Source of the DNA: Octopus vulgaris | Taxonomy: Eukaryota | Length of the DNA: 64,000 nucleotides | Assembly: GCA_951406725.2 (NCBI GenBank) | Contig: OX597820.1 | Location: 15,686,001-15,750,000 of the forward strand | Direction of reading: 5' to 3' | Shown here: in pieces, positions 1-64,000 of the stretch | Layout: the number at the start of each line of letters is the position of its first letter | Position numbering within the stretch: the stretch's first letter is position 1 | Made by a program: the position numbers and the translations under genes | Notes under the pieces: generated by a model | What the model was told of the DNA's origin: nothing | What the model saw: only the letters and a program-made list of their open reading frames with translations | Database searches by the model: none

Positions 1-62
1 AATGACTGAAACAAGTAAAAGAGTAAAGAGTACATTCATATTTTCTGTTACTTCCATCTCAC

Positions 63-235
63 TTATTTCTTTACTACACACAGAGGGGACAAACAAGGAC
101 AGACAAACAGATTAAGTTGATTATATCGACCCCAGTGTGTAACTGGTACTTAATTTATCGATTCCGAAAGGATGAAAGGCAAATACCGTTAAGCATTTCG
201 CCCGGTGTGCTAACGTTTCTGCCAGCTTGCCGCCT
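63..235 (-). mobile_element. SINE family A copy (internally deleted)
   Basis: Matches the recurrent head ggcggcgagctggcagaaacgttagc, core gcctttcatcctttcggggtcgataaattaagtaccag and tail tgtctgtccttgtttgtcc seen many times in the window. Confidence 0.85.
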
Positions 236-506
236 TTTTTAACTTTCATACTAGTGTACATGTGTTTGTGTATATCTTATTGGTAAATTGTTAGTAAGAA
301 AGGATTAACATTATCCATGGATGAATTTAAATGTTTATGTCATCAGGATTGAAGTGCAGCAATAATTCCAAACATTGCAAGTATTTTTAATACATACTGT
401 TCTGTCACAGCCTTCATTTGTGTATGAAAGTATGTATCATGTTGTTTTATAATGCATCGACTTATAGGTGTGTGAGTGTGTGTATGTATAATATAAAAAT
501 GCATTA

Positions 507-720
507 GGCGGTAAGCTGGCAGAAACGTTAGCATGCTAGGTAAAATGCTTAGTGGTATTTCGTCTGTCTTTACGTTCTGAGTTCAAATTCCACCGAGGTT
601 GACTTTGCCTTTCATCCTTTCGGGGTCAATAAATTAAGTACCAGTTGCATACTGGGGTTGATCTAATCGACTGGCCCTCTCCCACAAAATTACAGGCCTT
701 GTGCCTAGAGTAGAAAAGAA
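507..720 (+). mobile_element. SINE family A, alternative tail
   Basis: tRNA-like head with B-box-like gagttcaaattcc, shared core, tail ending gcctagagtagaaaagaat. Confidence 0.85.
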
Positions 721-1286
721 TATATGAATGCATACATATATAATATATGGACCTCATGCATGTAGTCAAGCATCTAAATATGAATACACATGCATATAAT
801 CACTGACACACACACAAACAAACAAAATCATAATAATTAATACACTATACTTGCATAATAATAAAAATTCTTTCTACTATAGAAGAAAAAGGCCTGAAAT
901 TTTGGGGGAGGGGTCTAGTCAATTACATCAACTCCCACAACTCAACTGGTACTTAGTTTATCAACCTTGAAATTATGAAAGGCAAATTCAATCTCAGCAG
1001 AATCTGAATTCGGAATGTAAAGTCTGAAGAAATGCCACTAAGCATTTTCCTCAACATGCCAACAATTGTCAGGTCACAACCTTTATATTCATAACGGTTT
1101 CTGAAATTGCCACACAAGGGCAGCAGTTTCAGAGAAGAGGGTAAGTCCATTACACCAACCCCAACCCCAGTGCTCAACTGGTACTGAAGGAATGAAAAGC
1201 AAAGTCTACTTCAGCAGAATTTGAACTCATAACATAAGGAATCAAAAGAAATGTTGTTAAGCATTTGTCCAAATAATGATGTAGCG

Positions 1287-1402
1287 CAGTGGCTCCCAGC
1301 CTTTTCAGTGGTTCCCAACCATTATATTTAAATGAGTTTTCCTATGGACCCCTTTTTATATGCTTATCCTTATGTGTGTGTGTGTTTGTGTGTATGTATG
1401 TG

Positions 1403-1445
<43 letters not shown>

Positions 1446-1701
1446 TTTGTAGAAAACATAAATCAGAAAAAAGAGGCACACTCTAAGATGTAGAGCAGTA
1501 TATATTAAAAATAGGGAAGGCCAGTTTAAGGGATTACTTTAGGTTTCCTGTCCATAAAGGGTCTAATCCCATAAACCAGCCTTCCCCATTTTTAATATAT
1601 ATATATATATATGAAATTTTGAATTTAGCTTATCAGGCGCCAATACTACCTTTTGTGAACCACCAGGGGCCTGCCCCAAGACCCCGGGTTGGGAACCACT
1701 G
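1287..1701. mobile_element. hAT-type MITE
   Basis: Termini CAGTGG(C/T)TCCCA ... TGGGAACCACTG; 8-bp TSD atgtagcg / atgtagtg; internal (TA)n. Confidence 0.8.
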
Positions 1702-2677
1702 ATGTAGTGTATAGGCATGCAAGCATCGAAAAGTGGATGCCAATGACAATGATGATGATATGCACACATATACGCAATAATCACCACATGTAAACATGCA
1801 CTAATTATAACACACACACACATTAATCCTTATAAACCTAAGTACATGTAGCTATCACCACAACTATAACCATTTACTGTTGCCACTGTTATTATTCTGT
1901 TACTGAAAAGTCTGTATGACACTTCACCTAAGAAAAGTAGTAATAAGGGTAACAAGAAATAAGACAGAGAAAAACCATAACTGTAATAGCAATCAAAGTG
2001 ACAATAATTTAGGGTAAAGGAAGGAAGCTGAATCAACAAGTCAGGATGGTTTTACCATTCTTTATGTAGTATACACCCTACCAACTAGCAATTTAATCTT
2101 TTGGGTGTATAAAAATGGGGCAGGTTATGATGGGAATTTTCAGAGCTACAATTGTTTCTATCACACACAAACACATATATAGACATACATATACACAAAC
2201 ATATTTATGAAATGTATGTATATATCATCTGATGTTATAAAACTAAATTATTTAAACCATTTCCAAGTGTGACAGTATATATGTATATATGTACAGAATT
2301 TTGCATAGCCACATAAAAAGTATATATACAGATTGTAAGCAGTCTCAAAAGATGTGTTTATACAGCAAAATGACATTCCAAGTTAAAAAAAAAAAGAAGA
2401 CAAGAAAAAAAGTTACATAGAATTTGCTTGAGAAAAATGAATTTAAACATTATCAGTGCTTTCCCTTTCAACAATGACAGCATTATATCACACATACCTA
2501 CATACATACATGCAGTGTTGTCTTGTTTTCCTCAGAATCTATATAAATTAGCATTGGCTAGATTTTAGTCAACAGCAAGTAACAGTAACATCCTTGTGTA
2601 GCTTTCATTAGAAGAAGAAGACAAAACACTCAAAGTTTGTTGTAGCTTATTTTCGAATATAATTTGGCAGGAGTAGG

Positions 2678-3096
2678 TAGAGAGCAGAGAGAAAGAGAGA
2701 GATATAGAGAGCAGAGAGAAAGAGAAAGAGTGAGAGAGAGAGCAGACAGAAAGCAGAGAGAGAGAGCAGAGAGTGCAGAAAGAAAGAGATAGAGAGCAGA
2801 GAGAAAGAGAGAGTGTGTAGAGAGAAAGAGAGAGAAAACTGAAAGAGAGCAGAGAAAGAAATAGTGTAGAAAGAAAGAGAGAGCAAAAAGAGAAAGAGAG
2901 AGAGCAGAGAGAAAGCAGAGAGAAAACAGAAAGAGAGCAGAGAAAACAGACAGAGCAGAGAGAGAGAGAGATAGCAGAGAGAAAGTGATAGTACAGAAAG
3001 AAAGGGAGCAGAAAGAGAAAGAGAGAGCAGAGAGAAAGAGAGAGAGCGCAAAGAGAAAGAGTAAAGAGAAAAAGGAAGAAAGGGAGAAAGAGAGAT
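2678..3096. repeat. Degenerate (AG)n/(GAGAGCA)n purine-rich tract
   Basis: Directly visible; explains ORFs 2647..3102 and 2985..3251. Confidence 0.95.
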
Positions 3097-3571
3097 ATAC
3101 AATAACTTTTTTATATTTTAAAGTTTACAATTTTAAAGTTGCAATTTTTATTAAAAAATTCAGATTTGAACTGTTAACTACAATAATAAAACACAATCAT
3201 TTAAAACTACTTCAACATATCCACAAAAGCAATTTTATACTTCAAAAATGAAATAGGAGAAATGTGAAGTATCCAAAATTTTAAGTTGACAACATTTTTG
3301 AAGTTAAATTGAATAGCAGAAAATGTAAGTACAACTATGAACATATGCTACAAGTCCTGAAATGCTGACTACAAGTAAATTAATACTATCAAGAGATATT
3401 ATATGACTAAAGTTAAAGCTACCATAAAGTCTACTGAATCTAAAAAAATAACAAAAATAAAACATCCTTTTCAATTTAATTAAATATTGAAGCAGAAGAA
3501 AGTCAGAAGAAAGTGCTAACATAAAGAATGAAAGTATATGTATGTAACAAGTAATTTATTTAGAATCTTAC

Positions 3572-3586
3572 CTGGTACAGCAGCAT
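3572..3586 (-). CDS. Candidate short alternative first coding exon (MLLYQ)
   Basis: aaagATG CTG CTG TAC CAG|gtaag, phase 0 donor, in unique sequence; could be chance. Confidence 0.2.
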
Positions 3587-4973
3587 CTTTAAAATTTCAT
3601 GTAATCCCAAATGGAAAGGGTAATCAAGAAAATCCAAATGTTCTTTTTATTTACACTTTTATTTAAACTTTTCTTTTCCCAAAATAAAACTTAAAACATT
3701 TGACGAAATGACACAGAAAGAGAAGAGAAATGAAAATGGAAGTATCATAGGAATATGCCGAAATATTCTAATTATCATCTCGCCTGAGGTTAAAGGCTCA
3801 TATGAAAGAATTGGTTTGTTTGGCAGAATTTAGGTTGTGAGCTCTGAACTTAGACCCCTAGTTTCTCCTTGTTTACTGAATAAAGAGCCTGTGAGCAATG
3901 ACTGGTGTGTGAGGAGATACTCAAATTTGGTTAGCTGGTGGGAACATGTGTTTCTAACTATGAGAGGTTACAGAGGAGAAGGAAGAGGAGGGGGAACTTA
4001 GATGAGCCTGGAGTGGGTATGGGTGAAACAAAGTGACTACTGTGCTAGGGTAGGGGAACATCATTTAGTTAGCAGGAAGTTCTAAGCTGAATATACAATA
4101 TTATGTTTTATATATATATACATACATATATATATATAACAACTTCAGCTACAACTACTGAGAACTGACCATTAAAGTAAGGAGGAAAGAGAAGGGTAGC
4201 AGACTTCGCCACTTGTTGGATCACTACTGCCACTTATATGAATAATTGTAGCTAGTTTTAATGTTGTCTTCCTCACCAGAAATTCTTACTAATTGGTACT
4301 TATGAAATTATATGGTTACTGAATACATAGCAACAGAAATTGACCAAATCTGATAAATAATGAATGTACAAGCCAAAAATCTCTAGATATTTTTAATTTA
4401 CAGTTATTAATAAATAAGGTCTTATATTAGAAATAGTTATTTTTTTCACTCATTTTCTACTAATTTTTGTAGTATTTTTTCATACTAATTTGTGGTAAAA
4501 ATATTTTCACATTAAAGTATTTTTCAACCTTCCTTTTAGCAAATGAAATGAAAAGGAGTAAGCAAGCTGACAGCCTGAGTCCAGGTGAAAAAGGAAAATA
4601 AAAGAAGTAGATAGATTCTTGCTGGAAGCAAATCTTGAATTATTGTTATCAAGTATGATTAACTTTTTACACTGATTTGACAACAGTGTTTCATTCACAA
4701 CAGCTGTTGGATTAGTAAATATTGTTTAATCCCATATTAAAAGAAATTGCTGGCAACCTTAAGGATATCGGATTTTCTTTTTAGAGTAATATATGTAATT
4801 ATGGGAGAGATGAAAGCAACAGATAAATGACAGAACAGAAGAAGGAGAAAGGAAGAATAGAAAGATAAAAAGATAATGCAAGCAACAAAAGGAAAGATAG
4901 AAAGATAAAGAAAAAACAGAGGCAAACAACAAACTAAGGAAAAGTGGAATAAAGAGAGAAAAAAATAAAGAAA

Positions 4974-5352
4974 TACTGAGTTATTTATTAAAATTTTTCT
5001 TGCTAAATTTTAAAAATTAAAACCTAAAATTTCCTTCAAAATATAATTAGTAAATTATATTGTAATATTTCTGTTAATAGTTATTACTGATAAATTAAAT
5101 GCTGAGTTATTTATTAAAAATTTTACTTGCTAAATTTTAAAAATCAAAACCTAAAATTTCCTTCAAAATAAATTAGTAAATTATATTGTAATATTTCTGT
5201 TAATAGTTATTACTGATAAATTAAATGCTGAGTTATTTATTAAAATTTTACTTGCTAAATTTTAAAAATCAAAACCTAAAATTTCCTTCAAAATAAATTA
5301 GTAAATTATATTGTAATATTTCTGTTAATAGTTATTACTGATAAATTAAATG
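4974..5352. repeat. Tandem repeat, ~126 bp x3, AT-rich
   Basis: Unit ctgagttatttattaaaa...actgataaattaaatg repeated three times nearly identically. Confidence 0.95.
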
Positions 5353-5929
5353 TTTAGATAATATATTTACATGAAATTATCAATATCACTATGTTGTTAG
5401 TGTTGTTTAGTCCAGCTCAGCTAAGCTCTAATCAAACATTTATGGTATTAAATGTAATCCACAGATTTATAAATCCCTATATACTATGCATATGCACAAT
5501 TTGGGACTACACTGCTCATACCATCAGGGAGTAAATTCTCTTGCTTAACTCCAGGTCAGCCCTCAATGAACAGACCTATATTAAAAAAGAATATTCCAGC
5601 TGTGGCTGTCCTGACTTTCTTTTTCAAGCATAGGGTGTCTTGGACCATTATTCAATGTGCCACTTATTTTTAAGATTAAAGATTTGGCTGCTATTTTTAG
5701 CAGGTTGACTGACCATATAAAAAGCTCTTTTGTTGGTTTATAGTACAATGTTACAGAATGGGGTGACACATAGCAGTCTCAGCATGTTTGTTCTCCACTC
5801 TCCTGTCTCTTCTTGTAATACTTATTATTGTTTAGTGCCTATTTAACTGTAACTAAAGGCATTTCAGCCACAACCGTCATGCATTTTGGGAGTAAATCTA
5901 TAACTACATTTTCCTTCTTTTCCGTCTTT

Positions 5930-6528
5930 GGACACTAAAAACTCTGCTTGCGAAGACCTGTTGAGGCAAATGAAATCAAAATCACATTCGATGACTGGCG
6001 TCCGTGCTAGCAGGGTGCAAAGAGCACCATACGAGCGTGATCATTGACAGAGCGGCTAACCGGCTTCCGTGCCAGTGGCACATAAAAGGCACCATTCGAG
6101 TGTGATCATAACCAGCGTTGCCTTACTGGCACTTGTGCCCATGTTAGTAGGGTGCCAAGAGCACCATCCGAGCGTGGTCGTTGCCAGAGCAGCCAACCAG
6201 CTTCTGTGCCGGTGGCACGTAATAGGGCACCATTCGAGCGTGATCGTTACCAACGTCACCTTACTGGCACCTGTGCTGGTGGCATGTGTAAAAAGATTCG
6301 AGTGAGGTCATTGCCAGTACTGCCTGACTGGCCCCCATACCAGTGGCACATAAAAGGCACCCACTACACTCTCGGAGTGGTTGGCGTTAGGAAGGGCATC
6401 CAGCTGTAGAAACTCTGTCAAATCAAGATTGGAGCCTGGTGCAGCCATTTGGTTCACCAGCCCTCAGTCAAAATCGTCCAACCCATGCTAGCATGGAAAA
6501 CAGACGTTAAACGATGATGATGATGATG
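5930..6528 (+). mobile_element. RTE LINE 3' UTR / RTE-tail repeat (family C)
   Basis: Internal repeats gtgccggtggcacgtaaaa, motif gttggcgttaggaagggcatccagctgtagaaa, (GAT)n tail; same as the 3' UTR of the RTE at 7918-8745. Confidence 0.8.
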
Positions 6529-6967
6529 ACATTATCCAACATGTTCTATTTTTGAGATAAGGTTTGAGGGAAACTTGGCTCCTATTCCTAGGTCTCCCTT
6601 TACTTTCTGGTGATGATCACAGTGTAGGACAAGGTGGACTTCTTCACAGTGCAACAGCAACTGTTCTTACTGACAACATACATCCTGTTCCTCATTGATA
6701 GTGAACCTCCATCCCAACACAGCATTTGGAGCTAATGAGGGTGTTGTAGCCTTTCCTTTCATTCTCTTTTCTTTTAGTTTCTTTTTGCTGATAATTGGTC
6801 TGGTCTCAGTGGTAAGAAAACTGTTGTCCACACCCACATAATTTAGACACTCCTACAAATAACATTTTGTTACACAGCTTTTTTGTTAGTCATTCCAACA
6901 AGTTCATCTTTATCATTTCTACTTATCTTAAGACTTCTTTGGTCAAATTATTTTCTACCTAACATAA

Positions 6968-7202
6968 CCCTTTGACTGTGTGTCACATGACTTATACAGG
7001 ACATATGTCCCTGGAATTGATGCATCATATATGATACACATTCTCTGTTTTTTTTTTTTCAACTACACCAGGGTAACTTGGGACTAATGAAAAAAAGCTC
7101 TATATTTCTCAGAATGTACAAAACAAAGGCTAACTAAAAGTTTGAAAACAAGAATGGTTATTTAGGACTAATACATAAAAATGCATTTGGAAAGGCAAAG
7201 GG
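6968..7202. mobile_element. piggyBac-type MITE
   Basis: ataa|CCCTTTGACT ... AGGCAAAGGG|ttaa; 9/10 TIR match, TTAA-like target. Confidence 0.6.
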
Positions 7203-7228
7203 TTAAAACTTTTTTTTTTTATCAATTA

Positions 7229-7389
7229 CTGTATTTTAACATGCATAAGGAACCCTTTTTTATCAAACATTAGATTAAAAAAATATGGGAGTTTCTTATA
7301 CACGGATAGTATTATAATCCCTTACAAAACCATTTTTCCAAATTTTAAGCTGAAAGAATTAGGGGGTTCCTATACATGTTAAAATACAG
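7229..7389. mobile_element. Tc1/mariner-type MITE
   Basis: ~27-bp TIRs ctgtattttaacatg(c/t)ata(a)ggaaccc, TA on both sides. Confidence 0.8.
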
Positions 7390-7917
7390 TATATAACATA
7401 ATTATAACAACTATCATTTTGCATATGCCAGCTAAAACTCAGCCCTTTTTTTTAAAAACTTATTTACTCTCAGTTTGCATTTCAATTTCACATTGCATAT
7501 TATATTTAAATTATTCTCTCTTCAAAGCTACTAAAGACCTTTAGTTTTTGTTCTGTAGTCATCGTCATTTAATGTCTGTTGTCCATGCTGGCATGGGTTG
7601 GACGGTTTGACCAGGGTTGGCAAGCTGGAAGGCTGCACCAGGCTCCAGTCTGATTTGGCATAGTTTCTACGGCTGGATACCCTTCCTAATACCAACCACC
7701 CTGAGAGTGTCATGAGTGCTTTTACATGCCACCAGCACAGGTGCTATTTGCATGACGCTGGTATCTGCCATCACACAAAACACACTCATAGAATTTACTT
7801 CTGCTTGAATAATTAACCTAATTTTTATGAGTGTGATGGGCCTAATATGCTCTTTCTCTCTCTCTATTCTTATGCCTGTTTTACAGTTGTTGAGTCATGG
7901 ACCTCCATGCCTAAGTC

Positions 7918-8745
7918 TGATCATCATCATCATCATTTAATGTCTGCTTTCCATGCTGGCATGGGTTGGACGGTTCAACTTGGGTCTGGGAAGCCAGAAG
8001 GCTGCACCAGGCCCAGTCTGATCTGGCAGTGTTTCTACAGCTGGATGCCTTTCCTAACGTCAACCACTCCATGAGTGTAGTGGGTGCTTTTTACGTGCCA
8101 CCGGCACAAGTGCCAGTCGGGGCTGGCAGACAGCCACGATCGGATGGTGCTTTTTACGTGCCACCGGCACAGGGACCAGATGAAGCTGGCAACGGCCAGT
8201 CGGGCGGCGCTGGCTACGGCCACGTTTGGATGGTTCTCTTACGTGCCACCGGCACTGGTATCACAGATGCAAATTCCATTGATGTTGATAGATTACGATT
8301 TTGATTTTGATCTTCACTTGCCTCAACAGGTTTTCACAAGTGGAGTTTTGTGTCCCAAGAAGGAAAGGAATGCATAAGTGGGCTGGCTACATCCCAGATG
8401 TAGGCCACAGGATTATGGCCTCACTTGTCCTGCCGGGTCTTCTCATGCACAGCATATTTCCAAAGGTCTCGGTCGCTGGTCATTTCCTCGGTGAGACCTA
8501 AAGTTTGAAGGTCGTGCTTCACCACCTCGTCCCAGGTTTTCCTGGGTCTACCTCTTCCACAGGTTCCCTCAACCGCTAGGGTGTGGCACTTTTTCACACA
8601 ACTATCTTCATCCATTCTCGCCACATGACCATACCAGCGCAAACGTCTCTCTTGCACACCACAACTGATGCTTCTTAGGTCTAACTTTTCTCTCAAAGAA
8701 CTTACACTCTGTCGAGTATGAACACTGATGAAGATCCATAATTTT
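7918..8745 (-). mobile_element. 5'-truncated RTE-clade LINE (ORF C-terminus plus 3' UTR)
   Basis: ORF 8421..8762 contains RRLRWYGHVARM...GRGRPRKTW...DRDLW, typical of RTE; 3' UTR ends in (GAT)n. Confidence 0.9.
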
Positions 8746-8786
8746 TCTGAGGAAAGAGACAACAGCTGTTTCCTGTTGCTAGTTTA

Positions 8787-9185
8787 TTCTCTTTACTCTT
8801 TTTACTTGTTTCAGTCATTTGATTGTGGCCATGCTGGAGCACTGCCTTTAGTCGAGCAAATCAACCCCAGGATTTATTCTTTGTAAGCTTAGTATTTATT
8901 CTATTGGTCTCTTTTGCTGAACCGCTAAGTTACAGGGACGTAAACACACCAGCATCGGTTGTCAAGCAATGTGGGGGGGGGGGGAAACAAACACAGACAC
9001 AAACATATACATATATATACAACGGGCTTCTTTCAGTTTCCGTCTACCAAATCCACTCGCAAGGCTTTGGTCGGCCTGAGGCTATAGTAGAAGACACTTA
9101 CCCAAGGTGCCACGCAGTGGGACTGAACCCGGAACCATGTGGTTGGTAAGCAAGCTACTTACCACACAGCCACTCCGACGCCTAT
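8787..9185 (-). mobile_element. SINE family B (tRNA head, CORE-like domain), full length
   Basis: Head ggagtggctgtgtggtaag...gggttcagtccc, CORE-like ggcaccttggg(c)aagtgtctt, tail gactgaaacaagtaaaagagtaaagag; other copies near 12836, 13320, 26925, 32810, 34694, 36610, 50228, 58153, 62120. Confidence 0.85.
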
Positions 9186-10042
9186 ATATGCAGTTTTCTC
9201 AGCTCATCTCCTGCCCTCTCAAGCTTACCCTTAAAGTACAGAGATTATGTAACCCTTTGGAAAGAAGATAGGTTCATGGGACATCAGGATGTCATTGCCA
9301 CTATTATTAGAAAAGTGCCAATTACACATTTAATCCTTTGTTCTTGTTTCATCTCTTGATGATCCTTATGGCAATATTTAGGGATTATTTAAGGTAGCGA
9401 TCTGGCAGAATTATTAGCACACTGGGCAAAATTCTTACAGCATTTCATCTGTCTTCATGTTCTGAGTTAAAATTCCACTGAGGACAGTTTTGTCTTTCAT
9501 CTTTTGGGGTTGATAAAATATGTTCCAGTTGAATACTAGGGTCGATGTAATCAACTTACTCCTCCCCTAAAATTGCAGGCCCAGTGCCAAAATTTGAAAC
9601 CAATATTAAGGAGTTGTCCTGTTTCTTCTTTATAAGCCCTATCACAAATGCATGGGATGTTTTATAAGCAGTTTTTCCATTCTTTCATCTATTGAGAGGG
9701 TTCAACTTTGGTGAGACAATGACAGACATCAGTTTTATTTCTGAATGTTATGTCAACCACAGATACAATATATCTTCTAAGCCAGAAGCTTACAAGCAAG
9801 GTACAGTTAACTTTACTTTTCCAGACTTATCAAATAACCACTAAGATGCTAAGGTGAACTCAGTACATTATAACTGCTTCCTTTCAGAGTTTTTGTGTCT
9901 ACCCAAAAGCTATTTCAACATTGAGTTTAGGTTGATACTAGCTGCTGGACCCAGTGTTGCTCATGCTTTCCATGTCGAAGTTGAGCCCATCTCTGACCTT
10001 TTATTGAAATCTTCTACATTCCCTGTGCCAACTATTACCCAT

Positions 10043-10498
10043 TGAGATGTTATACCTGGTTCGACAGGCTGTTGCAGGATGAGTAGATGGTGGCAGGCGG
10101 AGGAAAAATGGTCAGAGCAGGCAACAGAGTTTTGTTGACGGAGCAGAGTTTTTGCAACCAACAACGTGTTCAGTGGTGCAGAGGACACAAATGTAAATAA
10201 GCATTTCTTTAGAGACTGTTCTATCAATTTTGTTGAAATTTTACATGTGAGAAAATGCGAAAGCTGCAGGAAAAATAACATCATTATGGGAATTTCCATT
10301 CAAATGCCCAACTGAGCTCACAAAACTCGATGCCAACTGAGCATTATTGAGTTTTCGAAAAATTTCGGCCTTATTTGAACTTCAGGGCATGTGATCTACC
10401 TATGTGCCAAAAATCATTAAAATCGGTTGGGCAGTGTGGGAGGAGTTAGGGTAACCTCAAACACACACAGACACCATTACATATTTATGTATATAGAT
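10043..10498 (-). mobile_element. Degenerate non-autonomous Helitron
   Basis: Minus-strand 5' end a|TCTATATACATAAATATG followed by (TG)n; subterminal hairpin cctg-gttcga-cagg; terminal CTAG degenerate. Confidence 0.5.
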
Positions 10499-11283
10499 AT
10501 AGCTAGTTAAAAAGTATGATGTAGATTAGATTTGGAACATTACATTTCCAGTGAGTAAATGTTGTTACATTAGAGTTGCAGAAAATTAGTAACCAATACA
10601 TAGCAAATAAATCAATGTTGATTCTACATGAAATATTCACATTCAAATATTACGCAGCCCCTTACTTAAGCAGATCTATTATCAAAGGTGTTCCACTCAT
10701 GTCAATCTTGTCCTTTCCTATTTCAGGAACTACATTGCTAATCGAATGTGTCTGTCGTTTGTTAAGACAGCATAGTGTAATATAAGGTTGATTTTAGCTA
10801 CTTTTTCTAGGAGGTTGTTCATCCATGTAGAAGCTCCCTTCTTGACTCAACATTGAAATATATTTATAAATGTAACATTCAGGTAGAGAAATGTTTAACC
10901 TATTAAATCAAGTACACAAAATTTATTTCAACATATACTTTAGATCCAGTTTGACAATACTTAAATCATTCATTATTTTAATCATAAAAGGCTAGCTATT
11001 AGTTTAAATATTCATGTGATCTTTATCAAATAATTTATGTAAAACGACATTCTTTGGTATTTTATCATCACACAAAACCATAGACAATTATCAGTGCATT
11101 CAATTAATTTTTACAATAACGAGAATATCTCGCATTGTAGAGTTGTTTCCCATAAACTAGTCAGAAGTGGTCTGTTCTTACATTTGCAAAAGCATGTCAT
11201 GTTTTCAAACCAACAATGCATAGAAATACTACATTTCTAAATCTCTCAGAGAGATTTATACAGTAGCAGTACAATGAAGTGAA

Positions 11284-11464
11284 GGTATGTTGCCAACTTA
11301 ATGTGACAGTCCCATGAAAGGGAAGAATACTACTGCTATTTAGCCAAAGGTAATGCCATTTCAGAAAATGTGTCATGGCCAACTGGCAATGGTGTTTCCT
11401 AGGACTAAATAGCAGTAGCATTCTTCCCTTTCATGGGACTGCCACATTAAGTTGGCAACATACC
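11284..11464. mobile_element. Foldback element/MITE with ~60-bp inverted arms
   Basis: ggtatgttgccaacttaatgtg...gctatttag matches the reverse complement at 11405-11464 with about 2 mismatches; no TSD seen. Confidence 0.75.
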
Positions 11465-12368
11465 ATCTGTTCAACAATGCATAGATAACACTGATTCCAT
11501 GGGCCTAGCTCAGTGATAGCAAACTACTTTTAGCTTATGTCAAAATTTAAATTTCCTTTATAATCCTGATATTGGAGTATTACATGTATCTCAGTTACAG
11601 GTAAATGCTTATGGAGAAGGCACGTGGCCTGCTGTTTAGAATGTTGTAATGAGGATTGCAGTAGTATTAGTAGTAATATGGGTGTATGCATTGTAACGGT
11701 GCATCACTGCATCTACCATTTGTTGGTGGTTCCCTATTCCTGGTGGATGGCACCTTTGCACCACTCAGGTAACAACTCTCTGAACCCATGGGTCTATTTG
11801 GGTAGTTGTTGTTGGTGAGGGTTTTACAAAGTCAGAGTGCAAATCCTACCACAGTCACTTTTAGCCACTTTTGTGACACACAGGGAAAGTGTTGAGTCTG
11901 TTCTTTGGCATGCTGCAGTAGAGCAACGGGTGATGAAGAGTTTTGTTCAAGAACACTATATGCCACTTGGTCTGAGAATTGAACCCACAATCTGGCAATC
12001 AGAAGTGCAACACCCTAACCACTAGGCCATATGACTTAGGACTTGAGACAGTAATATCCAAGGGTTGATGATGATAAATTTTGAGGATAGTCTTTTTATA
12101 ATATAACATTGCAGGGAGACTTTTTGTATTCAAAGTCACGTTACCTAAAAGCCCATAGCATGTCCTAAGTTCAACATCACTAGCCTCAAAAAACTGTTCC
12201 TAAAATAACTTGGGAAAGACAAGAACCAAGTAAGACTTTCCACTTAAGTAACATTCCACACGTTAGAGTTTGTAATGAAGCTAGCATTAAATCCACACCC
12301 TCACATTTCTTCATCAGAAATGTATTGGCATCTCATTCACAATTTTGCTAATATATTTGCTTTGTAAC

Positions 12369-12705
12369 ATGGTGAGCTGACAGAAACGGGGTCGACAATT
12401 TAAGTACCAGTTACGCACTGGGGTCAATGTACTCAACTTAAACCCTTTCTCTGTCCTTGTTTGTCTCCTCTATGTTTAGCTCCATGTGGGCAATAAAGAA
12501 TTAAGAAATGTTAGTACACTGGGTGAAATGCTTAGTGGTATTTTGTCAGTTTTTACGTTCTGAGTTCAAATACCACCGAGGTCGACTTTGCGTTTCATCC
12601 TTTCAGGTTCGATAAATTAAGTAATAGTTGCACACTAGTGTCAATCTAATCGACTGGCCCCCTCCCCACAAAATTTCAGGCCTTGTGCCTAGAGTAGAAA
12701 AGAAT
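12369..12705 (+). mobile_element. SINE family A dimer
   Basis: Two units with different tails; flanking duplication aatatatttgctttgt near 12349 and 12703. Confidence 0.8.
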
Positions 12706-13757
12706 ATATTTGCTTTGTTGAAAATGTGAATGCATGTTACACAATAAACATTTAAGTATAAGGTACTTGTTGCTGTGAACAGATTCTTAAAAACATTACT
12801 CAAAATAACTCAACATTTTAGAAAATTCATTCATCAGGCGCAGGAGTGGCTGTGTGGTAAGTAGCTTCCTTACCAACCACATGATTCCGGGTTCAGTCGC
12901 ACTGCGTGGCACTTTGGACAAGTGTCTTCTACTATAGCCTCGGGCTGACCAAAGCCTTGTGAGTGAATTTGGTAGACGAAAACTGGAAACTGATTGTGTG
13001 TGGAGGTGTGTGCATGTGTATATATATATTTTGTATGCATGTACACATGTATCTTTGTATTTGCCCGCCCTCATATCTGACAAGCGGCGTCAGTTTGCTG
13101 AGTGGTTCAGCAAAAAGAGACTGATAAAATAAGTGCCAAACTTAAAAAAAAAAAAAGTACTGGGGTCAATTTGTTTGACAAAATCCTTGAAAGCGGTACC
13201 CTGGCATGGCCACAGTCCACTCATTGAAACAATAAAAGAAAATATGCCCAATTAATTAATGAGTAAGAAAACTACTTGTAAAAAAAAATCTATTGAGGAG
13301 TTTTCTCACTCCATTATTCTTTTATTATTTCAGCTATTTAACTGCGGCCATGCTGGAGCACCACCTTTAGTCAAGCAAATCGACCCCAGGACTTACTCTT
13401 TGTAAGCCTAGTACTTATTCTATCAGTCTCTTTTGCTGAACTGCTAAGTTACGGGGGATGTAAACACATAAGCATCAGTTGTCAAGCAATGTTGGGAGGA
13501 CAAACACAGACACACACACATACATACATTATATATTATATATATATATATACATGCTGTGCAGGTGGCACGTAATAAGCACCCACTACACTCACGGAGT
13601 GGTTGGCGTTAGGAAGGGCATCCAGCCGTAGAAACATTGCCAGATAAGACTGGAGCCTGGTGCAGCCTTCTGGCTTCCCCGATCCCCGGTCGAACCGTCC
13701 AACCCATGCTAGCATGGAGAACGGACGTTAAACGATGATGATGATGATGATACACGC

Positions 13758-13788
<31 letters not shown>

Positions 13789-14162
13789 TATATATATCTA
13801 CATATATATATGACAGGCTTCTTTCAGTTTCTGTCTACAAAATCCACTCACAAGGTTTGGTTGTCTTGAGGCTATAGTAGAAAACATTTGCCCAAGGTGA
13901 CACGCAATGGGATTGAACCCAGAACCATTGACATTAATATTCTCCATGACCATCCATTCCCATTCTTTGCAAATGTAATTATCAGATGTATCAAAGGATG
14001 ACAGAAACCAAATTACTGGGGGTCAAAATTCTTCAAGTAACCCCCCCCCCCTCCAGAGAAAACCAATGCTACTTCACACAAGTAAATTACTATGATTGCT
14101 GTTATTTAATTAAAAACAAACATCATCTTAAACTGTATATAATTTTCTTATTTTTTTTACAG

Positions 14163-14219
14163 GAACTAAATATCAAGGCTAAAAATGCAAGCCTTGACCT
14201 TATAAAGGGAAAAGGTTGA
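14163..14219 (+). CDS. Candidate terminal coding exon (ELNIKAKNASLDLIKGKG*)
   Basis: Strong acceptor ttttcttattttttttacag, open to TGA, AATAAA at 14301; no upstream exon identified. Confidence 0.25.
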   Translation, partial: ELNIKAKNASLDLIKGKG

Positions 14220-16365
14220 ATAGTAAATCAATAATGATTCAACTGATTTCAGAACAATTGTTGATTCAGGAACAGAGTTAACATCAATCTTTATTTTTAC
14301 AATAAATTATACCCAAATGTTGATTTAACATGGCAATCCAACAGCGATTCAATATCGGAATGTCAGATATGTGTTATTCTGTGATAAAATTTCATTGTAT
14401 TAAATCAGTGACCATTTTTGATTCTCCAATGATTTATCCCAATGATGACTTTCGTTAAGGCATCAAAGTTGCAATTTCCTTTTTCTAATATATACTTTCT
14501 TTCTATCAAATAGAAGGAATGTCACGTTGTTTCTTTCTAGAAATGTAAGTTTTCCTGCTTCAGTTATCTTTCTTTTACTTGTTTCAGTCATTGAACTGTG
14601 GCCATACTGGAGCACAGCCTTGAAGTATTTTTCCCCTGTCTCCCATGCTGGTGGCATGTAAAAGACGCCATCTGAACATGGTTGATGCCAATGCCACCTG
14701 ACTGGCTCCCGTGCCAGTGGCACGTAGAAAGCACCCACTACACTCTTGGAGTGGTTGGCATTAGGAAGGGCATCCAACTGTAGAAACCTTGCCAGATCAG
14801 ATAGGAGCCTGGTGCAGCCTCCTGGCTTGCCATTTCTCAGTCAAACTGTCCAACCCATGCCAGCATGGAAAACAGACGTCAAATGATGATGAAGTCAACA
14901 CAAGTATTTATTTTTAAGTATGGTGATTATTGAGTTGTTGTATCGGGCTCTTTTGCTGAACCACTAAGTTATGGGGATATAAACAAACCAACAGCAGTTG
15001 TCAAGCAATTGCTAGGGACAAACACACACACACACACACATATACATACAACCAGCTTAGTGTAGTGAATATGGTAGATGGAAACTGTGTGGAAGCCCAT
15101 ATGTATGCATGTATGTATGTATGTATGAGTGCTTGCATCCTACCAAGAATTGAAAACTGGTGTTGGTTTGTTTACATCCTCATAGCTTGGCATTTCAGCA
15201 AAAAGAGATTGATAGAATAAGTATCAGACTTAAACAGAAGTACTGGGGTGAATTTGTTCAATTAAAACCCTTTGAGGTGATGCCCCAGCATGGCCACAAT
15301 CCAATGATTGAAACAAGTAAAAGAAACTAATTATACATCTCACTCGTGTTAGCATGAGAAAATGGAAATTTAAGAAATGAAGAATAAAGAGAGGCTCTGA
15401 TTTATTTTCTTTCATGTTTTTGTCACCATTCTTTGAATAATTTAGTATTCTAGTGGTTTAGACAAGTTTATTCAAATGAACAGTTACAAAACAATGAAAG
15501 AAAGGAGACAATTTTCTTGTGTAGTCTTGAACCAAAGGTAACAAACACGATCAAGTTACGGCCAGTTTGAAAACCTGCCATTGTCTTTTCAATCAATTTC
15601 AACGTTTAGGGATTAAGACATAGCATTTTAACTAAACGAATGTCATTTATAATAAAAAGAACAACAACAGATCTACATAATTAAAACCCGAGTAGCAGCA
15701 TGTGTTTGCAGAATTTATGGCAAATCGGTTGTTGTCTTGCTTGGACTGTATTGAAAAGTCAATTTGAACTGGGAATAACGTCACATAATAACGTCTCGAC
15801 AAGGCCATACGTTGACCTGTGAAATGGCAACATATGTTTTTTGTAACAATTGGGTCATCTTGATATGTATAGTTATTGTTTTACAAAAGGAGAAAAAAAA
15901 ACCAAATAGCTTATTTCATTTGATTCACTTTATGGAATATTTTGTATTTTACAGTGGCAGCCAAAAGAAACATGAGATAAGCAAACTGGGCTAATCTGTT
16001 TTTGGTTAGATGCCGTTTACTAAATAGAAGGCTTTTTTCTCAAGAAAAGTAAAATCAAGAGAAGTTGAAATAATAAATGGAATAAATATCGGCCAAAATT
16101 TCATAGAAAAGAAGTATAGTTGATGGATTTGATCTTTGTGCTTGGCTGGTCCTCATTTTATCAACTGCCATTGTGAAGTAAGCATAGATCTTCATCATCA
16201 TGATTCTCATCCAGTTTTCCATACTTGCATGTGTCTCACAGAATTTGTTGTCAACCCTCACACATTTCCAACTAAGGTAATACTCCCCTATGACCAAACA
16301 TTTTTATGGACAATTGGGATTGAAGAACAGTACTTGCATGAAAGTAACACACACACACACATATA

Positions 16366-16580
16366 CGAGGGGTTAGGGTTAGTGCGCTGAAAAGTTCCTG
16401 GCTTTAAGGGTACTGCAAAAGGCCTAACCTTCCAAGTTCTTTTACAGGGCTTAGAAAAACTGAAGGACCACTGAATAAGTGTGTGAATCTGAGAGGGAAA
16501 TACGTTGAATAAAATCATAATTAACTGATCCTCCTGTATCTTCTTTTACCCAAAGCCAGAAATTTTTCAGCACCTCCTCA
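16366..16580 (+). mobile_element. Mariner deletion derivative
   Basis: TA|CGAGGGG...CCTCA|TA termini; internal remnant reads GLEKLKDH*...KCVNLRGKYVE*, like a mariner transposase C-terminus. Confidence 0.8.
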
Positions 16581-18814
16581 TATACATATATACACACATA
16601 TACAATAAGCTTCTTTCAATTTCCATCTACTAAATCCTCTTGCAAGGCTTTGGTCGGTCTTGGGCTATAGTAGAATACAGTTGCCCAAAGTGCCACATTA
16701 TGGAACTGAATCCAAAACCACATGGCTAGAAAATGAACTTCTTAATCACTTGGCCACAAAAAAATAAAAATCAAAAAACAGAAATAACAAACGGAATAAC
16801 TATATAAAAAATCCACAGAGAATCCTTGCACTTGGTTGGTCCTCATTTTATCAACTGCAGCTGTAAAGTAAACATAGAAAGAGAAATCTGAAAGCTGGTA
16901 ATGAAACTAAACGGTATTTTTATCCAGAACCCTACTGTTACACCCACTTCAATGACCTTAAATGGAATAAAAAAAAAAAAACAAGAAAAATAATATTCAT
17001 TACTATTTCTATAATATTTATAATAATAACAATAGCCAAGGAACAGCTTCACTGGTTTATGGGCTATATAAATTCATCATTGCCATAAATTATGCCTAAC
17101 CTGGAGGCCATTTACAATGGGAGCTTGTGTATTTTGGGGTGGAAAACTTAATCCATTGCCAGTTTAACACCACCATATGGTCCTTATGTGCTTTTAGCAA
17201 TGTATACTCAATTGCCAGTATTTTAATCAGGACACCCCCCCCCCATCTCCTTCACAACAAGTCTAACAGGGGTACTGAAAAGGATCAAGGGAACTTTCAT
17301 TCTTTTCCAAAGTCATGTAAATAAAAAAATAAATACATTCATATCTCAGTGATTATCAATCAAATACTATTTCAGTTAGACATTTTCTGTAAAAAGCAAT
17401 TTCTGAAGGCTAATTAACAGCAATTGTTTCTTACTAACCCTCACCTCATCTCCCCATCTCATTCTACATTAGCTTTTCTTCTTCTATTTCCAGTTCTTCT
17501 TCTTCTTCACCACCACCACCTCCTCCTCCTTCATCGTCATCATCATCATCCCCATCACCACCAATACCACCATCATCATCATCACTGTTTTAATGTCCAC
17601 TTTTCCGGATCTGATAGGTTCAACAGATTTTATGAAGTCCTCAGGCAGCCCCTCCATAAAGTCACATCAGAAGCAACAGTCATCAGGCTTTCAAGCCTAA
17701 CCAACTGAGGCCATACTGATTTTGGTTTATCCATAGGGCTCTTACTGGGTGGCTCAGCTGGAAAAAATCCATCTTGTAATTCTGTCTTCCAGCATTTTAA
17801 TCATATATCTACAGTACTGGAGCTGTCACTTTTCAATGCAGAGAAATAGTGGCTTGGCCTAGAGAAACTCCTTCACCTCTGCACTCTGTCAAGTAACATT
17901 ACTCCAGCGATCCTTTGGAGGAATCCAATTTTGGCTGCTGTGTTCACAATTGCGCTCTTTTGGTCATTACCAAACATTCATGACCCACGGATAAGGAAAG
18001 GCACAAAAAGCAAAATAAAGATAGCAAGTGAATTTAGTTTTTATGTTGGTAAAGCTGGCCATCCCTCAAGAAGACTTATCCTACACAGCAGAAATCTTAA
18101 GGCTGCTACTCCTGGATTGACTTACAAGAGTCCTGTGTAGGTGCCTCATAAAACGCACTCGTGCCAGTGCTATGTAAAAGTGCTCATACTGGAGCTACAT
18201 TAAAACCACCTAGCACACAATGTAAAGTGGTTGGTGTGAGGAAGGGCATCCAGTCATAAAAATCAAGCCAAATCAGATTGGAACCTAGTGCAGCTCTCCA
18301 AGCTTGCCAGCTCCAGTCAAACCATCCAACCCATGCCAGCATGGAAAATGGATGTTTAAAGGATGACAATGTAATAAGTAAAATTCACGACTTTATTAGT
18401 TGTCTCAAATATATAATTTACTCCAACAGCACCCAACTGATAACATTTCAACTACAAACACACTAAAATGAATTATGAACATACTCAAATATTAAAACTT
18501 TGCATTTGTATGAAATGTCTTTTGTAGTTCTTATCGAAAATTAAACCTGCCAATGTTAGTAAAATCGGGATTGTTTGAACATCTTCCTGTCTTAACAACA
18601 GAGTAACAGGCATTTAATTACGCTTATATTAGTTAAAACTTTAACCACACATATTTCTTCCTGATTTATTTACACAACTGCTTCTGTTGGTTAATAGAAT
18701 TAGATAGGAATCAATGACGGAATCAATGAAACCTGAAACCAAGTGTTAACTTGAAGATATAAAGCAGTCGTTTATCATACTCTATGTGAGAAGATTAAAT
18801 ACACTAAATTTATC

Positions 18815-19800
18815 TGAAGTAAAACAGACTGGCCAAGTATCTCATGAACGTCATTGCTTCTTTTAAACATTGTAGTTTAATGTGGAAATTAAGCACACTT
18901 ATTTCTTGCCTTTTATGGTTTAGACAGGAGTAGGCGGCCCTCATGAGCTTTACAAACCCTCTAAGACTGACAAGAAGTATGTAGTTGGTGTTCATTTGTA
19001 GGTGAATTATTAGAGAAAAAAAAAGCTAGGAAGTGAATTAGAGAAGTGGAAAGTTTTAGGTAGCAAGGATTAAATAAAAGTTGTTAGTGAATGAGAGGGG
19101 ACAGTAGAGTATAGGTGATAAGACAAGAGACAAATAAGCTGGAGGCAGATGGTATGCAAATTTGCTATCTCCAAGGAGCAGAGATTGTTGTAGTAGCAGT
19201 AGCAAAGACAGACAAGAGAGATGGCAAATCTATAGACCAGGGGTTGAAGGGTGTCGGTGAATGACTCATTGCTGATCTTTCAGATAGCTTTCGTTTATAT
19301 ATAGTCTAAAATGATTGTGTAGTAGCAACAAACTGTTCTCAGTATTACAGCAGTATTCCTTTGTAGCTATTTGTTGAGTTTGTACAGAGTTGGTGATTAT
19401 TTGAAGCTGAGATATTTTCTGGTCTTGAAGAGGAAGGCTAATCTCTGAGATGCAGACTTTGTGGTGTCAGGGATGCGAGGTTGCCCAGAGAGATCAATGA
19501 TTGTGAAGCCTAGCAACTGTATTGACTTTGAGCTGACAAGAAGCTTCCAATCCCAAAGATAAATGAAGGGTATAAGCTAGCAGCTTAAATTGAAGATTCT
19601 CATACCAGATAGTCAAGTGAGCATTCTACAATTATCTGGTTTCTGACATTTTTTTTTATTAATAATTCTTAAGTGTGTAAAACCAATGATGAGTGACACA
19701 GGGAAAGCTGGTATTCAATAGATCTGGTTTTACAAAAGCCATAGTGATGGTCACTGAGGAGAGAGAGGGATCATTCATCAACATCTTTATGCAATAGAAA
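18815..19800 (-). pseudogene. Ancient CR1/L2-group LINE ORF2 remnant
   Basis: Manual translation gives LLSDHHYGFCKTRS, QLLGFTI, KSASQRLAFLFKTRKYL, EYCC, TLQPL...CYYNNLCSLEI, with many stops. Confidence 0.65.
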
Positions 19801-20220
19801 ATTCAATAATGTGGCAGGTACTCAACATATTACATATAGTGGAGATTTTTTAAATAAATATATATATATATAGTAATATATTAATACATAAATTTATAAT
19901 TATGAATATAAATTAATAATTATAAATTTAATAGATTTATAAATTAACATAATTGTTACCTACAAGGTTTTTATTTCATGCTGGCCACTTGATAAAATCA
20001 TTAAAGTGGTTTTATCCTTAATTCTGTATAAAATATATATATATATATATATATTATACTCTTGGAGTGGTTGGAGTTAGGAAGGGCATCCAGCTGTAGA
20101 AACTTTGCCAGATCAGATTGAACTTGGTGCAGCCTCTGGCTCACCAGTCCTCAGTCAAACAATTAAACCCATGCCAGCATGGAAAGCGGACGTTAAACGA
20201 TGATGATGATGATGATGATG

Positions 20221-20273
<53 letters not shown>

Positions 20274-21193
20274 CAAAATAGCAAGGTATAAATCCACTCA
20301 CAAAATTTTGGTTGGCCTGGGCTATAGTAGAAGACCAAGGTGCCATGCAGTGGGATTGAATCCAAAACCACATCACTGGAAAACAGACTTCTTAACCACA
20401 TAGCCATGCCTGTACCTATTTCTGAGTGATAATCTAAAAAAACACCCTAAAAAAACCCCAATACAAATTGCTTTAGATTACATTTGTTAGGAGTATAAAA
20501 AAAAATATGATTCATAACTTATTACTAAGTGGCATTATTTTGTCATATTTATTCCTGAAATAGATAATAATAGATAATATCAATGAGTAAAGCATATTCT
20601 TTGAATGTTTTAACATGCTGTAATCTCATGCATGAAATGAAATGAAATCATATTAAACATATACATTCTGTCAGTTTTTAAATAACCATGAGACACTGAC
20701 TATACAAATGCTGCAAAATATGAGAGCTGAATAAAAATATGTATCAGACATCTCTTTTGTAAACAAATAAATAAGGAAAATAAAGTTATTCCTGCAAACT
20801 ATATGTTTATATCAAATTTGTAAAGCTAACTATAAAGTATTTTTTATGGAAACAAAACAATGTGGTGAGTGTGTGTGTATGCATATGTATGTGTTTGTGT
20901 ATGTGTACATGTATGTGTTGTGTGTGTATATGTGTATTTATGTGTATGTGTTTATATGTATGTTTGTGTGTGTATGTATGTGTATGCTTATGTGTTTGTG
21001 TGTGTTTACACACTATAAAAAATTTAATACATTTACAGGTCTGTTTTATTATTCATAGATTTAAATTATATATTTAACCCATTAATATAGAGTTTTCCAA
21101 AAGCAGGAAATTCGGTAAATAACACAATACAAATTATTTATTAGTTGTAATTAATTATAGCAACAAAAATTAAACTGTATGCATTAATAGAGT

Positions 21194-21630
21194 ATCATCA
21201 TCATCATTTCACATCCACTTTTTCATGCTTGCATGGGTCGAAAACAATTTGCTGAGGCAAATTTTCTATGTGCAAATTCTGTTTCTGTAACCAATCCTCC
21301 CCTGATTCCAAGCAAGGTAATATTTCCCATGGCTTAACATGCTTTTCATGAAAGACTGGAAGCAAATATCTTTTGTATGATGGTATAGCAGATTTATTGC
21401 TTGATGTCAAAACAAGGAGACTCTAACAGACACACACACAAATGCATATACACATATACACATATATGCGACTAGCTCCTTGCAGTTTCCATCCAGCAGA
21501 TCTATTCACAAGGCTTTGGTATTTCAGGAGCCATTGTAGATAATACTTGCCCAAGTTGCCATGCAATGAAATTGAAACCACAGAACACGAGTGGCAAGCA
21601 AGTTTCTCACCCACAAAACCACACCTGTAC
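21194..21630 (-). mobile_element. Bipartite SINE family E (family-B head plus RTE-like tail)
   Basis: Head like family B, tail ...catgcaagcatgaaaaagtggatgtgaaatgatgatgat; other copies near 23543, 25948, 44685. Confidence 0.65.
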
Positions 21631-22628
21631 CATTAACGTTAATAAGTTAATAAAGGTGGCAAACTGGCAGAATCAGTAGAGATGCCAGGGAAAATGCTTA
21701 ACAGTGTTTTGTCTTTCTTTACATCATGAGTTCCAATTCTGAGATCAACTTTGCCTTTCATCCTTTCAGGGTCAGTACAATAAGTACCAGTTGAACACTG
21801 GGGTTGAAGTAATCAACTTAATCCCTAACCTGAAATTGCTGGTCTTGTGCCAAAATTTAAAATCATATTTATTCCTATCATTCAAAGCAGCAAAGAACAT
21901 TTTGTCCATCTTTAGGTTCTGAGTTCAAATTCTGCTGAAGCCGGCTTTGCCATTTATCCTCACTAGGTCCAAAGATTAAGTACCAGTTGACTGCTGAGGT
22001 TGAATCCAATATTAATGAGTTAATGTAATGAATTATTTTCTTGTAACCATACTAGTTTTGGTTGGTTATAACTGGTCAACTAAAGGTTATGTCTAATCTT
22101 CTTGTTACTATCGAGATATCATTCATAATCATTATCATTTAGCGTCCGTTGTCCATGCTGGCATGGGTTGGAGAGTTTGACCAGGGCTGGCATGCTGGAA
22201 GGCTGCACCAGACTCCAGTCTGATTTGGCTTGGTCTCTATGACTGGATGCCCTTCCTAATGCCAACCACTCCGAGACTGTAATGAGTTGTTTTACACGTC
22301 ACCAGCATGGGTGCCATTTGTGTGCAGCAGTATCTGCCTCAACTACAATTTTACTTGGCCTGAAGAGTTTTCTTCTCAAGCATGGCATAATGCCAAAGGT
22401 CTCAGTCATTTGTCATTGCTCCTGTGACAATTTTCGAAGGCCTTTTTTGTTGTTAGTAATTAAGTTTATTGTAAAAGTTAAAACCCATTTTTGTCTTAAA
22501 AATGAAGACATTGTGACTGAAGGATGAACTGTAAACAAATTCTTAGAAAGCTGATAGATTTTACTGACTTATATATAACACAAGACCAAAATTTATTCCA
22601 GAAGAATAAACAAAAATTATTTTCTTAC

Positions 22629-22763
22629 CTCTCTTCTCAATCTACAAGAACGTCTCACAGCACCAACACTGATTGAACCTTCATCTGTGGCAGAGGGCAC
22701 AGATAATCTTTTGGAAGCCTTTGGTGTCCACAGTGCTTTGCGTTTAATTGGTTTGTGAAAATC
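22629..22763 (-). CDS. Internal coding exon of an unidentified gene (DFHKPIKRKALWTPKASKRLSVPSATDEGSISVGAVRRSCRLRRE)
   Basis: cccttag| acceptor, |gtaag donor, 135 nt, phase 0-0, fully open, non-repetitive sequence. Confidence 0.6.
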
Positions 22764-22983
22764 CTAAGGGTTGGACATTTGCTCTCACCTCTTCTGAACT
22801 TGGTTTAGTACAACTCTAATTAGTTAGTAGAGCTTTTAACCTAAATTTATTTATGCCTAATCCTCTCATTACTATTTAGATAATTCCCAATAAATTCTAA
22901 GGGTTGCAAGTTTGCTCTCATCTCTTCTGAACTTGGTTTAGTTCAACTCTAATTAGTAGAGCTTTTTACCTCAATTTATGCTT
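22764..22983. repeat. ~90-bp direct duplication of the intron 3' end
   Basis: ctaagggttg...tttgctctca.ctcttctgaacttggtttagt.caactctaattagt at 22764 and 22897. Confidence 0.9.
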
Positions 22984-24274
22984 TTTTTCTATTTAGACAC
23001 AGGTATGGCTGTGTGGTTAAACATCTCACTTTCCAACGTGGTTTCAGGTTCAGAACTATTTTGGCCAAATATCTTCAATGTTAGCCTCAGGCCAACCAAT
23101 CAATGCTTTGTGAGTGAATTTGATAGGCAGAAAATTTTCAGAAGCCCATTGTATGTGCGTATGCTCCCACTACTGCTCAACAACTGTTTTACATCTCCAT
23201 AACTTGGAAGTTCAGCAAAAGCGACCAATAGAACAAGAACCAAGTTTTAAAAAAACACAGGTACTGGGATTGATTTGTTCAACAAAAACCCTTCAAGGTG
23301 GTGCTCCAGCATAGCCACAGCCCAATGTTTATAACAAGTAAATGTAAGGTTTTATATTGGAATAATTCTGTTAGAAGTGGTCATAAAACACAGAATGATA
23401 TCTGAACTCTTCAGAATTACTTTTCTATAGGCTCTCAAACCTGTCATTCCTGGTGTTAATGATAAATCACCTTAACTCACCCACTTATCCGATCTCCAAG
23501 TCATCTTAAATATTTTGGATAATACAAAATTCTCTTTGGATTCATCATCATCATTTTAATATATACTTTTCCATGCTTGCATGGATCTTACAGAATTTAC
23601 AGAGGCAATATTTCTACAACCAGATGCTCTTCCTGTTATCAGCCCTTATCTGTTTCCAAGCAAGGTAATATTCTCCCATGGCCTGACATGTTTTTGCAGA
23701 ATTTTGGGAATGAATAACACTGCTTGTATGACAGTAACACAACGTCAAATCAAGGAGACACAAACACACAATGAGCTTCTTTCAGACTCCAACAGCCAAA
23801 CCCACCCACAGGGACCTGATCAGCTCAGGGCCAAAGTAGGAAACACCTGCCCAAGATGCCACACAGTAGGATGGGATTAACTTACACAAAATAAGAAACT
23901 ATCAAATATTACATTAGAGTTCCAATATCTACTTGTAATAAAAAAAAAAATTGAATTTCCACAATTTTCTTTGGAACACAAATATTGTTCTAATGCTTCC
24001 ATAAGAAATTAAGATTTCAGACAGAACCAGTTTTTACATGGTAACATAGACTACTAAAAATAACAGCCATATCTTCCTCAAAATCACATCATATTTTACA
24101 AAAGGACACATTTAATAATATAGTCTAAGGTATACAATGCCTGAAAAAAATGATTGGCTGATGATACCTGGAATGCCTTTGACCATAGGTCTTTTCAATC
24201 AGAACCAACCTGGGGCTTAACAAACAATGTTCAGATTTAACAATACTTTAAAATAATATAAAAAACACCATAAT

Positions 24275-24443
24275 CAGCACCATCTTAAGGTATAGGCATA
24301 CTGGGTAGTTACCCCGGGGCCTCAGGGGTCTAGAGGCACAATTTTGAACCGTAGAAGGTGTGGCTTGCTGTCAATAAATAAACAGTATAGGACCTAATGC
24401 ATTGATTTGCTTGGGCACCAGCAATACTGTCAATACTGCCCTG
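24275..24443. mobile_element. Degenerate hAT-type MITE
   Basis: CAG...CTG termini, flanks accataat / actgtaat (6/8). Confidence 0.45.
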
Positions 24444-25072
24444 ACTGTAATGTCTGCCATTTTCAAATTTTTATAGGCTGAAAGGATCTTAACTTCCATC
24501 TTTTTACGGTATCTTAGAGGGTTTCCATTAACTAAAACCCAAGGGAGTTAGTATATGATGCTAAAGCATAAGCAAGTTATTAGACAGAGAAAATATTTTT
24601 CCCAAAGCTAAGAAATACATTAAAATTCTTCAACATTGACACACTACAAAATAAACCGAATCCAATGTTAATTTAAAATTTAATTACTTTCTTGAATAAC
24701 TTTAGGAGGCTAAAATAATGTAAGCCATAATTTCCGGTGTATGAATGACGGATTATGCAAGAAAGAAGAGTGTAGCAAAATGAGAGAGTGTGAATGAAAA
24801 AATTAAAATAAAAAAATTATGTTAAGTCAACTTCAAAATGAATTCATGTTAAGAATGAATGTGAGTTTATGTAAGTGAATATATGAGGATTAGAAAGAAA
24901 TGATACAAGAGAAATTGTGACAGGAAATTAATAACGGTTAGTTAGGCACAGATATGGCTGTGTGGTAAGAAGTCTGTTTCCCAACCACATGGTTCTGGGT
25001 TCAGTCCCACTGCGTGGCACCTTAGGTAAATGCCTTGTGAGTAGACTTGGTAGACAAACTGAAAGAAGCCCA

Positions 25073-25632
25073 AGGCGGTGAGCTGGCAGAAACGTTAGCA
25101 TGCCAGGCGAAATGCTTAGCAGTATTTCGTCTGCCGCTATGTTCTGAGTTCAAATTCTTTCGGGGTCGATAAATTAAGTACCAGTTACGCACTGGGGTCG
25201 ATGTAATCAACTTAATCCGTTCGTCTGTCCTTGTTTGTCTTCTCTGTGTTTAGCCCCTTGTGGGTAGTAAAGAAATAGGTAGTTTGTCTGCTGTTACATT
25301 CTGAGTTCAAATTCCGCTGAGTCGACTTTGCCTTTCATCTTTTCGGGGTCGATTAAATAAGTACCAGTTACGCACTGGGGTCGATATAATCAACTTAATA
25401 CATTCGTCTGTCCTTGTTTGTCCTCTCTGTGTTTAGCCCCTTCTGGATAGTAAAGAAATAGGTATTTTGTCTGCTGCTACGTTCTGAGTTCAAATTCCGC
25501 CAAGGTCGACTTTGCCTTTCACCCTTTCGGGGTTGATAAATTAAGTACCAGTTATGCACTGGGCTTAATCCCTTTGTCAGTCCTTGTTTGTCCCCTCTAT
25601 GTTTACCCCTTGTGGGCAATAAAGAAATAAGA
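25073..25632 (+). mobile_element. SINE family A trimer nested in a family B copy
   Basis: One head plus three body units joined at aaatag|gta. Confidence 0.85.
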
Positions 25633-28600
25633 AAGTGAAAGAAACTTGTCGCATATATATCTGTGTCTGTGTAACCCACCACCACTTGTGAACCAGTGTT
25701 GAAGTGTTTATGTCTTCGTAACTTAGCAGTTTGGCAAAAGAAACCAATAGAATAAGTATCAGGCTTAAAAAAAAGTACTGGGGTCAATTCATTTGACTAA
25801 AAGTTCTTGAAGGTGGTGCCCCAGCATGGCCGCAATCTAATAACCGAAACAAGTAAAAGATATTTTAAAGGGAATAAGAGAAAGTGAGAAAGAGGAGAGT
25901 AAATAAAGGGACTGAGTGTGTATGAGAGGGTATCAATAAATAGTCAGATCATCATCATCATCATCATCATTTAATGCTCACTTTTCCATGCTTGCATCAG
26001 TCAGAGTTTGTTGAGAGAGATTTTCAACAGCTGGATGCTCTTCTTGTCACCAACCCTCACTTGTTTTCAAGTAAGGTAAATATTTCCTTTCAGCCAGGCA
26101 TGTTTTTCAGGAAAGACTGCAAACACTGCTTGATTGAAGGTGATGCTCATTTACAATCAGCATGTGATATCATAATAAGGGTAGACACAAACATATACAC
26201 ACTCATACTAACATGGAAAACAGACAATAAATGATGATCATGAAGATGATATACCATGAGCTTCTTTCAGTTTCCATCTTATTTCTTTATTGCCCACAAG
26301 GGGCTACACACAGAGGGGACAAACAAGGACAGACAAATGGATTAAGTTGATTATATTGACCCCAGTGCATAACTAGTACTTATTTAATCGACCCCCTCCC
26401 CCTGAAAGGATGAAAGGCAAAGTCGACATCAGCGAAATTTGAACTCAGAACGTAAAGACAGACAAAATACCGTTAAGCATTTTGCCCGGCATGCTAATGT
26501 TTCTGCCAACTTGCTGCCTTTCAGTTTCCATCTACCAAATTCATTCACAAACACTTGCTCAAGGTGCCACAAAGTGGAATTGAACCCAAAATCACATGAT
26601 TAGGAGCAAGTTTCTTACCACACAGCCTCACCTGAACTTACATAATTTAAAAATGAAGATAGTGAATGCATGTACTGACAAACATTGCACCAGGAAAACA
26701 GTAGTTTATGGAATACACTTGTCTGAGAGATTGAAATAAGTTCTACTGGTCAAGTGATTAAGATGAGTAAATGAGCTGAGTAAATGAGTAAATGCTCATA
26801 CAAATGAGAGCGAGTGAGTATAGTAATCCTATATACTAAGTGAAAAGTCCTGTCATTGTCATCTCTGCCTGGTACACTGTTTGGGCTTTGGTGTACCCAG
26901 TCAGTTAGTGACCCTTTGGCGTTTTACCCTTTTATTTGTTTCAGTCATTTGACTGTGGCCATGCTGGAGTACCGCCTTTAGTTGAGCAAATCGACCCTAG
27001 GACTTATTCTTTGTAAGCCTAGTACTTATTCTAGCGGTCTCTTTTGCCGAACTGCTAAGTTATGGGGAGGTAAACACACCAGCATTGGTTGTTAAGTGAT
27101 GTTGGGGGGACAAACACAGACACACAAACATATACACACACGTACATATATACGATGGGCTTCTTTCAGTTTTCGTCTACCAAATCCACTCACAAGGCTT
27201 TGGTCAGCCCAAGGCTATAGTAGAAGATACTTTCCAAAGGTGTCACACAATGGGACTGAACCCGGAACCATGTGGTTGGTAAGCAAGCTACATACTACAC
27301 AGCCACTCCTACGCCTATAGTAAATTTCTATTGCATAATATAATTTGTACCTACCCCAGTAAGTATATCATCATCATCATCATCATCGTTTAGCGTCCGC
27401 TTTCCATGCCAGCATGGGTTGGACAGTTCAACTGGGGTCTGTGAAGCCAGAAGGCTGCATCAGGCCCAGTCTGATCTGGCAGTGTTTCTACGGCTGGATG
27501 CCCTTCCTAACGCCAACCACTCCAAGAGTGTAGTGGGTGCTTTTTACGTGCCACCTGCACAGGTGCCAGACAGTGCTGGTTGGTAGACAGCTCAGTTACT
27601 TTGTATAAACACCAAAAATAGTATCCTTTTCTTTGCAGAGTGAAGTTTTAATCTACAGACTTCTGGGTTATGGGCCCATCATGCTCCTACTGTGCAGCTC
27701 AGCTCAATAAAAACTTTAACAAATATATAATGTTTTATTTCCTTTATTGCTTATCCTGGATTACATTACTTCTATCACATCAGCTAGTGTATGTTATTTA
27801 TTTATTTCTATGCATTGGACTGCTTCAAAAGTACGAGGTATAAATAACTATACAATACATGATGCAGCACTGGGATTGTTAATTTCCTTACAGAAAGGTG
27901 ACAGAAAGGCAGCGAGCTGGCAGAAATGTTAGCACGCCAGGCAAAATGCTCAGCGGTATTTCGTCTGCCGTTACATTCTGAGTTCAAATTCTGCCGAGGT
28001 CGACTTGCCTTTCATCCTTTCAGGGTCGATTTAAAAGGTACCAGTTACACATTGGGGTCGATGTAATCGACATAATCCTTTTGTCTGTCCTTGTTTGTCC
28101 CCTCTGTGTGTAGCCCCCTTGTGGGCAGTAAAGAATTAAGAAAGGTGACATTTCACTCTACCAAAAATCCAAGAGTTACATTTGACAAACCACATGCATA
28201 GATCTATGTGTTGCTACTTTTTCTGGGTGGCTCTACATTGGCCATTTTCAGATCAGCCAGAAGCAAATCAATTCCAGAAATGTTTCCCCAGTGCAGCATA
28301 GCAAGCTAGCTTGCTAGTCTGAGAGTGAAGGGGAAAATAAGCAAGGCACCATGAAGCAGCGAGAGAACAAACAAACATGGAATGACTGAGCTTTGTGAGC
28401 CAGAGAATGAGTGAATAAGGTGAGTAAGAGTGAGTATGATGAGTGTAAGTGAATGGAATGATTATGGTGAACAAGAGAATGAGGGTGCACAATGAGAAGA
28501 GAATGAGTAAGGGGTAAGATAAGTGAGTTTAGTCTGAAAGAGAATGATCAAGAGAAGGATTGAGAAAGAAAATAAGTGAGCATGGTGTGAAAGAGAATGA

Positions 28601-28656
28601 ATGAATGAATATAGTGCAGAAGAGTAAGAGAAGGTAAATGATGTAAATGAATGAAA

Positions 28657-29048
28657 TCTCTCTCTATATAAAGCTGAAGTTGTCTGTGTATGGCAGGTTT
28701 GGTAGCCTTCAACTAACACTATCTCCTCTGAGACCCTGCAGCATAGGTTGACCAAAATTGAGAGTATGATAGAAGAAGACTTGCTCTTCCTTCCGTAGAA
28801 GAAAAAATTCAAATCAGACCATGTTAATACCAAAAATTATTTACATCAAAAAGGTGCTTTTTTTCTATGAAAATCCCTATTTTTTACGATTTTTTGACTG
28901 CTGTGTTGCCATTTTTAGGTGTATTTCAACCAGAAAAATGTTCACTTAAAGAGAATAACAAGCTACATAATGCAAAATTTTTACTTTTCAAAAATTCCAA
29001 TTCTAAAGGGTCGAAACGAACCTGAGCAACGCCGGGCAATACTGCTAG
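28657..29048 (+). mobile_element. Non-autonomous Helitron
   Basis: A|TC 5' end, subterminal GC hairpin cctgagcaacgccggg, CTAG|T 3' end. Confidence 0.85.
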
Positions 29049-29874
29049 TTAATGAAAAGGTTAAGTACGTGAATGAAGATGAAAAGTAAGTCATGCATTT
29101 CGTGTTTGTACATAAGATTTAACAAAACATGTGTTTACCCAGGTATAAGAAAATAAAACTATTTTTGGACAAAGAGTGACTCAACATTTAGTCATATACC
29201 CAGATTTAATGAACTTAAAGTAAATACTTCCGCTATGGATAGATAAGTTTTAAATAACTGAACTTCAGAGGTATAGGCTAAATTAAAGTCAGGTTTTGGC
29301 AGTCAAGTGTTGTATGAAAACAAAAATCACAACGATGAGTAAATTCGGCCGTAATTAAAACATTGTGAACATATGAGAATACATTAGAATCTGTCTATAT
29401 ATGTTGTATGCTTCATAAACAGAGAGCAAAGATATCAGAGATAATTTAGGTCTGAGCATGAATTTAAGCAGTTATGTATTACATTTTGTCCTGAAACAAA
29501 AACATGTTATTCAAGTTGAGATTTCATTCAAGCAGAGATAAATTTGTTGTTTTTATTCAGAAAACCAGCAGCAATCTCCACATCTTATTAATTCTATAAT
29601 ATTACTCTTGAGAGAAATATGAGTCAAATCATTTATTAATAATTATTTATATCTCCTTTGCTGAAGAAATTTAATCTCATACTTCCTCCAAATAATGTTT
29701 ATCTTCCCAATAAAAATGCCCTATTATAAAATAATTTAACTCTGATTTATTTGGGGGCGATTCAGTCAACTAGAATTCCCCAAGGCGGTGCCTTACCATG
29801 GTCAAAATTTAATGACTGAGGCAAGTAAAAAGATCTAAAGATAAACAGTAATTACAGTATAATATATGTACCAC

Positions 29875-30416
29875 TGTGGAGGCGTGTGGCTTAGTGGTTA
29901 GGGTGTCAGCATCATGATCGTAAGATTGCGGTTTCGATTCCTGGACCGGGCGACACGTTGTGTTCTTGAGCAAAACACTTCATTTCGCGTTGCTCTAGTC
30001 CACTCAGCTGGCAAAAATGAGTAACGCTGCGATGGACTGGCGTCCCGTCCAGCAGGGGAACACATACACCATAGAAACCGGGAAACTGGGCCCATGAGCC
30101 TGGCTAGGCTTTAAAATGGTGCATTGTGGAGGCGCAATGGCCCAGTGGTTAGGGTAGCAGACTCGCAGTTTCGATTTCCAGACCGAGTGTTATGTGTGTT
30201 TATTGAGTGAAAACACCTAAAAGCTCCATGAGGCTCCAGCAGGGGGTGGTGGCGATCCCTGTTGTACTCTTTCGCCACAACTTTCTCCAGTTTCTTCCTG
30301 TTTCTTGAGTAACGCTGCAATGGACTGGTGTCCTGTCCAACTGGGAGGGATCACATACGCCACAGAAACCGGGAAACTGGGCCCATGAGCCTGGCTAGGC
30401 TTGAAAAGGACGACGT
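29875..30416 (+). mobile_element. Dimeric SINE with V-domain-like body
   Basis: Two tRNA-like heads, each followed by tgc(g/a)atggactgg(c/t)gtcc(c/t)gtcca and the same tail; 12-bp TSD tatatgtaccac at 29863 and 30417. Confidence 0.8.
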
Positions 30417-31339
30417 TATATGTACCACCACATTTTCTTTTTTCCAAGTGGGGTAACCATGTATCTGCCCTACAGCAAGACATGTACCTGTGTCTCTATC
30501 ATACTTTAACCTCTCATAAAGCCACCACCCTCAATATTACTCCTCATTCACTTGAGAGATCTTGCCTTGAAAGTTATTTGGTGACTTCATTAGTGTTGGT
30601 GCCATGTAAAAAGCACCAGTACACACTGCAAAATGGTTGGCATTAGGAAGGGCATCCAACCATATGAAACCATACTAAAACAGATATTAGGGCCTGACAC
30701 AGTCTTCTGGTTTGCCAGTCCTGTTGAACTGTCCAACCCATGCCAGCATGGAAATCTGACGTTAAATGATGATTGTGTCATTTGTAAATCATCATGATGA
30801 TCATTATCTCTTTTTCAGGTGTTAAAGGCTGACATGACTTGGATGGTTTGATAGGATCCAGCAAGTTGCAGGACTGCACCAAGCTCTAATGTCAGTTTTA
30901 GTATGGTTTCTAAGGCTGGATGCCCTTCCTAACACCAACCACTTTACAGTGTGTACTGGGTGCTTTTTTTTTAAAAAAAAAAGACACTGGTACTAATGAG
31001 GGCGCCAAGTAACTTGCAAGATAGGAAGAAAAAGAAAAAAATGTTTTATTATTTTTCTCAAAAATTATATAAATCTTGATCAACTTTGCTAATCTTCCAA
31101 TGTTTGTAACACAGGCAGCTTTTTGATACATTGTACAAACCTGGATGAGGCTTGTGTAATTAAAGTGTACACACAAATCCAGGTAAAAGAAGTCACAGGA
31201 AAAAAAAATCACAGGGGTTTTGTTCGAGGGGGTTTCGTCCTAGTGGGGTTTTGTCTGGATCCCATAAAATAATTGTGACTCTTTTTCCTGTAACTTTATT
31301 ACCTTTTACTGGTCACCATACACACACACACACAACATC

Positions 31340-31740
31340 GGATCTTTTCAGTTTGAACGGCAGTTTTTTCTAGCGGTGTCAAATGAAATTATCACCCGTA
31401 ATTATGACCCTAGTATCAATCTATTGCATTTCAATCTCTTTTAGGGTTAGGGGTGGGGGGAAGGGTATCTTTTTTCTTCACAAATGTAAATAAACCCAAT
31501 CTGTTTCTTAAAACAGGGACATATTCATACGGCACAGAATTTTTTTTACCTCAATAGACGTCAGTGATTGGTTGAAATTGAAGAAAAACAAAAACAAATA
31601 TCTTACAAACTATAGAATTTTCTCAATAAAGCCAAAAGAAAAAGATGTTTTATAAACACATTCTACCAGTATACGAAGTTTAAAATTTTTTAGTTACCTA
31701 GAAATTATGTTAAAAACTGCTGTTCAAACCGAAAAGATCC
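31340..31740. mobile_element. MITE with GGATC termini (Merlin-like)
   Basis: ~29-bp TIR ggatcttttc(a/g)gtttgaac(g/a)gcagttttt; TSD unclear. Confidence 0.75.
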
Positions 31741-32172
31741 CAAGACTCTTTATATAATGCATGGGGGTAGATTGTTCTCATCCCTAGTACAACAATAACA
31801 CGAGAACAATCTACTTGCATGGATTTAATAAAAGGTTCGATTGCAAGAACGTTTCCAAATAGGACAGACACCTGGAAAAAGACAAGGTATGACAGCCAAA
31901 ATATTGCTGCAATAACAACCAAGATGTGAACACAAGTCCGAAGTTCTAACCTAAATATAAGATTAGAAAAAAAAAAGAATCATAAAAATAGCTAAGTCGA
32001 TTATATATCGATATTTATACTCGGTTGGTACTTTTATCTTATCGATTCCAGAAAGATGAAAGGCAAAATTGATTTTGGCGGGATTTAAACATTAAGGAGA
32101 CTGAAATAAATACCACAAAACATTTTATTCAATGTTGTGCTGATTCTACCATACCATCGCCTTATTTATAAC

Positions 32173-32808
32173 AAGCAGTAATGCCCGGCGTTAATCGGGT
32201 TTGTTTCGACCCTTTAGAATCGGAATTTTTGAAAAGTAAAAATTTGGCATTATGTAGCTTGTTAGGATCTTTAAGTGAACATTTTTCTGATTGAAATACA
32301 ATGAAAAATAGCGACACAGCAGTCAAAAAAACGTTAAAAAATAGGGATTTTCATAGAAAAAAAAGCACCTTTTTGATGTAAATAATTTTTGGTGTTAACA
32401 TGGTCCAATTTGAATTTTTTCTTCTATGGAAGGAAGAGCAAGCCTTCTTCTATCATACTCTCAATTTTGGTCAACTTGCACCGCAGGGTCTCGGAGGAGA
32501 TCGGGTTAGTTAAAGGCTACCAAACCTGCCATACACAGACAACTTCAGCTTTATATATTGAGAGATTTCATTCATTTACATCATTTACCTTCTCTTACTC
32601 TTCTGCACTATATTCATTCATTCTCTTTCACACCATGTTCACTTATTTTCTTTCTCAATCCTTCAATTTTTTTTTTCTACGGAAGGAAGAGCAAGCCCTC
32701 TTCTATCATACTCTCAATTTTGGTCAACTTGCGCCGCAGGGTCTCGGAGGAAATAGTTTTAGTTGGAGGCTACCAAACCTGCCATACACAGACAACTTCA
32801 GCTTTATT
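32173..32808 (-). mobile_element. Helitron copy, captured flank and partial second Helitron 5' end
   Basis: Inverted relative to 28657-29048; 32566-32663 matches the flank at 28555-28656. Confidence 0.85.
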
Positions 32809-33224
32809 TACTCTTTACTCTTACTTATTTCAGTCATTTGACTGCGGCCATGCTGGAGCACCGCCTTTAGTCGAGCAAATCGACCCCGGAACTTATTCTT
32901 TGTAAGTCCAGTACTTATTCTATCGGTATCTTTTACCGAACCGCTAAGTGACGGGGACATAAACACACCAGCATCGGTTGTCAAGCAATGCTAGGGAGAC
33001 AAACACAGACACACAAACACATACACACACATACATACATATATACGACAGGCTTCTTTCAGTTTCCGTCTACCAAATTCACTCACAAGGCAGGCATTGG
33101 TCGACCCGGGGCTATAGCAGAAGACACTTGCCCAAGATGCCACGAGAGAGATTTATCGAAAATCATCGTCTCAGAAATTCATACAAAAATCATAGCTGAA
33201 TCCCACGAAAACATCAAAAACAAC

Positions 33225-33272
33225 CTCTCTTGCTCCTTTCCTGGTGGTAAAGGTGTCTTCAGTCACGTCCAT
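33225..33272 (-). CDS. Candidate alternative first coding exon (MDVTEDTFTTRKGARE)
   Basis: gggATGg context, 16 open codons, GAG|gttgtt (weak donor), phase 0; aaaattggcggc just upstream. Confidence 0.35.
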
Positions 33273-33467
33273 CCCAGTGGGGCCCTAATGTATTTGCCGC
33301 CAATTTTAGCATCCACGAATACAGACAATAAATTATATTTATCTTCAAATTTCATCTCTTTATGTATTTTTTTATCACATAGAATTTACTGTAAATTTAC
33401 TTTTCTGTGATACATTGCCGAAATAAATAGAGGATTTGAATTTTTTCTAATAAAACAATAAGCTTAC

Positions 33468-33500
33468 CTCGGACAACTCCAATATCAATGAGACAGACAT
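33468..33500 (-). CDS. Candidate alternative first coding exon (MSVSLILELSE)
   Basis: acaATG, 11 codons, GAG|gtaagc donor, phase 0. Confidence 0.4.
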
Positions 33501-34168
33501 TGTTATGTAATATTTCATCTTTATATAATTAAACCCTGCCGGGATCAAAACTGCATTTAATTCTTTGGATTTCAATACAATAACTACTGATAATATATCA
33601 TAGATGATTCAATGAACTACATATATACTCTTGTATATATACTATATATACATACCTGTCTTCGTCATTTTTGTTTGTTTGTTAAAGCAATGGCTTGACC
33701 AACATAGAGGGTGACAATTACTGCTGTTATTACACATTAAAATAATTGGTACATAACATTTATTTGTTCAAATTTGGATATATTCAAAGTATACAAAAAT
33801 GGTGTTTTAGTATGAACTTTTTGTGATGACGAAAAAAAAAGAAAAAGCGATCAAATTTTCTTGGTGAATTTCAATCTTTCTTTGCAAATGCAACAGGAAA
33901 AGGCATGATTGTCTCTACATATCTCTTGACTTTCTCTAAAAAAACAACCAAGTTTCTTTCATTCATGTCTGTATCAGCGAAATGCAACAAAACAATATAT
34001 GTTCATGTGTTTCAACAATTGAAGCCAAACGTAAGACGAGAAGTCGATCGTGAAAAAATCTGTATCAAATTGCTAATTCAAACACTAATCTTGATAATAA
34101 AATAAAATAAAATATACTAAAACGAAAATTTACAGTGAATTACTAATAAAAAGATCATGTTAACTTAC

Positions 34169-34192
34169 CCGAATTCCAAAAATTTGTCGCAT
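34169..34192 (-). CDS. Candidate alternative first coding exon (MRQIFGIR)
   Basis: gaaATG, 8 codons, CGG|gtaagt donor, phase 0. Confidence 0.35.
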
Positions 34193-34570
34193 TTCTTGAA
34201 ATCTTTGTCGAAGAGACTCAGCAGCTGAAGTGAAATGGTTTCCGCTTGTTTTGAGCAGACGATAATGATATCTTGCTTCGTTTTGTATTTTTGTAATTCT
34301 TTCTTTATTTTTTCTTATAGAATTACATAAAAATTAATGTAATGGAAGACAATAGCACTGAAATAAATGTCTACATAATAAATGCGAACACACAACTTGT
34401 TTTAAGTTATGACACTGTTGTGGCGCTTTTGCTTTCTGTGGCGGGAAAATGATGACCAAACTAAAATTACTTCGTTAAATTATATCGAATTTTTAAGATT
34501 TTTTTTTTTTCAGATAATTAATTACAATATATTTTTAGAGGAAGAAGATAAAAACATAACTTCAATTAAA

Positions 34571-34683
34571 TTATACGGCCATACCACGTTGGATGTATCT
34601 CGACCGATCACCGAAGTTAGGCAACGTCGAACCTAGTTAGTACTTAGGGTAACCGCTTGGGAAACCTAGATGCTGTGAGCATT
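34571..34683 (+). pseudogene. 5S rRNA pseudogene
   Basis: tacggccataccacgttg...ctcgaccgatcaccgaagttaggcaacgtcga.cctagttagtactt...accgcttgggaa.cctagatgctgt matches metazoan 5S; small deletions near the 5' loop and in box C. Confidence 0.9.
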
Positions 34684-35371
34684 TCACTTTTATATAGGCG
34701 TAGGTGTGATTGTGATAAGAAGTTTGCTTCCTAACCACATGGTTTAGTCCCACTGCGTGGAACATTGGGCAGGTGTCTTCTACTATGCCCCCAGGCTTAC
34801 CAAAGTTTGTGAGTGGATACGTATGTGTGTGTGTATGTGCCCAATTGATGTTGGTGTGTTTATGACCCCGTAACGTAGCGGTTCGGCAAAAGAGGCGATA
34901 GAATAAGAACCAGCCTTAAAAAAGAAAAGAAAAATCTAGTGGGGTCGATTCATTCGACAAAAGAACCCCCCCAGCAAGGCCGCAGTCTAATGACTGAAAC
35001 AAGTAAAAAAAAATAAAAGTTTTAATTGTCGTCTGCTATAAAGTAACGTTTTTCACTGTCGTCTGCTATAAAGTTACTAAGTTACCAAGGTTCACATTTA
35101 TATACCACACAATGGAAAGTATATACAAATATATTTGGGATGATGAATGTAAATAATAGATTTCCGTTGGTTTCAATAACTATTCGTTCGTTCGACCTTC
35201 TCATTGATAAGTGAAAACCCCACAGACATTCTTAACGTAAATCTCTGTCAAAATAACGACACGCAATGTGACATGGCTGCACCATTAAATTACGTGCACA
35301 GTCCACACGATGAGCTTCAACACAATTCCCGTCTCCCAATGTCATTCACGAGAATATTCTTTTTATATAAA

Positions 35372-35533
35372 TTACATATAATAGAAAAATTAAAATTAAA
35401 ATAACAATAAAATGTCAAAGACTAAGTAAATTGCAAAAAATAAAAATAAACGTTTGTATTACTATTTTTTGCAATTTACTTAATCTTTGACATTTCATTG
35501 TTATTTTAATTTTAATTTTTCTATTATATGTAA
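35372..35533. repeat. Near-perfect AT-rich palindrome (~70-bp arms)
   Basis: Arms are reverse complements with about 2 mismatches. Confidence 0.9.
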
Positions 35534-35593
35534 ATTTCTAGATGGTGTAATTTAATTCTTCATTTTGAATTGATAGAAGGTGTTTTTTTTCTA

Positions 35594-35653
<60 letters not shown>

Positions 35654-35688
35654 GTAAATGTAATATGTGACAATTATTCGGTAGCCAT

Positions 35689-35749
35689 GATAAAACTCCG
35701 AGTTTCGGATGCCGAGGTAGAAATCCACGCCGCTATCTCTTCAGTTATC
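35689..35749 (-). ncRNA. Type I hammerhead ribozyme motif, canonical core
   Basis: GATAA-CUGAAGA-(imperfect stem II)-GAAA-CUCGGAG-UU-UUAUC; stem I 5 bp, stem III ACUC/GAGU; in an element between (TA)n tracts. Confidence 0.7.
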
Positions 35750-35982
35750 CGACCATCGGAAAAATGCTTACCATTTTTATCAATATATATATATAATTGT
35801 TAAATTTCTAAATTTATATAAATTATTTTATGTATTGGCTTAAGTCTTTCTTTGTTTGATTTGCATAATAGTGGTTTTATCTCTAATTTAATATAATATA
35901 ATATTTTACTATAAAATTGGATTCAATCCTAAATCTGATTTTTCCCTGTAAATTTGGATTTATTCCCTAATATTTATTATTA

Positions 35983-36024
<42 letters not shown>

Positions 36025-38123
36025 CGGACCTTCAGTTACTCTGTTACTTCTGCTAAATATATTAATGTATGTATGTATGTATGTATGTATGTATGTATGT
36101 TTAGTAAATTAGGAGAACAGAGATTTACATATCCAGGTTTTATAAATCACATCTTTCCAAGTCAGTACCTACATATGTTTCCGTTGCAGGCATCAGACTG
36201 CGGCCATGCTGGGGCATCGCCTTGAAGAATTCTTAGTCGAATGGATCGACCCCAGTACGTTTTATTTTAAAGCCAGGTACTTAGTCTGTCAGTTTCTTTC
36301 ACCGAACCGCTACGTTACGGGAACGTAAACAAAGCAACACCGATTAAGCGGTGGTGGAATACACGCACACATACACACACACACGATAAGCTTCTTTCAT
36401 TTTTCGTCAACCACGTATATTTTTGGTTTTCTGTATTCACTTTAATTAACGATGTCTGGAAAAAAGTTGCAGAAAAACGTCACATTTTATTTAAAGACTA
36501 TAAACAGTAATGAAACAAAAAATATTTTAAATTAGTTTTATTAACTGACAGTACACGACTTGTACACAATTTATATACAATGACACTACACATTTTTTAT
36601 TTTTCTTTTTTCTTTTACTTGTTTCAGACATTTGACTACGGCCATGTTGGAGCACCGCCTTTAGTCGAACAAATCGACCCGAGGACTTATTCTTTGTAAG
36701 CCTAGAACTTATTCTATCGGTCTTTTTGCCGAACCACTAAGTTACGGGGACATGAACACAACAACATTAGTTGTCAAGCGATGGTGGGGGGACAAACACA
36801 CACACACACATACATACGACGGGCTTCTTTCAGTTTCCGTCTACCAAATGAACTCACAAGGCTTTGGTCGGCCCGAGGCTGTTGTAGAAGACACTTGGCC
36901 AAGGTGCCAGGCAGTGGGACTGAACCCAGAGCTATGTGGTTGGTAAGCAAGCTACTTACCACACACACACAAAAACTTTTATTCAATTTCGCAAGACAAT
37001 GAAACAAAAAAATATAAGCGACATTGACAATACATGAGCTGTACATCGTGGCATTAATATTTAGTATTTTTATTTATGCTAAGATAATTTTTTCCAGCCG
37101 ATGCTACAAAGAAACTTTGCTACAGACTTGGCATTTTTGCGTCAAGCTATGAAGGTGTTCTTGTAGTATAGTGCCAATCAATTCCTTCTTTGAGGTGGGT
37201 TACCAATAGCACTCAAACTTTTTCCTGGTTTCAAACGTACAATTGTGTGCTTTGCCCTCGTTTTTCCTCTTTCGACCATATCATATTACTCTATTGGGTA
37301 AAGTAAATGTCAATAGTGCTGGAGATGCATAGTGGCCTACCATTTGACATTTTTCTGTAAGGAATACATGCATAGCTGCAAGACAGCGGTCCCCTGACTA
37401 AAAGAAAATCCGGCGATTCCTTCTTTCAAAATACTTATGCATTTATTTATCTGTAACGAAAGATGGAGGACTGATTTATCGCTCGACTCGCTAGAAATAG
37501 CAGCCAAATTCCCCACAATAGTCTAAAACGGGGCCGTTTAGTCTAAAGAGATGAGATGGTCACTGTTGGAACGCTTTTGATCATAGTTAATTTTAATGAG
37601 ATTAAAGCAACATACACTCAGTATTATATAATTGTTTCGAATTTTGGCACAAGACCAGCAAATTAAGGAGGCAGGTGTAAGTCCATTACATCAACCCCCG
37701 GTCCCCAAAAGGATGAAAGGCAAAATCGAACTTGCCGGGATTTGACTGTACAGCGTAAAGAACCAGAAAAGAATATCGCGAAGCATTATGTTCTGCGCGC
37801 TATTTCGAAAGTCTCATAGTATTTGAACTGCTGAATTCTTGGTTGATGGAAAAAGTGCGTATGGAGTTTATAAGAAAGATTTGAAGGGATATTAAATCTC
37901 AAAAGTCTTAATCTTTAACTACATTAATTTCTTTTCGAAGTAAAATCAATTATATTATACTAGCGGTAGGTTGACTATGAACTTCAAAATTCCATTTCTT
38001 TTAAATTGTTATAAATTGCGGTGAAGGCCATAGCGCAGACATTTTGGCGATTATTTTCTGTCGAAATTAAACGAAAATATATAAACTCAATAAGTGTAAG
38101 ACTGTATTGTATATCATTAATAT

Positions 38124-38443
38124 GAATGCTATTAACAATAAGAATTTTTAATGACTTTTTAAGATTTTATTTTCGTTATTATCCGGGGACATTATGACAT
38201 TATATCAACATTATGGCAGCCATTGGTAACCATTTTAATACGAATTCTTTTGACAATAAGAATTGGGTTTTTAATTTTTTTTTATTTTTCTAATTACCCG
38301 GAGACATGTACGACATCATGAACATTGTGGCAGTCAGTGGTAATTCTGCGAATGCTTTTAACAATAAGAATTATAACTTATTTTATTTTCTGGGGACATG
38401 AACGACATTATCAGTATAGTAAAGTATGGTAGCTGTTGGTAAC
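38124..38443. repeat. Diverged tandem repeat, ~105-120 bp x3
   Basis: Recurring acaataagaatt ... gg(g/a)gacat...gacat ... tgg(c/t)ag....tggtaa. Confidence 0.75.
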
Positions 38444-38523
38444 CATAATGTATTATTTTATATCAATAACATAAATGAATATGTGATTCCGAGAACGGTG
38501 GTGATATTGTAGAAATAGATCTG

Positions 38524-38743
38524 GGTACTACTAGCGAACAGTGGTCCCGGTGTGCGCACTCGCGCATCCGCGCTAGCTAGTCGAAAGTAGTCGATCCTAC
38601 AACGACTTGCGCGTATGTTTGTATTTCAAGGCTGAATACATATAAAAGAAAATTTAATATTTTTCGAACAAAGTAAATAAAACGCAAAGTAAATAATTTT
38701 TTAAACTAATAAATTATTTTTATAAACAAACTAAGGTTAGGGT

Positions 38744-38745
<2 letters not shown>
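38524..38745. mobile_element. Truncated relative of the 44421 MITE
   Basis: ggtactac...ggtcccggtg...cactcgcgcatccgcgctagctag...tagtcgatcctacaacgact; only one TIR present. Confidence 0.75.
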
Positions 38746-38776
<31 letters not shown>

Positions 38777-39140
38777 TGTGTACAGTGCTCAGGTGCACTA
38801 CAACTCATCTAAAGTGTATATATAATCAGGTGTAATTTCGACGGATTTCGGGAAGCATGAGGGCCTTAAAGGATGCAGTGTCATGGCAGTCAACAACTGA
38901 TGCAGGCAGTTTATTCCACGCTTCAGCAACCCTGAGCGTGAAAAAATGTTTCCGAAAGTCATGGGAGCTGTGCTGTTTTCTGACTTTGTAGGCATGTCCA
39001 CGTGTGTTAGACACATGGAGATCAAAAAGGTGTTCAGTGTTGTTGTTGGTGAGGTGGTTGATAACCTTGTGGGTTTTTACCAAGTCCGTCGCCAGACGCC
39101 GGAGCTTCAGTGAATCCATGCCCAGGGAAACAAGGCGTTA
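38745..39140 (-). mobile_element. CR1/L2-group LINE 3' end
   Basis: ORF 38826..39119 contains SLKLRRL..DL...TRGH..K...FRKHFF..RV..AWNKLP..VV; (TTA)n tail. Confidence 0.9.
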
Positions 39141-40318
39141 AAAAGTCGTTGAGCTAAGTTTCTGTGTACAGTTCGTCTGTCACGAATCCTGCCCCACACT
39201 ACTGTATTAAGTTGTTTTGTTTTTTATTTAATTGTATTTTAAAATCTAATTCAGATTTCTTTCTTTTGGTACATATTGAGATAATCTGATATTAATTATT
39301 TTGTCTTTGATATTCTTGTTGCCAGTACCACCTGACTGGCCCTTGTGCCGGTGACACGTAAAAGCACTCACTACACTCTTGTGTAGTTGTTGGCATTAGG
39401 AAGGGCATCCAGCTGTAGAAACTCTGCCAGATCAGATTGGAGCCTGTTGCAGCCATCTAGTTCACCAGTCCCCAGTCAAACCATCCAACCCATGCCAGCA
39501 TGTAAAGCAGACGTTAAACGGTGATGATGATGATGATGATGAAAGACACTTTATTTCTCATTGCTCCAGTCCACTTGGCTGGCAAAAGTGAGTCATACCA
39601 ATATTTCAAAGGGCCAGCCTTATCACATTCTGTGTCATGCTGAATCTCTTGAAGAACTACATTAAGGACGTGTGTGTCTGTGGAGTGCTCAGCCACTTGC
39701 ATGCTAATTTCATGAGCAGGTTTTTCTGCTGATTGAACCAACTGAAACCCTTGTCGCTGTAATCAACAGAGTGGCAGTTTTACTGTTTATAAAATGTGAA
39801 ATAATTACTCTGGGAATATAAACTTCATGCAATGTTTAACACATATATTTACTCTGTGGATGACAATATATTTCCTGATTATATATTTGGCATAATAATG
39901 TTTTGACTTGTGCTGTGACTATCAGGTATTCAGATTACAGGTGAGGTATTTACTATAAAATAAGTAACTAATTTATAACTTGTATTGGGTGATCCTTTTT
40001 TGTGACAGTTACCATGCAGCTTACAAGATTATAAACCCTGCGGGGTCAGCTGGAGTAGCTTTATAAAAGGAGATGAGGGGCTAAAGTATGAAAGAAATCT
40101 GATTTCTTTCAGAGATTTACAAGACTACTCACACTTAGAAGAGAGGCACCACATAAAAAGCACCTTTACTGGTTCTACATAAAAAGCACTCAGTAAATGC
40201 TGTAAAATGATTGCATTAGGAAGGGCATCCAGCTGTAAAAATCACATCAAAGCAGATGATCAGAGCCTGGTGCAGTTCTCTGGCTCGGCAGCTCTTGTCA
40301 AACTGTCCAAAACATACC

Positions 40319-40919
40319 TGTTTCTTTACTGCCCACAAGGGGCTACACACAGAGAGGATAAACAAGAACAGACAAACGGATTAAGTCGATTATATCAACC
40401 CCAGTGCGTAACTGGTACTTATTTCATCAACCCCGAAAGGATGAAAGGCAAAGTCGACCTCGGCGGAATTTGAACTCAGAACATAGTGGCAGACGAAATA
40501 CCTATTTCTTTACTATCCACAAGGGGCTACACACAGAGGGGACAAACAAGGACAGACAAACGGATTAAGTCGATTATATCGACGCCAGTGTGTAACTGGT
40601 ATTTATTTAATCGACCCCGAAAGGATGAAAGGCAAAATCGACCTCGGCGGAATTTGAACTCAGAACGTAGTGGCAGACGAAATACTTATTTCTTTACTAT
40701 CCACAAGGGGCTACACACAGAGGGGACAAACAAGGACAGACAAATGGATTAAGTCAATTATATCGACGCCAGTGCGTAAATGGTACTTATTTAATCGACC
40801 CCGAAAGGATGAAAGGCAAAATCAACCTCGGTGGAATTTGAACTCAGAACATAACGGCAGATGAAGTACCGCTAAGCATTTCGCCCGGCGTGCTAACGTT
40901 TCTGTCAGCTTGCCGCCTT
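40319..40919 (-). mobile_element. SINE family A trimer with 16-bp TSD
   Basis: Three ~184-bp units, one head; TSD ctgtccaaaacatacc at 40303 and 40920. Confidence 0.9.
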
Positions 40920-41385
40920 CTGTCCAAAACATACCAGCATGGAAAACAGATGTTCAATGATGATGATGATGATGAGGATGGTGAGAATGATCAGACAGAG
41001 CTGCAAAGAGACAAACAGAGATGATGTGATGTCTGGCATTTATACATGAAAGTTTAAAAGTTGCTGTAAGACGTTATTCAAGAGAAGAGAAAATTATGTT
41101 TCAATAATGGTACAGCACTTAACCCAGGAGTAGTTCTTGCAATGAGGTGCCTTAAGGAGATGTCAAGTAATTTAAAAGTACACTAAGCTAACGTTCTTGC
41201 TCATCCACTTACTAACCAAAAGACCTTCTGGCCTCATTCAGGTAAACAATGTTTATTCACCTGTTTGTGACATATTGGATTTTAAGCTGATATTGATTGG
41301 GTTTTTTTTCTAGGCCATCTTTTCTTTTATCTTTTACTTGTTTCAGTCACTGGATTGCAGCCCCAAACATGCAAACACTCACATG

Positions 41386-41418
<33 letters not shown>

Positions 41419-41551
41419 AGGTTTGGTGATGCAAACAAGAAAATAGAACACACACACACACGTGCACACACACACATGCACACACACACACACACAAACA
41501 CACACACAGAGGTTTGGTGATGCAAACAAGAAAATAGAACTCAAAGCACAG

Positions 41552-41602
<51 letters not shown>

Positions 41603-42728
41603 CATATATATATCATCATCATCATCATCGTTTAACGTCCGTTCTCCATGCTAGCATGGGTTGGATGGTTCGACTGGGGTCTGGGAAGCCAGAAGGCTGC
41701 ACCAGGCTCCAGTCTGATCTGACGGTGTTTCTACAGCTGGATGCCCTTCCTAACGCCAACCACTCCATGAGTGTAATGGGTGCTTTTTACGTGCCAGGCG
41801 AGGCTGGCAACAGCCATGATCGGTTGGTGCTTTTTACGTGCCACCGGCACAGAAGCCAGTCAAGGTGGCAAGCCATATATATCATCATCATCATCATCAT
41901 CATCATCGTTTAGCGTCCGTTTTCCATGCTAGCATGGGTTATATATATTTTATTATTGATAATCAGCAGAATCTGGAGAGTGACTCAAAGCTTCAGAGTT
42001 TCATCTATTAGCACTTATCAATGTGCTGGACAAAATGCTTTGTGGCATTTTGTCTGTCTTTACATTCTGAGTTCAAATTCTGCCATAGTCGACTTTGCCT
42101 TTCATCCTTTCAGGGACGATGAAATAAGTTCCTGTCAAGTACTGAGGCTGATGTAATTGGTTTGCTCCCTAACCTCCAAATTTCTGGTCTTGTACCTATA
42201 GTAGAAAGGATTACTTTTATTATTATAATTATTATTATTAATGACAATAATAATAATAATAACAATCCTTTTTACTTTAGACATAAGGCCTGAAATTTTG
42301 GTGGGAGTGGGCTAGTCAAATTAATTGACTCTCATACTTGACAGGTACTTACTTCATTGTCCCTGAAAGGATGAAAGGCAAAGTTGACCTCAGCAGGATT
42401 TGAACTCAAAATGTAAAGTTGGAAGACATGCCACTTAGAATGTTATCCTGTATGCTAATGATTCTGCCAGTTCACCACCTTGATGATAATAATTATTATA
42501 ATAATAATAATGGTTTCGAATTTTGCCACAAGGGTAGCAATTTGGGTGGAGGGGATGAGTTGATTACAACGACCCCAGTGTTCAACTGGCACTTATTTTA
42601 TTGCTCCCCCCCCCAAAGGATGAAAGGTATAGTTGACCTTAGTAGAATTTGAAGTCAGAATGTAAGGATAGACAAAATATCACTAAGCATTTTGCCCGGT
42701 GCACTAACGATTCAGCCAGCTCACTGCC

Positions 42729-42774
<46 letters not shown>

Positions 42775-42789
42775 TATTAATAATAATAA

Positions 42790-43116
42790 AAGAAATGGAG
42801 AAACTCTCAAAATACAAAGACCTGGAAATAGAGGTAACCAGAATGTGGAATCTAAAATCAGAAACAATTCCTATCATAGTAGGTGCATTAGGCATGATAA
42901 AAAAATATTCAGACAAATACATAACAAAAACACCAGGACTTACAAACACATATAACATACAGAAAATTGCACTACTAGGCACTGCACACATCCTACGCAG
43001 AACACTTTCCATACAATAACCATCAGAGCATCACAACAAATCACAGCACATACCCAAGGCACACAGAGCTGCGCTCGGTAGTGAAGTGAAAGCACGCTAT
43101 AAAAATAAAACTACCG
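42790..43116 (+). mobile_element. R4/Dong-like non-LTR retrotransposon 3' end in (AAT)n
   Basis: EKLSKYKDLEIEVTRMW...IPIIVGALG...IQKIALLGTAHILRRTL, the C-terminus of restriction-like-endonuclease LINEs; flanked by (AAT)n on both sides. Confidence 0.9.
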
Positions 43117-43536
43117 AATAATAATAATAATAAGGGTTTCAAATTTTGGCACAAGTCTGGGAGAGGAGGTAAGTTAATTACATCTACCCAGTACTCAGCC
43201 GGTATTTATTTTTTTTTATCAACCCTTGAAAGAATGAAAAACAAATTCGACCTTGGTGGAATCTGAACTCAGAATTTAAAGACGAACGAAATATTGCTAA
43301 GCATTTTGCTTGGCATGCTACTGCCTTACCGCTACTGCTACTACTACTACTACTACTACTAATTATAATAATAATAATAATAATAATAATAATTTCTATT
43401 ATAGGCACAAGGCCAGACATTTTGGAGAGGGGTTTAGACAATTACCTCAAAAATATATACCACAGGCTTCCACAGTTTCCATTTTCTAAATTCACTTACA
43501 AGACATTAGTCAATCTGAGGCTATAGTAGGAGGCAC

Positions 43537-43710
43537 GGATCTTTGTGGTTTTCGTCACTGTTTACAATTATCTTTTGCAAATTTTAAAGGCCAATAACTT
43601 TTTAATTATGGTTTCATTTCCTTAATTAGTATACAAAACTTAATCCATATACCAAATTTGGAAACAACCGGAACAAAATTGTAAACAGTGACGAAAATTC
43701 ACGAAGATCC
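43537..43710. mobile_element. MITE with GGATC termini inserted in a SINE
   Basis: ~33-bp TIR ggatctt.gtg..ttttcgtcactgtttacaatt; flanks ggaggcac / gaagacat resemble a duplicated SINE 8-mer gaagacac. Confidence 0.75.
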
Positions 43711-44420
43711 GAAGACATTTGCCCAGAGTGCCGTGCAGGGGAACTGAACTCGAAACCATGTAGTTGCAAGGCGAGCTTCTTACCCTTACGCCCATGCTCA
43801 CTATTTTTTTTTTATTATTTTACACTGACTTTTTCTTGATATTCTATTAAAAATTTTAAGACGGCAAGCTTATAATAAATGCGTTTTCAAGTTGTATTTT
43901 TTTTTATGTTAAGCACAATTTTAATTAATTACTTCGTTACAAAATTCAGAAATAAATCATTTATTCTTTTTCAATGCACACAATATTTCCGTATGATTTG
44001 TTTGCGCCCAAATTAAAAATAAATCATCTAGTGTTTCTGTTGACAGGTGTATTCAGTCTATAAAGATAGGAAAACAGGCGTTTATTAGAACGTAGTAATG
44101 TAGAATATTTTGGACAGAGCCCTTCAAGGAGATCTAGAAATATTTATAGTGTAAAGGTTGTATGTAGGAAGAAAAGAAAAATAGAGGAAAAGGCTGCATT
44201 TTATCTAAGGGAAATAACTCTATTTAAAAGTTATTTCCCTGTTGGATTAGTTATGTTATTGCTGCTGACAGGAGGCATTTCTCATTCTTCTTCTGGTATG
44301 CTTGTGACACAGATATGATGTTGTTGCTGCCGTCCAGTGACGAACAAATATTTTTGCTGTACTTAGTTACATTTCTTTAATTCTCGCGTTCAAATCCTAC
44401 CAAAGTTGGATTTGTTTTTC

Positions 44421-44675
44421 GGTACTACTTAAGAAGAGCGGTCCCGGTGCGTGCACTCGCGTACTCGCGCATCCGCGCTAGCTAGACGTGACTAGTCGAT
44501 CCTACAACGACTACCTAGCAAAGTAAATAAAACACAAAGGCACATAGAAAATAAATTTTAAAACAAAGTAAATAAAACAAAAACACAAAGTAAGGATCAA
44601 CTAGTCACGAATACCTAGCACGGATGCGCGAGTACGCGAGTGCACGCACTGGGACCACTTTTCTTAAGTAGTTCC
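44421..44675. mobile_element. MITE with ~80-bp CpG-rich TIRs and perfect 9-bp TSD (Merlin- or Mutator-like)
   Basis: GGTACTACTTAAGAA...TTCTTAAGTAGTTCC; TSD ttgtttttc at 44412 and 44676. Confidence 0.9.
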
Positions 44676-44999
44676 TTGTTTTTCATCATCATCACTCGCC
44701 ATCATCATCGTTTTAACGTCTACTTTTCCATGCTCGCATGGCTCGGATGGAGTTTGTCAAGGTAGACTTTTCTACGGCCAGATGCCCTTCTTGTCGCCAA
44801 CCCTCACTTGTTTCCAAGTAATGCATTCTCTCCATGGCTAGACATGCTTTCACCAAAGACTGGGAGCAGAAGACACTTCTTGGGTGATGGGGACACTCGT
44901 TTATAACTATCATGTGAAGTGAAGGCAAGGAGTAATATGCACGCACACGCAAGCATACACACACATACACATACACACACCTATCTATCTACCTACCTG

Positions 45000-45063
<64 letters not shown>

Positions 45064-45301
45064 ATTTCTTTATTGCCCACAAGGGGCTAAACACAGAGGA
45101 GACAAACAAGGACAGACAAAAGGATTAAGTCGATTACATCGACCGCAGTGTGTAACTGGTACTTATTTTATCGACCCCGAAAGGATGAAAGGCAAAGTGG
45201 ACCTCAGCAGAATTTGAACTCAGAATGTAACGGCAGATGAAATACTGCTAAACATTTTCGCCCAGCGTGCTAACGTTTCTGCCAGCTCGTCACCTTCGAG
45301 C

Positions 45302-45367
<66 letters not shown>

Positions 45368-45729
45368 GTCCATCTGTCTGTCTGTCTATCTGTCTATGCA
45401 TACATACACGTAAGCCTTCTTTCAGTTTATGTCTACCAAATCCACTTTCAAGGATTTGATTAGCCTGGGGTTTCAGTAGAAGATACTTTTCCAAGTTGCT
45501 ATGCGGTGGGACTGAACCCAAAACGATGTGGTTAGGAAGCAAACATTTTACCACACAGTCACCTCTGAACCAGACCCAATAATTTAAGTACTGGTTAGGT
45601 GCTCATGCTTACGATATTTTACTTCTGTTAGAAATCACCATTATGACTGTAGATTGGTAGTAGAGTATGTAGCGGCACAAGCAGTCAGCACCATGTTGGA
45701 TGAGATCTCGCAGCAGCCATTGCCATCTC

Positions 45730-45935
45730 CAAGACTGGAGTGAGATGACATGTAGAGTGTTGGTTTCTTTAAGGTGGGACCTATTCATCTTTATTTGTGC
45801 TTCAGGATCTGTTCTTCCATTGGCACATGCCATCCTTGCCCCTTTTTCCTTCATCTATTCCTTTTTTATCTCCTCTGGTCATCCGATTTGAAAAATATGC
45901 CCAGACAGTTATTGATGAAGGTCTGTATCTCACCT
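45730..45935 (-). pseudogene. RTE-type LINE ORF remnant, copy 1
   Basis: IQTFINNCL...EEQILKHK...IGPTLKKP; similar to 46610-46930. Confidence 0.7.
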
Positions 45936-46609
45936 GCATCTATTTACCATGTACGGGATTACAATGAGGCTCATGATGGCAAACTGTATATAAGGGCAAA
46001 ACAGAAACAGATTCATTCTTTTTCTCTCTGCTTCTTTCCAGCAGCGCTTGCCAAGCACACTTCGCTGGCTGGGCCTGTCTGCATGTTGTACCTCCAGAGG
46101 CAATGTGCCCGCACTAATGGAGATGCAACACCACGCACACAGCTCGAGATGGTTGCTGAGAGCCATGCACTTCACCTGTTCTGTGAATCTTGTAAATAAA
46201 CCGTTTGTAAATTGCATTTCTACTTAAAGACTTCTTTCTTCGCCTGCCAGAGCCTGAACTACTTGAAGAACAAGACATAATGGAAGAAGGCGATATTCTC
46301 CTGATATCGTAAACCTTGCCTTCTATTATAAGTATAACAGCTGATGAAATGTATTGAGCAAGGGTTCCCAACCCCTGAACTCTGGACTGGCACCAGGCTT
46401 TGGATCATTTGGTGCTGGGCCCCCACAGAAAGAATAAACTTTAAAATTTTATTTCTATTTTATTGTCTATCACTGTATTTAGGTGACTATTATGTGTGAA
46501 GGCGTGGAGCCTTGTGGTTAGGGAATTGCATTCATGATTGCTAGATCATGAGTTCGATTCCCAGACTGGGCAGATCATAGTGTTCTTGAGCAAAACATTT
46601 CATTTCCAG

Positions 46610-46930
46610 GTCAGAGCTGACATGTAGTGTGTTGGTTTCTTTAAAGTGGGACCTTTTCATCTCCATTTGTGCTTCAGGATCTGTTCTTCTTTTGGCACAT
46701 GCCATCCATGCCCCTTTTTGCTTCATCTCTTCATTTTTTATCTTCTCTGGTCATCTGATTTGAAAAATATGCTTCAGACAGTTATCGATGAAGGTCTGTA
46801 TCTTCTGCAGTGTCTTTTTAGTCCTTTTCCATGTCTTTGGTTCATTAAGCAGGTTGAACTTCAAATTAGATTTGAAGATATGCAATTTAGTTTTTATGGT
46901 AATCTCTGAAAGCCCAGATGTTCTTAAGAA
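46610..46930 (-). pseudogene. RTE-type LINE ORF remnant, copy 2
   Basis: TKLHIFKSNLK...KTWKRTKKTLQKIQTFIDNCLKHIFQIR*PEKI...EEQILKHKWR. Confidence 0.75.
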
Positions 46931-48544
46931 TGGTAATGGCAGCGAGCTGGCAGAAACGTGAGCATGCCAGGCGAAATGCTTAGCGGTATTTCGTCTGCCG
47001 TTACGTTCTGAGTTCAAATTCCGCCAAGGTCGAATTTGCCTTTCATCCTTTCGGGGTCGATAAATTAAGTACCAGTTACACACTGGGGTCGATGTAATCG
47101 ACATAATCCTTTTGTCTGTCCTTCTTTGTCCCCTCTGTGTTTAGCCCCTTGTGGGCAATAAAGAAATAAGAATGGTAATGGCTGTTCTGGCTTACCCAGT
47201 CTGGCTGTAGCATCTTTCTCTCTCTCTCTCTCTCCCCTCTCTCTCTCTCTTTCTGTCACTCTTTTTATCAATTGTATTACTGAAGTAAGTCTGTTGACCT
47301 CCTCTATGTGCTTAGCACCTAGTCTCTCTGGGTTTTATTAAAATAATCCTTTCTACTCTAGGTTACAAGGCCTGAAATTTTAGGAGATCGTGTTAGTCAA
47401 TTATATTAACCCCAGTATGCAACTGCTACTTATTTTATTGAGCCCCCAAAAATGAGAGGTAAAGTTGACCTCCGTGGAAGAGGCGTGCTGATGATGATTC
47501 TGTCAGTCTGTCACCTTAAGGGTTTTGTTAAAATAATGTTTTCAAATTTTGGTGTAAAGCCAGCAATTTCGGAGAGAGAGTTAGTCATTTACATCAACTC
47601 CAGTATGTAACTGGTACTTATTTTATCAAACCCAAAAAGGATGAAAAGCAAAGTTGGAGTTTGAACTCAGATTGTGAAGTTTGGTGAAAATGCCATTGGG
47701 CATTTTGTCCGGCATGCTACAAATTCTGCCAGCTTGCTGCTTTAAGAATTTTATTAAAATCATGCCAGTACTCTGTATGAGTTGGTTCAGTCAACTATAC
47801 TCTCCCTTATTAATTGGTGGTGTTCTGCTCATGCAAGAACCAATAATTATTCAATTAGTTGCTGATGTCATGGCCGTGTAGTTAAGGAGCTCACATTACA
47901 ATCATGTTATCAGATTACACATTTTGGGTGTCTTCTATTGCCACAGGTCAACCAGTGCCTTGTCCATTATTTCTCCAAATTTGGATAGGCATTGCCATGG
48001 CTGTGTGGTTGAGAAATTTTCTTTCCAACCACGTGGTTATGGGATCAACCTCACTGTATGGCACCTTGAGCAAGTGTTTTCTGTAATAGTTCTGGGTTCA
48101 CCAAAGCCTCAAAGCCTTGTGAGTGGATCAAGCCTATTGCATGTGTGTGTGTGTGACCGTAAAACATCTGCCACAATAAATTCTAACTCATGCAAACAGA
48201 AAAGTGAACGTTAAGATGAGGATGATGATGATGTGTCTTTGTGAGTGATGGGAAAACATGCCATACAGAGTTTAGTTACACTCTATGTCTTGAGTTCAAA
48301 TCCTTGGTCAATAATATTGGTATCGGTTATTTGTTGAGGATTGATATAATTGATTTTATGTCACCATTTCTTCCTCAATTTGACTAATCTTTATATTTGA
48401 TAGAAATTTTGATGATGACAGAGACTGGGATCAATAAAATAAATAGCAGTCAAATACTGGGGTGAAATCTTATCAACTATACACCTTCCCCTCAAAATTG
48501 TGTGGCCCAGATGTAATATTAGGAGTCATTATTGATGCTGCTCC

Positions 48545-48755
48545 TGATGATGATGATGATGATGATGAGATTGAGTAAGAAGAGGATCATCACAATCGTC
48601 ATCGTCGTCGTCATCATCGTCGTCGTCATCATCGTCATCATCATCGTCATCATCGTCATCGTCATTGTCATCGTGATCATCGTGATCATCATCATCATCA
48701 GCGTCATCACCACCACCACCACCACCACCACCATCATCACCACCACCAACATCAT
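48545..48755. repeat. (GAT)n/(CAT/CGT/CAC)n trinucleotide tract
   Basis: Directly visible. Confidence 0.95.
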
Positions 48756-49119
48756 TTTACTGTTCACTTTACCACACTTGCATGGGTTGGACAGAACTTA
48801 TTGAAGCAGATTTTCTATGGCGGGATGACCTTCCTGTCGCCAATCCCCACCTATTTCCAAGCAATATTGTACATGCTTATATAAATTTCTAATGACTGCT
48901 GGTAGAAATGCAGAAGATTCAAACTGAACTTCAGCATAACAAATATCTATAGCAATGATTAATAACGCTTGAGAGACTGGAAAGAATTGGTCAACAATTA
49001 TGAAGAATTCCTTTCACTTCTAGCTGGATTCAGCACTGGAAACTGGATGCTGTAAACAGCTAATTGCCTCATTAAGACTACTGTATATTCAGCATGTATA
49101 CTTGATTGCTGAGAGGGGA

Positions 49120-49690
49120 AATATAACTGGCACTCTGTTGGTTATGATGCAGGTTCCATCATATATAATTGAGGGTTCCATCAATATAACTGGCATTCTG
49201 TTGGTTATGATGCGGGGTCCATAATATATAACTGAGGGTTCCATCAATATAGCTGGCACTCTGGAGGTTATGATAAGGATTCCATCACTATAACTGGCAC
49301 TTTGTAAGTTATGATGAAGATTTCATCATATATAATTGAGGGTTCCATCAATATAGCTGGCACTCTGTTGGTTATGATGAGGGTTCAATCAACAGAACAT
49401 CTGCTCATGAAATTAACATGCAAGTGGCTGAGTACTCCACAGACATGCAAACGTTTAATGTAGTTCTTAGGGAGATTCAGTGTGACACAGAATGCAACAA
49501 GGCTGGCCCTTTGAATTACAAGTACAGCTCATTTATTTCATGTTGCTCCAGTACACTCAGTGGACTGGAGCAATATGAAATTGAAATAAAGTGTCTTGCT
49601 CAAGGACATAATGAGCTGCCCAGGAATTGAACTCACAGCCTTATGATCATGAGATGAATACTTTACCCACAAAGCCATGTGCTTTCACAA
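49120..49690 (-). mobile_element. SINE family D with tandemly amplified 3' tail
   Basis: tRNA-like head at the right end; body gtctgtggagt.ctcagccacttgca.gttaatttca (also 39545-39780 on +); tail unit ctggcactctgttggttatgatg repeated 5 times. Confidence 0.7.
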
Positions 49691-51099
49691 GAGTGGAGAT
49701 ATGCTTTCAGCGATAACTAATCTGCTTCTGGCTTGCTTGTTTGCACCTTTCTTTAAATAACTTGAGAAAGCGTGTGAACTTCAGGGACATTGTAGATGAT
49801 CTTCATAATGTGGCATGATATCACTGCAAATTGAATTGTCGTAAACCAGGACAGACTGCATGACATGAGCATGATCAATGTGTCGTACAGAGCTGGCAAC
49901 TGAAAACCTGAGATTTGATTCTAGGTCTCGCTTCATGTGTGTGTGTATATCTTTGTTTTTGTATTTCTATTTTTTGTGTTTGGTTTCTATTAGTTCTTAT
50001 GACTTAGAATTTTTGTCAAAAATCATTGATAGAATAAGTTCTATAGAACATATGAAAAAAAAAAAAGAAAGTATTGAGGTTGATTTGTTTGATTAAACTC
50101 TTCAAACAAGTGCCCCAGCATGGCCATGTTCCAATGATGAAAACAGATAAGACAGAAAATTTTAACTCCCAAAAGAAATGAATATTTCTAATGTAAATAA
50201 GTAAACCAAAAGAATGAGTAAATAGTCTTTACTCTTTTTACTCTTTTACTTGTTTCAGTCATTTGACTGCAGCCATGCTGGAGCACCGCCTTTAGTCGAG
50301 CAAATGGATCCCAGAACTTATTCTTTGTAAGCCTAGTACTTATTCTATCAGTCTCTTTTTTTCTGAACCGCTAAGTTATGGGGATGTAAACACACCAACA
50401 TTGGTTGTCAAGCGATGTTGGGGGGACAATCACAGATACACAAACACACACACACACACATACGACAGGCTTCTTTCAGTTTCTGTCTACCAAATCCACT
50501 CACAAGGCTTTGGTCGGCCCGAGGCTATAGTAGAAGACACTTGCCCAAGGTGCCACGCAGTGGGGCTGAACCCAGAACCATGTGGTTGGTAAGCAAGCTA
50601 CTTACCACACAGCCACAAATTATACAAAAAAAAGATATACATACTTTACTAGGTTTTCTGATAGCAAATCCTTTAATAACAATTTCATAGATATGTATGG
50701 TTGCTAAAATATTCAGATTTATTTCCTGGTTCTTAGTCAGATTTGAATCTGATATAAACTTTTCCTGCTATCAAGTTCAGAGAAATGACCTTTTGCCTAG
50801 ATCCTACTCTTATAGTCATTATCTCATATACTCACAAAACTTTCATAATATCTGAAAAATACAATTGTGATATTGTTTCAAAATATATATATATATATAT
50901 ATATATATCCTGTAATAGGCACAGGCATATGTCTGTGCTTGAGGAGTTTGCTTCCCAGGCATGTGGTTTTGGGTTCAGTCCTATTGTAGGGCACCTTGGG
51001 AAAGTGTCCTTCACCGAAGCTCCCAGGCCAACCAAAGCCTTGTGAGTAGATTTAGTAGATGAAAAGAAGCCCATTGCATGTATGCACACACACACACGT

Positions 51100-51148
<49 letters not shown>

Positions 51149-52496
51149 CAGTGGAATTTAAACTCAGAACATAAAGATGGACAAAATGCCGCTGAGTATT
51201 TTGCCCGGCGTGCTAACGACTCTACCAGTTCGCCGCCTTGTTATTGCATCTAGTATTATAATAGAGATTTTGACAGTGCCTGGCATTAGAACTCCTTAGC
51301 TGAATCATCTGCCTATGACCTCCAGTCATCTCTTATTTTGGGATCACAAAGAATTATTTCCAATCCGAACTCTATCAATTCTGTAATACCCCGTTTCCCC
51401 ATACTTTACGTTCTGTATATTTATTACTTATTCGTTCTTATTTCCAACCACACACTCATGTCATGTATACACGACATCATGTTTTCCCCCTCTCTGTAAC
51501 TTTCTGCACATTTACGTCATTTACATGAAAGGCAGACACGTCCAATACAACAGTCTTTGAAAGCATGCTTTCATTGGTGACATGATAATTTAGTCTCATT
51601 CAACAATGTCAAAACAATCGCTTCACATTTAAAAGTCTTGAATTACACCATCTCAATGAACACCCACACACACAAACAACTGTCAAAATCGAACAGATTC
51701 TAGTCTTTACAAATCCTGCTGATCTCTCACGGCAACCTCACACGTATAATTAAGCTAAAAATTATATCCCGAAGTTGTAAAAACATCGATGGCAATTCGA
51801 AATCAACAAGACCTAAGATAAGAAAGCCTTCTCTCAGGTAAACATATGACGTGATACAGCAAAATCCGAAAGAAAGCTAAAAGGTCGACTTCTTTTCTGA
51901 CAACCACCAAGAGATGGAGGTGGGATCGCAGAGCTGAAAAAGCAGAGATCCAATTGGAGAGGAGCAGAAAAGGTAGCCCAGAGTTCAGAACAGTGGGGGA
52001 AAAGTCGTCGATGGCAGCGAAGGACATAAAGATGAAGAGGTGTTTGTGGGAGAGAAAAATTACTTCAGTTCTAATCAACAGATGACACTCTTTATTATTC
52101 AACAGCAAAATGACTTGGAATTTGGAATATTATACACGCATTTAGTGTTACTGCGACATTATTAAATATTTTAGACTTTTTCTTGAAGACGGTCCTTTTA
52201 CCTTTTACTGGTTTCAGTCACTAGACTGCGGCCATGCTGGGGATTTCTTAATGAGGATGACGAGGAATGGAAGTTGTTGACAGTACAAGGATGTAACAGC
52301 CTACTTATAATGGTAGAAATTCCAGGTTTTAGTGAAATGTTTTTGTATAACATAAATAAATAAAAGGTGTTAAACGCAGGTGTTATTCAAATCTTTATAC
52401 TTCCGACATATGTTTCGAAGAAAACATTCGTATTATTCCAGAAGGAATGAAATGATGTAAAACAATGCAATCTTCCATCGTAAATTGAATGTTTAT

Positions 52497-53244
52497 GTAA
52501 AGTACATTTAGAAGTGCTTGAAATTCTTCCAGTCTGTCTATACATTCTTGCCAAAGAATGAAGCACTCATCTAGGTATCTCTTCCAGTTATTTTCTGTAA
52601 TGTGTTTCCGTATTTTTCTAGTTCCTTACGATAAAGAGCGATTTCTAGGTACCCCATGACAAGGTTAGAAAATCAGGGGACCATTCTCGTACCCATCGCA
52701 GTCCCCGAAAACTGTCGATAGAAGTTGTCATTGAATACGAAGAGGTTATTCTCCAAGGTGTATTTTAGCCCTTCTATTACGAATTGTTTTTTGATGCGAT
52801 GTGGGAATTCATTGGAGTAATTCTCTAGCCAGAATTGGATTGCCTCTATTACCAGCTTGTGGAAGATATTAGAGTACAGATTGACTACATCGAATGGTAC
52901 TAGTAGGGTTTTTTTTACTAATTGTTTCAGCGGGGTGGTTGAGCAATTCTAGGCCGTCCTATGTAGCTTTTGATATGCCTGAGGAATAGTTTGGTTTGAA
53001 GAGGGTATCTAAAACGTTGCTGAGGCGGTGAGTTTCGCATGCGGGACCTGCTATTATAGGTCTTAATTTGAGGTCATTAAGTGGTGATACCTTGACTATT
53101 GTCCGTGGATCCCCTGCATGCGTTACTTATTTTTTCACTTTTGTCTATCTTAGGAATATTGTAAAATTGACCTGATTTACTTTTGAAGTTAGTCATAGTC
53201 GTATTCCTTGTCGGTGAGCTCTTCTCTGTACAGGTTTGTCAGAG

Positions 53245-53245
<1 letters not shown>
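52497..53245 (-). pseudogene. Penelope-like element reverse transcriptase remnant
   Basis: Manual translation gives GQFYNIPKIDKS, LRPIIAGPACETHRLS, LVPFDVVNLYSNI, LENNLFVFNDNFYRQFSGTAMGTRMVP*FSNLVMGYLE, WKRYLDECFILW; stops and frameshifts; absent from the ORF track. Confidence 0.9.
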
Positions 53246-53280
<35 letters not shown>

Positions 53281-53490
53281 ATAATAAATCTCTGAGCGAG
53301 ATATAAACAGTAACTGCTCTATAACGTAAGGGGGATCAGCCATCTGAATGTGGCTAGGGACAGGGCGGGGTGGTGTTACTGATGCATTTAGCCCCAGGCG
53401 ATCATCGACGTCACCAGAAGGACCAACACCATCACGGTGTCCTTGCTAGCCTGTAAAGGGAGATCAGCCTCCCCGAAGATACGGATACTA

Positions 53491-53533
53491 CATACGGACC
53501 GGTTTCGAGGTAATTGCCTCTTATCAACGCATG
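53491..53533 (-). ncRNA. Type I hammerhead ribozyme, U3-A8 core variant (copy 1)
   Basis: CAUGCG-UUGAUAA-GAGG(CAAUUA)CCUC-GAAA-CCGG-UC-CGUAUG. Confidence 0.8.
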
Positions 53534-53813
53534 GTAAGCACCGTTCTTCGATGAGGGACTCTCTCTACAGGCTGCATATATAAGGATTTTCACAGTAACC
53601 ACAGTCACTGATGTAGAAAAACCGTTCGAAAACAATAATAAACCTCTGAGCGAGATATAAACAGTAACTGCTCTATAACGTAAGGGGAATCAGCCATCTG
53701 AATGTGGCTAGGGACAGGGCGGGGTGGTGGGGGTGTTACTGATGCATTTAGCCCCAGGCGATCATCGACGTCACCAGAAGGACCGACACCATCCATCGAA
53801 GAAAGGTGCTTAC

Positions 53814-53856
53814 CATGCGTTGATAAGAGGCAATTACCTCGAAACCGGTCCGTATG
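53814..53856 (+). ncRNA. Type I hammerhead ribozyme, U3-A8 core variant (copy 2)
   Basis: Identical to copy 1; predicted cleavage after GUC at 53850. Confidence 0.8.
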
Positions 53857-56081
53857 TAGTATCCGTATCTTCGGGGAGGCTGATCTCCCTTTACAGGCTA
53901 GCAAGGACACCGTGATGGTGTCGGTCCTTCTGGTGACGTCGATGATCGCCTGGGGCTAAATGCATCAGTAACACCCCCACCACCCCGCCCTGTCCCTAGC
54001 CACATTCAGATGGCTGATCCCCCTTACGTTATATATATATATATATACGAGCAAAACGCCCCCCTCCGTCCAATGGACGGTGCTGAGTTGTCAAATATTT
54101 AAACCAAATTTTCTCAAAGCAACTTGTCCGACCGTCCCATAGGCCTCCCCTTTAAGAAACACTGATTTAACCTAAATTTGAGACACCAGCAAAAGAAGAA
54201 ATAAAGATAGACTTTTTTTCAATTCCAAAAAGAAAAACGATTTTATTCACACAAATATGCAACCGAAGAGTTTAAAGTACCAGTAATGATAAGGCTGTTG
54301 ACTGGGAGAACACAAACATGGTTTAAACAGTAAACTTTGCAGGGAAAGAAACGTGCCTTTAAGCAGTACAAAAACAATGAAAAATGGAAGGTGCAATTAT
54401 GTACAGGTTGACGGAAGAAAAGCAGGACAAAAACGGCTTTATCGATCGAAACCCGAAACCATGTGGTTGGGAAGCAAGCTTCTTACCACACGGCCACTCC
54501 TTCGTCTACAAGGTTACGTAACTAATCTACAAAGTTTCATTTGCTAACATTCTACAAGCCACTGACTCACTCACTCTCTTTGTTCCTTAAGCCCTTTGCT
54601 TGCTTTTCCAGATGGATTTCTGATTTTTTAAACTCTGCCTCAATATCCCGCATTTAGCTATATATAGGGCGTCCTCTATTCCGCCTCCCTTGTAGGTTTC
54701 AGGTCATTCTTCGATGAAAGGCTCCCCTCCTCCATGTCTTGGTGGTTTTGAACCGTCATTTGCACTTCTATAATTTTCGTTGTTTTTTTTATTTCTAGGT
54801 AACGTTATTAGCCCTATACGAATCCATTTTTATCTCTGGGGAGAGATGGTCCGTATTAATCTGGTCCATATTAATCCTTTACCCTGTCCAGCCTGGGCGA
54901 CCCTACCTATTTCTTTACTACCCACAATGGGCTAAACACAGAGGGGACAAACAAGGACAGATAAACGGATTAAGTCGATTACATCGACCCCAGTGCGTAA
55001 CTGGTACTTAATTTATCGACCCCGAAAGGATGAAAGGCAAAGTCGACCTCGGCGGAATTTGAACTCAGAACGTAACGGCAGACGAAATACGGCTACGCAT
55101 TTCGCCCGGCGTGCTAACGTTTCTGCAAGCTCGCCGCCCTACCAGGAACTTACACTCAACTGGCATAGTTTCCGGGTAATTGAAGCACACAAATCCGCAG
55201 CATGAACTGGACCTTGTGGTGGTACTCACACAATAGCTCGCAAATGTAGGGTTTCTCTTGGCTGTTTCTACCGCAAATAAAGCAGCTTTTACTTCTCCGA
55301 ACTAGAAATATCCGTGTACCACTTTCACCTACATCCACCAAACGTAACCAGTTCTCTCATCATCCCTATTATGCCCCACTCCCCCAAATCCTGCACTAAA
55401 CCTATTGCTCTTTATTTTATCAGAGCTGTTGTTGCCTGACTTGCTTCCTTGTCCACTTGTTTTCTCCGGGTACCAGTTTGAACTTAAATGCCCTCGACCT
55501 CACCATAAACGAGGATGACCTTAAAATATTATTTCCCCTATTCCTTCCTGACTATACAATACCCTTTCCTTTTAATTAAAACAAACAAAGTTATTAGTTT
55601 GTTACTGATATCGCAGTTTAGGTTTCCAAGAAATCGAAGCAATAGGATTTACTTTTAGCTGGAATTTATCTAAACGCAAACACTTGAAAATATAAAATAC
55701 ACTAGATTGTTTTCCTAGAAAAGGGTTTTACACAATTAATTATCAGCTATGATAATAACTAAACTTCAACGATAACGACAGATAATGCCAATATAATTAT
55801 AAGCAATTTCCAGATAATTGATGTGACACAAAATTTACTGAGATTTTATATTAAGTATTTCTAGTTTAGTGTCTACCAATCATATCCTGTAAATAAATGA
55901 ATAGAAAATAGTAATGGGTAAAAAGTAAGTTCGTTATTGAAATAAAACTTGTTTTTAACCATATTTTATTATTGTTTGATTCTTTTAAACTGTTTCAAGT
56001 GTTTCAACTTTAAAGTTGCGGTCATGCTGGGGCATTTTTTTTCCAATTATGTTATATACATTTGATGCCATTATTATTATT

Positions 56082-56837
56082 ACGGTATATATTGAGTAAT
56101 GGTCGATCTCATGTAAAAGTCGACTCCCTATTTTTGGCCAGAAAATTGAGAATTTTCCATAGACCCTGTATAAAAGTCGGCCCTAGTATTTCACAAACAA
56201 GAGGACAACACGTGTGGGTCAAGGTACAGTATTTTCCTGTAAGTAGAAATAACACTGTTACAAAATTGTGTGGCTACCTTACTGTAGCCTGTTCGATGGG
56301 TGGAGTGCTTGGTGCTTATAATGGATTGCTCAGTACTTATAGTAAAACACCATTTAATATCGAGCACTACACATCTGTTGGTAGGTGCTACATCACCGTT
56401 ACTAAAATGTCTGCGTAGGATATACTGCAAGCCTGCATACATCTTCAAGCACAATAAATACACGCGTCATACACTCGTTGTTTACATGATGAGAAACGTG
56501 TTTCACAGACAGCACTTTTGGCGAGCATTGGCAAACGCCACTGTCTGAATTCATATAAAGGCATGACTTTGGTAAACCTAAAACATTCAATTAATCACTA
56601 ATGGTTCCCATGCGACCTTTATCTTTTACTAGGGTCTGTGTTTTGATGCATAGAATTGTTAATTTATTGTGTTTTGTTTATATTCGCTTAGAGATCAGTT
56701 GGGCTTCTGCTGTTGATACAGTACTTCGGATTCTAGCTTGAATTTCAACCCCTCAGAAGTAGTATCCATGTAATAGTCAACCCCATAAACATGACCTTAA
56801 AAATTGTCTAAAAAATTCGACTTTTAGACAAGTATAT
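56082..56837. mobile_element. Degenerate Tc1/mariner-superfamily non-autonomous element
   Basis: Ends resemble CCGTATATACTCG...TCGA-type TIRs, with repeated aaaagtcg subterminal motifs. Confidence 0.45.
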
Positions 56838-56851
56838 TATCATTATTGTTA

Positions 56852-57408
56852 TTGAGTGAGAGAGCAGTGCATGCCATCAAAGTGACACTGGGGTAAAATA
56901 TACGAAACCCAATATACCCATCATGACTACCCGTCTGATAAGGGTACACTAGGCACATGCATGACAACCATATGTGCGCGACATGGTGATCTCATATCAA
57001 GATAAACAGCAGATGACCTTGCAGGTGGGGTCCAGTTAGAATTTTCTTCTGGTCGAGTAACCCATCCCGCTCAAAAGGTCCCTGAATAAGGGTTGTTTAA
57101 GGATGTTGAACGAAACACCCATGTTTCCAGAAGTGAATTATTCAAACCCCAAAGAATCCCTCTTAACACATAGCTATGATGCTCCACACTACTTCTGCTC
57201 GTTGATCAGAGATGCACATATCGTCAGCCATTAAGGGACATGATCAACTGGTTAAGGTCAAACATCTGACAAGCAAACCTGTGGTATTGAGCAGAATATT
57301 TGCTGTAGCCCATCTTTTATACCAAAACAAAATGTACATGTAAGCACTTCCAATCAGTTATGATCAGAAGCCACGAGAGCCACTGCCTGGTACTGCATCA
57401 GGGTATTT
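56852..57408. mobile_element. Unclassified ~555-bp interspersed repeat inside (ATT)n
   Basis: Flanked by ATT tracts; partial second copy at 63490-63678. Confidence 0.7.
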
Positions 57409-59636
57409 TATTATTATTATTATTTCTTCCTGCTCTTTACGCTTTGAGTTCATGTGCTGCTGCGGTCAACTTTGTCTTTCATCCTTTCGGGATCGATGAA
57501 ATAAAGTACCACTCAAGTACGGAATTCGACACATGTCCTCCCCTCCAACTGCTAGTCTTTTCCCAAAATTAGAAGGAATTATTACAGTGGCGAGCTAGCA
57601 GAATCGTTGGCGTTTCTTCCGGTTCTTTACGTTCTGAGCTCAATTCCAGCCGAGGTTGACTTCGCCTTTCGTCCTTTCAGGGTCTATAGAATATGAACCA
57701 TTTGAACAATGGGGGACAATGTAATCGACTCACTCTGTTCAAAATCGCTGGCCTTGTGCCAAAATTTGAAACCCTTAAATATCTAAATCTCTATCAGTTC
57801 AAGTACAAACATGTTAGCAGTATATGCATTCGGTAGAATGGTTGATTGTATTCCTAACCGCATAAGTATACTTGTGACAGCGATACGAAGCTTGTCATAG
57901 TATTTGCGTGTGATAGACAGGATAGCTGACTAAAGCAGTTTCATTGCCTAGCATGTGAATGCAATTATTGTTGTAGTTATAATAGTGTCTGCTGCCAATG
58001 GTCGCAGACCAATATCCGAGTTAAAATAGTGATTCTCAACTAAGATCCATACGTCCCTTGGGGCTCCATTTATGATTTTCGTTAAAGTTTATGCGCAATA
58101 AACAGGTTATATTTCTACAATGCACAAAATATTTTAACAATTTTTTTTATACAGGTGCAAGAGTGGCTGTGTGGTAAGATGCTTGCTTACCAACCACATT
58201 GTTCTGGGTTCAGTCCCACTGCGTAGCACCTTGAGCAAGTGTCTTCTGCTATTGCCGCGAGCCGACCAAACCCTTGTGAGTGGATTTGGTTGACGGAAAC
58301 TGAAAGAAGCCAGTGACAATTATTCGGAAGCCATGATAAAACTCCAAGTTTCGGATGTCGGAGCAGAAAAATAAAAATAATGTTCTCTTCTAGACAAAAC
58401 CCTAAAAAAAAGACACCTGTTTTATATAAATGAACAAGCTGTTTATACATTGCCGTTAAGGAAAAGAATAAGTTTATTGTCTGGAGATAAAAGAACAGTC
58501 GAAGATATGTGTTTCTGGATAAATAGTCATCATTAGTACGATAATCTTACTCACTTTGTGGATGTGTTTCTCGGTCAAAAACTAGACTGCTACTTTTGAG
58601 TGACCTCTCATTATCTATTTATATATTAGAAGCTAGGGGAATAAGCTATAGCTAGTGAGGTATCGAAGGTCTAGCTGACACTTTTAATTGGACAACAGAT
58701 ACGTTAAGCACGCCGGGCGAAATGCGTAGCCGTATTTCGTCTGCCGTTACGTTCTGAGTTCAAATTCCGCCGAGGTCGACTTTGCCTTTCGTCCTTTCGG
58801 GGTCGATAAATTAAGTACCAGTTACGCACTTGGATCGATATAATCGACTTAATCCGTTTGTCTGTCCTTGTTTGTACTCTCTGTGTTTAGCCCCTTGTGG
58901 GTAGTAAAGAAATAGGTATTTCGTCTGTCTTTACGTTCTGAGTTCAAATTCCGCTGATGTCGACTTTACTTTTCATCCTTTAGGGGTCGGTAAATTAGGT
59001 ACCAACTGTGTACTGGGTCGATATAATCGACTGCCCCCGCTCAAAAATTTCGGGCCTTGTGCTTAGAGTAGAAAAGAATTGGGCAACAGAGGTCAGAAGG
59101 TGCAAAATAAATAACCTTCTTGTTTCTAAGGTAAAGGAAGTATATACTGGTTTCAAATTTTGGCACAAGGCCAGAAATTTCGGAGGAGGGGTAAGTCGAT
59201 CGATCGGCCTCAGTGCTTAGCTGGTACTTATTTTATCGACCATGAAATGATAAAGGGTAAAGTCGACCTTGGCGGAATTTTTGCTCAGAACGTAAAGACA
59301 GACGAAATGTTGGTAACTATTTTTCTAGCGTGCTAATAGAGATATTAGCGTGCTAATATAGATATTACAAACACGAGTCGGCAAAAAGGCCGAGATATAA
59401 TAGAAGTGGATGAAGAGTTCAGGGCTCGAAACTTGACCAGTTTTCCGTTACAAATTTTAGAGAGATTTGGCTACTATTTCCAGAAGTTGAACGACCACAT
59501 AGAGTTTTCTTCGTTGTTTTAATTGCAGTATCAACACTAGAAACAAAGCCAGATTAAGGTCCATAGAAGCCCGAAGCACTTAAAAGATTTTGGTGGCCTC
59601 ATACACACCTTGTCTTCGACTTACGACCGAGTTCCA

Positions 59637-60143
59637 TTCCGACTGGTACTTAATTTATTGACCCCGAAAGGCACAGTCGACGTCGGCGGAATTTGAACTC
59701 AGAACGTAACGGCAGACGAAATACCTATTTCTTTACTACACACACAAGGGGCTAAACACAGAGAGGACAAACAAGGACAGACAAACGGATTGAGTCGATT
59801 ATATCTACCCCAGTGCGTAAATGGTACTTATTTAATCGACTCCTAAAGGATGAAAGGCACAGTCGACCTCGGCGGAATTTGAACTCAGAACGTAACAAGT
59901 GACGAAATACCTATTTCTTTACTACCCACAAGGAGCTAAACACAGAGAGGACAAACAAGGACAGACAAACGGATTGAGTCGATTATATCGACCCCAGTGC
60001 GTAACTGATACTTATTTAATCGACCCCGAAAGGATGAAAGGCAAAGTCGACCTCGGCGGAATTTGAACTCAGAACGTAGCGGCAGGCGAAATACTGCTAA
60101 GCATTTCGCCCGGCGTGCTAACGTTTCTGCCAGCTCGCCGCCT
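59637..60143 (-). mobile_element. SINE family A multimer
   Basis: Head at the right end; units joined at gacgaaatac|ctatttc. Confidence 0.85.
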
Positions 60144-61021
60144 TTAACATCACAGGATATTACACTGGGAAAATGAATCTTTTAGGATTCATAGAAAGCA
60201 ATAAATGGCAAAAGAAGGATGAAAATCTGAGGTGGGCAGTGGTGGTACGAATGGAAAGCAACAGATCAGTCATGAAAAAATATCCATTTTGTTCTCTTAA
60301 ACAGGATAATGTTGGTTGTGTTGATACAACAGGACATGGTTTATTGACACAAAAAGCCCGTGGCCATGTTAGGCGAACTCGAATTCCAGCAGGGAATTTT
60401 CAGCGAAAAAAAGTGAAGCTGTAATATTTAAACGAAGCTGGCATACAGGATCTTGGTGATTTTTCTGAGGTATTAGTTTGGTTTTTTTTTAGAGAAAAAT
60501 GCGTCTTATATGCAATCAAATATAGTATAATTGTCGAGAGAGATGGCAGGATAGGCAATGAGTTTGAAGGGAATTTCTCAGAAGCATTTTACGCGGAAGG
60601 TAATTTAACATACTTTGGCTTACAGCGGGGCGCGGCTGACGGCACCATTTGTTCCGGGATGTGTGACCCCTTGATCCGTTCCCCTCGATCTTCTGCTGCT
60701 TTACCTCACTTCTTTCTTTCTTTCTTTTCCATTTTTTTTCATTCTTTTTTTTCTTCTGTTTTTTTTTGTATTTCAAATATTATAATACAAAATGTGATCT
60801 GTTGTATTTAAAAAAAAAATACATTAAGATTCACAAAGTGATACAAGGAAAGAAGATGATCACAAAAGGCTATTTTATTGTTTCTGGGACAAATTAATTA
60901 AAATGAGTTCATGAGTTAATTTGCAAGGAATAAGAAGTGGGTAAATGCTCACGGATATGATAATTATGTGCGGTTAGCATCGTACGATAAATAACTGATA
61001 CGAATATGCTTTCGATTTTGT

Positions 61022-61062
<41 letters not shown>

Positions 61063-61173
61063 CATACATATATAGTACACACACACACACACACATATAT
61101 GAATGTAAGACGAAGATAGGTGTATGAACAACAAACAGGTGTATTAGTTTGACACTCGGGAAAGTGAGAAAGT

Positions 61174-61209
61174 CTTTTACGTTTCGAGCCTACGCTCTTC
61201 GACAGAAAG
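61174..61209 (-). ncRNA. Minimal type I hammerhead motif with A6U change
   Basis: CUUU-CUGUCGA-A-GAGC(GUAG)GCUC-GAAA-CG-UA-AAAG. Confidence 0.65.
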
Positions 61210-61520
61210 GAATAAGAGAAAATAAGCAGAGAGAGGGAATAATAAAAATTAAAAAAAACTTGTGGATTTAGCGATCAAGCATGGCGAATATAAAATTATA
61301 TGTAAATTTAAGATCCAAGGATCATGGTGTAGGAAGTAAGTAAGATTCGAGCAATCCGTAGAAGGTATTAAAAGCAACCAATTTGTAGGAACAATGATAG
61401 TTTATTGGCGTAGAGGGTTGTAGGTTTTTCCCGTATCGAAGTTCGATAAGATAAAAAAAAGGTTATTTTATAGTTCTCAGTTAGCATCTAGGGTTGCTGT
61501 GAATGTGAATAAAAATCTAA

Positions 61521-61729
61521 ATTGAGGAAATGGAGCCGATAAAATCCAGGCTACATATGTTTTACTAGCTAGCAGAACCTAGGAAGTAATAATAACTACT
61601 CAACACGAGGGTTACTCCACGAGCCTGATGAATAACTAGTGGAGTACCCCTCGTTGAGTAATTATTACTTTCGAGGTTCTGCTAGCTAGAAAACATCTGT
61701 AGCCTGGATTTTATCGGCATTTCCTCAAT
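61521..61729. repeat. Foldback with ~95-bp imperfect arms
   Basis: attgaggaaatg...actccac pairs with gtggagt...catttcctcaat; 18-nt loop. Confidence 0.9.
61621..61706 (+). ncRNA. Type I hammerhead motif with long stem II
   Basis: GAGC-CUGAUGA-A-UAACUAG...CCUCG..AGUAAU/AUUACU..CGAGG...CUAGCUA-GAAA-ACAUCUG-UA-GCCUG. Confidence 0.6.
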
Positions 61730-62022
61730 CTGGATATATATATATGAAAATACAAAATGGGACAAGAACGCAAAACATCCGGACAGTTAGGTGATACAAA
61801 AACGGGACAACAAAACATCCAGATTGACGATACAAAGAAAACAAGGACGGGTCACTCGAAGTTTTCTTTTCTCAGTCAAGTACCAGATTATCTTTGCAAT
61901 TTCGGCTGAATATACTCGAGACTGCGCCAATCTGGCCAGCCCCAAGGAAAAACTAAGCTAAGAGCATTAGATTACTTGGAAGAAAGCAGCGAATGTATAC
62001 AAAAACAAGGACGGAAAAACGG

Positions 62023-62116
<94 letters not shown>

Positions 62117-63091
62117 AATAAGCATGGCTGCATGGTTAACAAGCATGATTTTCAACCATATAGTTTCCGGTTCTGTCCCGCAACGCGGCACTCTTTTAGT
62201 GTAGCCCCGGATCGACCTTTGCCTTATGAGAGAATTTAGTAGACAGAAACTGTCATGTCTGTCTGTCTGTCTCTGTCTCTCTCTCTCCCTCTTTCTCTCT
62301 CTCTTTCAGTCTGTCTGTCCATGTCACTCTCTCTCTCTCTCTATCTATCTGCGCGCGTATGTGTACCTCTCTCCACCGCTTGACAACTGGTTTTAGTTTC
62401 TTTACACTCCCGTAGCTTAGCGGTTCGGCAAAAGAAACCAAAAGAATATGTACCAGGCTTAAGAGAAAAACAGAAAAAAAAAGACCCAAACAAACAAACA
62501 AGTACTGAAGTTTGATTTGCTCTACTAAACCGTTCAAGGCAGTGCTCCAACATAGCCGCAGTCCAACGACTGAAATCCGAATCATTTATCATGATATAAT
62601 GTCTTGCAGAAAAAATGGCGAGACGACGTCAATATCCTGCTGGGATTTTATTAAATGGTATGGATGAACTAAGAATTAAAAAAATAAAAATCCCCTGGTG
62701 TTCTTAATGGTTTCTGATTTTCAATTTTATTAATTCATTCATTTTCGCTCGTGTTGTTAAGATTGATATCTTTTATGCAAGTACTATGCCTCAGTTTTGT
62801 ATTTAGTGAAGAAATGAGAATGTAACGCTGACAGTTTTATAGTAGTATCAGGTGGAGCGATTTACTGTTGGTATTATCCTGTTAAATATTTCCGTTCCTC
62901 TGGAACAGTGGGTGCAGGGGATGCATGTGCACCCCATAAATTTTTTGTGGGGCAATGAAAACACTTTTGAACATCCTCCTGAAAATCTTCATCACCAAAA
63001 TGAACGAACTTACAAATATTTTTGGATTGTTTTCAAGTATTATTTTTCCATTATTGGATTATTTTTCCATTATCAGATTTGATTCATGTAC

Positions 63092-63092
<1 letters not shown>

Positions 63093-63189
<97 letters not shown>

Positions 63190-63214
63190 GTTATTATTAT
63201 TATTGTTATTATTG

Positions 63215-63256
<42 letters not shown>

Positions 63257-63266
63257 TTATTATTAT
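63093..63266. repeat. (AAT)n followed by (ATT)n compound microsatellite
   Basis: Directly visible; explains the poly-N/Y/I ORFs. Confidence 0.95.
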
Positions 63267-64000
63267 ACCTGCGAGCTGGCAGAATCGTTAGCACGCCAGG
63301 CGAAATGTTTAGCGGTATTTCGTCTGCCGTTACGTTCTGAGTTCAAATTCCGCCGAGGTCCACTTTGCCTTTCGTCCTTTCGTGGTCGATAAATTAAGTA
63401 CCAGTTACGCACTGGAGTCGATGTAATCGACTTAATCCCTTTGTCTAAAAAAATTCGACTTTTAACAAGTATATTATTATTATTATTATTGAGTGAGAGA
63501 GCAGTGCATGCCATCAAAGTGACACTGGGGTAAAATATATGAAGCCCAGTATACCCATCATGACTATCCGTCTGATAAGGGTACACCAGGCACATGCATC
63601 ACAACCATATGTGCATGACATAGTGATTTGATATCAAGATAAACAGCGCATGACCTTGCAGGTGGGGCCCAGTTAGAATGTGTGTGTGTGTGCTTATACT
63701 GTCTCCTTCACAAGCTAGTCTTCCTAGCTTTCATAATAATTTATCTGTCATCGTGATTTAACAACCCTCACCGTTTGTTTTTACTGCTTTGTTCTCACTG
63801 TCCTGTTTTTGTTACCACTTTCACCTTCCGCAAAAAATCCCAAATTTTATTTAATTTGTTTTGCGGGAAGGACTGTTTCAACGAAGTTGCGTATTGTCCT
63901 TGCCTTCGTAACGCAGAGTAGGTGAAACAGGGACAACTGAAGAAGGGGAATATTCTTTATGTTGCATGTCTCGTTTCTCTGTTTTTCTTTTCGTTGTTCA

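What the first reader, a model, noticed from the sequence alone, without database searches (positions are those of the whole stretch)
53278..54033. Retrozyme/pLTR-like 354-nt unit carrying a hammerhead with a compensatory U3-A8 core
Seen: a non-coding, CpG-retaining unit with period 354, a partial tandem copy and an inverted copy, all within (TA)n. Two identical HHR motifs lie on opposite strands. Each has stem I CAUGCG/CGUAUG, core UUGAUAA, stem II GAGG/CCUC, GAAA, palindromic stem III ACCGGU and a GUC site. Known: positions 3 and 8 form a Watson-Crick pair in the active fold. Minimal type I HHRs with palindromic stem III occur in Penelope pLTRs and metazoan non-LTR retrozymes, cleave as dimers, and can yield circular RNAs. 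Inference: the double change C3U plus G8A keeps the pair, which argues for selection on activity. Standard CUGANGA searches would miss it, so this may be an undescribed cephalopod retrozyme family.
Basis: partly seen in the sequence, partly recalled or inferred. Interest (0 to 1): 0.9.

Follow-up and report, generated by a model that had tools for sequence, protein, structure and literature searches.

The report
Penelope-mobilised hammerhead retrozyme clan
This is one copy of a 360-base, protein-free repeat that carries a predicted self-cutting RNA and sits in (TA)n runs all over the genome, likely pasted in by the enzyme of Penelope-like retrotransposons; its 'unusual' ribozyme core is a published variant and only one of four states that have spread among its relatives.

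Summary
Observation confirmed. The locus is one insertion of a non-coding ~360-nt hammerhead unit that belongs to a clan of at least eight related families (about 50-90% alike). They insert in (TA)n as tandem-plus-inverted arrays with Penelope-like (PLE) anatomy. No unit was found as the pLTR of a PLE ORF, so this is a non-LTR retrozyme, likely mobilised in trans by the genome's Neptune/Nematis-type PLEs.

U3-A8 is not new: it is published for Schistosoma PLEs, and two PLE lineages here carry it. It is also not fixed. C3-G8, U3-A8, U3·G8 and C3·A8 have each amplified, stepwise on the tree, so 'compensation proves selection' is only partly right. Stems I/II and a self-complementary stem III are the stronger signs of selection.

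One rule could be counted: 74 of 74 two-armed insertions with canonical ends pair one tailed with one tail-less end. This copy has one hammerhead per strand and cannot release a monomer. Cleavage and circles are untested. The scan noted similar PLE anatomy earlier in two other genomes.

The parts
53246..53277 (.). (TA)16, left half of the target microsatellite
53280..53633 (-). Full 354-nt unit (family period 360; 6-nt deletion in this copy), ends at the long (tailed) 3' end
53280..53323 (-). ~42-44-nt tail between the short and long 3' ends; present on this arm only
53491..53533 (-). Type I hammerhead motif, U3-A8 core, palindromic stem III; predicted cut after C17 at 53497
53634..53793 (-). 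5'-truncated tandem copy (unit positions ~199-360), no hammerhead
53794..54029 (+). Inverted 5'-truncated arm (unit positions ~79-318), ends at the short, tail-less 3' end
53814..53856 (+). Second, identical hammerhead motif; predicted cut after C17 at 53850
54030..54047 (.). (TA)n, right half of the target microsatellite
52473..53236 (-). Neighbour, not part of the unit: old, broken PLE reverse-transcriptase fragment (stops and frameshifts; residues ~202-459 of the 781-aa PLE protein, 56-68% alike in the main pieces) ending beside the same (TA)n run

Best explanation
The locus is a truncated, two-armed insertion of a non-coding ~360-nt hammerhead unit (a non-LTR retrozyme) that was likely copied into a (TA)n run by the reverse transcriptase and endonuclease of an autonomous Penelope-like element acting in trans. 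Shown: dispersed family, no ORF, head-to-tail units, (TA)n targets, two fixed 3' ends 42-43 nt apart (59 in family C), and two-armed insertions that pair one long with one short end. Inferred mechanism: tandem loci are transcribed; neighbouring hammerheads pair through the palindromic stem III and cut out unit-length RNA, which would circularise; the PLE protein binds the conserved hairpins in the 3' half, nicks both strands of a (TA)n target and starts one cDNA at the long site and the other at the short site; copying past the unit junction gives the tandem copies, and joining the two 5'-truncated cDNAs gives the inversion. The ribozyme is likely slow or protein-assisted, since nucleotides 3 and 8 drift among all four pyrimidine/purine combinations. 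The window copy is likely a dead end.
For: Family: 1900 first-look candidates, 40 scored, 117 matches. Of 210 clan locus records (overlapping ones included) 7 have a PLE protein hit; in 6 a (TA)n run lies between, and 1 (L129) is a direct PLE-RT/unit chimera bounded by (TA)n at both ends. Longest ATG frame in a doubled unit 30-73 aa. Ends: of 155 distinct insertions, 73 long+short, 2 flagged long+long (one is long+short, one runs past the junction), 0 short+short, 61 single-armed (41 long, 20 short), 19 with a non-canonical end. Two autonomous PLE insertions (L102, L095) show the same long+short pairing. Intact 781-aa RT + GIY-YIG PLEs with a CxxxCxxC motif, hammerhead-bearing pLTRs and (TA)n ends are abundant. 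Structure: circular folds of seven units from six (sub)families have z -3.3 to -7.9 on the hammerhead strand, always stronger than the other strand; 20 of 45 named pairs change on both sides, 90% of cells paired against 33-48% for slid controls. Stem III is self-complementary in all eight families while its sequence differs. Two-copy fold is the double hammerhead, -26.5 against 2 x -9.3 kcal/mol for misfolded monomers. Two RT start sites bounding the tail were shown in vitro for an anole PLE (PMC11167929).
Against: No cleavage or circle is shown. The units have no detectable similarity to the pLTRs of the PLE lineages examined, so the partner is not identified; the chimera is a single case and concerns family D. 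Loci were chosen as best hits and reach only 0.5-1.5 kb each side, so a rare ORF-bearing master is not excluded. Units within the longest B arrays differ in a graded way (C14, C5), which fits a heterogeneous multimer or later unequal crossing-over as well as a single circle. In vitro, hammerhead mutants did not impair PLE insertion and both strands used the same start sites (PMC11167929), and in one type III construct only the C-G to G-C swap rescued this region (PMC9901934). Eight of nine Xenopus retrozyme dimers did not cleave in vitro (bioRxiv 10.64898/2026.07.22.740005). The shuffle control ignores relatedness.
Confidence: 0.82

Rival explanations
1. The unit is just the pLTR of an autonomous PLE that was not sampled, and the arrays are its truncated ends.
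For: Tail, inversion, tandem and (TA)n targeting are all PLE hallmarks (PMC8557442, PMC3846280). U3-A8 cores and the same 6-nt palindromes occur in pLTRs of PLEs in this genome. An earlier scan note on another genome reached this verdict for a similar insert.
Against: Upstream of full units lies the tail of another unit, not a UTR or ORF, in arrays up to about 12 units. No clan locus joins the 3' end of a PLE ORF. The PLE fragment beside the window copy belongs to an old family (79-83% alike) and none of its 19 other fetched copies lies beside a unit.
Confidence: 0.08
2. The element is mobilised as a linear multimeric read-through RNA; the hammerhead is weak or vestigial and no circle is involved.
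For: A C3·A8 subfamily (29 of 35 non-U3 matches; copies 98-100% alike) and U3·G8 families (61 of the first 100 of 473 matches) spread with normal anatomy; family B carries U4C plus a U·U pair at the base of stem II. Hammerhead mutants did not block PLE insertion in vitro (PMC11167929).
Against: G5, A6, A9, G12-A15.1 and U16.1 are unchanged in all 35 tree rows while families fall to ~50% identity; pyrimidine at position 8 in 2 matches against 784 with purine; stem III stays self-complementary through repeated rewriting. Mussel and coral retrozymes of this size are abundant circles (PMC7229834).
Confidence: 0.35
3. A satellite-like repeat that amplifies at the DNA level, with a chance hammerhead-like motif.
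For: Tandem arrays; some copies multiplied by segmental duplication (C31 copies; L241-L243).
Against: Dispersed short arrays with exact 3' ends, variable 5' truncation, inversions, RNA-strand-biased folding and covarying stems.
Confidence: 0.02

Closest known systems
Metazoan non-LTR retrozymes (Cervera and de la Peña 2020, PMC7229834; Li, Clavereau and Pollet 2026, bioRxiv 10.64898/2026.07.22.740005)
   Same: Non-coding ~350-390-nt tandem units with one type I hammerhead, short palindromic stem III, strong self-pairing, coexisting with PLEs; mussel units are the same size.
   Different: Here dispersed insertions keep full PLE anatomy (tail, two arms, (TA)n), the clan has no detectable homology to the pLTRs examined and has diversified to ~50% identity on its own; core states 3/8 vary; GC 42-50%; expression and circles untested.
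pLTR insertions of endonuclease-positive PLEs, Neptune/Nematis type (PMC8557442, PMC3846280, PMC11167929)
   Same: Partial tandems, inverted 5'-truncated arm, 30-40-nt tail at one end, AT-rich or (TA)n targets, hammerhead upstream of two 3' ends.
   Different: No ORF; the whole element is the repeat; the tail asymmetry, described as 'often' or 'optional' in print, is 74 of 74 here.
U3-A8 minimal hammerheads of Schistosoma Cercyon PLEs (PMC4209133) and natural U3-A8 and U4C variants (PMC3088659)
   Same: Same core covariation, missed by CUGANGA descriptors (about 1,300 hits in S. mansoni with the changed descriptor).
   Different: Here 6-bp stem I and 4-bp stem II as in canonical metazoan type I motifs, and both single-step intermediates are present as amplified subfamilies.

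Membership tests
Non-LTR retrozyme | Type I hammerhead motif in each unit | tested here: met
   double-hammerhead fold
Non-LTR retrozyme | Head-to-tail units of about 170-400 nt (family level) | tested here: met
   period 354-362; arrays up to about 12 units
Non-LTR retrozyme | No protein coding, not attached to an RT ORF | tested here: met
   sample limited to 210 locus records with 0.5-1.5 kb flanks
Non-LTR retrozyme | Highly self-paired monomer RNA | tested here: met
   z -3.3 to -7.9; covariation
Non-LTR retrozyme | Low GC (<45%), a descriptive trait in PMC7229834 | tested here: inconclusive
   42-43% in C, D, F; 46-50% in A, Ac, B
Non-LTR retrozyme | Self-cleavage and accumulation as circular RNA | not testable with these tools
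   only contigs of runs guessed to be RNA were available
'Active' retrozyme locus (two consecutive hammerhead units, bioRxiv 2026) | Two same-strand hammerheads in tandem at this locus | tested here: not met
   window has one motif per strand; met at other loci such as L002, L016, L029, L231. The window copy is filed as a truncated insertion, not an active locus.
Autonomous PLE (pLTR of) | RT + GIY-YIG ORF between or upstream of the repeats | tested here: not met
PLE-type insertion | Partial tandem, inverted 5'-truncated arm, tail at one end, microsatellite target | tested here: met
Rfam hammerhead families | Match to a covariance model | tested here: not met
   no hammerhead family among 7 matches up to E 10 in 50000-58000

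The most novel reading that the evidence does not exclude
The clan is a long-lived, self-standing 'SINE of Penelope elements' that moves through a 360-nt RNA circle copied by a two-headed PLE enzyme, with one active site fixed at the tail end and the other 42 nt inside, each primed by one target strand. Its hammerhead core walks between C3-G8 and U3-A8 through amplified C3·A8 and U3·G8 intermediates, giving a natural record of how a catalytic tertiary pair evolves and a direct test of whether cleavage rate controls mobility.
Probability: 0.35. Interest if true: 0.75.

Novelty: new member of a known kind. Interest (0 to 1): 0.5.

Why it matters
How PLEs make their tandem, inverted and tailed insertions, and whether animal retrozymes really move through PLE enzymes and RNA circles, are open questions. 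This clan offers thousands of candidate short insertions with fixed ends, young families (B copies 98-100% alike), intact candidate partner PLEs in the same genome, a strict long+short arm rule that a dimer model predicts, and near-identical natural ribozymes with all four 3/8 combinations for kinetics. The U3-A8 core by itself is not news.

Tried and rejected
Rfam scan: no hammerhead hit. A Pfam accession recalled from memory for a PLE domain does not exist in the library; GIY-YIG PF01541 was used instead. The adjacent RT fragment as parent PLE: rejected, old family with an unrelated pLTR. Sequencing runs: no RNA holder listed; contigs of runs only guessed to be RNA hold pieces of clan members, including a head-to-tail joint seen in a likely DNA run too; not used as evidence. 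A-to-I editing of nucleotide 8: run X6 read G at this position in 271 of 318 depth on the C3·A8 unit, but the genome holds a C3-G8 subfamily with the same loop variants, so editing is not needed. B arising from the C3·A8 subfamily: neither supported nor rejected (p-AU 0.50); the later tree places B inside H. First tree was distorted by one spurious row (L156), left out afterwards. A single circular template per insertion: both arms share variants in several arrays but long arrays vary inside; inconclusive. Literature searches for a cephalopod hammerhead or retrozyme found none; an octopus repeat annotation has no 'hammerhead', 'ribozyme' or 'retrozyme' in its main text. No supplements were read; those of PMC4209133, PMC7229834, PMC13282606 and the bioRxiv preprint could list such elements.

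Full report
1. Observation. On the minus strand a 5'-truncated copy (53793-53634) runs into a full 354-nt unit (53633-53280). An inverted arm (53794-54029) follows on the plus strand. (TA)n runs flank both ends. Two identical 43-nt hammerhead motifs lie on opposite strands, with predicted cuts after 53850 (+) and 53497 (-). CpG observed/expected is 0.80 against 0.54 in the window. Rfam does not see the motif. Each strand holds only one motif, and the two arms are a 240-nt inverted repeat, so this locus cannot release a unit-length RNA by itself (sequence; inference).

2. A family and a clan. The unit gave 1900 first-look candidates in the 2.8-Gb genome, of which 40 were scored; these are not copy numbers. 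Following neighbours led to related families, named here A (with subfamilies A1, the window's own; Ac; Ag), B, C, D, E, F, G and H. Identity to the window unit runs from about 90% (Ac, Ag) through 74-85% (B, G, H) and 67% (F) to 49-57% (C, D, E). B is very young, with copies 98-100% alike and arrays up to about 12 units. The longest ATG frame in a doubled unit is 30-73 aa. Upstream of a full unit lies the tail of another unit, so the template itself was a multimer or a circle (inference).

3. Not a pLTR. The genome has many GIY-YIG hits (6136 candidates, 150 scored), among them a young family with an intact 781-aa RT + GIY-YIG frame, an upstream 479-aa frame and a CxxxCxxC motif before the nuclease. 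PMC8557442 (passages) gives that motif as a mark of Neptune and Nematis PLEs. These PLEs also end in (TA)n and carry hammerheads. The units show no similarity to their pLTRs or to those of two other lineages. Of 210 clan locus records, 7 have a PLE protein hit; 6 are separated from the unit by a (TA)n run. The seventh, L129, is a PLE RT fragment joined without TA to a 5'-truncated D array, the whole bounded by (TA)n. It reads best as a template switch from unit RNA to PLE mRNA, a single case. The broken RT fragment beside the window copy (52473-53236) belongs to that same old PLE family; none of 19 other fetched copies lies beside a unit.

4. Insertion anatomy. Each family has two fixed 3' ends, 42-45 nt apart in A, B, D, F, G and 59 in C. 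Among 155 distinct insertions the automatic tally gave 73 long+short, 2 long+long, 0 short+short, 61 single-armed (41 long, 20 short) and 19 with a non-canonical end. One long+long case (L250) is long+short against a closer reference; the other (L137) runs past the junction. So 74 of 74 two-armed insertions with canonical ends are mixed, against about 44% expected from the single-arm frequencies (my arithmetic). Best-hit sampling favours long ends in A1 and D, but the pattern-derived Ac set gave 11 of 11. Two autonomous PLE insertions show the same pairing. [quoted passage not shown] PMC11167929 (parts 1-2 of 4) shows that the tail lies between two RT start sites, that both target strands are cut and extended, and that the protein is predicted to be a dimer; it saw no strand difference in start site. 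One subunit per start site explains the rule (inference).

5. The RNA. Folded as circles, seven units from six (sub)families are more stable than shuffles on the hammerhead strand (z -3.3 to -7.9, 40 shuffles each) and less so on the other. In most folds the hammerhead caps a long rod, followed by conserved hairpins up to the tail. On an alignment of 11 real copies, 20 of 45 named pairs change on both sides and 90% of cells pair, against 33-48% when partners are slid; the structure came from this alignment and the rows are related, so this is support, not a probability. Stem III is a perfect palindrome in A, B, C, D, E, F and G and a G·U-containing one in H, with a different sequence in each. 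Two window motifs fold, unconstrained, into the double hammerhead (-26.5 kcal/mol against -9.3 for a misfolded monomer).

6. The U3-A8 claim. All 45 motifs aligned from the A1 loci have U3 and A8. The variant is published: about 1,300 hits in Schistosoma PLEs (PMC4209133, parts 1-2 of 4) and several natural hammerheads, active in vitro (PMC3088659, passages). In one type III construct only the C-G to G-C swap rescued this region (PMC9901934, passages). Two PLE lineages of this genome carry U3-A8 and a third carries C3-G8 with U4C. Within one stem-I context the genome has 311 matches with A8 (13 of the first 100 are C3·A8) and 473 with G8 (39 of the first 100 C3-G8, 61 U3·G8), but only 2 with a pyrimidine at 8; with a loop-restricted pattern 4 of 35 non-U3 matches had G3 and none A3. 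On a 35-row tree, position 3 changes 4 times and position 8 six times, always by transition, while G5, A6, A9, G12-A15.1 and U16.1 do not change. Starred branches nest Ag (C3-G8) with Ac (C3·A8) among A1 (U3-A8), and B (C3-G8, U4C) inside H (U3·G8). The G rows form a ladder that may reflect recombinants, so counts are rough, and the root is an assumed outgroup. The pair is thus regained stepwise through intermediates that were themselves mobile; C3·A8 is the rarest state, which fits weak selection for pairing.

7. Mechanism and odds. Shown: family, anatomy, targets, structure conservation. Inferred: trans-mobilisation by a Neptune/Nematis-type PLE (about 0.82 for the whole reading), dimeric cleavage, and a circular intermediate (a little better than even). 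The linear-multimer rival is real: hammerhead mutants did not block PLE insertion in vitro (PMC11167929), and eight of nine Xenopus dimers did not cleave (bioRxiv 10.64898/2026.07.22.740005, parts 1-3 of 5). Mussel retrozymes of 350-390 nt are abundant circles (PMC7229834, passages and section 14). Expression could not be tested.

8. Novelty. A new member of a known kind. Searches found no cephalopod retrozyme paper, and PMC13282606 (passages) has no 'hammerhead', 'ribozyme' or 'retrozyme' in its main text; supplements were not read. PMC7151607 (one passage) added nothing. The host's identity was not tested. The scan's index had no look-alike sequence and two notes on similar PLE anatomy in other genomes. 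What is fresh is the counted long+short rule, the independence of the clan from known pLTRs, and the four-state walk of the core.

Noticed in passing
window 52473-53236 (-): Broken reverse-transcriptase fragment of an old PLE family (1336 candidates, copies 79-83% alike); that family's pLTR has a U3-A8 hammerhead with the same 6-nt stem III palindrome as family A.
   Followed up: yes
L094:568-4271 and L091-L099: Young intact PLE family with two overlapping frames (479 aa of no known family, then 781 aa RT + GIY-YIG); canonical PLEs are described with a single ORF.
   Followed up: partly
L129:876-1737: Chimeric insertion: PLE RT fragment joined without TA to a family D array, (TA)n at both outer ends; likely template switch.
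   Followed up: partly
family B arrays (L031-L060, L206-L225): Variants shared by two or more units are A>G 11 against T>C 2 (p about 0.01, one of six tests; singletons 5 to 5; not seen in Ac or C). Could be A-to-I editing written into the genome.
   Followed up: partly
clan alignment, base of stem II: B, D and E (C3-G8) have a mismatch at the base of stem II, while A1, F and C (U3-A8) have a Watson-Crick pair there; Ag has both intact. May reflect tuning of cleavage rate.
   Followed up: no
unit positions ~48-60 (window ~53575-53585, -): A TATA-like run lies 40-55 nt upstream of the hammerhead in most families; possible internal promoter.
   Followed up: no
L101:2521-2570 (+); L109 5047 (-) and L126: Other hammerhead-like motifs with a C4 core beside (TA)n, one with a 10-bp stem I; separate families not traced.
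   Followed up: no
tails of family A and of the 781-aa PLE: Both tails begin with TATA, hold a CUC...GAG hairpin and end in a short TTATTAT run; a weak hint at the partner, not tested statistically.
   Followed up: no
window 40314-40870, 59666-60094, 25157-25563, 54900-55140 and others: Abundant SINE-like repeats, some in 183-184-nt tandems.
   Followed up: no
L008, L009, L011, L012, L015, L018, L025 (contig C31); L241-L243: Same insertion with its flanks repeated by segmental or tandem duplication.
   Followed up: partly
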